DNA from: Octopus vulgaris
Taxonomy: Eukaryota
Assembly (NCBI GenBank): GCA_951406725.2
Contig: OX597832.1
Location: 7,254,001-7,318,000, forward strand
Length of the DNA stretch: 64,000 bases
Direction of reading: 5' to 3'
Of the stretch, positions 1 through 64,000 are shown in pieces. A program made the position numbers and the translations under genes. The notes under the pieces were generated by a model that saw nothing but the letters and a program-made list of their open reading frames with translations, ran no database searches and was not told where the DNA came from. Each line of letters begins with the position of its first letter. Positions within the stretch are counted from its first letter, which is position 1.

Positions 1-513
1 GGGCTTTTTTTAGTTAATGGAATCAACCCCAGGAGTTATTCTCTGTAAGCCTAATACTTATTCTGTCAGTCTCCCTTGCTGAACCGCTAAGCTACGGGGG
101 ACATAAACGCACCAGTGTTGGTTGTCAAGTGATGGTGGGGGTACAAACAAAGACATATACACATAAACACATAAATATAATCCATGTATATATATATATA
201 TATATATATATACAAAATATTAGAAAAAACCCACCTTTTATCAATTCAAAATGAATAATTAAATTAAATTAAATTTCCTTGTAAGTTTGGATTTTATTCC
301 CTCAAATAATAATTTATATATATATATATATATATACACACACATATATATATAGTGAAGGGGTTCTTTCAGTTTCCGTCTACCAAATCCACTCACAAGT
401 CTTTGGTCAGCCTGAGGCTATAGTAGAAGACACTTGCCCAAGGCGCCATGCAGTAGGACTGAACCCAGAACCATGTGGTTGGGAAGCAAGCTTCTTACTA
501 TACAGCCACGCCT
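1..513 (-). mobile_element. tRNA-derived SINE family B (internal (CA/TA)n, AAAAGAGT-type tail), 3' end outside window
   Basis: Same body as 41296-41709; A box TGGCTGTATAGT and B box GGTTCAGTCC on the minus strand. Confidence 0.8.
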
Positions 514-715
514 GATCAAATCTTTGTTGTGGGACCAGGCGAGGTTGTATGTCTGAGAAGTTTCCTTGATAACCCTATTGTTGTCAGTTCTGTTTCACTG
601 AATGGGACTTTGGGCAAATACCTTCTGCTGTAGCTTTGGGTTGACCAGTATTTTATGAGTTAAAATTTGGTAGATTGTAACTTATGGCTTCCATCTATCA
701 TTAACGACCATGATG

Positions 716-985
716 ATTGCATGTGGCTTAGTGGTTAGGGTCATGGTTTCAATTCTCAGCGGTGCATTGTGTGCTTGAGCAAGACACTTTATTTCTTATT
801 CCTCCAATCCACTAAGCTGGCAAAAGTGACTTGCATCTGTGATTCAAAGGGCCATCAGTATCACATTGTGTCATACTGAATCTCTCAGAACTATATTAAG
901 GGTGTGTGTGTTTGTGGAGCACTCAGCCACTTGCATGTTAATTTCAAATCAACTGGAACACTTGTAACCAATGGAGAGCCAGGCA
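716..985 (+). mobile_element. tRNA-derived V-SINE-like element (family C)
   Basis: TGGCTTAGTGG A box, CTTGAGCAAGACACTT and CCACT.AGCTG blocks shared with 2305, 49318, 50620. Confidence 0.7.
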
Positions 986-2304
986 ATGACCATGGATGAA
1001 TGTCCTGCTCCACTGGAACTGCTTTGTCCATGACTAGACAGTCTGATGCGTGAATGGCATATGTCACACGGGTCACACTTGTGGGCTGTCCCAGTGCTGT
1101 TTGAATTGTAGGGTTCTTGTCTGTGGATCCACCTTTCTTCTATAACATTCATCAGTCGTTTAATGTAGGGTGTGCGATAGGACCCAAGCCTAAGCAGCAT
1201 TGTATAGATGCGAGAGTGTTGTTCATGTAGTGTGTCCTGCCTTTCAAAGGATTCAAAGGAATGGCATGGCTGTTACAATTTGGCATCAATATCATATAGA
1301 ACGAAGTTGTAGACAATGTCAAACTATCTAAGGAACTCTGACTTCTGATTTTTTTTGTAGGGTTTACTCCTGAAGCCTTTTCCATGGCTGGGTTTGGTCA
1401 CAAGGTAGTGGAGGTTTGGAATCAGAGTTTTCCTTCTAGATGGGTTGTCCCACCAGGCTAACAAGCTCCTTCTACCCAACTGACTTGGTTATTAATTTAT
1501 ACCTGGGAACCTGATAGGTGCTACTATTTCAGGTCAGAGTATGCCTAGGAACAATAGTACATTAATTTCTAAGGAGGCAAAATTCCTGAATGGGATGGAG
1601 CTTAATTAGATAAATGTAAAATGCCTACTGGGATAAGGATTAGTTCAATATTGTTGACTATAGTTGAAGTTGTTGTTGTTGAACTTGTTGCTGCAGCATT
1701 TCCACTATCCAATGGCTGAATCTTGTCCAGATGGTGGATGGGAGATTTGATTCAACATTTTGTGACATTTGTTCCATGACTTTGAGATCTCAGTTTTAAT
1801 TCTTGGATGTAGTCTTTGGTGCTTTTAGTGGGGTTCAGGGTTCCTGTTTGAGGATAACTTTCTCCCTTCCTCCCACCAGTCCTGAAAAAAGAAAAATAAA
1901 GATCATGGTTGCTGTCCTTCCCTTCGCCAACTAAATGGTAAAAGAAATAAAATGAGAATTCGTCTATAAATTTTTGTACAGTTTAATCAGTTTGAAATTT
2001 TAAAATTGATGTCCTGAGATCATCAGCAATGTCAATAAGTGTACAATGCTATTGTTGTCCCCGTCATCATCACCCTCCTCCCATTTCATCGTCTTTGTTA
2101 CTGTTATCATCATCATCATCATCATCTTTGTTCATGCTTTTTACAGTTTTTTTGAATCTTCTCCAGTATGACATCTCACTTGCTGCACCTTTTCTTCCTC
2201 TTGGCCTTGCTTGTCATTTCTTTATCCAACTGTCCTTCTCAATATTGCATCAAATGTCCATAACTTTATAGTAGCAATATTTTTATGAATTTAAAACTAA
2301 GAGA

Positions 2305-2555
2305 TGTGGAGGCACGTGACTTAGTGGTTAGGGTGTCAGCATCATGATCGTAAAATTGTGGTTTCGATTCCTGGATCGGGCGACGTGTTTTGTTCTTGAG
2401 CAAAACACTTCATTTCATGTTGCTCCAATCCACTCAGCTGGCAAAAATGAGTAACGCTGCGATGGACTGGCATCCCATCCAGCTGGGGAACACATACACC
2501 ATAGAAACCAGGAAACTGGGCCCATGAGCCTGGCTAGGCTTTAAAAGGGTGCATT
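2305..2555 (+). mobile_element. tRNA-derived V-SINE-like element (family C)
   Basis: A/B boxes (TGACTTAGTGG, GTTTCGATTCC); CTGCGATGGACTGGCATCCCATCCAG V-domain-like block; sister copy at 45950-46195. Confidence 0.8.
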
Positions 2556-2619
2556 TATTATTTTAAAGCTAAGAGATTCATGGTTACAGATGACCATTAA
2601 TTTGCAAAATAAAATAAAA

Positions 2620-2760
2620 TCATCATCGTCGTTTAGCGTCCGTTTTCCATGCTAGCATGGGTTGGACGGTTCTACTGGGGTCTGTGAAGCCAGAAGGCTT
2701 CATCAGGCCCAGTCAAATCTGGCAGTGTTTCTACGGCTGGATGCCCTTCCTAACGCCAAA
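2620..2760 (-). mobile_element. SINE family D 3' part with (GAT)n tail
   Basis: GGATGCCCTTCCTAACGCCAA and CCATGCTAGCATGGGTTGGAC blocks recur at 4700, 7162, 10690, 12745, 15465, 17680, 18610. Confidence 0.7.
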
Positions 2761-3558
2761 ATGTAGTAAATAAATAAGTAAACAAATAATTAAGAATTTC
2801 TTGTTAAATTGAAATAAAAAGAAATGATTAGAATTGGAATTTATATTGATGAAAAAACTTTTGGCAACAAATGTCCACCTGTTCCATGGATCAGACAGAA
2901 TTTGTTGAGGGAGATTTTTTACAGTTGGATGCCCTTGCTGTTGCCACCCTCAATTATTTCCAAGCTGGGTAATTTCCCAGGGCCAGATATATTTTCCATA
3001 GAAGACTGGAAATGGAACAAAATTGCTTGTTTGATGGTGATGCTCATTTACAGCCACCACGGGATGCCAAAACAAACGTACACACACACACACTCTGTCT
3101 GTCTGTCTGTGTCTCTCTTGGTTTCTGTCAACAAAATCCACCTACACGGCTTTGATTAACTTGGGACTATAGTTGAAGACACTTGTCCAAGGTGCCACAC
3201 AGTGGGACTGAACCTGAGACCACATGGATTGGAAAGCAAGGCTCTTACCCACACAGCCACCTACTCTTGTAGCCATGCCTCTAGTGAATATATATTTTCC
3301 CATTTCTCTTGCCATTAGGTTGCTTGGTTGAGGCTGTCATGAAAAAAACAACAGTTGCATGTTTTGATTTAGACAAAATACAAATACTGCTACAAATCTA
3401 AATCTTCTGAAACCTGTATTGATTTCTATCTTTGGCTTAAGGCCACCGACTTTCATAGAGGGGTTGTGTGGAGTTGATTAAGTCAACCACTCCACTGTAC
3501 TTGATTTGTATTTATTTTATTGATCTTAGAGAGTTGAAAAGCAGAGACACCAATAGCT

Positions 3559-3763
3559 TTAAACCCTTTAGCATTTAAACTGGCCATATCCAGCCCAAGT
3601 ATTCTGCCCCATCTTATGTTCAAACTGGCTCAGTCTGACCTCTTACACCTACCCTACAATTACTTTGTAATCTTAGAACTAGTAGATAGTGCATGACCAA
3701 TTCAAAACAAATATAAATGGATAAGCATTACTTTTGACAGTTGTCTGAAAGCTAAAGGGTTAA
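3559..3763. mobile_element. piggyBac-type MITE
   Basis: TTAA..CCCTTTAGC ... GCTAAAGGG-TTAA termini; no coding capacity. Confidence 0.8.
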
Positions 3764-6391
3764 ACATAGGAACTTCTTTGTGGTCACTCAACCTGCTAGA
3801 CATGGCAGTCAAATCTCCTAGCTGATATTGTACTATAGGGTATATAGGAAGATATAGTTAATGACCTAGATACACTAGTCTTGAAAATAAGATGGGATGG
3901 TCGTGGTTGAATGCCTTTGATTGCAAGGTCTGCTCAGTTAGAAGTGTCTTGAAGCTAAACAGCTACTAAATAAAAGTTTGTAAGAAAAAATATAAAGCCA
4001 AATATTTTGGGGGTATAATGACCATGCTGGGATTTTTGGATTTGAATTGTGAATGTTTAGGGGTGTTGCTAAGTTCTACAAAGCATTAATCTGGTACTCT
4101 ACCATTTCGAACATCCTTCTGAAACTAATATTTAAGAAATATTCTTAAAAAATTTCAGGAAAAAAAAAAAAAGGAGAAAGTTTAGAAAATCTCAACAAAA
4201 GATGAAAATAGTAACTATACTGACAAGTAATGTTAATCACCACATCAATACAGCTGTTTGATGGTACTACTGTTTTAAGCCCCGACAGATCTTCTGCCAA
4301 ACTGGTTGTAGGTGCAGCTTGCACCCTGTATATATTGCAAGCAGGAGAACGAACCCCTACCATCCTCCAGTAGAAACTTTGGAAGGATGAATAGTAAAAC
4401 CAAGAAAGGAGAAAGATAATTTGTACAAATCTACTCAAATCCTTTTATAGTAATGTTTCTCTATCATTTTTGTCTCGTGTCCCTTTTAGATTTTCCAGAA
4501 ATCTGTATACCCTCACTGTGAATGGACATAGTGTCTGTCTATCTGACTGTCAATCAATCCGTCAGTCAGAAGCCTAATTAAACCATATTGTAGGTTTAAT
4601 TCACTAATTTACTCATCTCCCTCATCCTAACGTCCCATACTCCAATAAAATATGATCATATCTTCCCAACTTACCCTAATTTTAATAATTCCTCCTCCTC
4701 ATCATCATCGTTTAGCATCCGCTTTCCATGCTGGCATGGGTTGGACGGTTCAACTGGAGTCTGGGAAGCCAGAAGGCTGCACCAGGCCCAGTCTGATCTG
4801 GCAATGTTTCTACGGCTGGATGCCCTTCCTAACACCAACCACTCCATGAGTGTAGTGGGTGCTTTTTACGTGCCACCGGCACAGGTGCCAGACGAGGCTG
4901 GCAAACGGCCTGTTTCTTTTTATGTTCTTTCAAAGGGTTCCTTACCTGAGGGTGTTCTTCTGTGATGAAACTAAACCTGATGTATTCTTGACATATAGTT
5001 ATTTTCATTTCTCTGTTGGAATTTTTTTTGTGCTTGGGTCTAGAACTAGTAATGTTTTACATGTAGCAAAAATTATTTAGAATAGGGAATGAGAGAGTTA
5101 ACTATTTTTATGAACAGCAACTCTCTCTCAACACACATGCATGCACGCACACACACACAAATACACACACACACATGGATACAAACATGCACCCAGTTAA
5201 TTGAACTATATTTGTTGTGTAACTTTAATTTCAACCACTTACTACACTCAAATCCTCTCAGAGGTCAAAAATTATCTGTTGCAGACAGGTTATCAATCCA
5301 GGGTTGGTAATACCTCTTTACTTATAACAATCTATAAAAACTGTGATAAATTTCAGTAAACTTCACTTTTTATTCAAGGGTATCTCCTGAAGAGTAAGCA
5401 ACTTAGGCTGGAATCTTTATGGTAAAAGTTCCTGTTTAAAATTAGATCCAAACACAAATCTGTGGTACCTGCCAGTACCACAGACATATTGCTATCCCAC
5501 CTTGTACTTCCCACATTTTAGTACAATGAGGATAATAATGGTTTATGATATAAGTGCAAAGTCACAGATATTTTTGAAGGGAATAATTGGTTATATTGAC
5601 GTTCACCTAGTATTTTAAGTCTTATGGCCTAGTGGTTAGAGTGCTGCACTCATGATTGTGAGGTCATGGTTTCAATTCTCACACCATCTGTGCATTGGGT
5701 TTTTGAGTAAAACGCGTCATTTCATGTTACTCCAGTCCACTCAGCTGTAAATGTGTAATCTTGCAACAGGTAGGTGTACAAAGGTGAGATAGTGATGCAG
5801 GAAAATCACCTGAAAGAAGTTCTTATGAGCCATGTTTTGTATCCAGCAATTGAAAGGATGAATAGTTCCACCCATACTGGGAATCCCGACGAGTTGGAAT
5901 TGGTTTATCTACTTTTGCTTTTTACTTGTTTCAGACTGGTCATGCTGGGGTACCGCCTTGAAGAGTTTTTAGTCAAATGAATTGACCCCAATTTTTATTT
6001 TTATGCCTTTACTTATTCTATCAGTCTCTTTTGCTGAACTGCTAAGTTACAGACACAAACAAACCGACAGTGGTTGTCAAGCAGTGGTCACACACACACA
6101 CACACATACACACACACTGTAATAGAAGATACCTAAGTATGTCTTGCAGACATCAAGTAACAGATATGAACCCATCCAAGCCCATGACTTATACTCATCT
6201 TATAGACTCCCTAGATTTTCTCATCTCATTAGAACTCAGATTCCACCAAGAATGAATTTGCATTTTTTTCTTCGCAGAATTGATTATATCCATTCTGCTC
6301 TTGTTCCTATTTAAGAAAATGCTGTTAGCTTTTGTTAGTATTTTTATATTTTCTAATCATTAAAAAAATTTTTTTTTATATCTCATTCCAG

Positions 6392-6514
6392 GTGATTTAA
6401 AACGAAACAGCATAACTTTACAAAATGAACTCTTGAAAAAGAAACACGAATTATTTGGTCCTGAAGCAAATATGTACGAAATCTTACTCAACCCTGGTTC
6501 ATCTTTAACAGAAT
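6392..6514 (+). CDS. NUS1: NUS1/NgBR internal coding exon (probably exon 2)
   Basis: ttccAG|GT..GAAT|GTAAGT; 123 nt, phase 1-1; (G)DLKRNSITLQNELLKKKHELFGPEANMYEILLNPGSSLTE resembles NgBR [23 protein letters not shown] (recalled); splices in frame to the next exon. Confidence 0.85.
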
Positions 6515-6785
6515 GTAAGTCATTATGTGTGCATGCATACATGCATGCACATGCACACTAACTCACACACACACACTTGTATATGCACACATATTTATTT
6601 ATACACATATATGTCAATATTGACCATGGCTTTGTATGTAGAGGGTTTTATATTGGTACCATGTGGTCCATAGTTCTATCTGAGAGTGCACCATCTTGGG
6701 CAAATGTCTTCTTTTGTAGTCTCAGGCTAACTGATGCTTTCTGAGCGAAATTGGTTGACTGGTAGACAGAAACTGAATGGCAGCT

Positions 6786-6840
<55 letters not shown>

Positions 6841-7161
6841 CGCGCGCGCGTGTGGATGTGTGTGTATTTCATTGATTCCTTTATTCTTTTACTTGTCACA
6901 GTCATTTGACTGTGGCCACGCTGGAGCACCACCTTTAGTCGAACAAATTGACCCAGGACTTATTCTTTGTAAGATGACTACTTATTCTGTTTGTCTCTTG
7001 TACATATAAAAATAACATGGGGAGAAAAAGCCATGAAACAAAACTCCATTGCTGGGAAGCTCAAACTTCCCTGGTCACCCAGTGGGTCATGGGTAGTCTA
7101 GTACATATATATGCACACACATAGATATATATACATAAATAGACATTCATATATATATATA

Positions 7162-7990
7162 TCATCATCATCATCATCATCATCATTTAACGTCCGCTTT
7201 CCATGCTAGCATGGGTTGGACGGTTCAACTGGGGTCTGGGGAGCCCGAAAGCTGCACCAGTCCAGTCAGATCTGGCAGTGTTTCTACAGCTGGATGCCCT
7301 TCCTAACGCCAACCACTCCGAGAATGTAGTGGGTGATTTTATGTGCCACCGACACAGGTGCCAGACGAGGCTGGCAAACGGCCACGCTCGGATGGTGTTT
7401 TTTTATGTGCCACCGACACAGGTGCCAGACGAGGCTGGCAGACGGCCACGCTCGGATGGTGTTTTTATGTGCCACCGACACAGGTGCCAGATGAGGCTGG
7501 CAAAACGGCCACGATCGGATGGTGCTTGTTACGTGCCCACAGCACGGAGGCCAGTCGATGCGGTACTGGCTACGGCCACGTTCGGATGGTTTTCTTGTGT
7601 GCCACGTGCCACCGGCACTGGTACCACAAGGATACAAATTCCATTGATGTTCATCTATTTTGATTTGTTTTGATTTGATTTTCACTTGCCTCAACAGGTC
7701 TTCACAAGTGTCACAAGAAGGAAGGTATGCACAGGTGGACTGACTACGTCCCAGGTAGGGGCCATGGGTTATGGCCTGACTAGTCTTGCCGGGTCTTCGG
7801 ATGGTGTTTTTATGTGTCACCGACACAGGTGCTAGATGAGGCTGGCGAACGGCCACGATTGGATGGTGTTTGTCATGTGCCCACCGCACTGACTACAGCA
7901 CTGATGGATTTCTTGTGTGCCACAGGCACTGGTACCACAAGATACAAATTCCATTGATGTTCATCTATTTTGTCTATTTTGATTTGATTT
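7162..7990 (-). mobile_element. SINE family D with internal ~60-bp tandem repeats
   Basis: (CAT)n end, family D body, then repeated TTTATGTGCCACCGACACAGGTGCCAGACGAGGCTGGC..CGGCCACG.TCGGATGGTG units. Confidence 0.75.
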
Positions 7991-8024
7991 GATCAGCATG
8001 GAAGATGCATGTTAATTGATGATG

Positions 8025-8078
<54 letters not shown>

Positions 8079-8567
8079 GATATATACATAAGTACACATA
8101 TATATATATATATGTAAATGTGTGTGGGTGTGCGAGTTAATGAGTTTGTATTTCCCTTGTCTGCACATTTGTTTGCTGGTTGCAAACAGTGGTTAACTAG
8201 TGGTGTGTAGGCTTGTCATCTACTGTGAAAGCATGTCATGTTGCTTGACATGTCATGACATATTGCGAAATCTTTATAAGCAAAAAAATCTTTTATGCTG
8301 TGGTCATTTGTTTCTTGTTCTCCTTGTAAACGTGGCTGGGCTGTTTGTTGTTGTGTAGGCTGGGAGATTATTACCTTGCTTGGAGACAAGTGGGAGTTGG
8401 TGACAAGAAGAGCATACAGCTGCAGAAAACACTTATGCAAGCATAGAAAAATAGATCTTAAAATAACGATGAACTCAGCCACTTGCATGTTAATTTCACA
8501 AGCCTGCTGTTCTATTGATTGGATCAACTGGGACCCTTGTTGTCATAACTGACAGAGTGTCAGTTAC

Positions 8568-8639
<72 letters not shown>

Positions 8640-8642
<3 letters not shown>

Positions 8643-8840
8643 AGCACGCTGGGCGAAATGCGTAGCCCTATTTCGTCTGCTGTTACGTTCTGAGTTCCGA
8701 GGTCGACTTTGCCTTTCATCCTTTCGGGGTCGATAAATTAAGTACCAGTTACGCACTGGGGTCGATATAATTGACTTAATCCGCCTGTCTGTCCTTGTTT
8801 TTTCCCCCTCTGTGATTAGCCCCTTGTGGGTAGTAAAAAT
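8640..8840 (+). mobile_element. Meta-domain-type tRNA SINE (family A), 5'-truncated, next to (TA)n
   Basis: GTCGACTTTGCCTTTCATCCTTTCGGGGTCGATAAATTAAGTACC core resembling the MetaSINE domain. Confidence 0.8.
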
Positions 8841-8859
8841 ATTATATATATTCAAAATG

Positions 8860-9058
8860 TGACTGCGTGTGTACCATTGGCGATTTTTTTTCCTCTGTCT
8901 TCCCTTCTCTGGATCTTTCCTTCTCCTATGTTTCCGATGAAGAGCTCCGCTTGAAACGTAAAACCCTCCTTCTTCCCTTCCTTCCTGAGCGTCCAATAAT
9001 ACTAGATTTGTTCCACGTCCTCGTGTTGTTGTGTTTTTTTGTGCTTTCATGTTTGGAT

Positions 9059-9062
<4 letters not shown>
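8860..9062 (+). mobile_element. Penelope-like terminal-repeat fragment with degenerate minimal hammerhead
   Basis: GTTT-CCGATGA-A-GAGC.TCC.GCTT-GAAA-CG-TA-AAAC at 8930-8964; flanked by (TA)n; related to 37950-38125 and 58870-59050. Confidence 0.5.
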
Positions 9063-9095
<33 letters not shown>

Positions 9096-10467
9096 TCAAT
9101 AGGTATGTATGATCCAGGGATGCAGCTGTAGGGAGTTAGTAAGCTTTAAACTATAGGCAGCTAGTATAGAGAACAAAAAGTGAACAGTATACGATAGATT
9201 ATATTTATTAACATTGTAAGTTACACACTGCTTTCCATATCAAAGTTAAAAGGAATTTTAATAAGCTGGTTGTTTCCATGCAACTCACAGTTTAGAAACT
9301 AACATTGCTAAGAATGCAAATAAATATCTCAAATATATAAAGACTGGAACAGGTTGAATATCAACTACAATTGTTTCATAACTAGCTGAAGTTTGTTACA
9401 TAAGTATTAATAAACACACTGTAGCTTAGCTAATCTTCTGGTCATAGTCACCTCAATGAAGTTTATGATTAGGTTTGCTAAGCTGTGTTGTGTTTGTTAC
9501 TGCTTATCTAATGAACTTCACCTAGTTATGAAAAAATTGTACCCTGGGTTAGTGTCTTCTGCTGTATCTCTGGGTTGATCAAAGCTTGTGAGTGTATTTG
9601 GGAGATAGAAACTCTAAGAATCCTGTGTGTGTGTGTAGGTTTGTCTGATCACTACTGCTTGACAGTGTTGATATGTTTACGTTCCTGTAGCTTAGTGGTT
9701 CAGAGACAGAATAAATACTAGGCTTTAAAAAAAAATCCTGGGGTGCTCCAGTATGACTACAGTCAAATGACTGAAACAGATAAAAGATAAAGCTATTCTA
9801 CCTGTTCCACTCCTCATATATATGTAAATATATATATATATGTGTATAAAGATATCTTCTATGTAGTTGCTTGACCTGCTAGGAATAGTTACCAGATCTC
9901 CCTCCTTTCACATTCTACCACCTTGAAAACAAAGGACACTTGGAATAGTCCTGAAAAACAAAGATAAAGAAACAAAAAAAACAAAACAAAACAAAATAAG
10001 AGGGCCATGGTTGGATTGCCTTTAGTTATGTCTTCTGTCCAACTTAAGCCAATTTAGGGCCAAACTACAATAAACATTATGTTGCTCTTATCTCCTTGTT
10101 ACTAAACCACTAACTTCATTTAATTTCAAACAACTAATAATTACTTTTGTCTTTCTTTTTACTGGTTTGGTCTGTAATAAGGGGTTGTTTCCCCATGGCC
10201 TTTGCAGACCCGCGAAGACCAGTGGGATCAATGTGGTTGATGTTCTTGCACGACTGCACAAAAAATGTGGGCAGGTAGGGAATTCCAGAGTGGGGTCACC
10301 ATTCTATGGAGAAAGGATCAGGAGAAGTAGCCAGAGTGTGATCTGTGAGTGGTTGGTCTTGGTAGACAATGTGTGTGATGGATGAAAAGAGGAGACATAA
10401 GGGAGTCAGGTGGGTATGGGTGGAAGTAGCATGGGGTCAATCAGCTCTGAGGAGAAGAGGTCACTGT

Positions 10468-10695
10468 AGTCATCATCATCATTGCCATCATCATCTTCAT
10501 CATCATCATCATCATCATCATCGTTGTCGTCGTCGTCATCGTTGTCATCATCGTCGTCATCATCATCATTGTCATCATCGTCGTCGTCATTATCATCATC
10601 GTCGTCATCAACGTCGTCATCATCATCGTCGTCATCGTCATCATTGTTGTCATCATCGTTGTCATCATCGTCGTCGTCATCATTATCGTCATCAT
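10468..10695. repeat. (CAT/CGT)n trinucleotide repeat, expanded tail of a family D SINE
   Basis: Direct reading; followed by TTTAACGTCCG family D end. Confidence 0.9.
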
Positions 10696-11142
10696 TTAAC
10701 GTCCGTTAAATGGTTTGGATGGTTTGATAGGAACTGGTCAGCTGGAGAACCACCCTGGCTCCGTTTTGTCTGTTTCGGCTTGGCTTCTATGGTTGGATGC
10801 CCTTCCTAATGCCAACCACTTTACAGAGTGTACTGAGTGCTTTTAACACACCACTAGCACACCAGTGCTTTTACAAGGCACTAGCATGGATACTCTTATG
10901 TGAAAATGTCACAGGTGCTTTTATTTGCATGTGAGGTCACCACATACATACAAGAGTATATATTCACACGCATTTGTATGTATTGTTTAAGCTCTCTATA
11001 TGTCACCATTAAGCTTCTCAATAGACACTTGTTTTTCCAGTCATTGCCTATTATTATTTTAAGATATTTTATCTCCACCAAGGTTTGTTGCAATACTTAC
11101 ACATGCACATGCATTCACTCACTGATTTTGTCTGTCTGTCTT

Positions 11143-11215
11143 ATACACACACACATAGACACACATACAAGACACAGACATACAGACACACACACACACA
11201 TGAACATGCACATGT

Positions 11216-11252
<37 letters not shown>

Positions 11253-11483
11253 AACATAGATACACACACACAGGCACACATACAAGACACAGACATAAAA
11301 ACACACACACAAAAACACACACACACACACATACACACAAATATGAACATGCACATGTGCACACACACACACAGACATAGATACACACACACAGGCGCAC
11401 ACACACAGGCGCACATACACACAGGCACACAAACACACACACACACAGGCACACACACACACACACACACAGACACACACACA
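11143..11483. repeat. Degenerate (CA)n microsatellite
   Basis: Direct reading. Confidence 0.95.
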
Positions 11484-11721
11484 CCCTTGAGAATTGAGTC
11501 TGAATTATTTATTGCATTTAATGTCAAAATCCAGATTTTTATTTTTACTATTTTACCATTCCACTTGTTTATACTTTTAAGTTGTGAGATTTGAGCTTTT
11601 ATGAATGAAATAAATCTGGTGTGTTTTGAAGAATGTTTTGACAACAAAATTAGAAAATTATACACAAATGTAATTTGTTTATTTTTGTACTTATATTTTA
11701 TTTGTTTCTCTATTATTGTAG

Positions 11722-11880
11722 TACCAAAATGTGGCAAACAAATTTTGGTGAATATTCTCTCGCTTGATGATGGTAGGCAGTCTTTGGTACATATAGCACA
11801 ACATCTCAGTGAACAGGTTTTACAAAAGCAGATGAAAATATCTGATATAAATCCTGAATTGATAGACAGATTTTATAAAA
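11722..11880 (+). CDS. NUS1: NUS1/NgBR internal coding exon (probably exon 3)
   Basis: ttgtAG|TA..AAAA|GTAAGT; 159 nt, phase 1-1; PKCGKQILVNILSLDDGRQSLVHIAQHLSEQVLQKQMKISDINPELIDRFYK matches the NgBR VKVLSPEDGKADIVRAAQ segment. Confidence 0.93.
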
Positions 11881-11889
11881 GTAAGTATA

Positions 11890-12129
11890 CTTTTTACTCT
11901 CTTTTACTCTTTTATTTGTTTCAGTCATTTGACTGCGGCCATGCTGGAGCACAACCTTTAGTCAGGCAAATCGACCCCAGGACTTATTCTTTGTAAACCT
12001 AATACTTATTCTATCGGTCTCTTTTGCCGAACCGCTAAGTAACGGGGACATAAAACACACCAGCATCGGTTGTCAGGCGATGTTGGGGAACACACAGATA
12101 CACAAACATATACACACACATACACAAAC

Positions 12130-12160
<31 letters not shown>

Positions 12161-12315
12161 CGACAGGCTTCTTTCAGTTTCTGTCTACCAAATCCACTCA
12201 CAAGGCTTTGGTCAGCCCGAGGCTATAGTAGAAGACAGTTGCCCAAGGTGCCACGCAGAGGGACTGAACCCGGAACCATGTGGTTGGTAAGCAAGCACTT
12301 ACCACACAGCCACTC
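11890..12315 (-). mobile_element. tRNA-derived SINE family B, near full length
   Basis: Tail TTTTACTC repeats start ~10 nt after the exon donor; head with GGGACTGAACCC (reverse B box). Confidence 0.9.
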
Positions 12316-12333
12316 AAGATTTTTGTTATTTCT

Positions 12334-12518
12334 TTAACCCTTTAGCATTTGAACTGGTCACATCTGGCCCTTCACACCTAACCTACAATGTCATTCTACA
12401 AAAAATACAATCACATTATTGAAATCTCCAAACTGTGAGATAATGCATTATTAATTCAAAACAAAGTGAATGAATAAGCAGCAAATTTGATTGAGTAATC
12501 TGAATACTGAAGGGTTAA
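12334..12518. mobile_element. piggyBac-type MITE
   Basis: TTAA-CCCTTTAGCATT ... AATACTGAAGGG-TTAA. Confidence 0.8.
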
Positions 12519-12598
12519 CTTTGGTTCACATTGTTTTTGGTCTTAGAAGGTTTCAGTCTTTCCTTTCAACATCAACCTACCTGAGACCAGCTAAAGGA

Positions 12599-13046
12599 TT
12601 AATCCTTTAAGCATTGGAACTGGTCATATCTGGCCCAACACATTCTATTTGTTTTATGTTCAAACCAACCAGAACTGGTTTCTTGTACCCACTTTACAAT
12701 GTCATTCTAAAAATGCTCCTGCTGATGAAGAAGATTGGCCTGCAGGTGTTCTGTGCCAGTGCCACGTAAAAAGCACTCATATCAGTGCCACATAATGGCA
12801 CTCATGCCAGTGTCACGTTAGAAGCATCAAGCACACACTGTAAAGTGGTTGGTGTTAGGAAGAGCATCTGGCTGTAAAAACCAGACCAAATCAGACTGGA
12901 ACCTGGTGCCAGCATGGAAAATGGACGTTAAATGATGATGACATCTTGGAAATCTTGAAGCTGTGATATAATGCATGATTAATTCAAAAGAATGTGAATA
13001 AATAAATGTTACATTTGACTGAGTAATCTGAATGTCCAAAGGTTAA
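12599..13046. mobile_element. piggyBac-type MITE interrupted by a family D SINE (~12720-12940)
   Basis: TTAA-TCCTTT ... AAAGG-TTAA; MITE body resumes after the (GAT)n tail. Confidence 0.7.
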
Positions 13047-13073
13047 AAGAGTTGAATGCAAGATATCACAATA

Positions 13074-13308
13074 AAGGCGGTGAGCTGGCAGAAACGTTAG
13101 CACGCTGGACGAAATGCTTATTGGTATTTCGTCTGTCATTACGTTCTGAGTTCAAATTCTGCCAAGGTCGACTTTGCCTTTCATCCTTTCGAGGTCGATA
13201 AATTAAGTACCAGCTATGCATCGGGGTTGATGTAATCAACTTAATCCGTTTGTCTGTCCTTGTTTGTACCCTCTATGTTTAGCCCCTTGTGGGCAATAAA
13301 GAAATAAG
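13074..13308 (+). mobile_element. Meta-domain-type SINE family A, full length
   Basis: AAGGCGGTGAGCTGGCAG head, GAGTTCAAATTC B box, TSD AAGATATCACA (13060-13070 / 13306-13316). Confidence 0.9.
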
Positions 13309-13467
13309 ATATCACATAATCATGCAGAATTTCACAGCTTTTTACCAATGTAATGTTTCATTTTCCTGCATAAATGTAATACAAACCCAGTTCTGTAGCT
13401 GTAGGATGTAACCAGACTAATAATAGTTGAATTTACTGTGTACAACTGCTGGTTACTAGAGAATAGC

Positions 13468-14053
13468 TTAAGAATTAACAAGGGATTGGTTAAGGAATTA
13501 ACGAGGAGCCTTTTAAATCGGATTTTACAAAAGCAGTCAAAAACATTTGATAAAGATCCTGAATAATAGACAAAATTTTATTTTTCTTTCAATCTCAGTT
13601 CATATTGAGGTGAGGATAGGTTAAGGCGAAGTCTTTCAATAGCAATCTGCCTGAACTTGGCTCCCTTAGGCCTTTAGCATTTAAACTGACCATATCCTGT
13701 CCCAAAATATTCTATCCGTTTTTTGTTCAAACTAGCCAAATTTGGCCTCTCACACCTAGCCTCAATATCATTCAAAAACGAAATAGATACATCATCAAAA
13801 TTTCGAAGCTATGAGATAATGCATTATTAATTCAAAACAATGTGACTAAATGTGCTTTGACACATTAACTGAGATTGAAAGAAAAATAAAACACCTTAAT
13901 AGCCTTTATTAATTCAAGATCTTTATTGAATATTCTTGACCGCTTCTGTAAAATCTGATTTAAAAGTGATTTCGCTACTTCTTTTAGCGGGTTGAGTAAC
14001 TACATAGAAGCTCCTTTGTCAGTTCTTTAGCCATTTCTTTGTTTATTCCTTAA
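13468..14053. repeat. Imperfect inverted repeat whose arms contain a copy of part of the preceding NUS1 exon
   Basis: Arms ~13468-13570 and ~13905-14053; spacer holds a partial piggyBac MITE (~13671-13860). Confidence 0.8.
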
Positions 14054-15134
14054 ATGCTTAAAAGAGTTTCAAGCCAGTGAAGGAACCTCTTTGTGGTCAC
14101 TAGACTTGCTAGAAATAGCAGCCAAATGTTACTATGGCTCTGTCTAGTCAAGGATATGCTGTTGCTTATTGTCCATTGTGTAGACTGTAGTCGTATTTCC
14201 TCCACCGTAACCCTGTTGTTGATGAATGAAGGGTCAAGTAACCACAGTCAAGACTAACAACTAAAACTGTTTATGAGCTGTGACTTCCATATGCCTGGCA
14301 CTCTGAATATGCAGATATAAAAGATGTCTGGCATTTTGAATTGGGTTGAATTCCAGGTTTTAGTCGCTGTTTTTTTTTCTGTGGAAATCTTGGATTTATT
14401 GTGGAGAAAGATATGAAATTTCGGACATGAAACAGTCTCTCCATATTTAACATTTTAAGTTCGCTAGAGATTCGACAAATAGCGCAGGGGAAACAACTTT
14501 GTAAAAAAGCGAAAAAAGGCTCTAACGAAAGAACATCTGCGTCGTTCTCGAACTGCTAGAAATAGCAATAAAATCTTCCTCACAATATTCCTTTCTTTCT
14601 TAAAAGTAGAGAGACTCGTTAGATAATGTAGTTCTAGAAACGTAGTACCCAAAAGTAAGATGACTTAGTCGTGGATGATACACCTTTTATCAGTCATAAG
14701 AAATTGTTATTTATCGAAGAAAATTATTTTTAAAAAAATGTTTTAATTTGCACTCTAAGCCTAAGTAAAGGGAGGTAACCACTAACTCTTTATGTAAGGG
14801 AGATAAGCACTTAACGTCATTGCATTTGCTTTGTCTTAAAAAGTTGATTGCGACGTTCATAGCTCAGAAATGTCACAGGTTAATTGTTAGACCTTTGCTA
14901 TGCATCTGTGCTGTTAGGTAGATAGGCGAAATTTTGCTTAAGGAGTTTTGTGTCGCATTGACAAATCCTGTTGGTATGTATAAACTGTTGTGGAGAAAAA
15001 TTTTCATCTTTTGATTTGTACAATAGTTGGAAGGGCATTGTACAAGTTGTGCTGTTGTGTACTAGATGTAGTGGTTTACAAGTTGTATTACTGATATTAT
15101 AATATAATAAAACAGTATATTATATATAAAGTTC

Positions 15135-15403
15135 TATATTTAAGAGATGAGGAATTATGTACATTATTTACGGATATATGGCATAGTGGTTAAGAGTGCG
15201 GGCTAATAACCCCAAGATTCCGAGTTCAATTCCAGGCAGTGACCTTAATAATAATAACAACAACATCGAAAAATACCTTAGGAATGAGAACTTAGGTTCA
15301 AAATTTCTCCAAGACACCTGATGAATGCTGGAGGGTATATCAGTCGAAACGTTGTGTTAACAAACAAGATGAGGACAAATATCTGTCAAATGTAAATAAT
15401 GTA
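15135..15403 (+). mobile_element. tRNA-headed element carrying a minimal hammerhead motif, with short inverted termini
   Basis: TGGCATAGTGG A box and GAGTTCAATTCC B box (~15179-15233); CTGATGA..GAAACGTT at 15318-15353; TACATTATTTAC / GTAAATAATGTA ends. Confidence 0.65.
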
Positions 15404-16122
15404 TATTACAGATACTATAACAGTGCATTTTATAATCTATGACACTGTATTTCAGAAGTTCATGATGATGATGATGATCATCATCATTTAACATCCATTT
15501 TCTGTGCTGGCATGGATTTGATGGTTTGACAGGATCTGGCGAGCTGCAGGGCTACCCCAAGTTTCAGTGTCAGCTTTGGCCATTTTCCCTATGGCTGGAT
15601 GTCCTTTTCCTAATGCCAACCACCTTACAGTGTCTACTAGGTGCTGTTTACGTGCTCTAGTGCTCTAAGTTGCAAGACTGAAAACGAACAGAAATGGGAA
15701 AGCCTCTGCCCAATGACTAAGTGTGTGTATGTGTTTGGGGTATGTTAGAGAGATGGGAGCTGGCTTTATGCCAGGTGCTTAGAAGCTAAAGTATGATACA
15801 GATGTCTTGCAGAATTGCAGAAGCTTTGTAGAGTTGGTGATCATCATCAATATCATTACCACCATCATTCTTACACCTGCTTTTTCATGATGATGATAAC
15901 ACTCTCTTCCACTTTTATGAGTTGGTTTATCACTTTAATACTTCTGAGTTGCTTTTGATCTGCTTGACTTTGCAAGTAACCAGTCTCTGTTCTACTTTGC
16001 TAGATATTTTCAGAATCTTAGCTGCTTTCCCTAAGGGAGCTGCCACTTTCCCTGCCATAATATCCTTAATGGATCTTTCCACTGTATAGTAATCAGCATC
16101 AGTAACTAATTCCTGTTGAATC

Positions 16123-16349
16123 TTTACCCTTTAGTATTTAAACCGGCCATATCCGGCCAAAATATTTAATCTGTTTTATGTTCAAACTGACCAGATCCAG
16201 GCTCTCACACCTACTCTACAATGTTATTCTACATTAAGTAATTACACCATCAAGATCTTGAAGATATGAGATAATGCATGATTAATTCAAATCAATGTGA
16301 ATCAATAAGCATTATGTTTGATAGAATAATCAGAACACTAAAGGGTTAA
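16123..16349. mobile_element. piggyBac-type MITE
   Basis: TTTA-CCCTTTAGT ... ACTAAAGGG-TTAA; same family as 3559. Confidence 0.8.
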
Positions 16350-16637
16350 GGAGTAACTCTGCTTTCTTCCACATATTCTCCTCATTCAGTAATGGCTTAT
16401 AGTAGTGTTCCCATGCCTGTTTCATCCCACTATTCGTAAAGGTCAGTGCATCAGTAGCATCAAATTTATTTAAATTTTGTATAGAGATATTAGATATTAT
16501 TTTTGTAATTGTTTTTCTACCTGTCTCTCCTCTTACTGATTTGTCTGCCAACCTACACTTGTTTATCTACTTAGCAGCTTCCGAAATTCTCACCTCCTTC
16601 TCTCTTTCTCTAAAACTCCCTATCTATCTACTTACAG

Positions 16638-16737
16638 TTACATATGGTTGTCCAGCACCTGATCTTATCATCCGATTTGGCAAAACAGAATCCTTGTTAG
16701 GATTCTCTCCATGGCAATCACAGTTCTCAGAAATATT
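16638..16737 (+). CDS. NUS1: NUS1/NgBR internal coding exon (probably exon 4)
   Basis: ttacAG|TT..ATT|GTAAGT; 100 nt, phase 1-2; TYGCPAPDLIIRFGKTESLLGFSPWQSQFSEI matches the cis-prenyltransferase-family motif GCPDPDLVLKFG..LGFLPWHIRLTEI. Confidence 0.95.
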
Positions 16738-16789
16738 GTAAGTTTTATTTATTTTTTTTCATATCATTTATCTTTTATTTCGAAGGGCT

Positions 16790-17137
16790 GAAGAAATCAG
16801 TACTTACTTTTCAAGCCTGGTATTTATTCTGATGGTCCCTTCTGCTGAACTGCTAAGTTATGCAGACATGAACAAACCAACATTGGTTGTTAAGTGCTGG
16901 TTGGGTACAAACACAGCACAATCACAGATATGTACACATAATCATAAAGACACACAGACATATACCCATCTACACATGACAGGCTTCTTACAGTTTCTGT
17001 CTACCAAATCCACTCATAAGGTTTTGGTTGGCCCAAGACTACAGTAGAAGATACTTGCCCAAAGTGTCATGCAGTAGGACTGAACCTGGAACCATGTGGT
17101 TGGGAAGCAAACTTCTTACCACACAACCACCTGTGCC
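16790..17137 (-). mobile_element. tRNA-derived SINE family B, CpG-decayed
   Basis: Colinear with 41296-41709 but most CG read TG/CA. Confidence 0.8.
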
Positions 17138-17215
17138 TGTTCTTTACTTTTGTTTTCCTCTCTCTTGCACTTCACTTCTGTTTTCTTCTACGCTTCTACA
17201 TCCATTTGTTTTGTT

Positions 17216-17640
17216 GGATCTTTTTGGTTTGAATGCAGTTTTTAACATAATTTCTAGGTAACTAAAAAATTTTAAACTTCGTATACTGGTAGAATGTGTT
17301 TATAAAACATCTTTTTCTCTTGGCTTTATTGAGAAAATTCTATAGTTTGTAAGATATTTGGTCTTTAATTTCTTGCATTTCGGCAATTTCAACCAATGAA
17401 TGACCGTCTATTGAGGTGAAAACATTCTGTGCCTTATGAATATGTCCCTCGTTTAAGAAACAGATTGGGTTTATTTACATTTGTGAAGTAAAAAAGATAC
17501 CCTTCCCCCACCCCTAATCCTAACTAACCCTAAATCTAAAATAGATTGAAATGCAATAGTTCGATACTACGGTCATAATTATGGGTGTCATAGTTACCTA
17601 GAAATTATGTTAAAAACTGCTGTTCAAACTGAAAAGATCC
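17216..17640. mobile_element. MITE with ~50-bp TIRs, GG termini (possibly Merlin-type)
   Basis: GGATCTTTTTGGTTTGAA..TAGGTAACTA / TAGTTACCTA..TTCAAACTGAAAAGATCC; 8-nt flanks GTTTTGTT / GATTTATT (6/8); internal TAACCC-like tract. Confidence 0.75.
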
Positions 17641-19196
17641 GATTTATTTTATTCATTTAAACATATATGTTAGTATGGGAAGGGTGCCACATAAAAAGCA
17701 CTGATACTAGTGCCACGTAAAAAGCTCTGGTGATGGTGCCACATAAAAATCATCCAGTACATTCTGTAAAGTATATGGCATTAAGAACATCCAGCTGCAG
17801 AAACCCAGCCAAAACAGACTTTGGAACCTGGTGTAGCCCTTTGGCCTTGCCAGTTCCTGTCAAGCTGTCCAACCCATGCCAGCATGGAAAACAGAGATAT
17901 TAAATTTTGATGATGATGATTATGATGATGATATTGAAGCACATGTTTTTGCCACTGGGTAGTTACAGCTTTTTTGTATAAAAGCAACAATGGGAGGATA
18001 TCATCCTACCTTCATAAAACCAAAGGTGAGGCAGGAGGTGGGGTTTCAAAGAAATTTATGTAATTTTTTTCATCTGTCTGTTTCTCATTTGCATTGTTAT
18101 AAATGATATTTATTGTTAGTGTTGTTTTGTCCTTGGTTGGCCTTGGTGGACAAACCCATGATCAAACTCATTTGAAGCATCATTACTTTGAGCAGTTACT
18201 GTGTAGCAAGGAGTACATTGTCCAGTGTTCCTATCTCTTTTCAAATAGGTAGCATGTGTGATTTGAAGGTAATGTAGTTGCTGCTTTTAGCATGTTATGT
18301 GACCATACTAAGGTTCCATATTGTTGCAATTAGCAGTCATATTACCTACCAGTAAAATGTATTTGTTAACTTTTAAATGGTTGGAAAGGGTTGCATGAAT
18401 GTGTGTGTATGCCAGACAGGTAAATAAATACAAAAACTATAAAATTCATATGAGGTTCTTGCATTGTTGTTGTCAAATGAATGCACAAATGAAGAGAAAT
18501 CAGTGCACTTATTCCATCCAGAGCTAGTTGAAGCATCACTTTCTTCTGTGCTCTCTAGAGCATCATCATCATCTACTTCATCTGATGAAGAAGAAAAGTC
18601 AGAAAATTGCCAGTACTGCCTGACTGGCCCTTGCGCTGGTTGCACGTAAAAGCACCCACTACACTCTCGGAGGGGTTGGCGTTAGGAAGGGCATCCTGTA
18701 GAAACTCTGCCAGATCAGATTGGAGTCTGGTGCAGCCATCTGGTTCGCCAGACCACAGTCAAATCGTCCAACCCATGCTAGCATGGAAAGCGGACGTTAA
18801 ATGATGATGATAATGATGATAAATCTTCCATTTGTGACTATATTTCTCCCATCATTAAGGGTCACTTTACTCAGGCGCATTTGACAAAGGAATGCTTGGG
18901 TGTCAATTGTTGATGGCTGTATCCATGTCAAAATTTTAAAACATCGATTGATGATGTCCACTGTTCTCTATTGAAACATCAATTGATGATTTTTGCCATT
19001 TAGCTTTTAAGCCAGCAATATCAGGCCCAAATATTCCACCTGTTATATGTTCAAACTAGCCAGATTCAACCTCTCACACCTACTTATAACACTTCTAACA
19101 CTTGATCCCACATAGTCTCCATCCCTCTATACTGAAACCATATAGTAGGTTGTACCTCATGTTCTTGTTTTTTATCTTATATAACAAAACTTTATT

Positions 19197-19433
19197 TTAA
19201 CGCTTTAACATTTAAACTGGCCATATCCAACCAAATTATTTTACCTGTTTTATGTTCAAACTGACTAGATCCAGCCTTTCCTACCAGCCCTACAATGTCA
19301 TTCTAAGAATAAAACCATCAAACAATCACATCACTGAAATTTTGAAGCTATGAGATAATGATTGATTAATTTAAAACAACGTGAGTTAATAAGTGTTAAA
19401 TTGGACAGAGTAATTTGAATGCTAAAGGGTTAA
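19197..19433. mobile_element. piggyBac-type MITE
   Basis: TTAA-CGCTTTAAC ... GCTAAAGGG-TTAA; ends ~50 nt before the last NUS1 acceptor. Confidence 0.8.
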
Positions 19434-19485
19434 TGCCAGTTTTATCAATTATATTTCTAATTATTTAATTTCCTCTTTATTTCAG

Positions 19486-19576
19486 ACCTTGTCCATCACA
19501 TGTAGGTTTGGATTACCTAACATATCTTAGCACTTTAATAGACTATGCTAATTCATCACAGCGCTGCGGTAAATAA
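19486..19576 (+). CDS. NUS1: NUS1/NgBR last coding exon
   Basis: tttcAG|A, phase 2; PCPSHVGLDYLTYLSTLIDYANSSQRCGK-TAA; ends in the C-terminal RxG motif of NgBR/Nus1 (human QRLGK). Confidence 0.95.
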
Positions 19577-20899
19577 AGAAATGACTTGTTTCCCATTCCC
19601 ATATCTCTCCTCCTCCTCTTGTTTCTCTGTAAAGCTGTTCAAAGGTTTAATGATTGTTTTGTTGTTGTTATTGTTTCCTCAAAGATTCAGAAATAAAATG
19701 CCAAAGGAAAAAGATTTAAAAAAAAAAAAATACAAATCAAACTGAAATATAAAACACTTGGTGAGGAAAATGAAAATCTCTTCAAAGATGAACATCTTCT
19801 TTGCAGAAGATCAGCAGAAACTTTTAAGGTCTTTTGGAACAAGTTGCTTTGTCTTGGTAGATCAAACTAAAAAAATTTCTAAGTCTCTCATTTAGATTAC
19901 ATAGGAGATGGCAACCTAATGAAGGGAGCTAATTCAAATGTCTTTTTTTGTCTCACTAATAACAGGGTAGATTTAGATCAGTGGTTACCATAGTGATCCA
20001 TTTTGGAAAATCAATAACTCTCTCATTCTCTTTTGCTTTATATTTCAATTAAAAAAAAAGTCAATTTTTCAAAAAAATTATTGAGTTAACATTTGATACA
20101 AGGGAAAAACATTCCTCAGTTTTTTGTTGGCAGTAAATGTTGTGTTGTAGCCCTTATGCCTAGCTATGGCTTATTGTACAGCATTTTCATAAATTTGAAT
20201 TTTTCCATACATTTCAAAAGTAAAGGATTTTGCCTTTGTAGCACTTCCAGGATTATAACCCAATTTGGGTTGCTACCCACAAACTGGGAACCACTGATTT
20301 AGATAAACTATTCTTCTTAGTATATAAATATGTAGCCAGCTGTATTTGGATGATGTGTTAGGGGTTGAGTACCTGCTGTGTGTGTTGTTTGTAACTGTCA
20401 TAGAATTTTCACAGCAACTGAGATGAGAATAAAAATACATAATGTTCACCTCCAGTTAAAAAAACAAAAACAATTTATTACTATGTATAGATAATTAGAT
20501 AATACTTTGGGTGAGCATTTTGAGATTTGGCTTTAGTAAATACAATTTATAATTGCATTTAATAGACATTTCTCAATTCATCAGGTTATCCTAAAGAAGC
20601 AATGTCATTTTTGCAACAAGATTGAACGTAAAACTAGAGTAAACTAATTTTTTTATTAACTAATCACTTTAAAAATTATTCGTTTTCATTTCTGCTAATG
20701 ACAGAAAATTGTTTCAATGCCATGTTTTCTAAATTCAGATGATTTTCAGGAGAAAAACTTTAAAAATTTGAGTTTACCTCATTACAGAAAATTATACATT
20801 AAAAAGAAAAAAATATTTTATATATTTTTATTTCTAAAAGTAATATATTTTTCCTGGGGAACCTGGCAAAATTTAGAGATTAATCTGTAGTTTTAAAAT

Positions 20900-21610
20900 C
20901 ATACAGAAATGGCCAATATGAGAGTGAGGATCTCTAATAAAATTTCTCTGGTTTTTACTGAAGCAATTCCTGCAATATGGTAACTTGTATTGTCATAGTA
21001 GATCATAATTCCTTTCTGGTCAACCAAAGAGTATTTTTCCCTTCTTAGTAGTGTGGTAATGTCCAATAGTTTCAGATGTTGACAACAAATCTCAGTAGTG
21101 GTTCTATGATTGGGTAGAGACAACTTGCCTCTGATTGAATTCCGAAGTGATAGATACTGATATTTTGCCATTTTTGTGGCCTATCAACATCATGTATCTG
21201 AACTGAACTGTGTCGTAGCTGTTCTCATATATCTTCATTGAAAATACTTGGTAAAACACCCTCCCTTTTGGTTATGGCATAACTAGTCTTCCTAAGCAAA
21301 CTTACAAGTCTGATCTGCTTAAAGCTCTCTAACGGAAACCTCAATTTCTATCATTATTCACTCAAGCAATTCATAAGCAGAGTTTGATATGGTGAAAGAT
21401 GTTTATGCATCTCATCTCATCTCATTTCATTTCATTTCATCTTATCAACTAACAACTGTCATTCCACTCACTTTCCTGACTTTAATACTTCTCCACAGAG
21501 TTCCATGTATTGATGTATTGGAGGAAGGAGAGGAATTTTGAATATTTTCAGCCATTTGTTAATAGTTGTGCAACATTGCTGTTTAGGTATCATGAATAGA
21601 TAATTAGATA
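20900..21610 (-). mobile_element. Highly decayed mariner transposase remnant
   Basis: LPNHRTTTEICCQHLKLL..LVDQKGIMIYYDN resembles the mariner catalytic-domain stretch (..KGVILHHDNA). Confidence 0.55.
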
Positions 21611-22110
21611 ATCAGTATGTATGTGTGTGTGTGTGTGAACACACGTATATTCATGATGTGTGTGTGTGTGTGTGTGTGGATATATATATAGATATATATG
21701 TAATTTATTCATGATGTGTGTGTATACACATGCCATGAAAATATATGTGGGTGAATGTGTCTGTATATATTAGGATAGGCATTTGAAATTGATCTCTTTG
21801 TCCATTTTGAAATGAGATGTTACTTATGGAATGAAGTCATAACTGAGGGGGATGAAATATAATTGATCTCATTGAAGACTCAGTTTGGTCTAGCTATTTA
21901 GATAAAGCCTCTACAATTAGCTCTGTTTGAACTGAAGTACTACGCAGATACAACTAACTAAATACTTAGGGACCTCCCAGTTTTACAGAAGTGCAGTATC
22001 TATCAGCTTGTGTTTGGTTCAATATTTGATCAACATTTTAATCCCATCATATCTCCTATATTAGAAACATTTTAGGATTTACTGATTTAAAACACACCAT
22101 TTCTTATATT

Positions 22111-22668
22111 TTAATTCTTTTGATACTGACCTGCCTGATACCACTTCTGCTTATATAAAAAAAAACTTTTCTTTTTAAGACTTCACGTTTAAATTAAAGC
22201 CTTCGATCTTAATTTTATTTAAGATTCATTTTGTTAAGCTCTGTTCCAAATACCAGCAGAATAACAGCAGGGTTAGTTACTTTGTTAAATCCTCTCATAT
22301 TCTTGGTTATTTACAAAAATAGACAATGTTTTACCTTAGAAATATGGTGACAAAAGGCTTAAAGGCTGCAAGGTTTTTGTTGTAATGTGTCAAGAAATAA
22401 GCCACAGCCTGTACTGCTGCTGTTACTAACATATTTCTGTTGAAATGCACTTACCATATTTCTGTTGAAATGCACTGCCTTTGTTCTAATTAATTTTGAA
22501 AATGGTGAAGAATTTAGTAAAGTAACTTTGACCTTTATTAACCTGGCGTTTGGCACATAAATCAACATGAAATTTTGAAAGAAAGATTTTATTTTGCTCA
22601 CTTTAAACTTGAAGTTTGTATCATAGAAGCAGAGGTGGTCTTGGGTGGGTTGGTATCAAATAGGTTAA
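22111..22668. mobile_element. Second piggyBac-type MITE family
   Basis: TTAA-TTCTTTTGATACTGACCTGCC ... GGGTGGGTTGGTATCAAATAGG-TTAA degenerate TIRs. Confidence 0.65.
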
Positions 22669-22889
22669 ATGACCATATAGAAGCTCCCTTGGTGTGTCTG
22701 GTTTGAGATGCACCTTTAGTAATGGCCATCCAGTTGCTCCAACTGGATAATTCATAATCTCTCATTCAGTCTCTCTGTCTGTTTAGGAACATTCTTCAAT
22801 TTCTGCAATATACTTACATTAAATTACAATAATCAAATTGTTCTCAATAACTTTCTTTGATATCTCTTTATTTTTTATTTTATTTATAT

Positions 22890-23282
22890 AATGTAAAGTA
22901 TAAAAGCCATCTCAATATGGCTAACCACAAAGTGGGGGTGTTACTGTAGCTTTTAGCCCCAGGAGATCATAGTCTCCAGCTGGCTTTAGACACCCTTTCA
23001 GTGCCCTTGAAGTATTTGCAAAGTGAGGCCATCCCTTCCTCGCAAGCCTGAGTGATACGCATGGACCGGTTTCGAGATTATTGTCTCTTATTGTCTCGAA
23101 ACCGGTCCGTGTGTATCACTCAGGCTTGCGAGGAAGGGATGGCCTCCCTTTGCAAATACTTCAAGGGCACTGAAAGGGTGTCTAAAGCCAGCTGGAGACG
23201 ATGATCTCCTGGGGCTAAAAAGCTACAGTAACACCCCCACTTTGTGGTTAGCCATATTGAAATGGTTTTTATACTCTACATT
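22890..23282. repeat. Near-perfect long palindrome (~188-bp arms, 16-nt loop), probable inverted Penelope-like repeat
   Basis: 22890-23077 is the reverse complement of 23094-23282 with few mismatches; centre carries a hammerhead half-site GAAACCGGTC. Confidence 0.9.
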
Positions 23283-23953
23283 GTCAAGCGGTTACTGTTT
23301 ACATCTCGCTCTGAGATTTAATAATGCTTTATTTATATATATTTTTGAAAAAGCCAAGGAGAAAGTGAAGAAAACCAAAAGACCCATCTCCCCAAACTGA
23401 CAAACCCAGTATTAATACTTGGTGGTTTATTTTCAGTATTATAATATTTACTAATTAATTTTATTTCCCCTCTGATTCTAAGGTATTATTGAAGTACAAT
23501 AAACATCCCAAATAATGACAACCTCAAGGATTTCAGCATTTATTATGAATTCTCTATTGTCTGGGAAAGTATGTTTTAAATAGATTTATTATACAAATAA
23601 AGCAGAGAGTAGTATAATGAATAATACAGGTTGTATAAAGAATGCCTCTTTATTAACTACAGAGATGTATTGTTATGCATACCACTTAATTAACTGTAAT
23701 AATGTAGTATAATAAATAAAAAACATACCATGTAATTAGCAACATAAAGCCAGTAAACAATTTGGGTGAGATAGGAAGTTTTTTGGTTGAAACAAAAAAA
23801 GAAGGTTGTTTTCGAAATGGCAGAGGTGAACATGCACAAACTGATATGTTGCCGGTAGTTTTCTTTAGTGTAAAACAAGATTTGTAAAGTGTCATCAGCT
23901 TGAGTTTCCCATTGTTCTATATGCCATTACTTCAGAAGTTTACTCTGTGTATC

Positions 23954-23954
<1 letters not shown>

Positions 23955-23992
<38 letters not shown>

Positions 23993-24022
23993 ATGTATGT
24001 GTAGGTGTGTGTGTGTGATGTA

Positions 24023-24065
<43 letters not shown>

Positions 24066-24118
24066 ATATGTATGTGTGTATATATGTATGTGTGTATATA
24101 TGTATGTATGTATGTATG

Positions 24119-24159
<41 letters not shown>

Positions 24160-24200
24160 ATATATGTATGTATATATATATGTATGTATATATATATATA

Positions 24201-24235
<35 letters not shown>

Positions 24236-25171
24236 ATATATGTATGTATATATATATGTATGTATATATATATATATATGTGTGTGTGTGTATATATGTA
24301 TGTATGTATGTATATATGTATATATATATGTGTGTGTGTGTGTGTGTATGTGTGTGTGTGTGTGTATATATGTGTGTGTGTGTGTGTGTATATATGTGTG
24401 TGTGTGTATATATGTGTGTGTGTGTGTATATATATGTGTGTGTGTATATATGTATGTATGTGTGTGTATATATGTGTGTGTATGTGTGTGTATATATGTA
24501 TGTATGTGTGTGTATATATGTATGTATGTATGTATATATATGTATATATATATATGTGTATATGTATGTATGTATATATGTATATATATATGGATATATA
24601 TGTGTATATGTATGTATGTATATATGTATATATATATGGATATATATATATATATATATATGTGTATATATATGTATATATATATATGTGTATATATATG
24701 TATATATATATATGTGTATATATATATATATATATATGTGTATATATATGTATATATATATGTGTATATATATGTATATATATATATGTGTATATATATG
24801 TATATATATATACATGTGTATATGTATGTGTATATATATGTATATATATGTATGTGTATATATATGTATATATATGTATGTGTGTATATATGTATATATA
24901 TATATATGTGTATATGTATGTGTATATATATGTATATATATATATATGTGTATATGTATGTGTATATATATGTATATATATATATGTGTATATATATGTA
25001 TATATATATATATATATATATGTGTATATGTATGTGTATATGTATGTATATATGTATGTATATATATATGGATATATATATATATGTGTGTATATGTTTG
25101 TATGTATATGTATGTATGTATATATATATATATATATGTGTATATATATGTATATATATATATATATATAT
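23955..25171. repeat. ~1.2-kb compound (TA)n/(TG)n/(TATG)n microsatellite
   Basis: Direct reading; source of the long Y/I/H/T and C/V/M ORFs. Confidence 0.97.
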
Positions 25172-27034
25172 AATTTGGTGGGTGCCTGACAAAGAATGGA
25201 AGTACCTAAGAGTAAGATATGATGTTGAGTCATGAATCATCTGCAATACACTTATAATTTTCTTTTTCGTATTGACAAGAAAATTATTTGCTTGTTCATC
25301 ACAGGACAGTTTTTTGCCTCTGGTCTCTATGATGCAGTCTTGAATATGCAACATGAGTTTAGTTGTCATTACTCTCTCAATAACCTTGAGCACTCCATAT
25401 ATTAACTACTTGATCCAAAGAAAAGAAGAGCAACATTCTATATTTTTGTTTTTTGTTTTCCCTAAAACCCATTTGTTGACAGTCCATAGTAGACAAAATA
25501 ATGTCCCCGCATTCCCTTAATCTGCTGAAAGCCCTCAGTGGGTTATACTCCCTAATACACTTTCAGTCACATAAAATATAGTTAAGTGAATGCTGCTTTT
25601 CTTTGGACTAAATTAAAAAGCATAGCAGCCATGCTTCTGTGATTTTAACTACAGCTTAATTGGTGTTTTAAGTTCAAACCTGAAGCAAATGCTAAGTAGG
25701 AGATGGTTTCCAGTGATGCATGCATGACTGATTTTCTCATCAATAAGAAAAAACATTATAAATGGATTTACTGATAATGATTCGATCTTGTGTGTGTGTG
25801 TGTGTGTGTGTAAAATAACATTAGATGTGACAAAAGACTAATTGGTTAAAAGGGTTTATAGGTATGCGAATATGTTTGTGTAAAGAGAAAAATATAGAAG
25901 AAACTTGATCAAAATTGTTGATTAGGTTGGAAACAAAACAAGGAAAAAAAGAAGCAAAAGAAAAGAAAAACAAAACAAGACAAAACAGAAACCTTGATTA
26001 AAATGAGACAGAATGGTTTTGTTAATAAAACCTAATTATTTTTACCTTAACATACCTGTTTAATTTATTTGTTGTGTTTCTCTTTTTTCCTTCTGACATG
26101 GGCACATGTATTTCTCTTTTCTTCCTTTTACTTAGGTTTAACACTATTACTTGTACACTATTACTTGAATCCAGAGTTGATTCTATTGCAAATATTTGGG
26201 CCAAGTCCCTAATCTGAGAATAAATTATTCTCTTCCTCTCAACCCTCTCAGAAATCCTGAGGAAGGCCATAAACTCAGCCTTTCCTCCACTGATTGTTAA
26301 AAGTAAAAACATGGTCCATTTTTCATTTTACAAAGCCATTATTTTCTGTTTAAAAAAAATTTTTTTTTTTTTTACTTGTTTCAGTCATTTGACTGCAGCC
26401 ATGCTATTGGACTGCCTTAAAGGGTTTTTTAGTTGAAGAAATCAACCGCAGGACTTATTCTTTGTAAGCATAGTACTTATTCTATCGGTATCTTTTGCTG
26501 AACCGCTAAGATATGAGGGTGCAAACACACCAGCATCGGTTGTCAATCCATAGTGGGGGACAAACAAAGACACATTCATAAAGATGTGTGTTTGTATATA
26601 TATATATATATATATATATATGTAATATAAATAATATATAAATATATGCATATATACATACATATATGTACATACCTACATATATATGTATATATGCATG
26701 CATATATGGGTACAGTACATAAAAAAAACGTGTAACACAATGAGATGCGAAAACATAAAAACAAAACATAGAAACGAACTTTTTTTCAAATAACAAAAAA
26801 GAAACGGAGCACAAGACATACAACACAAGGAATATTCCCCTTCTTCAGTTGTCCCTGTTTCATCTACTCCACGTTTTGAAGGTAAGGACAAGACGCAACT
26901 TCGTTGAAACAGTCCTTCCCGCAAAGCAAATTAAATAAAATTTGGGATTTTTTGCGGAGGGTGAAAGTGGTAACAAGAACAGGAGAGTAAGAACAAAACA
27001 GTAAAAACAATAAAAAAGTAAAAACAGTAAAAGA

Positions 27035-29239
27035 CAGAACCGTTGCTAATATGATAGTATTGCCTACATGTAGAATTGATCCTCTTGATTCAGATGCTTT
27101 TATTGAAAAATTTCTGGATCCTAAACCAAATTTAGGCTACGGGTTCGAGAGAAAGATAGCAGAAGTGGTTATCAAGAAGATTGTAACAGCTACCTAAGAA
27201 AATAATATTTGCAAAAGAGCACAACGATTTCTACTCTGCCTTTATAAAGAACTCAAGCACTGTTTGCCAGAAAATATTAATATACTGAGGAATATCAAAT
27301 GCTTTTCAGTAGAGAATATTTTGCAGCATTTCAAAGAGCCAATTTTACCTGTCTTAGAAGCAATGCATTTAAATGAAGAAAAAATTGCTTCGATTGAAAT
27401 TCAGTTTAATAGCATTCATTTATGAGAGGTGTATGAAAAGTCTTGAGCCTCAAGAAAACAAAACAGAGTACAAGACTTCTGATGATATATTTTCAACATA
27501 GTCCCCCTCTATGGCTGAACACTTTGTCCAGCGCTGCTGAAGCGTCATTATCCCGGTGTAGAGGCACTCTTTTGTTTGCGACTCCAAGGAACTTCCCACA
27601 GCGTCTATGACTTCATTGTCACTGGCAAAATGGCGACCAGCCAGCGCTTTTTTCATTTTGGAAATAGAGGAAAGTCAGAGGGGGATAAGCCTGGCAAAAA
27701 TAATGGATGAGGAACAAGTTCGTATCCACAATCACGAATTGTTGCCATGGTTGGAGCATTGTGGTGATGAAAAAGGACTCCTCTGGTGAGCATTCCTGGC
27801 CTTTTTCTTTGATTGCTTCTCAGAGGTGTTTTAGTAACTGAGAATAATACAGCCTTGTCACAGTGTGACCCTTTTCAAGGTAATTGAACAGCAAGACACC
27901 TTGAGAATCCTAAAAAACTGACACCATAACGTTACCAGCCGAAGGAATGACCCTGGGGTAGGAAAAGATGTGTGCTTCCACTGCTTTGGTTTCAGGCTGG
28001 TAGTGATGAATCCAACTTTCGTCCATAGTAATGAAATGAGTAAGAAAATTCTCTTCATCAGCTTCAAACAGTTTCAGATTGCTCGTGGACAAAGTGCACC
28101 TGGTGCGTTTCTGTTCAGGTGTGAAAAGGCGAGAGGCCCACCTTGCAGAAACCTTGAGAACCCAAGTTCTTTTGTCACAATGTTTTCTACTCTTTCAGTT
28201 GAGATGCCCAGTCTCTCAGCTATCTGAAGACATGATATTCGACGATCTTGCATTATCATACCAAGAGCAAGGTCAATGTTGTCCTCAATGATTGCAGTTG
28301 GAGGTCTCTCTGGTCTGAGATCATCTTCCACACTCTCCCTGCCACGCTGGAATTCATTTACCCAGCTTTTGACTGTTGCAAATGAAGGAGCATTGTCTGT
28401 TAAGGTTCTCACCATATCTTCATGGATTTCTGATGGAGTCATGCCTTTCAAATGAAGGTACTTTATGACAGCACGATACTCAGTTTTCTCCATTGTAACC
28501 TTGACACTTGTTTATTCAAAATTCTGCAAAAAAAAAAAAACAAAAACAAAAAAAAAACTAAAGTACCAGAATCATGAAAATGAGCAAGAATACTCCAAAA
28601 AGACTGTACTTACCAGAAAAAATTGTTTCAGCTACCTAGCAGCCCCATTTCTAGGTTAGGCTCAAAACTTTTCATACAACCCTCATAGTTAAATGGACGA
28701 ATACATCTAATACTGAGGTATTCTGGCTGGAAGTTTTGGAATATAAAGATGCTGTTGAAGGAAATCCTTTTAGAGATGTTGCAAATTTTACCATCAATCT
28801 ATTGACATTTCCAAACTCAAATGCAGAAGTTGAATGGTTGCTCAGTTAGTATAGGTGTATTCAAATCAAAATTGAAAAGCAAACTGCATCTTCCTATGCT
28901 TAGATCAATACTACCTATAAAATATGGCCTGAAAAGATATGGCAAATGTTGCAAAGACTTCGCTTTTCCAAAACACATAATTATCAAGATAGGAACCTTG
29001 AATGTATATAGAAGTCATGACCTAGGACTGCAGCTGAAAGTGGTCAAATCAGTGAAATTCGAGAAATTATTTCTCAATGCTGAATATAATTAAAGAAAGT
29101 AAATAAAAATGTAAATAAAAATTGAACTTTTTGATATAATTAATCTTTAGCATTTTTTTTCTTATTTTTAAGCATTTTTTTTTGTATTTTTTTCTACTGA
29201 AATTTAGCATAAAATTGTGATTTTAAATTGGCAACGGTG
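27035..29239 (+). mobile_element. hAT-like transposon 3' half (decayed), split by a mariner
   Basis: Frame ..EIQFNSIH| resumes after the mariner as VKWTNTSNTEVFWLEVLEYKDAVEGNPFRDVANFTINLLTFPNSNAEVE (hAT C-terminal dimerisation-like); ends in TTGGCAACGGTG TIR-like end. Confidence 0.75.
27421..28687 (-). mobile_element. Full-length defective mariner (Tc1/mariner DD34D)
   Basis: TA-flanked TIRs TGAGAGGTGTATGAAAAGT / ACTTTTCATACAACCCTCA; MEKTEYRAVIKYL.., FITMDESWIHHYQPETK, RWTKCSAIEGDYVE; frameshifts and deletions. Confidence 0.92.
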
Positions 29240-29303
29240 TGAAATCCTTCAGTTATAGTTTAAACTCAAGGGACGCAACTTTGACATGCTAATTTAAAAA
29301 GCA

Positions 29304-30190
29304 AGTCCCATAAATGCGGTTTGCTTATACTTTTATTTTTCAAAATTAAGATAAACAAAGTTCTTTTGAAATCTAAAATATACTCTCCTTCATTTTCTAC
29401 AATCTTCTTCCTTCTATCTGGTAGACTTACAAGGACCCTCTTCCAAAATCTACTTGTTCGTGACGTAAAATACTCTTCCAGTACTGTTCTGATCTCGCCT
29501 ACAGAATTCATACTTTTCCGTCCAAATGATTTTGAAGACTGCAAAATAAATGATATTCAAATAAGGTAATCTCCGGCGAATATGGTGGGTGGGGCATCGT
29601 TTCCCATTCAAATTGCTCCAGCCCCCGGAATGTCATCCTCACTGTATGTGGCTGAGCATTATTCTTAAGAAAGAACAACATTTTTCTTCTAGCGCTTACT
29701 CGAATGACCAAATCCAAACTTCTCTGCTAGTTCTTCAACAGTTACGATGGGATTTTGTTCCACCAGGGTTTGTAGGACGTCCTCGGCGAGCTCTATTTAA
29801 TCTTCTAGGACGAGGCTCGTCTTCTAGGCTGTAGTTTTCAGCTCGGAATTTCTGGAACCACCGTTGACAGTGGCTTATGCTTATTATCTGATCTCCATAT
29901 ACGGCATTAATATTCCTCGCACTTTCCGTTGCGTTATTGCCTTTATTGAACTCATAAAGCAAAATATACCGAATATGCTACTTTGTCACTTCCATTATAA
30001 CTTGGAGAAAATAACATTTAAAATCGAACTGTACTCTTCAGAACTTGCACTAAGAATAAGTTCTAGGTAAAACTACTACCTGCTTTAATAGCAAGTTGAT
30101 GCAGGTAGTTTATCCCATCCCCCTCCGACTTTTACTTCATGCAATTGACCCTCCTCCACAAAAACGCATTATTTATGGGATGACCCAATA
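29304..30190 (-). mobile_element. Defective mariner
   Basis: MLYEFNKGNNATESARNI..WFQKFRA..LEDEPR, WETMPHPPYSPEI, RRKKIVENEGEYILD; TIR-like CCCATAAAT / ATTTATGGGATGACCCAATA. Confidence 0.88.
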
Positions 30191-30359
30191 TCTATACAGA
30201 GGACAGGCCACTCAGTTTCTGTCTACTAAATCCATACAGACGGTTTTGGTTAGCCTGAGGTTAATATAGAAGACACTTGCACAAGGGGCCACCAAGTAGT
30301 CCTGAGCCCAGTGGTTGGGAAACAAACTCGTGAAATTTGATTTGTCCATGTTAACCCTT

Positions 30360-30914
30360 TCTACTATTGGCGCAAGGTCTGAAATTTGGAGGAGAGGGCT
30401 ACCCGATTACATCTACCCCCAGTGCTCGGCTGTTACTTAATTTATCGACCCCGAAAGAATGAAAAGCAAAGTCGATTAGTACCTCTAGAATTAGGAGCTC
30501 CTGACATAGTATTTCCGCGAATAAATAATATAAGTTTTTGACTCTTACCTCCTTCTCTAATCTTATTATTATCATCAGCTGCAGTAGAAAGAGGTGTAGG
30601 AACCGGATGAACCGTTTATCCTCCCCTTTCAAGAAATTTCGGCGGCATTTGAACGAAGAACGCAACGACGGGCGAAATAACTATTTCTTTATTACCTACA
30701 AGGGGCTAAACATAGAGGGGACAAACAAGGACAGACATAGGTATTAAGTCGATTACATCGACTCCAGTGCGTAACTGGTACTTAATTTATCGATCCCGAA
30801 AGGATGAAAGGCAAAGTCGACCTCGGCGGAATTTGAACTCAGAACGTAACGACAGGCGAAATACGGCTACGCATTTCGCCCGGCGTGCTAATAATTCTGC
30901 TAGCTCGCCGCCTT
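30360..30914 (-). mobile_element. Family A SINE tandem/nested copies
   Basis: Full unit ~30682-30914 joined to a partial older unit. Confidence 0.8.
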
Positions 30915-31259
30915 GGTTTGTCCATCTTAGCCATCGGTTCTCAAGGTGAGCGCTACCGCTCCCCGGTGGGTGTTGAGACGATCCAGGTGGGCGCTGGTGT
31001 CTAAGGGGCCGGGGTGGGGGTGGGGTGGGCAGTAGAGAAAAAGGAGGCGTTGGGAGGAAGGCAGTGAATTGGGGGACGCTATGAATTTATTATATCATTA
31101 TAGTATTGTATACGAATTATATAATTAATATATTAAATATCAAATATTTATTTATACATAAAAATAGGGGTGGGGGCGCTGAGGGTATTATGCAGCCATG
31201 AGGGGGCACACACACACACACACACATACGCGCACACTCACACGGGAGCATACAAGTAC

Positions 31260-31566
31260 CCGCGGATTCATACATATTATTGAAATCTATTGTGTCAAAG
31301 AGATGCTGACCACAGCTACGGCTTTCGTGATAGCAGTGCAACGTGCACCCGTCATTCTCATCCCACGAAGGCGTTCTGGCTCTGACTATCTTATACCTTT
31401 TCCAGATATTCTTACGTACGACTAGTGATGGATTTGTGGTGAGGGTTATGCTGGGGGACGGCGTATCTTCCACTATTCGGCTCACGGTGGTGGGGTGGGG
31501 CCCTTTAGCATCTTGTCCCGCCTTCTTAACCTTAGCCGCTCGGTCTTCGATGCGCACCTCTAGTCC
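31260..31566 (-). CDS. Possible coding exon of an unidentified gene
   Basis: Unique GC-richer sequence, open for 102 codons (GLEVRIEDRAAKVKK...TPSWDENDGCTLHCYHESRSCGQHLFDTIDFNNMYESA), bounded by TAG| and |GTACTT; both splice sites weak, no family recognised. Confidence 0.3.
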
Positions 31567-32351
31567 CTAACGTTCATTTCCATCTCTGTTGAGGACTACT
31601 TTATTCAGTGTTTTTTTTTATATTTCAAGATGGTACAGTATTATCCGAGGGAGATTTGACTGCTATTTCTAGCATATGGAGCAAACACCGAGACAGCTTT
31701 ATTGGTGCAAAGGTAGACGTCTAAGGGAGGTAATTCTGTTCGAATATGCATCGGTTTAAAATAACACTTGCTATTGTTGCAACAAAATCATAGCATACTT
31801 CAATGCACCAACCAGGCGCCCTCTGAGTAGTCGCTCTGCCTACTAGAAATAGTAACCAAATCTCCCACCCAGAAATGACGCTATCATTTTAAGAAGAGAA
31901 TTAACCTTGGATAATGTAGTACGGAATAAACTATGCCAGAAATTAGAAAAAGAAAAAAAAATATGGTTATGGCCTGAATAACGTTGACCACGGGTCTACT
32001 AAGTTAGGCCTATAAAAAATGGCTTGATCGAAGCTGATCTGGGAGAAACACCAATTACAATCATTGATTAGCAACTACATATAATCACCCCAGGGATCTA
32101 CTATTTCAAAACTACTGTTAATCTTGTGGGTTATACTTATTTTATTCCCACTTAATGGTCTATTCATTTTTGTCCCTTAAAAAAAATTTTTTTAGCTTAC
32201 TTTAAAACACTTCTTCGTATCGAATAAATAAGTTGATTGCTTTCGATCTTTACTTGCTTTTATCAGTTCGGCCCTCCCCCCACCTACAAAAATAATATTA
32301 AGACTGTACCACTACTGGTAAAAGAAGAGCATAAATTGGAAATAAAGAATT

Positions 32352-32754
32352 ACTTTTACTCTTTTACTTGTTTCAGTCATCCGACTGTAGCCATGCTGGA
32401 GCACCGCTTTTAGTCGAGCAAATCGACCCCAGGACGTATTCTTTGTAAGCTTGATACGTATTCTATCGGCCTCTTTTGCCAAGCCGCTAAGTTACGGGGA
32501 CGTAAACACACCAGCATCGGTTGTCAAGCGATGTTAGGGGGAGGGGGCACAAACAGAGACACACAAACATACACACACACACACATATACATGACGGGCT
32601 TCTTTTTAGTTCCTGTCTACCAAATCTACTCACAAGGCTTTGGTCGGCCCAAGGCTACAGTAGAAGACACTTGCCCAAGATGCCACGCAGTGGGACTGAA
32701 CTCGGAACCATGTGGTTGGTAAGCAAGCTACTTACCACACAGCCACTCCTACGC
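32352..32754 (-). mobile_element. tRNA-derived SINE family B, full length
   Basis: Tail, body and tRNA-like head colinear with the other copies. Confidence 0.9.
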
Positions 32755-32969
32755 CAATTGATTAAACAATTCAAAACCATTTCGCTGTTTTTTGCCGATG
32801 ACTAATCAGTGGAACAGGAACTGCATGGTGTGGTGTCATATATGTAATATAATTGAATTAATAATAATAAAAAAAAAAAGCTTCCACCTCTTAAGATTAC
32901 CCAAGGAATTAGTAGATAAATAATCATTGGGAGTATTTAAACAGCATAGAAACTAGGAAGGGAGATAAC

Positions 32970-33097
32970 TACAGGGTATCCACAAAGCCTGGGTACATAG
33001 GGATTAACACATACTTTAAAAAATTATTTCTTACATTTAATTCTTTATGTTATGATTTTATTTACTCCACGTACCCAGACTTTGTGGACACCCTGTA
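32970..33097. mobile_element. Small Tc1/mariner-type MITE
   Basis: TA-CAGGGTATCCACAAAGCCTGGGTAC ... GTACCCAGACTTTGTGGACACCCTG-TA. Confidence 0.85.
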
Positions 33098-33364
33098 TAA
33101 TAAAGAAGAGATTAATTTATCAGATGATGCAGACACGCAAATAAGTTCGGACCAAAGGAAAGACTTCACATGTAGTTGCTCGACCCTTCTAGAAATAACA
33201 CCCGAATCTAGCGCAAAGTGCAGCATAACTTCTTGAAAGGGGGAGAAAATATTGGGTAGCATATCGCAGGAAAAAAAGGGACTGCAAAGGTGCGGATGAA
33301 AACACCTGTGATCAAACAGACTCTTTCGATTACATGCGATTTTAAGCTTATATGTTTGTGTGTG

Positions 33365-33465
<101 letters not shown>

Positions 33466-33582
33466 ACGAGAGAGAGAGAGAGAGTACTTCATGCGATCAC
33501 TTCATCTGTTAGAAATTACAGTAGCAAAGCTTCTCGCAAATTTACATCCTACCATCTTCAAAAACTGATACAGTAGACAAAT

Positions 33583-33818
33583 AAGGTGGTGAGCTGGCAG
33601 AAACGTTAGCACGCCGGGCGAAATGCTTAGCAGTATTTCGTCTGTCTTTACGTTCTGAGTTCAAATTCCGCCGACGTCGACTTTGCCTTTCATCCTTTCG
33701 GGGTCGATAAATTAAGTACCAGTTACGCACTGGGGTCGATGTAATCGACTTAATCCGTTTGTCTGTTCTTGTCTGTCTCCTCTATGTTTAGCTCCTTGTG
33801 GGCAATAAAGAAATAAGA
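33583..33818 (+). mobile_element. Family A SINE, young full-length copy
   Basis: Perfect TSD GATACAGTAGACAAATAA (33567-33584 / 33817-33834). Confidence 0.92.
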
Positions 33819-34412
33819 TACAGTAGACAAATAAAATCCCCGATTCGCTGTCTGAGATAAAAATTGGAACAGCTTTGAATATAGTTATGATATGGGATGG
33901 ATTTACGAAAGAGTTAGAGAGGTAGACAAAATATATTACTACATTTAATTAATAATAGTTATGAGATGCCATCCTCTTATCTTATTATATGTTGGTTGTA
34001 AGATAATGTTTCAAGACGATCTCCGACAAACATTTCCCGTCTGAATTGGCAGTACTATTTTTAGAACCCATTCTTTCTTTTTGGAAAAGAGTGACGAGAT
34101 GTTTTTAATGGGCAACAAAATAATAAAAGGCCCTTATATTTTCCATATAAATGAAGAAAAAAATCCCGGGTTAAGAATAACAAAAAAATAAGAGAAAGGG
34201 AAAGCAGTTATGTTATATTAGTATATTTTGTAGACGGAGTATTAAAAAGATAAAGGTGAATTAAAAATACTAGTGGTAATGGTTGAGAGAGGAAAACAAT
34301 ATTAGTCAATAACTAAAATATTAATTTTCCAGGGTCCCAGTCAATACGGGGAGATAACTCCATACATTAGCTGGTTGTTTTTGGCTAGTGGCAAACACAA
34401 TAGCCTTGGCTG

Positions 34413-35114
34413 TTTCCTCTTCTTCTTCTTCTTCTTCTTCTTCTTCTTCTTCTTCTTCTTCTTTTTCTCCTCCTCCTCCCCTCTTCTTCTTCTTCTTTTT
34501 CTCCTCCGCCTCCTCTTCTTATTTTCTCCCCCCCCCCTCTTCTTCTTCTTCGTCTTTTTCTCCTCCCCCCTCCCCCCTCTTCTTTTTCTCCTCCTCCCAT
34601 CTCCCTCTTCTTCTTCTTCTTCTTTTTGTCCTCCTCCTCCTCCTCCTCCTCCCTCTCCTCCACCTCCTTCTCCCCCTTCTTCTTCTTCGTCTTTTTCTCC
34701 TCCCCCTCCCCCTCTTCTTTTTCTCCTCCTCCCCTCTCCCTCTTCTTCTTCTTCTCTTCCTCCTCCTTCTCCTCCTCTTCCTCCTCCTCCTTCTCCTCCT
34801 CTTCCTCCTCCTCCTTCTCCTCCTCTTCCTCCTCCTCCTTCTCCTCCTCCCCTTCTTCTTCTCCACCTCCTCCTCCTTCTCCTCCTTCTCCTCCTCCTTC
34901 TTCTTCTCCACCTCCTCCTCCTCCTTCTCCTCCTTCTCCTCCTCCTTCTTCTTCTCCACCTCCTCCTCCTCCTTCTCCTCCTTCTCCTCCTCCTTCTTCT
35001 TCTCCACCTCCTCCTCCTCCTCCTTCTCCTCCACCTCCTTCTCCTCCTCTTCCTCCTCCTCCTCCTCCTCCTCCTCCTTCTTCTTCTTCTTCTTCTTCTG
35101 CTTCTTCTTCTTCT
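34413..35114. repeat. ~700-bp polypyrimidine (CTT/CCT)n tract
   Basis: Direct reading; internal higher-order repeats such as CTTCTTCTCCACCTCCTCC. Confidence 0.97.
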
Positions 35115-35629
35115 GTTGGGTGTTGTTGAATATGGATGCAAAATTATTCTAATACATAATCATTTCTACTCTGAAAATAAAAAAAAAAGAAAGAAAGAAA
35201 GGAAATATAGTCGCTAGAAGGAAGATGTTATGTGATGAGGATTAAGACAAAATACTAAATATCTTGTAATTTGATTGGACATTTTTCTCAATGCAAATGA
35301 ACCAAAGATAGTCTCATTGAAACCTATAACAGGGGACGCAACTATTATTCACTACTTGTAATAGAAAATAATGAAACAAGTTTTGGAAAGAAAATGTAGG
35401 AAACTGATATATCACAATGACAAACAAAGTGAATTTTCTCTTAAATAAGAGAACGTCAGAACAGTTTTTTGTAAATTAACATTAATATATCTATTGTTAA
35501 CGTTGTTTAGCTTCATATCAGCCCTTGCTGAACAGAACTACGAACAAAAACGTTCTAGCTGGGACCATCCTGCCAGTGTTCTTCGTTTTTGGACAGTAGG
35601 GTGTGATTTTGGGGAAATTTAGTTATATT

Positions 35630-36048
35630 TCTTATTTATTTATTGCCCACAAGGGACTAAAATTAGAAGGGACAAACAAGGACAGACGAAGGGATTGAGT
35701 CGATTATATCGACTCCAGTGCATGACTGGTACTTAATTTATCGACCCCGAAAGGATGAAAGGCAAAGTCGACCTCGGCGAAATTTGAACTCAGAACGTAA
35801 TGGCAGACGAAATACCTATTTCTTTACTACCCACAAGGGGCTAAACACAGAGGGGACAAACAAGGACAGACAAAAGGATTAAGTCGATTACATCGACCCC
35901 AGTGCGTAACTGGTACTTATTTAAGCGACCCCGAAAGGATAAAAGGCAAAGTCGACCTCGACGGAATTTGAACTCAGAACGTAAAGACATGAAATACTGC
36001 TCAGCATTTCGCCCGGCGTGCTAACGTTTCTGCCAGCTCGCCGCCTTA
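35630..36048 (-). mobile_element. Family A SINE dimer
   Basis: Full unit followed by a head-less unit, junction near 35815. Confidence 0.85.
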
Positions 36049-36215
36049 TTTAGCTATATTTCTAGCAGTTCGAGCGACTACATTGAACATACCTTGTTTG
36101 TTCATAATCTATTGGTCTCCAACATTAAAAGAAAAAAACCCCACATTTTTGGGGTGAGGGTGGTAGGGACAAGTGATAGAGCACAGCTAATTAAATTCTT
36201 TGTTGTATTTAAGTG

Positions 36216-37720
36216 CACAAGCATACATCCACGTTATGGAAGAATTGCGCTCCTGAAAATCATGTTGGAATTTGGAGTCTCGTAAAGTGAAATCTATTTT
36301 GCCATTGACTTCCCATGATACATGGAAATCATTTGAAAAATACATTTTGCCGAATTCCACCTTATGGCAAGATTTTTATGAACGCAGTGCTTCCGTTATG
36401 CAGAAGATGTTCTTTTTACATTTAGGGTAAAACACTTGTCTCCTGAGGTACTTCTGTACTCCGTCCGAATGCAGGAGTCGATGTCTTATCAGGCGGCGCC
36501 TTCTACAGTGACACCAGAGTTTCCCGGAGCCACTTACCGATGTAGTTGACAAAATTCCCGCATAACAGCATGAGTTTTGTTGAGTCAGATGTTGCCACTC
36601 TGGGCCGGATGTTTCTATCATCCTCAATGTTGGTTCTTGCTGTACCATTCATCCTTTCTCTGGAGCCAGATATAATAGCCTGCTTTCTCAGCAGCTTCTA
36701 ACAATTTTCTGGTGACATCTTTTGTCTCCTTCGCTGCTGGTCCAAGACTCCCGAACCATAGTTCCAATAAATCCTTAACTACCTATCTCTACGAGAAGGC
36801 ATATTGCTTCACTTCCACAGAGTTCAACTCATGTATTTTCTTATTTTCCCGAGAAAAGCGTCTTTGATGTTCATTTTCCAGGGAATTGTCATATTTACAA
36901 TCTTTAGCTTCTTTCTTTGCAGCACACGACGAGGTCGGATCTTTTCGTTGTAAAAAGTGGAAAGTGGTATTTACCATCAAAGTCAACTGCCAAAGAACTT
37001 GTAGGATTGTTATCTATCTATGTGTGATCTCTGCACTTGTTGGGTGCTTCACACATTTCCCTACAATGTTGTAGAAAGGAATGAAACAGCAGGAACATGA
37101 ATCTCTGAACAAATAACAATAATAGTTTATTTTTCACCGAAGTAGATATTTCATCGCTGGACATCGGTAGCGTGAACGCCAGGGGTAGGAAACAGCAGAG
37201 TCGGACTAAATCTCCATGGTTGAAACAGTCTTCACCGCCCGCCGGGTCTGGTTCGCCTCCGCTCGGAGCCTTGTCGGGTCACGTCTTAATTCGTCGACCA
37301 CCAAAAGCCAAGAGAGTCGAATAGCAAGAAAAGCTAACTGCTGCTGATTACTGCACATGCGCAGTAATTCTGACTGACCTACCGGAAGACACTACCGGAT
37401 GAACATCCCAAAATGGCGTCTAAAACCTGGCGAGTCTCCTCCCATTTTGGATCATTCTTCTTCTTTACAATTGCTGGCTTACAGCCTTCATCTTCTCCTC
37501 AAAACTTTGTCTTTCCATGCTCCCCTACTTGTGGTCTTTCGCCGTTGTCAATTGGCCACGTTTAACTGCTCTGAGTTTTTCCCCCGTTTTCTGCACAATG
37601 AATTTTCTTGATGTGTCAAGATTTGCTGAATTTTTAGTGAGTGAATGTCGATGTATCTAGAGGTTATCGAGTCAAGAAGTATCTGTCATGGCTTGAAGAG
37701 CTATTTCAAACAGTAGGAGA
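36216..37720 (-). mobile_element. Decayed RLE-type non-LTR retrotransposon 3' end (HERO-like)
   Basis: Across frameshifts: LAVDFDGKYHFP..TKRSDLVV, MTIPWKMNIKDAF..KY, VEIGS.GFIG, LLEAAEKAGYYIWLQRKDEW, matching recalled HERO motifs RPD..ELTVPWE..VEVGCRGF..AAERAS.WLWL.R; putative 3'UTR ~36216-36620. Confidence 0.7.
37070..37469. mobile_element. 400-bp insertion, candidate solo LTR
   Basis: TG..CA ends with imperfect inverted termini TGTAGAAAGGAATGA / TCATTCTTCTTCTTTACA; GC/CpG-rich; interrupts the HERO-like frame; TSD unclear. Confidence 0.45.
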
Positions 37721-37771
37721 TCAGATATGTTGAGATTATTGGTTACATTAATATAAAAAAAAATGGATTCC

Positions 37772-38320
37772 CATAGGCGCAGACATGGCCATGTGGTAAC
37801 AAGCTTGCTTCCCAATCACATGGTTTCAGTTTCAGGTTCACTGCTTGGCACTTTGGGCAAGTGTATTCTACTATAGCTTCCGGCCGACCAGGTCTTTGTG
37901 AGTGGATTTGGCAGACTGAAAATGAAAGAAGCTCGTCGTGTATATATATATATATAGGGAGAGTTTACGGAAAAAAGCAAAAGACGAAGACGGGTGGTGT
38001 ACAAAACAAACAGATGTATTAGTATAACGCTCACGAATAGAAACAGTCTTTTACGTTTCGAGCCTACGCTCTTCTACAGAAAGGGACACAGAAAAAAACA
38101 AGGAGAGAAAAAATGTGTGTAGTGGCTTGTGTGTGTGTATCCCATCACCGTGTGACAACCGGTGTTGGTTTGTTTACGTCCACATAACTTAGCGGTTCGT
38201 CAAAAAGGACCGATAGAATAAGTACCAAGCTTTAAAAAAAGTACTGGGGTCGATTCATTCTACTAATATTTCCTCAAAGTGCATGGCCGTAGTCTAATGA
38301 CTGAAATCGGTAAAAGATAA
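37772..38320 (+). mobile_element. Family B SINE with a Penelope-like fragment (~37950-38125, minus) inside its microsatellite
   Basis: Head AGGCGCAGACATGGCC.., tail ..GACTGAAATCGGTAAAAGAT; insert carries a hammerhead-like motif at 38048-38083. Confidence 0.75.
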
Positions 38321-38535
38321 TGATACTTGAAGACGGATATATATCTTCAAAATTCCCAAGTGATCAAACTGAAATAAAATAACAAAAAAAAAAACAAAAC
38401 AAAAACAAAAAGAGGCCTTTTTTTGGGGGCTGTCGGTCCTTTTGTATACCCACTACCTCTAGATACACGGTGTTAGTAATGGTTTCAAATTTTGAGTAGA
38501 GGGATTAAGTCAAATCCTAGTACTTATTTTGACTG

Positions 38536-38796
38536 CTCAAGCATACCTCAACGTTATGGAAGAATTGCGCTCCTGAAAATAAGCCGCAACGTGGAGATTC
38601 GTAATGTGAAATCTATTTTGCCATTGACTTCCCATGATACATGGGAATCATTTGAAAAATACATTTTGCCGAATTCCACTTTATGGTAAGATTTTTATGA
38701 ACGCGATGCTTCAGTAATGCGGAAGATGTCCGTTTTACATTTAGGGTAAAGCACTTGTGTACTGAGGATTCTTCTGAACTCCCTGTCCAAATGCAA
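38536..38796 (-). repeat. Second copy of the HERO-like 3'UTR segment
   Basis: Colinear with 36216-36475 (GTGAAATCTATTTTGCCATTGACTTCCCATGATACATGG..). Confidence 0.85.
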
Positions 38797-39411
38797 TGAT
38801 CGAACTGGTACTTATTTTATCGGCCCTAAAAGAATAAAAGGCAAAGTCAACCTCCACAGAGTTTGAACTGAAGACGGAAGAAAGCCCGGAAGAAATACCT
38901 ATTTCTTTACTACCCACAAGGGGCTAAACACAGAGGGGACAAACAAGGATAGACAAAGGGATTAAGTCGATTATATCGACCCCAGTGGTACTTATTTAAT
39001 TGATCCCGAAAGGATGAAAGGCAAAATCGACCTCGGCGGAATTTGAACTCAGAACGTAGCGGCAGACGAAATGCCGCTTAGCATTTCGCCCGGCGTGCTA
39101 ACGATTCTGCCAGCTCGCCGCCTTGAACTGGTTAACAACGGATAATATTTTGCTTGAAAAGTTCCAAACAAAGCGCAACAAAATCATTATTGCTAAATAT
39201 ATTACAGTTTACGACGAACGTAAGCTACAATTTTAGAACTCATTAAAACCTAAATTTAGATGAATTGTCTGATCTGAAGGCAGCTAAAGGAATGTATTAA
39301 TATTTTAACCGTAATTGTTCTAAATTTCTTTCCTATTCCCATTTTCGTGTCTATATATTCCTTGCAGCTTTGTTTGTTTGCTTGTTTGTTTGGTTTGTTT
39401 GTTTGTTTCCG

Positions 39412-39479
<68 letters not shown>

Positions 39480-39662
39480 TCACTATCTATATCTCTTTAT
39501 ACATTATTGACGTCATATGAATTTTAATCTATTTATTTATAACATTTAAATACAAAGAAACCGGAAAAAAAAAAGAGTTAAAAAAGGAAAAGAAAGAAAA
39601 GAAAAAAAAGAGGGTAGAGTAAATACTAGACTAAATGGTCTGCTCAGCTGCACCCCCACGGG

Positions 39663-39893
39663 TGCGCTCCTGAAAATAAGCCGCAACGTGGTGTCTCGTA
39701 ATGTGAAATCTATTTTGCCATTGACTTCCTATGATACATGGGAACCATTTGAAAAATACATTTTGCCGAACTCCACATTATGGCAAGATTTTTATGAACA
39801 CAATGCTTCTGTAATGCGGAAGATGTCCGTTTTACATTTAGGGTAAAACACTTGTGTACTGAGGGTTCTTCTGAACTCCGTGTCCAAATGCAA
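39663..39893 (-). repeat. Third copy of the HERO-like 3'UTR segment
   Basis: Colinear with 38565-38796 and shares its junction to a family A SINE. Confidence 0.85.
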
Positions 39894-39899
39894 TAATCG

Positions 39900-40363
39900 G
39901 ACTGGTACTTATTTTATCGGCTCTAAAAGAATAAAAGGGCAATGTCAACCTCCATAGAATTTGAACTCAAGACGGACCCCCCCCCCCGGAAGAAATACCG
40001 TTGAGCATTATACCTATTTCGTTACTATCCACAAGGGGCTAAATACAGAGGGGACAAACAAGGACAGACATAGGTATTAAGTCGATTACATCGACCCCAG
40101 TGCGTAACTGGTACTTAATTTATCGACCCCGAAAGGATGAAAGGCAAAGTCGACCTCGGCGGAATTCGAACTCAGAACGTAACTACAGGCGAAATACGGC
40201 TACGCATTTCGCCCGGCGTGCTAACGTTTCTGCCGAACCGCTAAGTTACGGAGACGTAAACACACCATCATCGGTTGTCAAGCGATGTTGGGGGGTGGGG
40301 ACAAGCACAGACACACAAACATATACATACATACATACATACATACATACATACATACATACA

Positions 40364-40397
<34 letters not shown>

Positions 40398-40560
40398 CGA
40401 CGGGTTTCTTTCAGTTTCCGTTTACCAAATCCACTCACAAGGCTTTGGTCGGTCCGAGGCTATAGTAGAAGACACTTGCCCAAGGTGCCATGCAGTGGGA
40501 CTGAACCCGGAACCATGTGGTTGATAAGCAAGCTACTTACCACACAGCCACTCCTATGCC
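39900..40560 (-). mobile_element. Family A SINE dimer fused to a family B SINE
   Basis: A body to ~40232 joins B body through the shared TGCC (TTTCTGCC|GAACCGCTAAG). Confidence 0.8.
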
Positions 40561-41228
40561 TATATATTGATGAATTATTGTTACGCGGCATCAGAAAGAT
40601 AGCGAGCTGGCAGAATCGTTAGCACGCCGGGCGATTTTGCCTTTCATTCGTTCTGGATTGATTAGATAAGTACCAGTTATGCACTGGAGTCGATGAAATC
40701 GACTTAATCCCTTCCCCGCAAATTTGTGGCCTTGTGCTTCCAGTAGAAAGAATAATAACGCGACATCAGATAGTCGAGTAAAAACGGTTAAATAAAAATG
40801 GTTACTCTCTCAAGGCTTTGGAGCCAAGGACAACGGAAATCACTGGTGTACATACATACATATATGTATCGACCTCTAGAGGATGAAGGGCCAAATCGAT
40901 CTCAGCAGCGTTTGAACTCAGACCATAAAGAGCCGGAAGGAATGCCACAAAGCAATTTGTCCGGCGCAGTAGCGATTTTACAAGTTCGCCGCCTTGCATT
41001 CTCTGGAGATCTGATATCGGTTAATTATCATAAGAATACGTGTTGTTATTTATCGTTTATGAACCTTGATCTAGCAGATCTATAATAAAATGTATTCCAT
41101 CCATGACCATTCCGACTTTTTAATTCTATGTAGGACTTCATTGTTTTTGCATTTTTTAAATTTACAATAATAAAAATAGCCAAACTTTCTAACAAGTGGC
41201 ACGACCACATCGAGTCTCTGCGTTGGCT

Positions 41229-41265
<37 letters not shown>

Positions 41266-41295
41266 ATGTATGTATGTATGTATGTATGTATGTAT

Positions 41296-41709
41296 ACTCT
41301 TTTACTCTTCTACTTGTTTCAGTCATTTGACTGCGGCCATGCTGGAGCACCGCCTTTAGTCGAGCAAATCGACCCCGGGACTTATTCTTTGTAAGCCCAG
41401 TACTTATTCTATCGGTCTCTTTTGCCGAACCGCTAAGTGACGGGGACGTAAACACACCAACATCGGTTGTCAAGCAATGCTAGAGGGACAAGCACAGACA
41501 CACAAACATATACACACACATACATACATATATATATATATACATATATACGACAGGCTTCTTTCAGTTTCCGTCTACCAAATCCACTCACAAGGCTTTG
41601 GTCGGCCCGAGGCTATAGCAGAAGACACTTGCCCAAGATGCCACGCAGTGGGACTGAACCCGGAACCATGTGGTTGGTTAGCAAGCTACTTACCACACAA
41701 CCACTCCTG
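41296..41709 (-). mobile_element. Family B SINE, young full-length copy inserted in (TATG)n
   Basis: CpGs intact; (TATG)n on both sides. Confidence 0.92.
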
Positions 41710-41799
41710 TATGTATGTATGTATGTATGTATGTGCGTTTGTGTGCGTGTGTGTATGTATATGCATGTGAGTGCATGTGTGAGTGTGTGTATGCGTATC

Positions 41800-41975
41800 A
41801 TGGCTCATTTAAGTAAGGAGTTGTTGCTGACCGAGGTGTATCCGGACATTGGTGGCTTATCTGGCATCTCTTGAAGAAATATGTCCAGGTTTCGTTTGAA
41901 TGAGATGAGATCTTTTTCTTCTTTGATTTGTTTTGCGATAATGTTAAACAGAGCAGGGTCCAAGAAGGGCAGCAC
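41800..41975 (-). mobile_element. CR1/L2/Jockey-group LINE extreme 3' end
   Basis: ALFNIIAKQIKEEKDLISFKRNLDIFLQEMPDKPPMSGYTSVSNNSL resembles the ORF2 C-terminus (FN.LP..FK..LD.FL..PD.P). Confidence 0.7.
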
Positions 41976-42163
41976 TGATGGGCCTTAAGTTTTTTTTCTG
42001 TACTTCTGAAACTAGCATGAGGAAAATAGTAATTTATCCTCAAACATGAGCCGTGATCCAAATGCTTGCAACAGATTGAACTCCATTAAAGTCATCCGTT
42101 GTCCAAATGGTGACCTTAAACTTGGGAATGAATCAAGTATACTCCTTTCCATACAGTAATACC

Positions 42164-42612
42164 TATTTCTTTACTACCCACAAGGGGCTAAACACAGAGG
42201 GGACAAACAAGGACAGACATAGGTATTAAGTCGATTACATCGACCCCAGTGCGTAACTGGTACTTAATTCATCGACCCCGAAAGGATGAAGGGCAAAGTC
42301 GACCTCGGCGGAATTTGAACTCACAACGTAACGGCAGACGAAATACCGCAAAGCATTTCGCACGGCGTGCTAACGATTCTTATTTCTTTATTACCCACAA
42401 GGGGCTAAACACAGAGAGGACAAACAAGGACAGACATAGGTATTAAGTCGATTACATCGACCCCAGTGCATAACTGGTACTTAATTTATCAATCCCGAAA
42501 GGATGAAAGGCAAAGTCGACCTCGGCGGAATTTGAACTCACAACGTAACGGCAGATGAAATACTGCAAAGCATTTCGCCCGGCGTGCTAACGCTTCTGCC
42601 AGTTCGCCGCCT
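42164..42612 (-). mobile_element. Family A SINE dimer inside one TSD
   Basis: TACAGTAATACC on both sides; internal junction near 42380. Confidence 0.9.
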
Positions 42613-42968
42613 TACAGTAATACCGTTAAGAAGAAGGCCCCACGAGCCTACTGGTATGTAGGGCTTTCATCTGGTAACACTTGTATCTGCAGACTGTTTG
42701 CTAGTAATATATATGTATCCGTTAGGCGGCGAGCTGGCAAAAGCGTTTGCACGCCGAACAAAGTGCTTAGCAGCATCTCGTCCGGTTTTACGTTCTGAGT
42801 TCAAATTCTGCCGAGGTTGATTATATCTTTCATCTTTTCAAGGCTAATAAAATAAGTACCAGCTGAGCACTGAGGTCGATGTAATCGACTTATCCACACC
42901 AGCGAAATTGCTGGCCTTGTGCCATAATTTGAAACCAGTATATATGTATGCATATATACTAGTTTAAA

Positions 42969-43010
<42 letters not shown>

Positions 43011-43012
<2 letters not shown>

Positions 43013-43355
43013 TCTTTTACTTGTTTCAGTCATTTGACTGTGGCCATGCTGGAGCACCGCCTTTAGTCGAGAAAAGCCTAGTACTTATTCTATCGGTCTC
43101 TTTTGCCGAACCGCTAAGTTACGGGACCGTAAACACAGCACGATCGGCTGTCAAGCGATGCTGGCGAGAGGACAAACACAGACACACAAACATATACACA
43201 CACACATATATACGACGGGCTTCTTTCAGTTTCCGTCTACCAAATCCACTCGCAAGGCTTTGGTCGACCCGAGGCTATAGTAAAAGACACTCGCCCAAGG
43301 TGCCACGCAGTGGGACTGAACCGGGAACCATGTGGTTGGTAAACAAGCTACTTAC

Positions 43356-43358
<3 letters not shown>
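43011..43358 (-). mobile_element. Family B SINE inserted in (TA)n
   Basis: Body colinear with other copies; (TA)n on both sides. Confidence 0.88.
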
Positions 43359-43417
<59 letters not shown>

Positions 43418-43591
43418 GTATATTTACATGTCTATCGCATGATTATTCGTTTGTAAGAGGTATAATAGCTCGCTCTTGTTACATCACACTATTAGGCATG
43501 TCATATTCCATAGTTGAACGCCAAACACCAATGACAAGGCACGAACTTGCGACTTTTTCAGTTGCGAACGCTTACATTTTCTCTCTTTACC

Positions 43592-43673
<82 letters not shown>

Positions 43674-45163
43674 CTCTCTCTCTCTCTCTATATATATATA
43701 TACATATATATAATAGCACAAATTTAAATGCAAAACAAACCATATAACAAAAGAGATTTTTCTGACAGAGGAATGAGAAATATACAAATTTCAAGAAGTG
43801 AATATCATTGATAAGAAAGCGGGAAGGCCGAGAGTTACAGGAGTTTCAACTGACGTCTCTTATCTACCCCACATTGTATATCCCCAGAACTTGACACCTG
43901 AATTTGTTTTATCTACCCCAAACTCAAAGAAAGGCCAAAGGGATCGAAACAGAATTTGGATTTAGAATCTAAGAAAAGAAAGAACTCTGTCTGAAACGGG
44001 TTAAGTGGATTTATTTGGTCGTCCGCAATGATAATTAAACAAACTGTGAAATAGTAATTACTATTAGGGGAGGGGGGACTGGGCGGGGTATCAGTAATTA
44101 AAGGATACCAACACAAAAGATTGTCGGAGTCTAGTCGATTATTTCGACTCAAAGTACTTGGTGTGGTACTGAATTCATTAACTCCGAAAGGATGAAAGGC
44201 AAAGTTGACCTCGGCGGAATTTGAACTCAGAACGTAAAGAGCCGGAAGAAATGCCGCTAAGTATTTTGCCCGAGGCGGTAAGGAGTCTGCCAACTCGCCG
44301 TCTGTATAATAATAATAACATTAATAATAACAATAACAATAACAACAATAATAATAATAATAATAATAGTGGTGGTGGTAGTGGTTCGTTCTGTCGTAGT
44401 ATAACCCAGTTGTTCAAGAAATGTTGCTGTGTTTGCAGGAGAGAAAAACGTATTCAATACAATTATAACAACGATTACCACCATCATGAGAATCGCCGTA
44501 AATATAATCAACAACAACAACACCCACAACAACAACAACAACAACAACAACGACGACGGCGAAGAAGCAGTGATGTCCTACAGCAAACAAACACCAAGTT
44601 TGAACGACAAAATCTCAGCAGCAAATCGATAGATAATAACAATAAAATCATTATACACTTCGACGAGATCGATACGCCGTTTTTCTACAAAGAGCAATTC
44701 AATAGCAGATACGTGTCTACACGTTATTCCTGCGAACCAACAAAAGAGTATATCCATACAGTTGGTGAGAGATCGTTATCGATTTAAAAACTAACAAAGA
44801 GATAAGAGAGAGAGAGACAAAGAGAAAAAGAGAGACGCTTGGCAAAAGATTGTTGTAATTAAATTTGAAAATTCATGGATTTAAAGTGTTTTTATGATAG
44901 AATTAAAGGTGACCAGTATATTTTTTTAATCATGTAACGTTGTATATTTGAATAATGTTTATATTTTTAATTAGAGGTGGGTTTGAATGTTTTGTGTTAG
45001 ATTTTGTTTTTGTTGCCTTTTTTTTTAAAATAATTTTTTCTCTCTCTCTTTATATTTGTGTGATACTTAATTTCTTTTTTTTTTTTTTTTTTTCTTTATT
45101 GTTTTATCTTTTATCTTTGTTTTACTTGTTAATATATATTTGGTGATGGCTGCTTCGGTGACT

Positions 45164-45242
<79 letters not shown>

Positions 45243-45265
45243 AAAAAAAGAAAGCGAGGAGAAAA

Positions 45266-45309
<44 letters not shown>

Positions 45310-45500
45310 GAGAAAGAAAGAAGAGCAAACTACAGTGTATGCCCAAACAATTCGGACATTCTCTCGCAGCATCAATACTGGTCGGTATCACTAGATCAAG
45401 CGATGCTGTTGGAAGATACTGAAGTCCGTTGGTGATTTGCAGCTGACAGCTGGCGAAGGGAATGTTCCGCTGTGAGAGTTGCGTTATATAACATTTCACA

Positions 45501-45537
<37 letters not shown>

Positions 45538-45564
45538 ATGTATGTATGTTATGATATGTTAGTT

Positions 45565-45818
45565 ACTAATCATATCTGTCGGGCATGTGGAAGAGAGTGT
45601 AATTCAGCAGGAGAACTTAAACGTACATGCAAAGGTACATGAAGCCCAGTTATGACTACAGCCGGCTATTACCGGTAAAGGTTTTAGTTGCCAATTTTGT
45701 ACAAGACATTGTAGATCTTTAGCTGGGCTAAAAAGTCACTTTCGATCACAGCACCAGTAACAGTTAAGCTTCGTGCAATGGCCATACTCGATAACGAGGG
45801 GGCTGCCATAATAATAAT
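45565..45818 (+). mobile_element. RTE LINE 3' terminal fragment
   Basis: Closely matches the reverse complement of 59400-59645; (ATA)n tail; inside (TATG)n. Confidence 0.85.
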
Positions 45819-45949
45819 GTATGTATGTATGTATGTATGTATGTATGTATGTATGTATGTATGTGTATATATAGACTAAAAAAGCTTTGAATGGTACAAT
45901 AATGTTCTATAATACATACAAACAATGGGCTATATTAATAATTCTTAAT

Positions 45950-46195
45950 GCGCCCCTTTTAAAGCCTTGCCAGGCTCATGGGCCCGGTTTCCCGGTTTCA
46001 ATGGCATATGTGTTCCCCGGCTGGACGGGACGCCAGTCCATCGCAGCGTTACTCATTTTTGCCAGCTGAGTGGACTGGAGCAACGTGAAATGAAGTGTTT
46101 TACTCAAGAACACAACGCGTCGCCCGGTCCAGGAATCGAAATCACAATCGTAAGATTGATGCTGACACCCTAACCACTAAGCCACGCGCCTGCAC
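45950..46195 (-). mobile_element. V-SINE-like family C
   Basis: Reverse-complement sister of 2305-2555 with CpGs intact. Confidence 0.85.
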
Positions 46196-46374
46196 AATGG
46201 GTTATATACCTGTTGTAATTTAGTCATCCATAGTCTGATGATATTTTGGAATAAAATTCCTTCTTCAGATATTCTTAGAGACTCCATCTAAGAATATCTG
46301 AAGAAGGAATTTTATTCCGAAATATCATATCAGACTATGGATGACTAAATTACAACCGGTATATAGCCCATTGT
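46194..46374. repeat. Palindrome (~87-bp arms, 7-nt loop) containing a minimal hammerhead
   Basis: 46194-46279 is the reverse complement of 46287-46374. Confidence 0.9.
46294..46330 (+). ncRNA. Minimal type I hammerhead-ribozyme-like motif (Penelope type)
   Basis: ATAT-CTGAAGA-A-GGAAT.TTT.ATTCC-GAAA-TA-TC-ATAT: intact core, helix II, palindromic minimal helix III, AUC site. Confidence 0.6.
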
Positions 46375-46460
46375 CTATATTATAGTGCATTGTTGTGCCA
46401 TTCAAAACTTTTTATTCTTTACAAACAATACACAATGCTTCAAGCGAACTACAATACTCT

Positions 46461-46785
46461 GTATGTATGTATGTATGTATGTATGTATGTATGTATGTAT
46501 GTATGTATGTATGTATGTATGTATGTATGTATGTATGTATGTATGTGTGTATGTATGTATGAATGTGTGTGTATGTATGTATGTGTGTGTGTATGTATGT
46601 ATGTATGTATGTATTTATGTATGTATGTGTGTGTGTATGTATGTATGTATGTGTATGTATGTATGTATGTATGTATGTATGTGTGTATGTATGTATGTAT
46701 GTGTATATATGTATGTATGTATGAGTGTGTTTGTGTGTATATGTATACACGCATACATGCATACATACATACGTACATATATGTG
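46461..46785. repeat. (TATG)n/(TG)n microsatellite
   Basis: Direct reading. Confidence 0.95.
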
Positions 46786-47421
46786 GGTGTTTGTGTCTGT
46801 TCCCTATCACCACTTGACAGCCGGTGTTGGTTTGTTTGTAACAAAGCGGTCAGGCGAAAGCGCCGATAGAATAAGTACCAGGCTTTAAAAAAAAGTTCTG
46901 GGGATTGATTTGTTGGACTAAAACCCTTCAAGGTGGCTCCCGAACATGGGTCCTCAGATAACTACCTAGCCCTGATTTTGTTTAAAAGAGTTTTTTAGTG
47001 ACAAATATGGAACATAATTTTGTCAAGAACTACCTCAACAGCAGCCCCAACCTGGTGAACTCGTCCAGAATGAATTTTCAACTGAGCAGCAGATGAGTAT
47101 AGTTTTGGACATAAAGACAGCAGTGCTACCCGTACCCTGGTACTTTTGTGACGTGCAGTGTGTCTGGATCATTTAAATCAGGCAGAGTTCATTCAAAATC
47201 AGATCTGAGTCGATTTCTGCCACAAAGAAATACAAGAGAAGAATCCACTGGCCAGGACTGAGATTTTATTCATCAATACCAAAATATGACAGACGAAGTT
47301 TACCTCGGAGTAATTTGAACTTTGAGCGTAGAGAGTTGAAACGATTACCTTAAGACAATCTGTCCGATGTTCTAACGGCTCAACCACTTTACCTTAAATG
47401 CACACACACGCATGCCCACAT

Positions 47422-47479
<58 letters not shown>

Positions 47480-47979
47480 GTGTGTGTGAGTGAATGTAAA
47501 ATGTGTACAAGAATTGCATTTAAGCATCTGTCATCAAGTTTAAATATTAGAATACTATGATTATGACGTCATAATATCGGTGACGTTTGCCCAGAAGTTT
47601 TGTTTCGGCACAGGAAACCCGAGTGTTCCTAGCAGAAACGTATACTTCAATCTCAATCCATCCATACAGTATATTTCATTGTTCGTCTTTGTGTGACGGC
47701 TGTTAGCATGAGACATTGCTCACAATTTCTTTGTGATCCTGTGATCCTTGGAGATGGCATTTCTGTTGGTGTAGCTACGCCAGGAAGTGCAGTCCTGTGC
47801 TTATATTTTCCCAGGTGTTGGGGTTGATCTAAAATCACTTCAGTGACGGTTTGAGTGAATGTTTCAAGCGCTTTTTCTGCCCACCTTCTCTGCGCTTGCC
47901 TTCTACCAATTCACCGTATAACAGTCTTTTGGGTGGTCGTGTGTCAGGCATTCGAACAAGTATATATGTCAACAGAACA

Positions 47980-48388
47980 TACTCTTACTCTTTTACTCGT
48001 TTCAGTCATTTGACTGCGGCCATGCTGGAGCACCGCCTTTTAGTCGAGCAAATCGACCCCGGGACTTATTTTTTGTAAGCCCAGTACTTATTCTATCGGT
48101 CTCTTTTGCCGACCCGCCAAGTGACGGGGACGTAAACACACCAGCATCGGTTGTCAAGCAATGCTAGAGGGACAAACACAGACACACAAACACACAAACA
48201 CACACACACACATGTATATATATACATATATACGACAGGCTTCTTTCAGTTTCCGTCTACCAAATCCACTCACAAGGCATTGGTCGGCCCGGGGCTATAG
48301 CAGAAGACACTTGCCCAAGATGCCACGCAGTGGGACTGAACCCGGAACCATGTGGTTGGTTAGCAAGCTACTTACCACACAGCCACTC
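47980..48388 (-). mobile_element. Family B SINE, full length
   Basis: Very similar to 41296-41709 and 63305-63725. Confidence 0.92.
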
Positions 48389-48767
48389 TATAAAAACGGT
48401 GAGTATTTTAATAAATTTTAAGTTTGTTACTATTAGAATGTTTGCGCATCTTTTTTTCAGATGTCTCTACAATAATGCAAAATTGATTCTTCTTGAGACG
48501 TTCGATAGATTGTGAATATCATTATTGTTATTAACATATTACCACAAACACATTCGGTTATAAGTGTGTATGTATTTGAGCCTGTTTGTATGTATGTGCT
48601 TGTGAGTGTGTTTATGCTTGTGGTGTGTATATATCTGCCTTTTTTACTCATTTTCCCTCTTATTCCACATCTCTCTGTCGTTCTCATTTTTGTCCATAAC
48701 ACATACACACAGAACTAGACACTTTAATTTTTGTGAATCTCTGTCTTTATATATATGTGTGTATGTA

Positions 48768-48809
<42 letters not shown>

Positions 48810-49317
48810 TGTGTGTGTGTGTGTGCGTGCGTGTGTCTGTGTGTGCGTGATGGTGTGTATGATGGGGTGTGTGCAATATACACACATTCACGCATACAAA
48901 TCTTACGAAAACGCATAAGATGTGCAAGAATCTGGGTGGGAAGACATCTACATCTTTGTTAGACATGATAAGAATATTAGTTAAATCTCCCTCATATCAC
49001 ATCTCCTTTTCTTCCATGTCTTTTGTATGCACAACTGATACTCCATGGAATTTCACAAGAAGATATCTGAGTTAGAAGTAGCACCCAGATTTCCGTCAAT
49101 CCAGCCAATACTCTCTATGTAGGCACACACACAAACACATACACATACACACACACAAACACACATACACAAACACACACACAAACACACACACACACAC
49201 ACACATACACACACATACATTTGAGTCACAGTGTTACACCACTGTATTACTTTTGGCCTTGCTAGTTATTGCAGTGATAATTTCTCTTAAAATTGTACTT
49301 TGTGTCTTGTGTACGTA

Positions 49318-49642
49318 TGGCGCGTGCTTTAGTGGTTAGGGAATTCGGCTCAGGATCGTAAGGTCGTGAGTTCAATTCCAGGTGACGCGTTGTGTCCTTG
49401 AGCAAGACACTTTATTTCACATTGTTCCATCCAGTCCACTCAGCTATCAAAAATGAGTAGTACCTCTAATTCAAAAGGGCCAGCCTTGTCACATTCTGTG
49501 TCACGCTGATGTTCCCAGTGAACTACGTTAAGGGCACGCGTGACTGTGGAGTACTCAGCCACTTGCACATTAATTTCACGAGCAAGCTGTTCCGTTGATC
49601 GGATCAACTGGAACCCTCCTCGTCGTAACCGACGGAGTGCCG
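49318..49642 (+). mobile_element. V-SINE-like family C (long form)
   Basis: A/B boxes TTAGTGGTTAGGG, GAGTTCAATTCC; inverted sister copy at 50620-50895. Confidence 0.8.
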
Positions 49643-49664
49643 GTTTTACGTATACATGGGTGCA

Positions 49665-50393
49665 TATAAGATCTGATCAAAAAGAATCAGGACTGGTGTT
49701 ATAAAAAGAAAACCACAACACAAACCAATTCGTATTTAATCTCCTTCGAAGCCGTCCCCTTCTGAAGCTACACACTATATCCAGTGTCGTTTCCATTGAT
49801 GGACTCTTTCCTGGAACTCCTTTATTTGGGAATGCTTCGTTGCATTCCCTTGGATTTCCACGACGTCTTGAAATCTTGTTCTTTTCAAGTGGGATGTGAG
49901 TTTTGGAAAAATTCTTGACCGTAATAGCCTTCAAGCCGTGTCTCTTTTCAAGCACATACACACACACTCTCTCTCTCTCTCTCTCACTCTCTCTCTCTCT
50001 TTCTCACGCTCTCTCTTTCTCGCTCTCTCTCTTTCTCGCTCTCTCTCTTTCTCTCTCTCTCTCTTCTCTCTCTCTTTCTTTCTTTCTTTCTCTCTCTCTC
50101 TGTCTCTCTCTCTCTTTCTCTCTCTCTGTCTCTCTGTCTCTCTCTCACACACATACATATTTTCTCTGTCATGCTCACTGATGGAACCTCTGCAGTGTGG
50201 TGAGATGACCACACTCTACACACTTTACTTCCAAGCACTACTATAAACAACGGAAGAGAGCGAGAATATTATAACTTAGTGTCAATGTGTGACAGAGTTC
50301 AAGCTCAATCTGCGCCAAGCGACTTCACTCTGCGCATTTTAGCTCCGTTACCATAGCAACTGTCCCGATGCGTTTTTTTGATCAGACCTCGTA
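49665..50393 (-). mobile_element. Internally deleted mariner-type element containing a (CT)n tract
   Basis: TA-flanked TIRs TAAGATCTGATCAAAAAG / TTTTTGATCAGACCTCG; C-terminal transposase remnant near 49750-49880. Confidence 0.75.
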
Positions 50394-51381
50394 TGCAACG
50401 AGATTATATCGCTGCTTTCTTGCACATTTGAGAAATATCAAACAATTCATTCACGAATCATAGTGTACTCTCTTGTGCTTGTAAACATAAGAAGAAACTT
50501 CTGCACGAGGGATCTACTTAACGTTCTGGGTCAAGATGAAGGGCAGGGCCATTCCTTATAAGCCCTCCTACACTTTGTGATAAACGTCCATACTACATTA
50601 TGCTTGTAGTATTAGAGGAGCACTCCATCGGTTACGACGACGAGGGTCCCGGCTGATACGATCAACGGAACAGCTTGCTCGTGAAATTAACGTGCAAGTG
50701 GCTGAGCAATCCACAAACACATGTACCCTTAATGTAGTTCTCAGGGAGATTCAGCGTGACACAGAGAGTGACAAGGCCGGCCCTTTGAAATACAGGTACT
50801 ACTCATTTCTGCCAGCTGAGTGGACTGGAGCAACGTGAAATAAAGTGTTTTGCTCAAGGACACAACGCGTCGCCAGGAATTGAACTCACGATTTTACATA
50901 CATATATATGTATGCATACATCAGGAGCGCTTGAAGAGTTAGTTATTCACATTAGCCTTACATAAGCGTATGATTTAAGTTATGTCTCAGGCATACATAA
51001 ATGCGTCTATATATATTTTATGCATATATTGCCGTTAAAACTGTAATATTTGCAGAATTTTAGAGCCTCGGACAAAATACTTTTCAGTATTCATTCCGGT
51101 TCTTTATGTTTAGAGTTCAAATCCAGCCGTGATCAACTTTGCCTTCCATACCTTCAGGGTCGATAAAATACATATCAGCACAAAATAATGCGCTTGATAT
51201 AATCAACTATTTCTTCTCCACAAATATCTGGTTTTGTGTCTAATAATCATTATATTATACTTTTAATAAAGGCGTCGAGTTGGCAGAATCGTGATGATTT
51301 TTTTGTTATCCCTGTCTGAAAAAGAAATTGAGGACCTAAAAATCTGAGATAAAAAAAAAGGGCGGCTAAGATGGACAAACC

Positions 51382-51990
51382 AAGGCGGCGAGCTGGCAGA
51401 AGCGTTAGCACGCCGGGCGAAATGCGTATCCGTATTTCGTCTGCCGTTACGTTCTGAGTTCAAATTCTGCCGAGGTCGACTTCGCCTTTCATTCTTTCGG
51501 GGTCGATAAATTAAGTACCAGTTACGCACTGGGGTCGATGTAATCGACTTAATCCGTTTGAGTGTCCTTGCTTGTCCCCTCTGTGTTTAGCCCCTTGTGG
51601 GTAGTAAAGAAATAGGTATTTCGTCTGCCGCTACGTTGTGAGTTCAAATTCCGCTGAGGTCGACTTTGCCTTTCATCCTTTCGGGGTCGATAAATTAAGT
51701 ACCAGTTTCGCACTGGGGTTGATGTAATCAACTTAATCCGTTTGTATGTCCTTGTTTGTCCCGTCTATGTTTAGCACTTTGTGGGTAATAAAGAAATAAG
51801 AATCGTTAGCATACTGGGCAAAAAGCTTAGCGGCATTTCGTCCGTCTTTACGATCCGAGTTCAAATTCCGCCGAGGTCGACTTTGCCTTTTATCCTTTCA
51901 GGGTTGATAAATTAAGTACCAGCTGAGCACTGGGGTTGGATCAATGTAATCGACTTACGCCTTTCCCTGGACTTTATAGCCTTGTGACAA
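51382..51990 (+). mobile_element. Family A SINE trimer
   Basis: Full unit then two head-less units joined at ~51616 (GAAATAG|GTATTTCG) and ~51800 (GAAATAAG|AATCGTTAGC). Confidence 0.88.
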
Positions 51991-53483
51991 AATTAAAAAT
52001 TATATTATACTATTAATATCATCAATTCAGCTATATTGAGTATTCAGTATAATATCAATTCAGTATAAATCACGAAAACAATTTTTTTTTGTGTAAAGAA
52101 ATGAAAAGATTAATTGATAAACTAAAATAAATAGTGATTCATATTTGAAAACGGTAAACAATTTATAAAATAAATTATCTGCTATGTAAAACAGTTGAAT
52201 CAGAGAAGCCTTGTGATGCTCTACATCAGCAAAAATATTCTGCCGATAGACAAGCCTTCTGGCTTGTTTATATCGCCAGGAGGCTATATTGATAGAAGCA
52301 GTATTTCTAGTCTTTCAATGTTTCACAAGAGCATGCATTGCATTCACTTGGAAAATTCTTACGCTTGCACAGACTAGTTTAGCTCCCTTTTAAGTCTAAC
52401 AGTTAGACTTAAAAGGGAGATAAACTGACTGTATATCATGACTCGTGGGGTCGTGGGTAACCGAAAGGCATAATGGTGCTACATGTTGTGCATCTGGTAG
52501 TAAACGTGTGATTGGCATTCTTGTGAAGTGACATTAATAGGATAATATAATGATTTCAAATTTTGGCACAAGGCCAGCAATTTCAAGGAAGGGTGTAAAT
52601 CGATTACATCGACCCCAGTGCTCAACTGTTACTTATTTTATCGATTCCGAAAGGATGAAAATCAAAGTTGACCTCGGTGGAATTTGAACACAGAATGTAA
52701 AAGACGGACGAAATGCCGCTAAGCATTTTCCCGGTGTGTTAACGATTTTGCCAGCTTGCCGCCTTTATTAATAGTATAATATAATGATTTTCCTACCATG
52801 ACCACCCTGTATTTTCTCATAAGTGCTGGGAACCTTAGATCACATTCGCTAACGTTTTATGAAAGATTTAGCTTTTATTTCTAGCTTGTTGAGCGACCAT
52901 ATAGAGAGCTACTTCGTTGGCTCAATTGTAATTAAGTATTAGACTGAAGTGGAGAGTTGCTGTTGTTTAGTCGAAAGCCAGCCACGCTCGAACAGATGTC
53001 TGGTTATATGTGACCTTCACCGTATCGCACTTTTGGTTACCTCTTTGGCTGCTGGCAAGGTCATTTGATTAAGAAGTTCGCTTCGAAACGGTGTGGTTTC
53101 GGTTTCGTTCCTACTTTGCGGCACCATGGGCAAGTATTTTCTTTCAGAGCTATGAGTTGACAGATACCTTGTTAGTAGAGTTTGCTAGACGGAAACTATC
53201 TAGAAGCCTTTTGTACATACATAATACTTACATACAAACATACGTACATATACATACATACACACGTACATCAAAACATACGTTCCTACATACATACATA
53301 TATACATACACATACACACATGCATGCATACATGCATACATACATACATGCATGCATACATACATACATGCATACATACATACATACATGCAAACATACA
53401 TACATGCATGCATAATACATAGATACATGCATGCATGCATACATACATACATATATGTATACATACATACATACATACATACA

Positions 53484-53855
53484 TAAAAATGTGTAAAACT
53501 TTCCAGAAGTTTATCATTTAAATATATATGAGCATGTCTTGATGTGCAACTATATGCATGAGAATACATACATAAAGCAAAGCATACAAATCTGTACACA
53601 TACATACATACATACATACATACATACATACATACATACATACATACATACATGTATACATACATACATACATACATACATACATACATACATACATACA
53701 TACATACATGTATGCATACATACATACATACATACATTACAAAGATATCCTGTTGTTGATGTTGAAATTCCAATGAAGGAGCTTTGGATCTAGGTTAGAA
53801 ACCAGCTCTTTCTCTATTGCGAGAAATCTTAAAATAAAAATGTACAATGACATAC
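53484..53855 (+). mobile_element. R4/Dong-like LINE 3' end in (TACA)n
   Basis: KMCKTFQKFII-stop then a 3'UTR homologous to 55680-55785. Confidence 0.7.
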
Positions 53856-54074
53856 ATACACACATACATACATACATACACGCATACAAACATACATACA
53901 TACATGTATACATGCACACACATACATTCATACATACATGCATGCTTACATACATACATGTATACTTACATACAGGCATACAAACATACATACATACAAA
54001 TACACATACATACATACATGCATAGATACATATATACATACGTATGTACATACATACATACATACATACATACA

Positions 54075-54107
<33 letters not shown>

Positions 54108-54108
<1 letters not shown>

Positions 54109-54445
54109 CACGAGTCTAAAGTCGAAGAGAAAGACGATGACTACGGACAACTGCTTCGAAACTTTCAACTTCTATACCCAGATTGTAAATTCACATTTGT
54201 ATCAATAATAATTGGTGCACTTGGTCTTGTGAACCTAAGTGATATTCTGGATAAGCTGGGGTTTTCAGAAAAAACAAAAAAGGAAATCAACCAGCTAAAA
54301 TACGCATCAGAAATACAATCTCTAAGCGGAAAAGTAAAAAAAAATATCTAAGATTTTTCTCAACTCCAAAATGTGAAATTGTTTTTGTTAACTACCTCCC
54401 AGCGATGGAGCTTCGTATCTTTATTAGAAACCAGCTCCTTCCTTA
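54108..54445 (+). mobile_element. R4/Dong-like LINE 3' fragment, second subfamily
   Basis: KVEEKDDDYGQLLRNFQLLYPDCKFTFVSIIIGALG, paralogous to the end of ORF 55217-55606. Confidence 0.8.
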
Positions 54446-54515
54446 ACACAGACAGACAGACAGACACACACACACAGCCAGACAGACAGACACACACACA
54501 CAGCCAGACAGACAG

Positions 54516-54547
<32 letters not shown>

Positions 54548-54711
54548 ACACACACACACACAGACACACACAGACACACACAGACACAGACACACACACA
54601 CACACACATACACACACACATGCCCATAATGTATACATACATACATACATACATACATACATACATACATACATACATACATACATACATACATACATAC
54701 ATACATACATA

Positions 54712-55790
54712 GATCCAAAATGCCTTTGAATGTCGCATCATATCCCTTCGGCAAAATCTTTTAACCACCAAACGTCGAAGTGCATCCCTTGACCAAGTTT
54801 ACATACATGAAGCTGATAACATCATAAGACTTGGAAGGCAGCTCTTTGAACAACACTCTTTGTCTGATAACCTAGAATACATGCCCCAAGAAGTTGCACG
54901 ACCCCACAGCAACATATCATCAGATGAAAGGATGAGATTATATGAGCAGAAGACTATGCACGGATATGTTAGTAGAAAGCTCCGAGATGATAGTAACATC
55001 GATCATCAAAGCAGTTTATCATGGACAAATAGCCGGATTACTACCTTCCACTGTGAAGGGTATGCGTTTACAATCCAGGAACAGGAAATATCAACCAAGT
55101 ACCTGATGCACAAAAGGGATAGTGACGCGGGAAAAGCCGTAAAAGTTGACAATTGATGCAGACTTTGTGGAGGTCACATTGAAGATATCACCCACATCAT
55201 AAGCAGTTGTCCAAACATGTCATCACGGTTTTATCTACCGATAAGACATGACGCTGTAGCTACGACACTCTATAATGAAATCCGTCGGAAAGATAATCCC
55301 GAGGACAAAGAAGTAAAAACCCACAATATGGTAGAAGCCATAGCCACTTATAATGAAAAGGAATACTGGTGGAATGTACCAGTGAAAACCTCAATAAAAT
55401 GTAAGCACAACAGACCTGATATAATGATTTGGGATAGAGAAGAGAAACAGTGCACAGTTGTAGAAATTAGCTGCCCAGTGGATGTTAACATAAAGCTGAA
55501 GATCAGTGAAAAAGAGAACACCTACGCTGAACAATTGAGAAATCTGCAGTTACTCTGTCCAGATTACAAACATAGGTTTATACCTGTTATTACTGGAGCC
55601 CTGTAACACGTACATACATACAATTATTGGGGATTGTAACACATCCATCCATCCATCCATCCATCTATACATACATATAAAAACCCTGTTGATGCTGAAA
55701 TTCCAATGAAGGAACCTTGGATCTAGGTTAGAAACCGGTTCTTTCTTTATTGGCAAGAAATCTTGAAATAAACTGATAATGACACACATA
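54712..55790 (+). mobile_element. R4/Dong-like RLE LINE, 5'-truncated and defective
   Basis: EGYAFTIQEQEISTKY, CCHC knuckle CRLC..THIISSC, RHD, HNRPDIMIWD..VEISCP..EKENTY..IPVITGAL restriction-like endonuclease; in-frame stop at 55154-55156. Confidence 0.9.
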
Positions 55791-55794
55791 CACG

Positions 55795-55901
<107 letters not shown>

Positions 55902-56204
55902 CTTGTCTTGCTTAGGGACTTCAGCTCGTTGGTAAGAGTCGCAAGGGCGCTATCGTGACATGCAATGTATCATAGGCATGTTTAGACGTGGTGGACTTCA
56001 TCTCTCCAAGTGTCTGACAAAAAGCCGATTTATTCTAGAAAGAGATAGAAATAGACACAAAGAATTATGGATTAGGACTGGGATTTTATTTAGCAACCAC
56101 TAAGGGATGAAATGAAAATTCGAACTCAGATCTTGGAGAGCTGGAAGGATTACGAGAAAGCAATCTTTCCGACGCTCTAAGGATTTTGCCTACTGACCAC
56201 TTAC

Positions 56205-56300
<96 letters not shown>

Positions 56301-56453
56301 GCACATACACATACACACACACAAGCACACACACACACGTACACACACACACACACACACATGCACGCGTGTATATGTGGCTCTTTGTTGGCGAATGATG
56401 CAAACAGCAGCGTTTAGAAAAGAAAAAAGTAGGAAGAAACAACAACAACAACA

Positions 56454-56510
<57 letters not shown>

Positions 56511-57224
56511 AACTGGAGAACCAATGGTTTTCGAAATAAGTTCCGTGCGATGTTTGTTCTGCACTGAATTCACACACACTTCCTTATCACTCCTGTCGTC
56601 AGAGATGCAGCGAGCCAGTGATTGGATCGCTGGAAACTTGTACCCAGCGACGCTATTAACCACCAATTGCGTTATAACACAGTAAATAAAATAAAATTTA
56701 AAAAAGAAATATCTAAACGTTAAGAAATTCACGTGAAAGTATATTTCCAGGGGAAAAAAAAAGAAAAAAAAAAACATTAACAAAACAATATTTTTAAATT
56801 ATAAAATATAAATTTAGTTGATAACACGTCAAAGATAATTAAAGACCAGATATTTTCGTAACATAAGCCGAAGGAAAGTTAATGGAATTAACTCATACAA
56901 ATTAGAAACAAAAAAAGTTATGATACAAATAAAATAATAATAATAATAGTTCATTAAAACCAAGAAAGAATAAGACAAATTTGTCAACACGTTCAGGCCG
57001 CAGTGTTTACATTAATGATTTTCAACCTTTTACCATCGCCAACTATTTTAGTAAATCAATATTTCTCCACCACCCTTTTCTTAAGAAAAAAAAAAATTAA
57101 ATATTTAAATAATATAACGATTTTTCAAAAAATTTATTAAATTAGCATTTGATATTTTTCTCGGAGAAATATTTCAAATTTTTTTTTGGTTTGCAATAAA
57201 TGTTGTGTTGTGGCCTATCTATGG

Positions 57225-57624
57225 AATTCATGGCGGTAAAGACATTTTTCTTCCCAGCCACAGGTTTTCGGGTTCAGTCCTACTGCGTGACAACTTTGGC
57301 AAGTGTTTTCAACTACAGCCTTGGACCAACCAAAACCTTGTGAATGGGTCTGGTACATGGCAACTAAAAGAAAGACCGCTGTACCCCCGCGCGCATACAT
57401 GTGTGTTTGTGTCAATGTTTGTCCTCCCAACCCCACACGACAACCGGTGTTGGTTTGTTTATATCCTTGTAGCTTAGTGGTTCGGTAAAAGAGACCGATA
57501 GAATAAGTACCAACTTAAAACAAAAATATAAAAGCATTGGGGTCGATTTGGTCGACTAAACCTTCAAGGTGGTGCCCCAGCATGGCCGCAGTTCAATGAC
57601 TGAAACAAGTAAAAGATAAAAGAT
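57225..57624 (+). mobile_element. Family B SINE
   Basis: GGGTTCAGTCC B box; tail GACTGAAACAAGTAAAAGATAAAAGAT. Confidence 0.8.
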
Positions 57625-58869
57625 TAAAATGTTATCAAATGTTTCGTAAGCACAATTTAGCAGCAATTTCGATGTTATATCGCAATCCATAAGATGGGCA
57701 AATCTAATTTGCATTAGCCTTGAAAATCGAAATTATGTAAATATTTAAAAATTAAGCATTTCGCTAATAACTTGTTCCAGATTTAAGCACAAGGCTGGTA
57801 GTTTTAATGAGAGGGATCTAATCGATTACATAGACTCCTGGTATTTGAACTCTGGACGTAAAGAGCCGGAAGAAATGACGCAAAACATTTTGTCCTGCTC
57901 GGTAACGGCTCTGCTAGTTCGCCACATTGTTTCAGTAATAAATTTGTGGCGAGTTATTTATTGTTTTTAGACCTGGGTCAGTTCCTGGTCGAATAGGTCT
58001 GTGATCAAATATTTTCCTACCATGACCATCCTGTATTTTTTAAGAAGTGCAGGGAACCTTAGTTCATATTCTCTAACGCTTTGCGAAAGATTTGGCTTTT
58101 ATTTCTAGCTTGTTGAGCGACCATAAAGAGGTTACTTCGTTGGCTCAATATTAATCCAGTAAAGAGTTGTTGTTTAGCCGAAAGTCAGCCATGCTTGAAG
58201 AGATCTTTGATTAAAGGCCATTCCGCCGTCACCATCACATCTTTTTTCTTGTATATCAGAGACTATACTGTCTAATGCATCTTCCTATAATTAAAGCGTC
58301 AGGGTGGTGTGATTTGGTTGCTCTTTCTAGCAGATTAGTAGACTACATAGAGGTTCTTATTACGACGAGTTGGTAACACTTTTTGTGGTTGTTGTTGCTG
58401 TTGCTGTTGCTTCGACCCTGGTCAGTCCAGTTCCAGAACATTTTCGAACAAAGACATTCCATCCGTGGCCGTCTCGCTTTTTAGTGCGTCTAAGACATTT
58501 AATACATCTGAAATATCAACTACCACTGAATTCACAGATATTTAAGATGGCAAAATTATAAAACGATTGGGGAAGATTTGGCAGCTATTTCTAGTAGGCT
58601 CAGTGGTCAGATACAGGTTTCCATATTTGTACATAGAATTCCTGCAACACAATTTGGAAGGACGTCCAAATTATATTCAGTAATGTATGACGTGCTGTAC
58701 ACTGTATATGTGCCATGTATATTTTGGTACAAGAAATTACTAAACTATTTTCTAGAAAAACTCATTTATATTAACCAATGGAAAAATATGTGGTGGACGT
58801 ATATTGAATAAAATTTGTGTATCTTGATATATATATATGATTTTTTCATCATGTTAAACTGTTAATCCC

Positions 58870-59050
58870 TACACAGCTTTTTCTTTCTCAGTTGTTTTTC
58901 GTTCCATCTCCATTTTTCCCACTCAGTCCTTTCTGTCGAAGAGTGTAGGCTCGAAATATCAAAGACACTTTCATTCTTCCCGAGCGGGAAACTAATACAC
59001 CTGTTTGTTGTTCCCTCACCTGCCTTCGTCTTTTGTATTCTGTAAATTTG
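58870..59050 (+). mobile_element. Penelope-like terminal-repeat fragment with hammerhead-like motif
   Basis: CTTT-CTGTCGA-A-GAGT.GTAG.GCTC-GAAA-TA-TC-AAAG at 58929-58964; same family as 37950-38125. Confidence 0.5.
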
Positions 59051-59130
<80 letters not shown>

Positions 59131-59139
59131 GTTTATCTA

Positions 59140-59376
59140 TACAGGTTTGGCCAAAAGCCACCCAACAGTAAATCAAAATTCCATAAATAATATCTGTAAT
59201 TCTATAATGACTCGAATGGAAAAGTGTGTCACTGAAGAAGGACTTCAGTTTGAACAATTTTCATGATGTTTCATATTTAGATGTTTTTATTAAATTCGTT
59301 CATTTGTTAAACATAAATAAATCTTGGAATTAAATGGGTTTCATTTACTGTCAGGTGACTTTTGGCCAACCCCATA
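59140..59376 (+). mobile_element. Tc1/mariner deletion derivative (MITE)
   Basis: TA-CAGGTTTGGCCAAAAGCCACC ... GGTGACTTTTGGCCAACCCCA-TA; keeps transposase tail TRMEKCVTEEGLQFEQF. Confidence 0.8.
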
Positions 59377-59399
59377 AATATATATATATATGTATGTGT

Positions 59400-60415
59400 T
59401 ATTATGGCTGCCCCCTCGTTATCGAGTATGGCCATTGCACGAAGCTTAACTGTTACTGGTGCTGTGATCGAATGTGGCTTTTTAGCCCAGCTAAAGATCT
59501 ACAATGTCTTGTACAGAATTGGCAACTAAAACCTTTACCGGTAATAGCCGGCTGTAGTTGTAACTGGGCTTCATGTACCTTTGCATGTCGTTTAAGTCCT
59601 CCTGCTTACACTCTCTTCCACATGCCCGACAGATATGATTAGTATGGTGTGTTGCACCACCACCAGACCAGGTTGTCACTCATCTGCCTCGCTTCATGAC
59701 TACGAAGATGACTCTTGAGTCCAGCTCTACTGAGGCAGGGTCTTGCACAGACATTGCATGTCAGCATCATAGGAAGACCCTTCCCATCTGGAAGTGTAAC
59801 AGCGATGCCCTTCCTGACATCCATCCTTACTTTCTCATGTGCAACTCGAGATTTCTCAAAAGTGGCTGTCCCCTCGTGCACAATCCTTCTCCACCTGCTA
59901 CGATCAATAGCTATGCCCTCCCATGTGTCAGGAGAGATGCAAGCATCTCTTAAGGAAGCCTTCAGCAAGTCCTTATACCTCTTTTTTGGTTTATGTGGAG
60001 GTCGTTCTCCTTATATAACTCTCCATCAAAGAGTTGTTTTGGCACTCTTGAATCCTTCATCCTGACCAGATGACCACTCCATCTGAGCCTTTGCTTTAAC
60101 ACAAGAGCTTCTATACTTTCACACCGAGAGGCTTCCAATATTTCAAAATCACTGATGCGGTCCTTCCACTTAATGCCATAGATCCGTCTGAGGCACATCT
60201 GATGGAAATGTTCCAGTTGTTTAAGATGGTATCGATATGTGACCCACGTCTCGCAGGCATAGAGAAGAGAAGGGAGCACACATGCCTTGTACACCTTTAT
60301 CTTTGTCTTTCTGCATATGTGTCGCCGACTCCAAAGGCGCTTTTCTAACCTTCCGAAAGCAACACTTGCTTTCCTAATTCTATATGGAATTTCATCATCC
60401 AAATTGCTATATCTA
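59400..60415 (-). mobile_element. RTE-clade (BovB-like) LINE, 5'-truncated 3' kilobase
   Basis: LDDEI..RIRKASVAFGRL..TKIKVYKACVLPSLLYACETW..LRWSGHLVRM..RVPKQLF; C2H2 finger CNVC..GLKSHLRSH; (ATA) tail; frameshift near 60010. Confidence 0.92.
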
Positions 60416-60749
60416 TTAATATATATATACACGCACGCACATACACACACACACACATGTATGTGTGTGTGTGTTTTGTGTGTGTGTTGTGTGTGTGTTT
60501 CACCATTACAGCTTCATATACAAAACATGCCCTGCCGATATTTATATAAGTACATGGAATTCCTGCTACAAAATATTCTACTCTTGGTAAATGACTTTTA
60601 ATGAGATTCTAGCCTGGCAATAAATAAAATGTTGTAACCAGTTTATATCAAATATTTGGAATATATGTTATGTCGATGCATTTATTAAAAACAAGTTTCT
60701 CGTTATTTTAAAAAGCTGTCATATTTGACAGCGTAGGCAAATTACTCTC

Positions 60750-61600
60750 TATGTATGTATGTATGTATGTATGTATGTATGTATGTATGTATGTATGTAT
60801 GTATGTATGTATGTATGTATGTATGTATGTATGTATGTATGTATGCATGCATGCATGCATGTATGTATGTATGTATGTATGTATGTATGTATGTATGTAT
60901 GTATGTATGTATGTATGTATGTATGCATGCATGCATGCATACATACATGTATGTATGTATGTATGTATGTATGTATGTATGTATGTATGTATGTATGTAT
61001 GTATGTATGCATGCATGCATGCATGCATACATGTATGTATGTATGTATGTATGTATGTATGTATGTATGCATGCATGCATGCATGTATGTATGTATGTAT
61101 GTATGTATGTATGTATGTATGTATGTATGTACGTATGTATGAATGCATGCATGCATGCATACATGTATGTATGTATGTATGTATGTATGTATGCATGCAT
61201 GCATGCATGTATGTATGTATGTATGTATGTATGTATGTATGTATGTATGTATGTATGTATGTATGTATGTATGAATGCATGCATGCATGCATACATGTAT
61301 GTATGTATGTATGTATGTATGAATGCATGCATGCATGCATGTATGTATGTATGTATGTATGTATGTATGTATGTATGTATGATGCATGTATGTACATGTA
61401 TGTATGTATGTATGTATGTATGTATGTATGTATGTATGTATGTATGTATGTATGCATGCATGCACATGTATGTATGTATGTATGTATGTATGTATGCATG
61501 CATGCATGCATGCATGCATGTATGTATGTATGTATGTATGCATGCATGCATGCATGTATGTATGTATGTATGTATGTATGTATGTATGTATGTATGTATG
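60750..61600. repeat. ~850-bp (TATG)n/(CATG)n compound microsatellite
   Basis: Direct reading. Confidence 0.97.
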
Positions 61601-61604
61601 TCAC

Positions 61605-62238
61605 CAGTCACAAATCTATCTAAAGAGGGTGAAATGAGTTTGCAAGAATGGAAGAAGAGCAGATGTCAACTCAGGATTTGCAGTTCCTTTTGGGCAATTC
61701 ATGAGGCACCCATTTTCCAAGTTAGGTACCTTTCCAAGTTGTTGAAGATGACGATGAACAGTTGTATGGTTTGAACTAATCTTTATTGCCAATTCTTCAA
61801 CTGATAATGCAGGATTTTCTTCAAGTAATGCCTCAAGGAGCTTATCATCAAACTCAACTGGACATCTTGTTCGATCTTCATCTTCAAAGCTGAAATCTCC
61901 ACTTCTGAATTTTGCAAACCACCTTCTGCAAGTTCTCTCATTCAATCATTCTTTCCCATAAACTGAGTGCATGTTTCGAGTCGCTTCGACTGCAGAGTTT
62001 CCTTTTTGTCCTCATAAAGCATTATGTGTCTTAAATGCGCTTTGGACACTTCCATGTTAGAAAGGGTTTTAATCAAAGAAATTTTATTTCTATTATTCTG
62101 TAAAATATTTAATTAGTTTAAATGTACACAAATTCATAAAAATAAATTTTAATTCCATTAGACATTCTAAAATACTATTAAATTTCATTCAATTTTAAAA
62201 AGGGTAAAATCGGACAGAACTTATGGGATGACCTGACA
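61605..62238 (-). mobile_element. Mariner 5' half
   Basis: MEVSKAHLRHIMLYE..RTCRRWFAKFRSGDFSFEDEDR..HTTVHRHLQQLGK; TIR GAACTTATGGGATGACCTGA. Confidence 0.88.
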
Positions 62239-62285
62239 CATACATGCATGCATGCATACATACATACATGCATGCATACATACAT

Positions 62286-62318
<33 letters not shown>

Positions 62319-62549
62319 TACATACATACATACATACATACATACATACACACACACATACATACATACATACATACATACATGCATGCATACATACATA
62401 CACACACACATACATACATACATACATACATATAACTTTTTACAATACTGTTTGCCAACATGGTAACACTGCTAGCACTATAGAACACAATATTGACTTA
62501 TAAGCCTTTAATATACTTTGCAGAACGAAATACGGTGTCTCTGTAATTA

Positions 62550-62613
<64 letters not shown>

Positions 62614-62639
62614 TCACGCACGCACACACGCACACACAC

Positions 62640-63513
62640 AGAGTCTGGCCAAGATACTCTCATGGAATATGACCAAATGAGGTTTAGTTCACAGCATACT
62701 CTCCCTTGCGGACCACACACTTCTTTCATCAGTGTTAGAGTGCTTGGATCCCGTTCGTAAAGATTATATCCTGATGGTCAAACAAGTCATCAACAGCAGA
62801 TATGACGTCATTATTACTAGGACACTGGCTCTTAGCCAAGTGTTTTTTATGTTGGGGAACAGATGATAGTTAGATGAGGCCAAATCAGGAGTATAGGGCG
62901 GGTGATCAACCAGTTGATAGCCACAGTGATGCACAGCACCCATTGGAACGAAGGACTTGTATGTTGGAGCATTTTTCTGATGGAACAAGAACCTTTCATT
63001 AGTTTTCGTTTGTGTTTGGTCTTAATAGACTTTCGTAACCGCCCCGGCAAGTTGGCATAGTAGTCTTCATTGATAATGTGGCCCTTTTAGGGAGGCAACC
63101 TGGCAGAATCGTTAGCACACCGGGCAAAATGCTTAGCAGTATTTCGTCTGCCACTACGTTCTGAGTTCAAACTCCGCCGAGGTCGACTTTGCCTTTCATC
63201 CTTTCGGGGTCGATTAAATAAGTACCAGTTACGCACTGGGGTCGATGTAATCGACTGAAACTCTTTCTCTGTCCTTGTTTCTCCCCTCTATGTTTAGCCT
63301 CCTCTCTCTTTACTCTTTTACTTGTTTCAGTCATTTGACTGCGGCCATGCTGGAGCACCGCCTTTAGTCGATCAAATCGACCCCGGAACTTATTCTTTGT
63401 AAGCCCAGTACTTATTCTATCGGTCTCTTTTGCCGAACCGCTAAGTGGCGGGGACGTAGACACACCAGCATCGGTTGTCAAGCAATGCTAGGGGGACAAA
63501 CACAGACACACAA

Positions 63514-63552
<39 letters not shown>

Positions 63553-64000
63553 CATATATACGACAGGCTTCTTTCAGTTTCCGTCTACCAAATCCACTCA
63601 CAAGGCATTGGTCGGCCCGGGGCAATAGCAGAAGACACTTGCCCAAGATGCCACGCAGTGGGACTGAACCCGCAACCATGTGGTTGGTTAGCAAGCTACT
63701 TACCACACAGCCACTCCTGCGCCTATAATAAAGAAATAAAAGAAATGTGGCTCTTTTGAAGTGAACACGATCAATGTTTTCCACGGTGGTGGCAGTTGCA
63801 GGACATCCAGACCTTGGAGCATCTTCAAGAGTTTCCCTTCTTTTCCTAAATTCAGCTAACCACTTTTGCACTGTTGATAAAGCTGGAGCGTTATCCTCTA
63901 ATGTAGCAAGCACATCAGCACCAATATCTTTGGGGGTCTAAACCATTTTCCTGCCGGTACATGATAATACTACGATGCCAAATTATGTCCATTTTCAAGA
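62640..64000 (-). mobile_element. Decayed mariner interrupted by family A and B SINEs (~63090-63725)
   Basis: LEDNAPALSTVQKWLAEF..LEDAPRSG.P; FHQKNAP..LVDHPPYTPDLASSNYHLFP. Confidence 0.85.
63090..63725. mobile_element. Family A (+) and family B (-) SINEs joined tail to tail
   Basis: A body 63090-63300 followed directly by the B tail TTTACTCTTTTAC. Confidence 0.88.

Follow-up and report, generated by a model that had tools for sequence, protein, structure and literature searches.

The NUS1 Gene in the Window

The window (the whole 64-kb stretch of Octopus vulgaris DNA that was analysed) carries on its forward strand the gene NUS1/NgBR, coding for a cis-prenyltransferase subunit and identified by identity to named NUS1 proteins and by a PF01255 domain. 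The peptide encoded by exon 3 has 100% identity to P0001 (the named O. vulgaris NUS1), 98% to O. bimaculoides and 77% to Argonauta hians, and six of six PDB matches of this peptide are NUS1 (E 0.045–0.062). No first coding exon could be located within the 64-kb window. The gene features referred to below are:

6392–6514 (+): NUS1 exon 2 (label used here), located by tblastn with P0004, AG/GT ends
11722–11880 (+): NUS1 exon 3, source of the duplicated piece, supported by AG/GT ends, identity to P0001 and RNA-run contigs
11814–11876 (+): exon 3 segment copied in intron 3, from sequence alignment
11850–11852 (+): Asn codon AAT in exon 3; if the exon paired with the antisense copy, A11850 would lie opposite C13921
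16638–16737 (+): NUS1 exon 4, AG/GT ends, ending the 4,757-nt intron 3
19486–19576 (+): last coding exon of NUS1, ending ...QRCGK stop

Contigs from three of three probable RNA runs match exactly 11722–11880 inside longer records, a limited match as spliced mRNA would give. The first 29 nt of exon 3 (11722–11750) formed a 9-bp local stem from the first exon base in four of four folds. The O. vulgaris protein models P0001 and P0005 skip the 100-nt exon at 16638–16737 and end ...RFYK-NLVHHM, with the C-terminal RxG tail lost. This exon is intact with AG/GT ends and is included in the models of O. sinensis and O. bimaculoides; the skip is either an annotation slip or a real skipped isoform. An open stretch on the reverse strand (16330–16620) abuts the exon 4 acceptor.

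Two Intronic Copies of an Exon 3 Segment

Intron 3 contains an inverted repeat with a copy of the same exon 3 segment in each arm. The gene lies on the forward strand, and therefore the exon, the sense copy and the antisense copy stand in one pre-mRNA in that order. The features of the repeat are:

13468–13603 (+): left arm of the intronic inverted repeat, from alignment and fold, 123 arm-to-arm pairs in the minimum free energy (MFE) structure
13519–13581 (+): sense copy of the exon piece (proposed decoy), from BLASTN and alignment
13604–13863 (no strand): loop between the arms, 260 nt, of which ~13665–13863 belongs to a dispersed repeat family
13864–14053 (+): right arm of the inverted repeat, from alignment and fold
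13907–13957 (−): antisense copy of the exon piece (proposed editing-complementary sequence, ECS), from BLASTN and alignment
13968–14019 (−): dispersed-repeat fragment inside the right arm, with matches at 3764–3798, 9856–9881 and 22663–22691

The sense copy matches exon positions 11814–11876 in 51 of 62 aligned columns with three gap columns, and BLASTN within the 64-kb window gave 81.7% identity over 60 nt (E 2e-9). The preliminary description of this DNA had reported a degenerate direct copy ending at 13582; the copy is confirmed, with its end one base earlier. Chance likeness was excluded, as none of 500 dinucleotide shuffles of the exon scored as well against intron 3. The antisense copy is weaker, with 72.5% identity to 11814–11864 (BLASTN, E 0.008) and a score that was reached by 1 of 500 shuffles. 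No further copy of the exon-like core was found in 64 kb, where the exon itself, 1.7 kb away, was the only other match, and as a control none of the three other exons in the window had a copy better than E 0.19. An alternative coding exon was ruled out for the sense copy by a frameshift and a stop (a 1-nt gap breaks the frame and leads to a stop after 15 codons), and its 5′ side is without the exon's acceptor.

The two arms are identical in 116 of 136 aligned columns, the right arm has 54 extra bases, and the inverted repeat folds with a z of −7.65 against 20 shuffles. The repeat had previously been placed at 13468–13570 / 13905–14053; it is real and extends further on the inner side of both arms. 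About 43 nt of the length of the dispersed-repeat fragment at 13968–14019 are absent in the left arm. The repeat in the loop, judged from the sequence, is cut off at the start of the right arm, and repeat contigs pile up there. At position 11850 the exon has A and both intronic copies have G, an earlier observation that the alignment bears out. The inner end of the left arm (13575–13619) has a pyrimidine tract and CAG, followed 11 nt on by GTGAG, a possible cryptic 11-nt micro-exon that is probably due to chance.

Predicted Folding of the Pre-mRNA

Whole-region folds covered 11700–14120 (~2.4 kb) and used models that ignore proteins and kinetics. At both 13 and 22°C these folds gave ~120 expected pairs between the two arms and 0.0 between exon and antisense copy. 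When the left arm was held unpaired, 42–43 exon:antisense pairs appeared (43 at 13°C), joining 11814–11864 with 13907–13957. On these models the antisense arm would thus have two mutually exclusive partners, as had been proposed, and blocking the sense copy frees the pairing with the exon. Forcing the exon:antisense pairs with the left arm free cost 52.0 kcal/mol at 13°C and 49.0 kcal/mol at 24°C (MFE), and the advantage of the hairpin, shifting by 3 kcal/mol between these temperatures, was never near zero.

Two-strand energies led to the same ranking, ranging between 10 and 37°C from −193 to −119 kcal/mol for arm:arm and from −74 to −36 kcal/mol for exon:antisense. When only the shared core was considered, sense:antisense pairing ranged from −82 to −50 kcal/mol over these temperatures compared to −62 to −33 kcal/mol for exon:antisense. 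The exon:antisense duplex, over 50 positions, comprises 36 Watson–Crick pairs, 6 GU pairs and 8 mismatches. Among 1,821 windows scored for binding to the exon core at 37°C, the antisense window ranked second (−33.3, against a mean of −15.1), with two unrelated windows binding about equally (−34.0 and −33.1). The antisense arm lies 260 nt from its sense partner and ~2,040 nt from the exon, a proximity that points the same way as the energies, to the hairpin over exon pairing.

The exon:antisense duplex is thus predicted in silico not to form in its context. The preliminary description had inferred a competing-structure switch that temperature could tune; the models do not uphold it, with the costs given above, 0.0 exon:antisense pairs, two states that are not within a few kcal/mol of each other and a ranking that stayed the same over 10–37°C. 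The comparison of duplex energies at several temperatures, suggested in that description as a check, had the local hairpin winning throughout, which in silico is the first half of the outcome that was there held to speak against a switch. The sense copy is predicted to sequester the antisense arm as a lock and not as a switch.

History of the Duplications

Differences from the exon were counted over the 45 in-register bases at 11814–11858, with the out-of-register bases 11859–11863 and the bases before the core (11806–11813) dropped. Seven differences are common to both copies, the G at 11850 among them, two are private to the sense copy and six to the antisense copy. Both copies therefore derive from one already diverged duplicate. 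Three of the shared differences (11817, 11842, 11848) alter residues or bases that the exon has in common with Argonauta, so these arose in the copy, and a fourth (11832) originated in the exon. Retro-copying of edited RNA was rejected as the source, since just one of the seven shared differences is A>G.

At three codons where Argonauta and cuttlefish encode R, V and A/E, the copies show Octopus states, namely the K codon itself and the first base of the codons for I and S. These Octopus states, in a dating that draws on protein sequence only, suggest that the first duplication likely took place after the Octopus–Argonauta split. The match of 'IDK' to the outgroups was discarded as a dating character because the alignment at that place is gapped and ambiguous. 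Both arms are also present in a DNA run (X17) of a related species, organism E, and therefore predate the split from organism E too. The exon change in organism E gives the Leu of P0002.

The claim that the exon changed from GAT to AAT after the duplication is one of two equally parsimonious histories. At the 11850 codon cuttlefish encodes Asp, O. vulgaris Asn and Argonauta Lys (its codon begins with A), and among 50 distant homologues 16 have Asp and 4 have Asn. An ancestral GAT (Asp) is reasonable on this evidence. With Lys in Argonauta, parsimony does not separate the two timings: an exon with AAT at duplication followed by A>G in the copy requires three changes, and so does an exon with GAT at duplication.

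Comparison With a Related Species

The comparison with organism E consists of one species pair at ~5% divergence and has low power, and the counts for sub-regions are minimums taken from the differences listed. Against the window, the X17 contigs show 17 differences in 390 bases for the left arm and 23 in 308 for the right arm. Within the cores, the antisense copy has at least 6 differing sites of 53 and the sense copy at least 2 of 64. In exon 3 at least 1 of 159 sites differs among the differences listed, and the exon contig has two other letters over 11650–11888. The antisense core changed faster than the left-arm contig (P = 0.044), with P = 0.25 when compared to the rest of its own contig. 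The sense core was not slower than its flanks (P = 1.0), a result that leaves room for constraint on it.

Polarisation by the paralogues assigned four antisense changes to organism E, and two antisense changes and one exon change to the lineage of the window. All six antisense changes and the exon change would break or weaken Watson–Crick pairs, and none appears to be compensated. The antisense core thus shows no sign of constraint in this one species pair.

Three observations count against a decaying relic. The exon:antisense core energy is equal in the two species (−58.4 and −58.5 at 13°C, from the differences listed only), the sense copy, scored on the core alone, is ahead by ~20 kcal/mol in the window but by ~10 kcal/mol in organism E, and no synonymous exon difference is listed where ~2 were expected (P = 0.12). 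The arm:arm energy in organism E stays at −178.

Evidence on Editing

The exon contigs of three of the nine probable RNA runs (X10, X13 and X20) have no other letters than the exon, and such contigs record majority letters only. A majority A>G at exon 3 adenosines was found in none of the three contig sets, which drop minority variants and come from tissue that is not on record. None of these three runs covers 13393–13641, and they give almost no cover at 13891–13973, gaps that are uninformative on editing of the stem and on expression. For squid, an editing level below 1% is reported at 54% of neural recoding sites (PMC9068888), and most A-to-I editing in octopus is described as lying in introns and 3′UTRs (PMC9699675).

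A full-text search found no paper combining octopus, RNA editing and NUS1. NUS1/NgBR was absent from the searched supplements of PMC8382921, PMC7703385, PMC5850729 and PMC9699675, blanks that are uninformative. No case of a competing ECS born by duplication, or of inverted duplication as an origin of editing, was seen in titles and the starts of abstracts, in a search that most subscription papers lay outside.

Three Octopus exon codons in 11826–11852 differ from cuttlefish by one A>G step (K/R, I/V, N/D), and two of them differ in this way also from Argonauta. These codons are candidate restorative editing sites regardless of the hairpin.

Other Repeats and Elements in the Window

A near-perfect foldback lies at 22890–23282, 3.3 kb past the NUS1 stop, with arms at 22951–23077 / 23094–23220 (127 nt, 97%) and extension arms at 22890–22954 / 23218–23282 (65 nt, 95%). 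If transcribed, it would make a far better dsRNA than the hairpin of NUS1 intron 3. Intron 2 has a short-loop inverted repeat at 9366–9541 (71-nt arms, 80% complementary, 34 nt apart), and intron 4 has a MITE-like element at 17216–17640 with 50-nt terminal inverted repeats (92%, 30 nt perfect, 327 nt apart). Broken remnants of mariner-type transposases with a Mos1 HTH domain (PF17906) were found on the reverse strand at 28077–28511, 29738–29977 and 61619–61945. Open stretches at 54713–55606 (+), 59639–60513 (−) and 16330–16620 (−) resemble what we take to be non-LTR retrotransposon remnants; a Pfam search with two pieces of these stretches gave no match.

Discussion

The copies in intron 3 are predicted to pair together, and not with the exon, at every modelled temperature, which points to an ordinary relic and not to an RNA-editing switch. 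We consider it probable that they are a decayed, near-neutral relic of duplication that folds into a ~120-bp hairpin and is likely without a selected function; its neutrality we infer. In a first step, ~60 nt of exon 3 would have been copied 1.7–2.1 kb downstream, beside a dispersed-repeat fragment, the homology being observed and the copying mechanism presumed. This copy diverged, and then a block of 140–190 nt around it would have been duplicated in inverted orientation; the shared differences attest to the common ancestry of the arms, and either arm could have been the first. Once the right arm is transcribed the arms would be expected to pair, and ADAR may then edit the stem non-specifically, as it does other intronic hairpins, before splicing removes it. 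The arms kept decaying at about the intron rate, as observed for one species pair. The hairpin would keep the antisense copy off the exon constitutively.

Such a stem fits the class of ordinary intronic dsRNA. Among the 19 inverted pairs that the gene span contains at E ≤ 1e-5, it ranks third in strength, and first among the 10 whose arms are separated by less than 3 kb. It resembles the non-specific intronic and 3′UTR dsRNA that inverted repeats form in coleoids, with editing of the ubiquitous type (PMC9068888; PMC9699675), in being a long imperfect intronic hairpin with repeat fragments and one of many. It differs from that repeat dsRNA in that the stem derives partly from the host gene's own exon and not from a transposon, and it is known here from sequence and fold.

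The sense copy could alternatively have been kept by selection as a constitutive shield, soaking up the antisense copy. The premise is that, with no sense copy present, the antisense copy would form a duplex with the exon reaching to within 16 nt of the 5′ splice site and would disturb splicing or cause unwanted editing. The 42–43 exon:antisense pairs that form when the sense arm is blocked agree with this, as do the fewer differences in the X17 sense core (at least 2 of 64) than in the antisense core (at least 6 of 53). We nevertheless regard the explanation, together with its premise, as unlikely: the sense core has changed no more slowly than its flanks (P = 1.0), the same problem would disappear if the antisense arm were lost, and of the 50 positions in the unmasked duplex 8 would be mismatches and 6 GU pairs. 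Two unrelated windows of the 1,821 scored bind the exon core with similar strength.

The stem could also act as an editing inducer that recruits ADAR and raises editing of the nearby exon in a separate short stem, for which exon:antisense pairing would be unneeded. With ~120 imperfectly paired bp and a place in the intron that follows a coding exon, the NUS1 stem resembles the long stable stems described for Gabra3 and GluA2 (PMC5654063). Those elements are reported to lie tens of nucleotides to ~220 nt from their exons (32–220 nt among the distances listed; PMC5654063) compared to ~1.6 kb here, the arms of the NUS1 stem are not visibly conserved, and an edited site in the exon is only hypothetical, all of which make an inducer very unlikely.

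ADAR prefers A:C mismatches, and A11850 would sit in such a mismatch in the exon:antisense duplex. A regulated switch could be imagined in which temperature, unwinding by ADAR or a protein frees the antisense arm to recode the exon, for example at A11850 from Asn to the ancestral Asp. The two pairings are mutually exclusive, and Asp is found in cuttlefish and in 16 of 50 distant homologues (Asn in 4 of 50), so an edit of A11850 would count as restorative as PMC6881472 uses the term; RNA structure is also reported to make editing temperature-sensitive in Drosophila (PMC4299485). Against this stand the gap of ~50 kcal/mol, moving by 3 kcal/mol from 13 to 24°C, a competitor at 260 nt with the exon at ~2,040 nt, an antisense core that changes at or above the intron rate without compensation and, weakly, A as the majority letter at all exon adenosines in three of three contig sets. 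A switch is on this evidence highly improbable. The same low probability attaches to the antisense arm as a working ECS derived from the exon's own duplicate, in which a neuronal ADAR or helicase would open the hairpin, A11850 would be edited and the sense copy would set the level.

The layout is that of the intronic ECS described for the GluA2 Q/R site and Drosophila prominin (PMC5691062), an intronic complement to the gene's own exon in an imperfect duplex with A:C mismatches. It differs in that a nearer and stronger partner is predicted to occupy the antisense arm fully, and in that the arm is not conserved. In prominin, single changes in the ECS are reported to cut editing from ~80% to 8–21% or none (PMC5691062), whereas the NUS1 antisense arm took at least 6 changes in 53 nt. 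Despite its ECS-like layout we do not file the arm as an ECS, because the duplex is not predicted in its context and conservation is not seen. The docking site and selector pairings of Dscam are another known system in which one sequence has two mutually exclusive partners; they are conserved and the partners are of similar strength. In contrast, the partners in the NUS1 intron differ by ~50 kcal/mol and are decaying.

Small RNA genes can arise by inverted duplication, and hairpin RNA (hpRNA) loci of Drosophila can originate from duplication of their target genes. The NUS1 stem might be a proto hairpin-RNA, diced to small RNAs whose antisense strand could target exon 3. The stem is long and imperfect, comes from the gene's own sequence and shares with the Drosophila hpRNA loci, which are described as making endo-siRNAs, an origin from inverted duplication of a gene fragment. 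It differs from them in lying inside the source gene's own intron, and with a 260-nt loop, just 73% match to the exon, no conservation signal and no Rfam match on the arms (two weak matches over the region, both at 12087–12162), this role is scarcely credible. Nor is it at all probable that the arms are terminal repeats of a foldback or MITE family with a captured or chance likeness to the exon: they do flank one repeat fragment and contain another in a region rich in such elements, and terminal inverted repeats of unequal length, with outer ends blurred by decay, are present (13468–13603 / 13864–14053), but the shuffles exclude chance for the sense copy, the exon 1.7 kb away is its only other relative in 64 kb, many dispersed copies were not found in the 64-kb window or among X17 contigs at ≥87%, and X17 gave one contig per exon-like core (≥87%) compared to the 30–128 differences collected by neighbouring repeats.

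A true switch would amount to a new mode of recoding control, which the evidence makes unlikely, and if the antisense arm were a working ECS, it would document the birth of a coleoid recoding structure with a built-in decoy. To our knowledge, the structures that underlie recoding in coleoids have been mapped poorly, and for this reason a genome-wide count of exon/sense/antisense sets, set against editing tables, could be useful. On the most likely reading, a near-neutral relic, the hairpin is of little import: an octopus gene rich in repeats holds yet another local duplication that folds within an intron and is decaying. Still, it illustrates how an intron sequence complementary to an exon may be born, and that the same event can mask that sequence.

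Follow-up and report, generated by a model that had tools for sequence, protein, structure and literature searches.

A probable Penelope-like insertion in Octopus vulgaris whose two head-to-head copies meet within a hammerhead helix II

A near-perfect palindrome lies downstream of a NUS1-like gene in a 64,000-nucleotide stretch of Octopus vulgaris contig OX597832.1 (hereafter, the window). We favour, with moderate confidence, its interpretation as two truncated copies of a hammerhead-bearing repeat arranged head to head, the product of a Penelope-like insertion of two cDNAs that were joined at helix II of the ribozyme motif. The insertion is of a known kind, and the position of its junction at the hammerhead helix II is its distinctive point. 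A first-pass annotation had placed the palindrome at 22890-23282, an interval that describes the arms correctly but misses both a tail of about 45 nt (23283-23327) and a 12-bp target-site duplication (TSD); the true insertion spans 22891-23327 (437 bp), inside that duplication.

The evidence on the repeat family comes from contigs of 4 of 24 listed public runs aligned to 23040-23900 at 80% likeness. Two of these runs are DNA-sized (X2 and X6) and two are guessed to be RNA runs (X1 and X20). The features discussed below are as follows.

19486..19576, + strand: last coding exon of a NUS1-like gene, with its stop at 19574-19576 (protein search)
22879..22890, + strand: left TSD copy (12-mer search); its last base also fits the end of the arm
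22891..23088, - strand: left copy, 5'-truncated and tail-less, starting at the 5' edge of helix II (23087/23088) and ending at the family inner end (equivalent to 23281/23282) (alignment; family contigs on 23066 to about 23088, loose ends at 23281)
23064..23073, - strand: GAAA, palindromic helix III and UC of the cleavage triplet of the left copy (sequence)
23074..23087, - strand: helix II in its likely native orientation, a 4-bp GAGA/UCUC stem with a 6-nt loop (suggested by the depth pattern and by the CAAT loop of a related subfamily)
23088..23097, + strand: 10-nt tandem duplication of 23078-23087; the right copy begins with its last 4 nt, TCTC (sequence; one X1 contig without difference)
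23094..23327, + strand: right copy, from the 3' strand of helix II through GAAA-CCGG-UC (23098-23107) and body to the tail
23283..23327, + strand: tail, family sequence and not flank (contig depth)
23328..23339, + strand: right TSD copy, coinciding with the family 3' end at about 23325-23330

Arms, centre and limits of the insertion

Alignment of the two arms (22890-23077 against 23094-23282, 188 and 189 nt) reveals seven substitutions and one gap, in agreement with the near-perfect arms of about 188 bp described previously, and places their present divergence at 3.7%. The RNA fold computed for 22860-23320 has an energy of -370 kcal/mol (z = -43.9), which none of 100 shuffles equalled or bettered. 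At the centre of the palindrome lies a 14-nt hairpin (23074-23087), and the sequence of 23078-23087 is repeated in tandem as 23088-23097, the 10-nt slippage-type duplication that the earlier reading had proposed. Any palindrome will form a hairpin at its centre, so the hairpin by itself is no evidence. The centre is also bordered by GAAA-CCGG-TC at 23098-23107 and by its mirror image at 23064-23073, and, given the composition of the element, GAAA, a palindrome of 2-6 nt and UH would occur together at a single fixed position with a probability of about 3 in 10,000.

The CUGANGA half of the motif, reported as missing from the locus, is indeed found ahead of the palindrome centre on neither the plus nor the minus strand. 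Since there is no core on either strand, the present copy should be unable to cleave and, judged from its sequence, is a dead fragment devoid of a catalytic core. Rfam returned no hammerhead match over 18000-30000 and, over the palindrome centre, only sub-threshold miRNA-hairpin matches, which we read as generic hairpin matches. An active hammerhead ribozyme at the locus was rejected on these grounds, with neither core nor Rfam match. The palindrome unit has no second copy elsewhere in the 64-kb window. A library fold-back chimera or an assembly artefact is ruled out by the eight differences between the arms, by the TSD and by an independent contig from run X1, which spans 23059-23146 with no differences.

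The 12-mer at 22879-22890 recurs at 23328-23339 and has no other occurrence in the 64 kb, and the seven 12-mers across junctions were found in none of the other 632 blocks of 100 nt in the window. The flanks of the insertion are 82% A+T, and the TSD is flush with the left arm on one side and with the family 3' end on the other. The right arm alone carries the tail, whose length slightly exceeds the published 30-40 bp. The junction between tail and flank is covered by at least 31 letters on both sides in one of the four runs (X20), the other three having 26-28 tail letters. No empty target site was present among the loose ends listed for contigs on the right side (23040-23900).

The repeat family and its hammerhead

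In the two DNA-sized runs, 2,235 and 2,010 contigs align to the stretch, and their summed depth, which is not equivalent to copy number, peaks at 24,000-30,000 times that of the flank. The bin at 23301-23329 reaches a summed depth of 65,543 (X2) and 224,578 (X6), compared to 39-47 in the flank. Between 23272 and 23300 depth dips, and beyond 23329, where the right TSD lies, it declines about 100-fold, indicating that the tail is family sequence and that the family 3' end coincides with the duplication. By contig depth, the family is very abundant and its copies are 3'-anchored, with a sharp 3' end at the tail. Toward the 5' side, depth declines to about 1% of its peak at helix II, which 5' truncation or subfamily divergence would be expected to produce. 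At 23281, where the left arm ends, 17 and 28 contigs have loose ends; these share a consensus (agreement 0.74-0.77) and so may represent a subfamily instead of separate insertion events.

Both arms carry a common minority letter at 23171, 23177 and 23239, against 85-93% of the X2 family depth, which suggests that they derive from one template or subfamily and subsequently drifted apart. The right arm has private letters at 23261, 23266 and 23276, where the left arm agrees with the family.

Pattern scans for the family yielded no loci in metagenome contigs, prokaryote genome contigs or viral contigs. For the open frame of 114 codons that spans the right arm, Pfam gave no match, and a search with its residues 48-92 against longer proteins left none of 9 candidates at E <= 1, a weak test; these Pfam and protein searches of the right-arm frame linked no reverse transcriptase (RT) or GIY-YIG endonuclease ORF to the family. 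A single ORF for a telomerase-related RT and a GIY-YIG endonuclease defines the autonomous members of endonuclease-positive (EN+) Penelope-like elements. In a divergent subfamily, four contigs of X20 run on for a median of 129 nt beyond 23265, possibly past the tail and into an ORF. Separately, about 20 nt of reverse-complemented tail end is joined at 23216 in contigs of both DNA-sized runs and in 2 contigs of X20, a short inverted derivative of about 130 bp that either recurs or was amplified.

Comparison with these relatives indicates that the repeat family carries a type-I minimal hammerhead that the present copy does not. In two X20 contigs from a subfamily about 86% alike, the sequence upstream of 23105 contains a hammerhead core with a single change (C at position 4), then a helix II of 4 bp closed by a CAAT loop, then GAAA, and finally a helix III of 6 nt leading into the GTC at 23105-23107. 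A contig of X2 agrees with the left part as far as 23088, after which 13 different letters follow; hand-read on the opposite strand, these resemble a decayed core that keeps 4 of the 6 fixed positions. Past 23088, the same contig also presents a helix I strand in which 5 of 6 positions pair with the bases after GUC, again in a hand reading. This upstream evidence comprises three contigs at 80% likeness among the loose ends listed, and joints of this type can stem from other repeats. The relatives thus have a CTGANGA-like core just upstream of helix II, where the first-pass annotation had predicted it for intact copies, and its identification of the centre as the 3' half of a minimal hammerhead holds.

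The same annotation took the plus-strand GAGAT/GTCTC hairpin for helix II. Contig depth suggests instead that this hairpin is the reverse complement of the native helix II, which is most likely the minus-strand reading and belongs to the left arm; the orientation is deduced from binned depth, in which loop letters are not printed. Depth is 15,013 and 6,662 at 23066, and 0 (X6) and 44 (X2, one divergent contig) at 23096. The mean depth over 23069-23097 needs about 19 and about 23 covered positions, of which the arm alone gives 9. Since contigs carrying the plus-strand loop would cover 23088-23097, and depth at 23096 is close to nil, family contigs appear to cross the minus-strand loop, and this loop starts with CAAT, like that of the X20 subfamily. 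Predicted hairpin stability counts against the minus-strand reading (-1.6 kcal/mol, compared to -3.6 kcal/mol for the plus strand), and the centre could have been flipped by a later crossover between the arms.

Two-ended priming and its alternatives

Neither arm is a simple copy of the other, because each holds sequence that the other lacks: the tail is present only in the right arm and, in the orientation deduced above, the loop and the 5' strand of helix II only in the left one. Such asymmetry is predicted by two-ended priming and not by pure self-priming, and it leads us to favour two cDNAs, one per target strand, over a pure snap-back. The PAc protein of the Anolis Poseidon element cuts and extends both strands of AT-rich DNA, and in vitro its two RT start sites bound the tail and uncleaved RNA is the main template (PMC11167929). 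The octopus locus resembles this system in its AT-rich target and, on our reading, in the extension of both strands, in two start sites that bound the tail and in an uncleaved template; the PAc study describes no joining of two cDNAs and no inversion junctions (PMC11167929).

Under two-ended priming, a presumptive endonuclease would have introduced staggered nicks 12 bp apart in the AT-rich target, generating the duplication observed. The bottom-strand nick would prime at the tail end of uncleaved element RNA, consistent with the observed asymmetry of the arms, and the top-strand nick would prime at the inner, tail-less end of such RNA, in keeping with the Poseidon work in vitro. The template is taken to be uncleaved because both arms span the cleavage site. 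The left cDNA would halt at the 5' edge of helix II, and the right cDNA within its 3' strand or earlier. Their TCTC and GAGA ends, complementary because they are copies of the two helix II strands, could then pair, either directly or after the left cDNA had folded back on itself, and a single slip on a 1-nt match could account for the 10 nt duplicated at the junction. The position of that junction, within helix II as previously proposed, and the family ends to which the outer limits correspond are observed directly.

The first-pass annotation also expected inversion to recur at helix II. Five other joints are listed in family contigs, in one contig each and with a shorter side of 20-44 letters: three opposite-strand joints (23122/23166, 23142/23194 and 23163/23212, direction not given) and two that connect a left-arm piece to 23219 and to 23186. 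None of the five falls at helix II, nor does the turn of a second palindrome in the window. These negatives are weakened by the under-assembly of perfect fold-backs, given that the centre of the locus itself is missing from both DNA-sized runs. The offsets of the three opposite-strand joints (44, 52 and 49 nt) lie near the length of the 45-nt tail and might reflect two cDNAs of similar length from two start sites, in what are three single contigs.

The second head-to-head palindrome belongs to another family and comprises 88-bp arms separated by a 7-nt spacer (46194-46279 and 46287-46374). It has a complete minimal hammerhead at 46298 on the plus strand, with its turn 11-18 nt upstream of the core, and a mirrored hammerhead copy that lacks the G of GAAA. 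Its right side is about 55 nt longer, reaching a candidate 7-bp TSD (46193-46199 and 46431-46437), so that the anatomy of 46194-46437 is like that of the 22891-23327 insertion with a different turning point. A descriptor scan located two complete hammerhead motifs in the window, at 15318 and 46298, compared to a mean of 0.025 in shuffled sequence and with none of 200 shuffles reaching two; Rfam gave only sub-threshold matches at both, none to a hammerhead family. The motif at 15318 (plus strand, complete and minimal, one helix II mismatch) lies in a third hammerhead-bearing repeat at 15157-15406, whose ends (15157-15171 and 15392-15406) form a 15-bp inverted match. Its segment at about 15179-15235 looks by eye like tRNA-type A and B boxes, with a negative ARAGORN result, and the repeat may have arisen by fusion of a SINE head with a Penelope end. 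Palindromes lacking a hammerhead motif occur at 9366-9541 (74% over 181 bp) and 52376-52426 (94% over 51 bp).

Self-priming is the published reading of rotifer Penelope junction palindromes, according to the available text of PMC3846280, and is close to what the first-pass annotation had proposed: one cDNA, or an antisense RNA, folded back at helix II and served as its own template, the centre being later flipped or its orientation misread. It places the junction exactly inside a hairpin, it explains the minority alleles common to both arms, as a self-copy gives, and a tail-primed cDNA that snapped back and stopped 45 nt short would leave a one-sided tail. A tail-primed event, however, predicts a loop orientation opposite to the one indicated by contig depth, whereas a left-primed event cannot make the tail, which is absent from the left arm up to the TSD. 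The one-sided tail and the loop orientation can both result from a single snap-back on helix II only if the centre was subsequently flipped, an extra and unseen step, and we consider this route rather unlikely. It is also conceivable that a two-ended Penelope-type insertion met at helix II by chance, through host end-joining with a templated 10-nt insert and no role for the ribozyme fold. The complementarity used is only 4 bp, and the other listed joints and the second hammerhead palindrome, all turning elsewhere, agree with such a coincidence. It would nevertheless require the two 5' ends to lie no more than about 10 nt apart, one at each strand of the same stem, in a region reached by roughly 1% of peak depth and in a family whose other joints are offset by 44-116 nt, and the apparent invisibility of perfect fold-backs in DNA contigs reduces the weight of the negative cases; we view a chance junction as quite improbable.

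A further alternative is that the palindrome is itself the mobile unit, either MITE-like or a pre-formed hairpin copied whole from a master locus. Long, near-perfect inverted arms with a TSD are compatible with this, and the inverted junction at 23216, common to 23 contigs in X2 and 13 in X6, indicates that some inverted structures do recur or are amplified. Yet the 45-nt tail separates the inverted repeat from the right TSD, family depth is anchored at the 3' end and drops sharply toward the centre, position 23096 is covered by no X6 contig and by one divergent X2 contig, and relatives have a hammerhead core where the present unit has its centre, making a mobile palindrome very unlikely. An ordinary MITE was rejected because the right arm is separated from the TSD by 45 nt of family sequence, which precludes flush terminal inverted repeats; a MITE with shared ends and centre was rejected on the near-zero depth at 23096, an argument that palindrome under-assembly weakens. 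The preference of the first-pass annotation for a Penelope-like over a MITE anatomy is sustained by the one-sided tail, the TSD and the 3'-anchored family. The reading that we retain is the two-ended insertion of two cDNAs joined at helix II.

Penelope-like elements, NUS1 and significance

The insertion probably belongs, with high confidence, to the Penelope-like elements (PLEs). It presents four of their structural features: a hammerhead in the family, a 5'-truncated copy inverted head to head at the 5' end (within 22891-23327), a one-sided tail and a short TSD in AT-rich DNA. In the accessible portions of the respective papers, an inverted 5'-truncated copy with a one-sided 30-40 bp tail is described as typical of PLEs (PMC8557442), with TSDs of 8-10 bp and palindromes at head-to-head junctions that are read as self-priming (PMC3846280). 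Inverted pLTR insertions of EN+ PLEs (Penelope/Poseidon, Neptune; Adineta vaga Pen2a and Pen3a) are, as far as those portions describe them, likewise head to head, with a one-sided tail, a short variable TSD and a junction palindrome. The present locus differs from them in lacking an ORF and a second direct repeat, and in having a tail of 45 rather than 30-40 nt. It also differs from the rotifer PLE junctions in that its junction palindrome is identifiable as a hammerhead helix II; the word "hammerhead" has no occurrence in the rotifer paper (PMC3846280), and no paper tying a Penelope inversion junction to hammerhead helix II was found in a literature search that covered mainly open-access main texts.

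In the text available from Cervera and de la Pena (2014, PMC4209133), metazoan PLE minimal hammerheads are mostly scattered single motifs, and Schistosoma harbors opposite-strand pairs 100-700 bp apart. These type-I motifs share with the octopus repeat the GAAA, the palindromic helix III loop and UH, whereas both present copies lack CUGANGA and the 5' strand of helix I, neither being expected to cleave, and their helix II is 4 bp long. Animal non-LTR retrozymes, as set out in part of bioRxiv 10.64898/2026.07.22.740005, are likewise short and non-coding, carry a type-I hammerhead and are related to PLE pLTRs. They are, however, head-to-tail tandems with complete ribozymes, and a non-LTR retrozyme was rejected for this locus, where the copies are head to head and no ribozyme is complete.

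The NUS1-like exon is assigned with a weak E-value (0.33), yet five of five matches are to NUS1 and align to its C terminus; with this caveat, the palindrome lies 3.3 kb past the NUS1 stop, as reported. Six AATAAA/ATTAAA hexamers occur between the stop region and 22200 and more occur past the element, so the 3'UTR could end on either side of it. None of the 20 public runs with matches to the locus is recorded as RNA, and 14 of them are only guessed to be so. Among the guessed-RNA contigs, X1 covers the centre, and X1 and X20 the right flank, with strand or NUS1 origin not assignable. The X1 centre contig has no differences and hence no A>G change, in an assembly type that drops rare variants, and an A>G at 23769 is also seen in DNA-sized X6. 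Further downstream, a mixed (TA)/(TG) microsatellite of about 1.3 kb, partly self-complementary, occupies 23940-25235, and right-flank contigs appear to end in it; a Mariner/Mos1-type transposase fragment lies at 28077-28511 on the minus strand (Pfam HTH_48, E = 1e-8).

According to the available text of PMC5625713, ADAR is known to act on palindromic repeats, Penelope undergoes heavy editing in lizard, and the strongest hyper-editing signal is that of octopus. The palindromic substrates described there (Xenopus Harbinger and lizard Penelope) likewise fold on themselves over about 200-400 nt without needing a neighbouring copy; the present locus, in comparison, is known as DNA sequence and its hairpin RNA is predicted. 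Editing would be unsurprising if the locus were transcribed, and NUS1 transcripts running through it would form a hairpin of about 190 bp as a by-product, the putative ADAR or Dicer substrate of the first-pass annotation.

Taken singly, the locus is an ordinary dead retroelement fragment, and its value is that of a clean fossil of how Penelope-like elements may complete their insertion. A broader proposal, which we regard as speculative and improbable, is that helix II both stalls RT and supplies the self-complementary ends that join two cDNAs, acting as a recurrent hotspot of near-perfect palindromes that seeds 3'UTR hairpins, such as that of NUS1, and feeds ADAR. If helix II were such a hotspot genome-wide, weakly active minimal hammerheads would have a structural role, and thereby a reason for being kept, and a source of long hairpin RNA would be explained in a lineage with heavy A-to-I editing.
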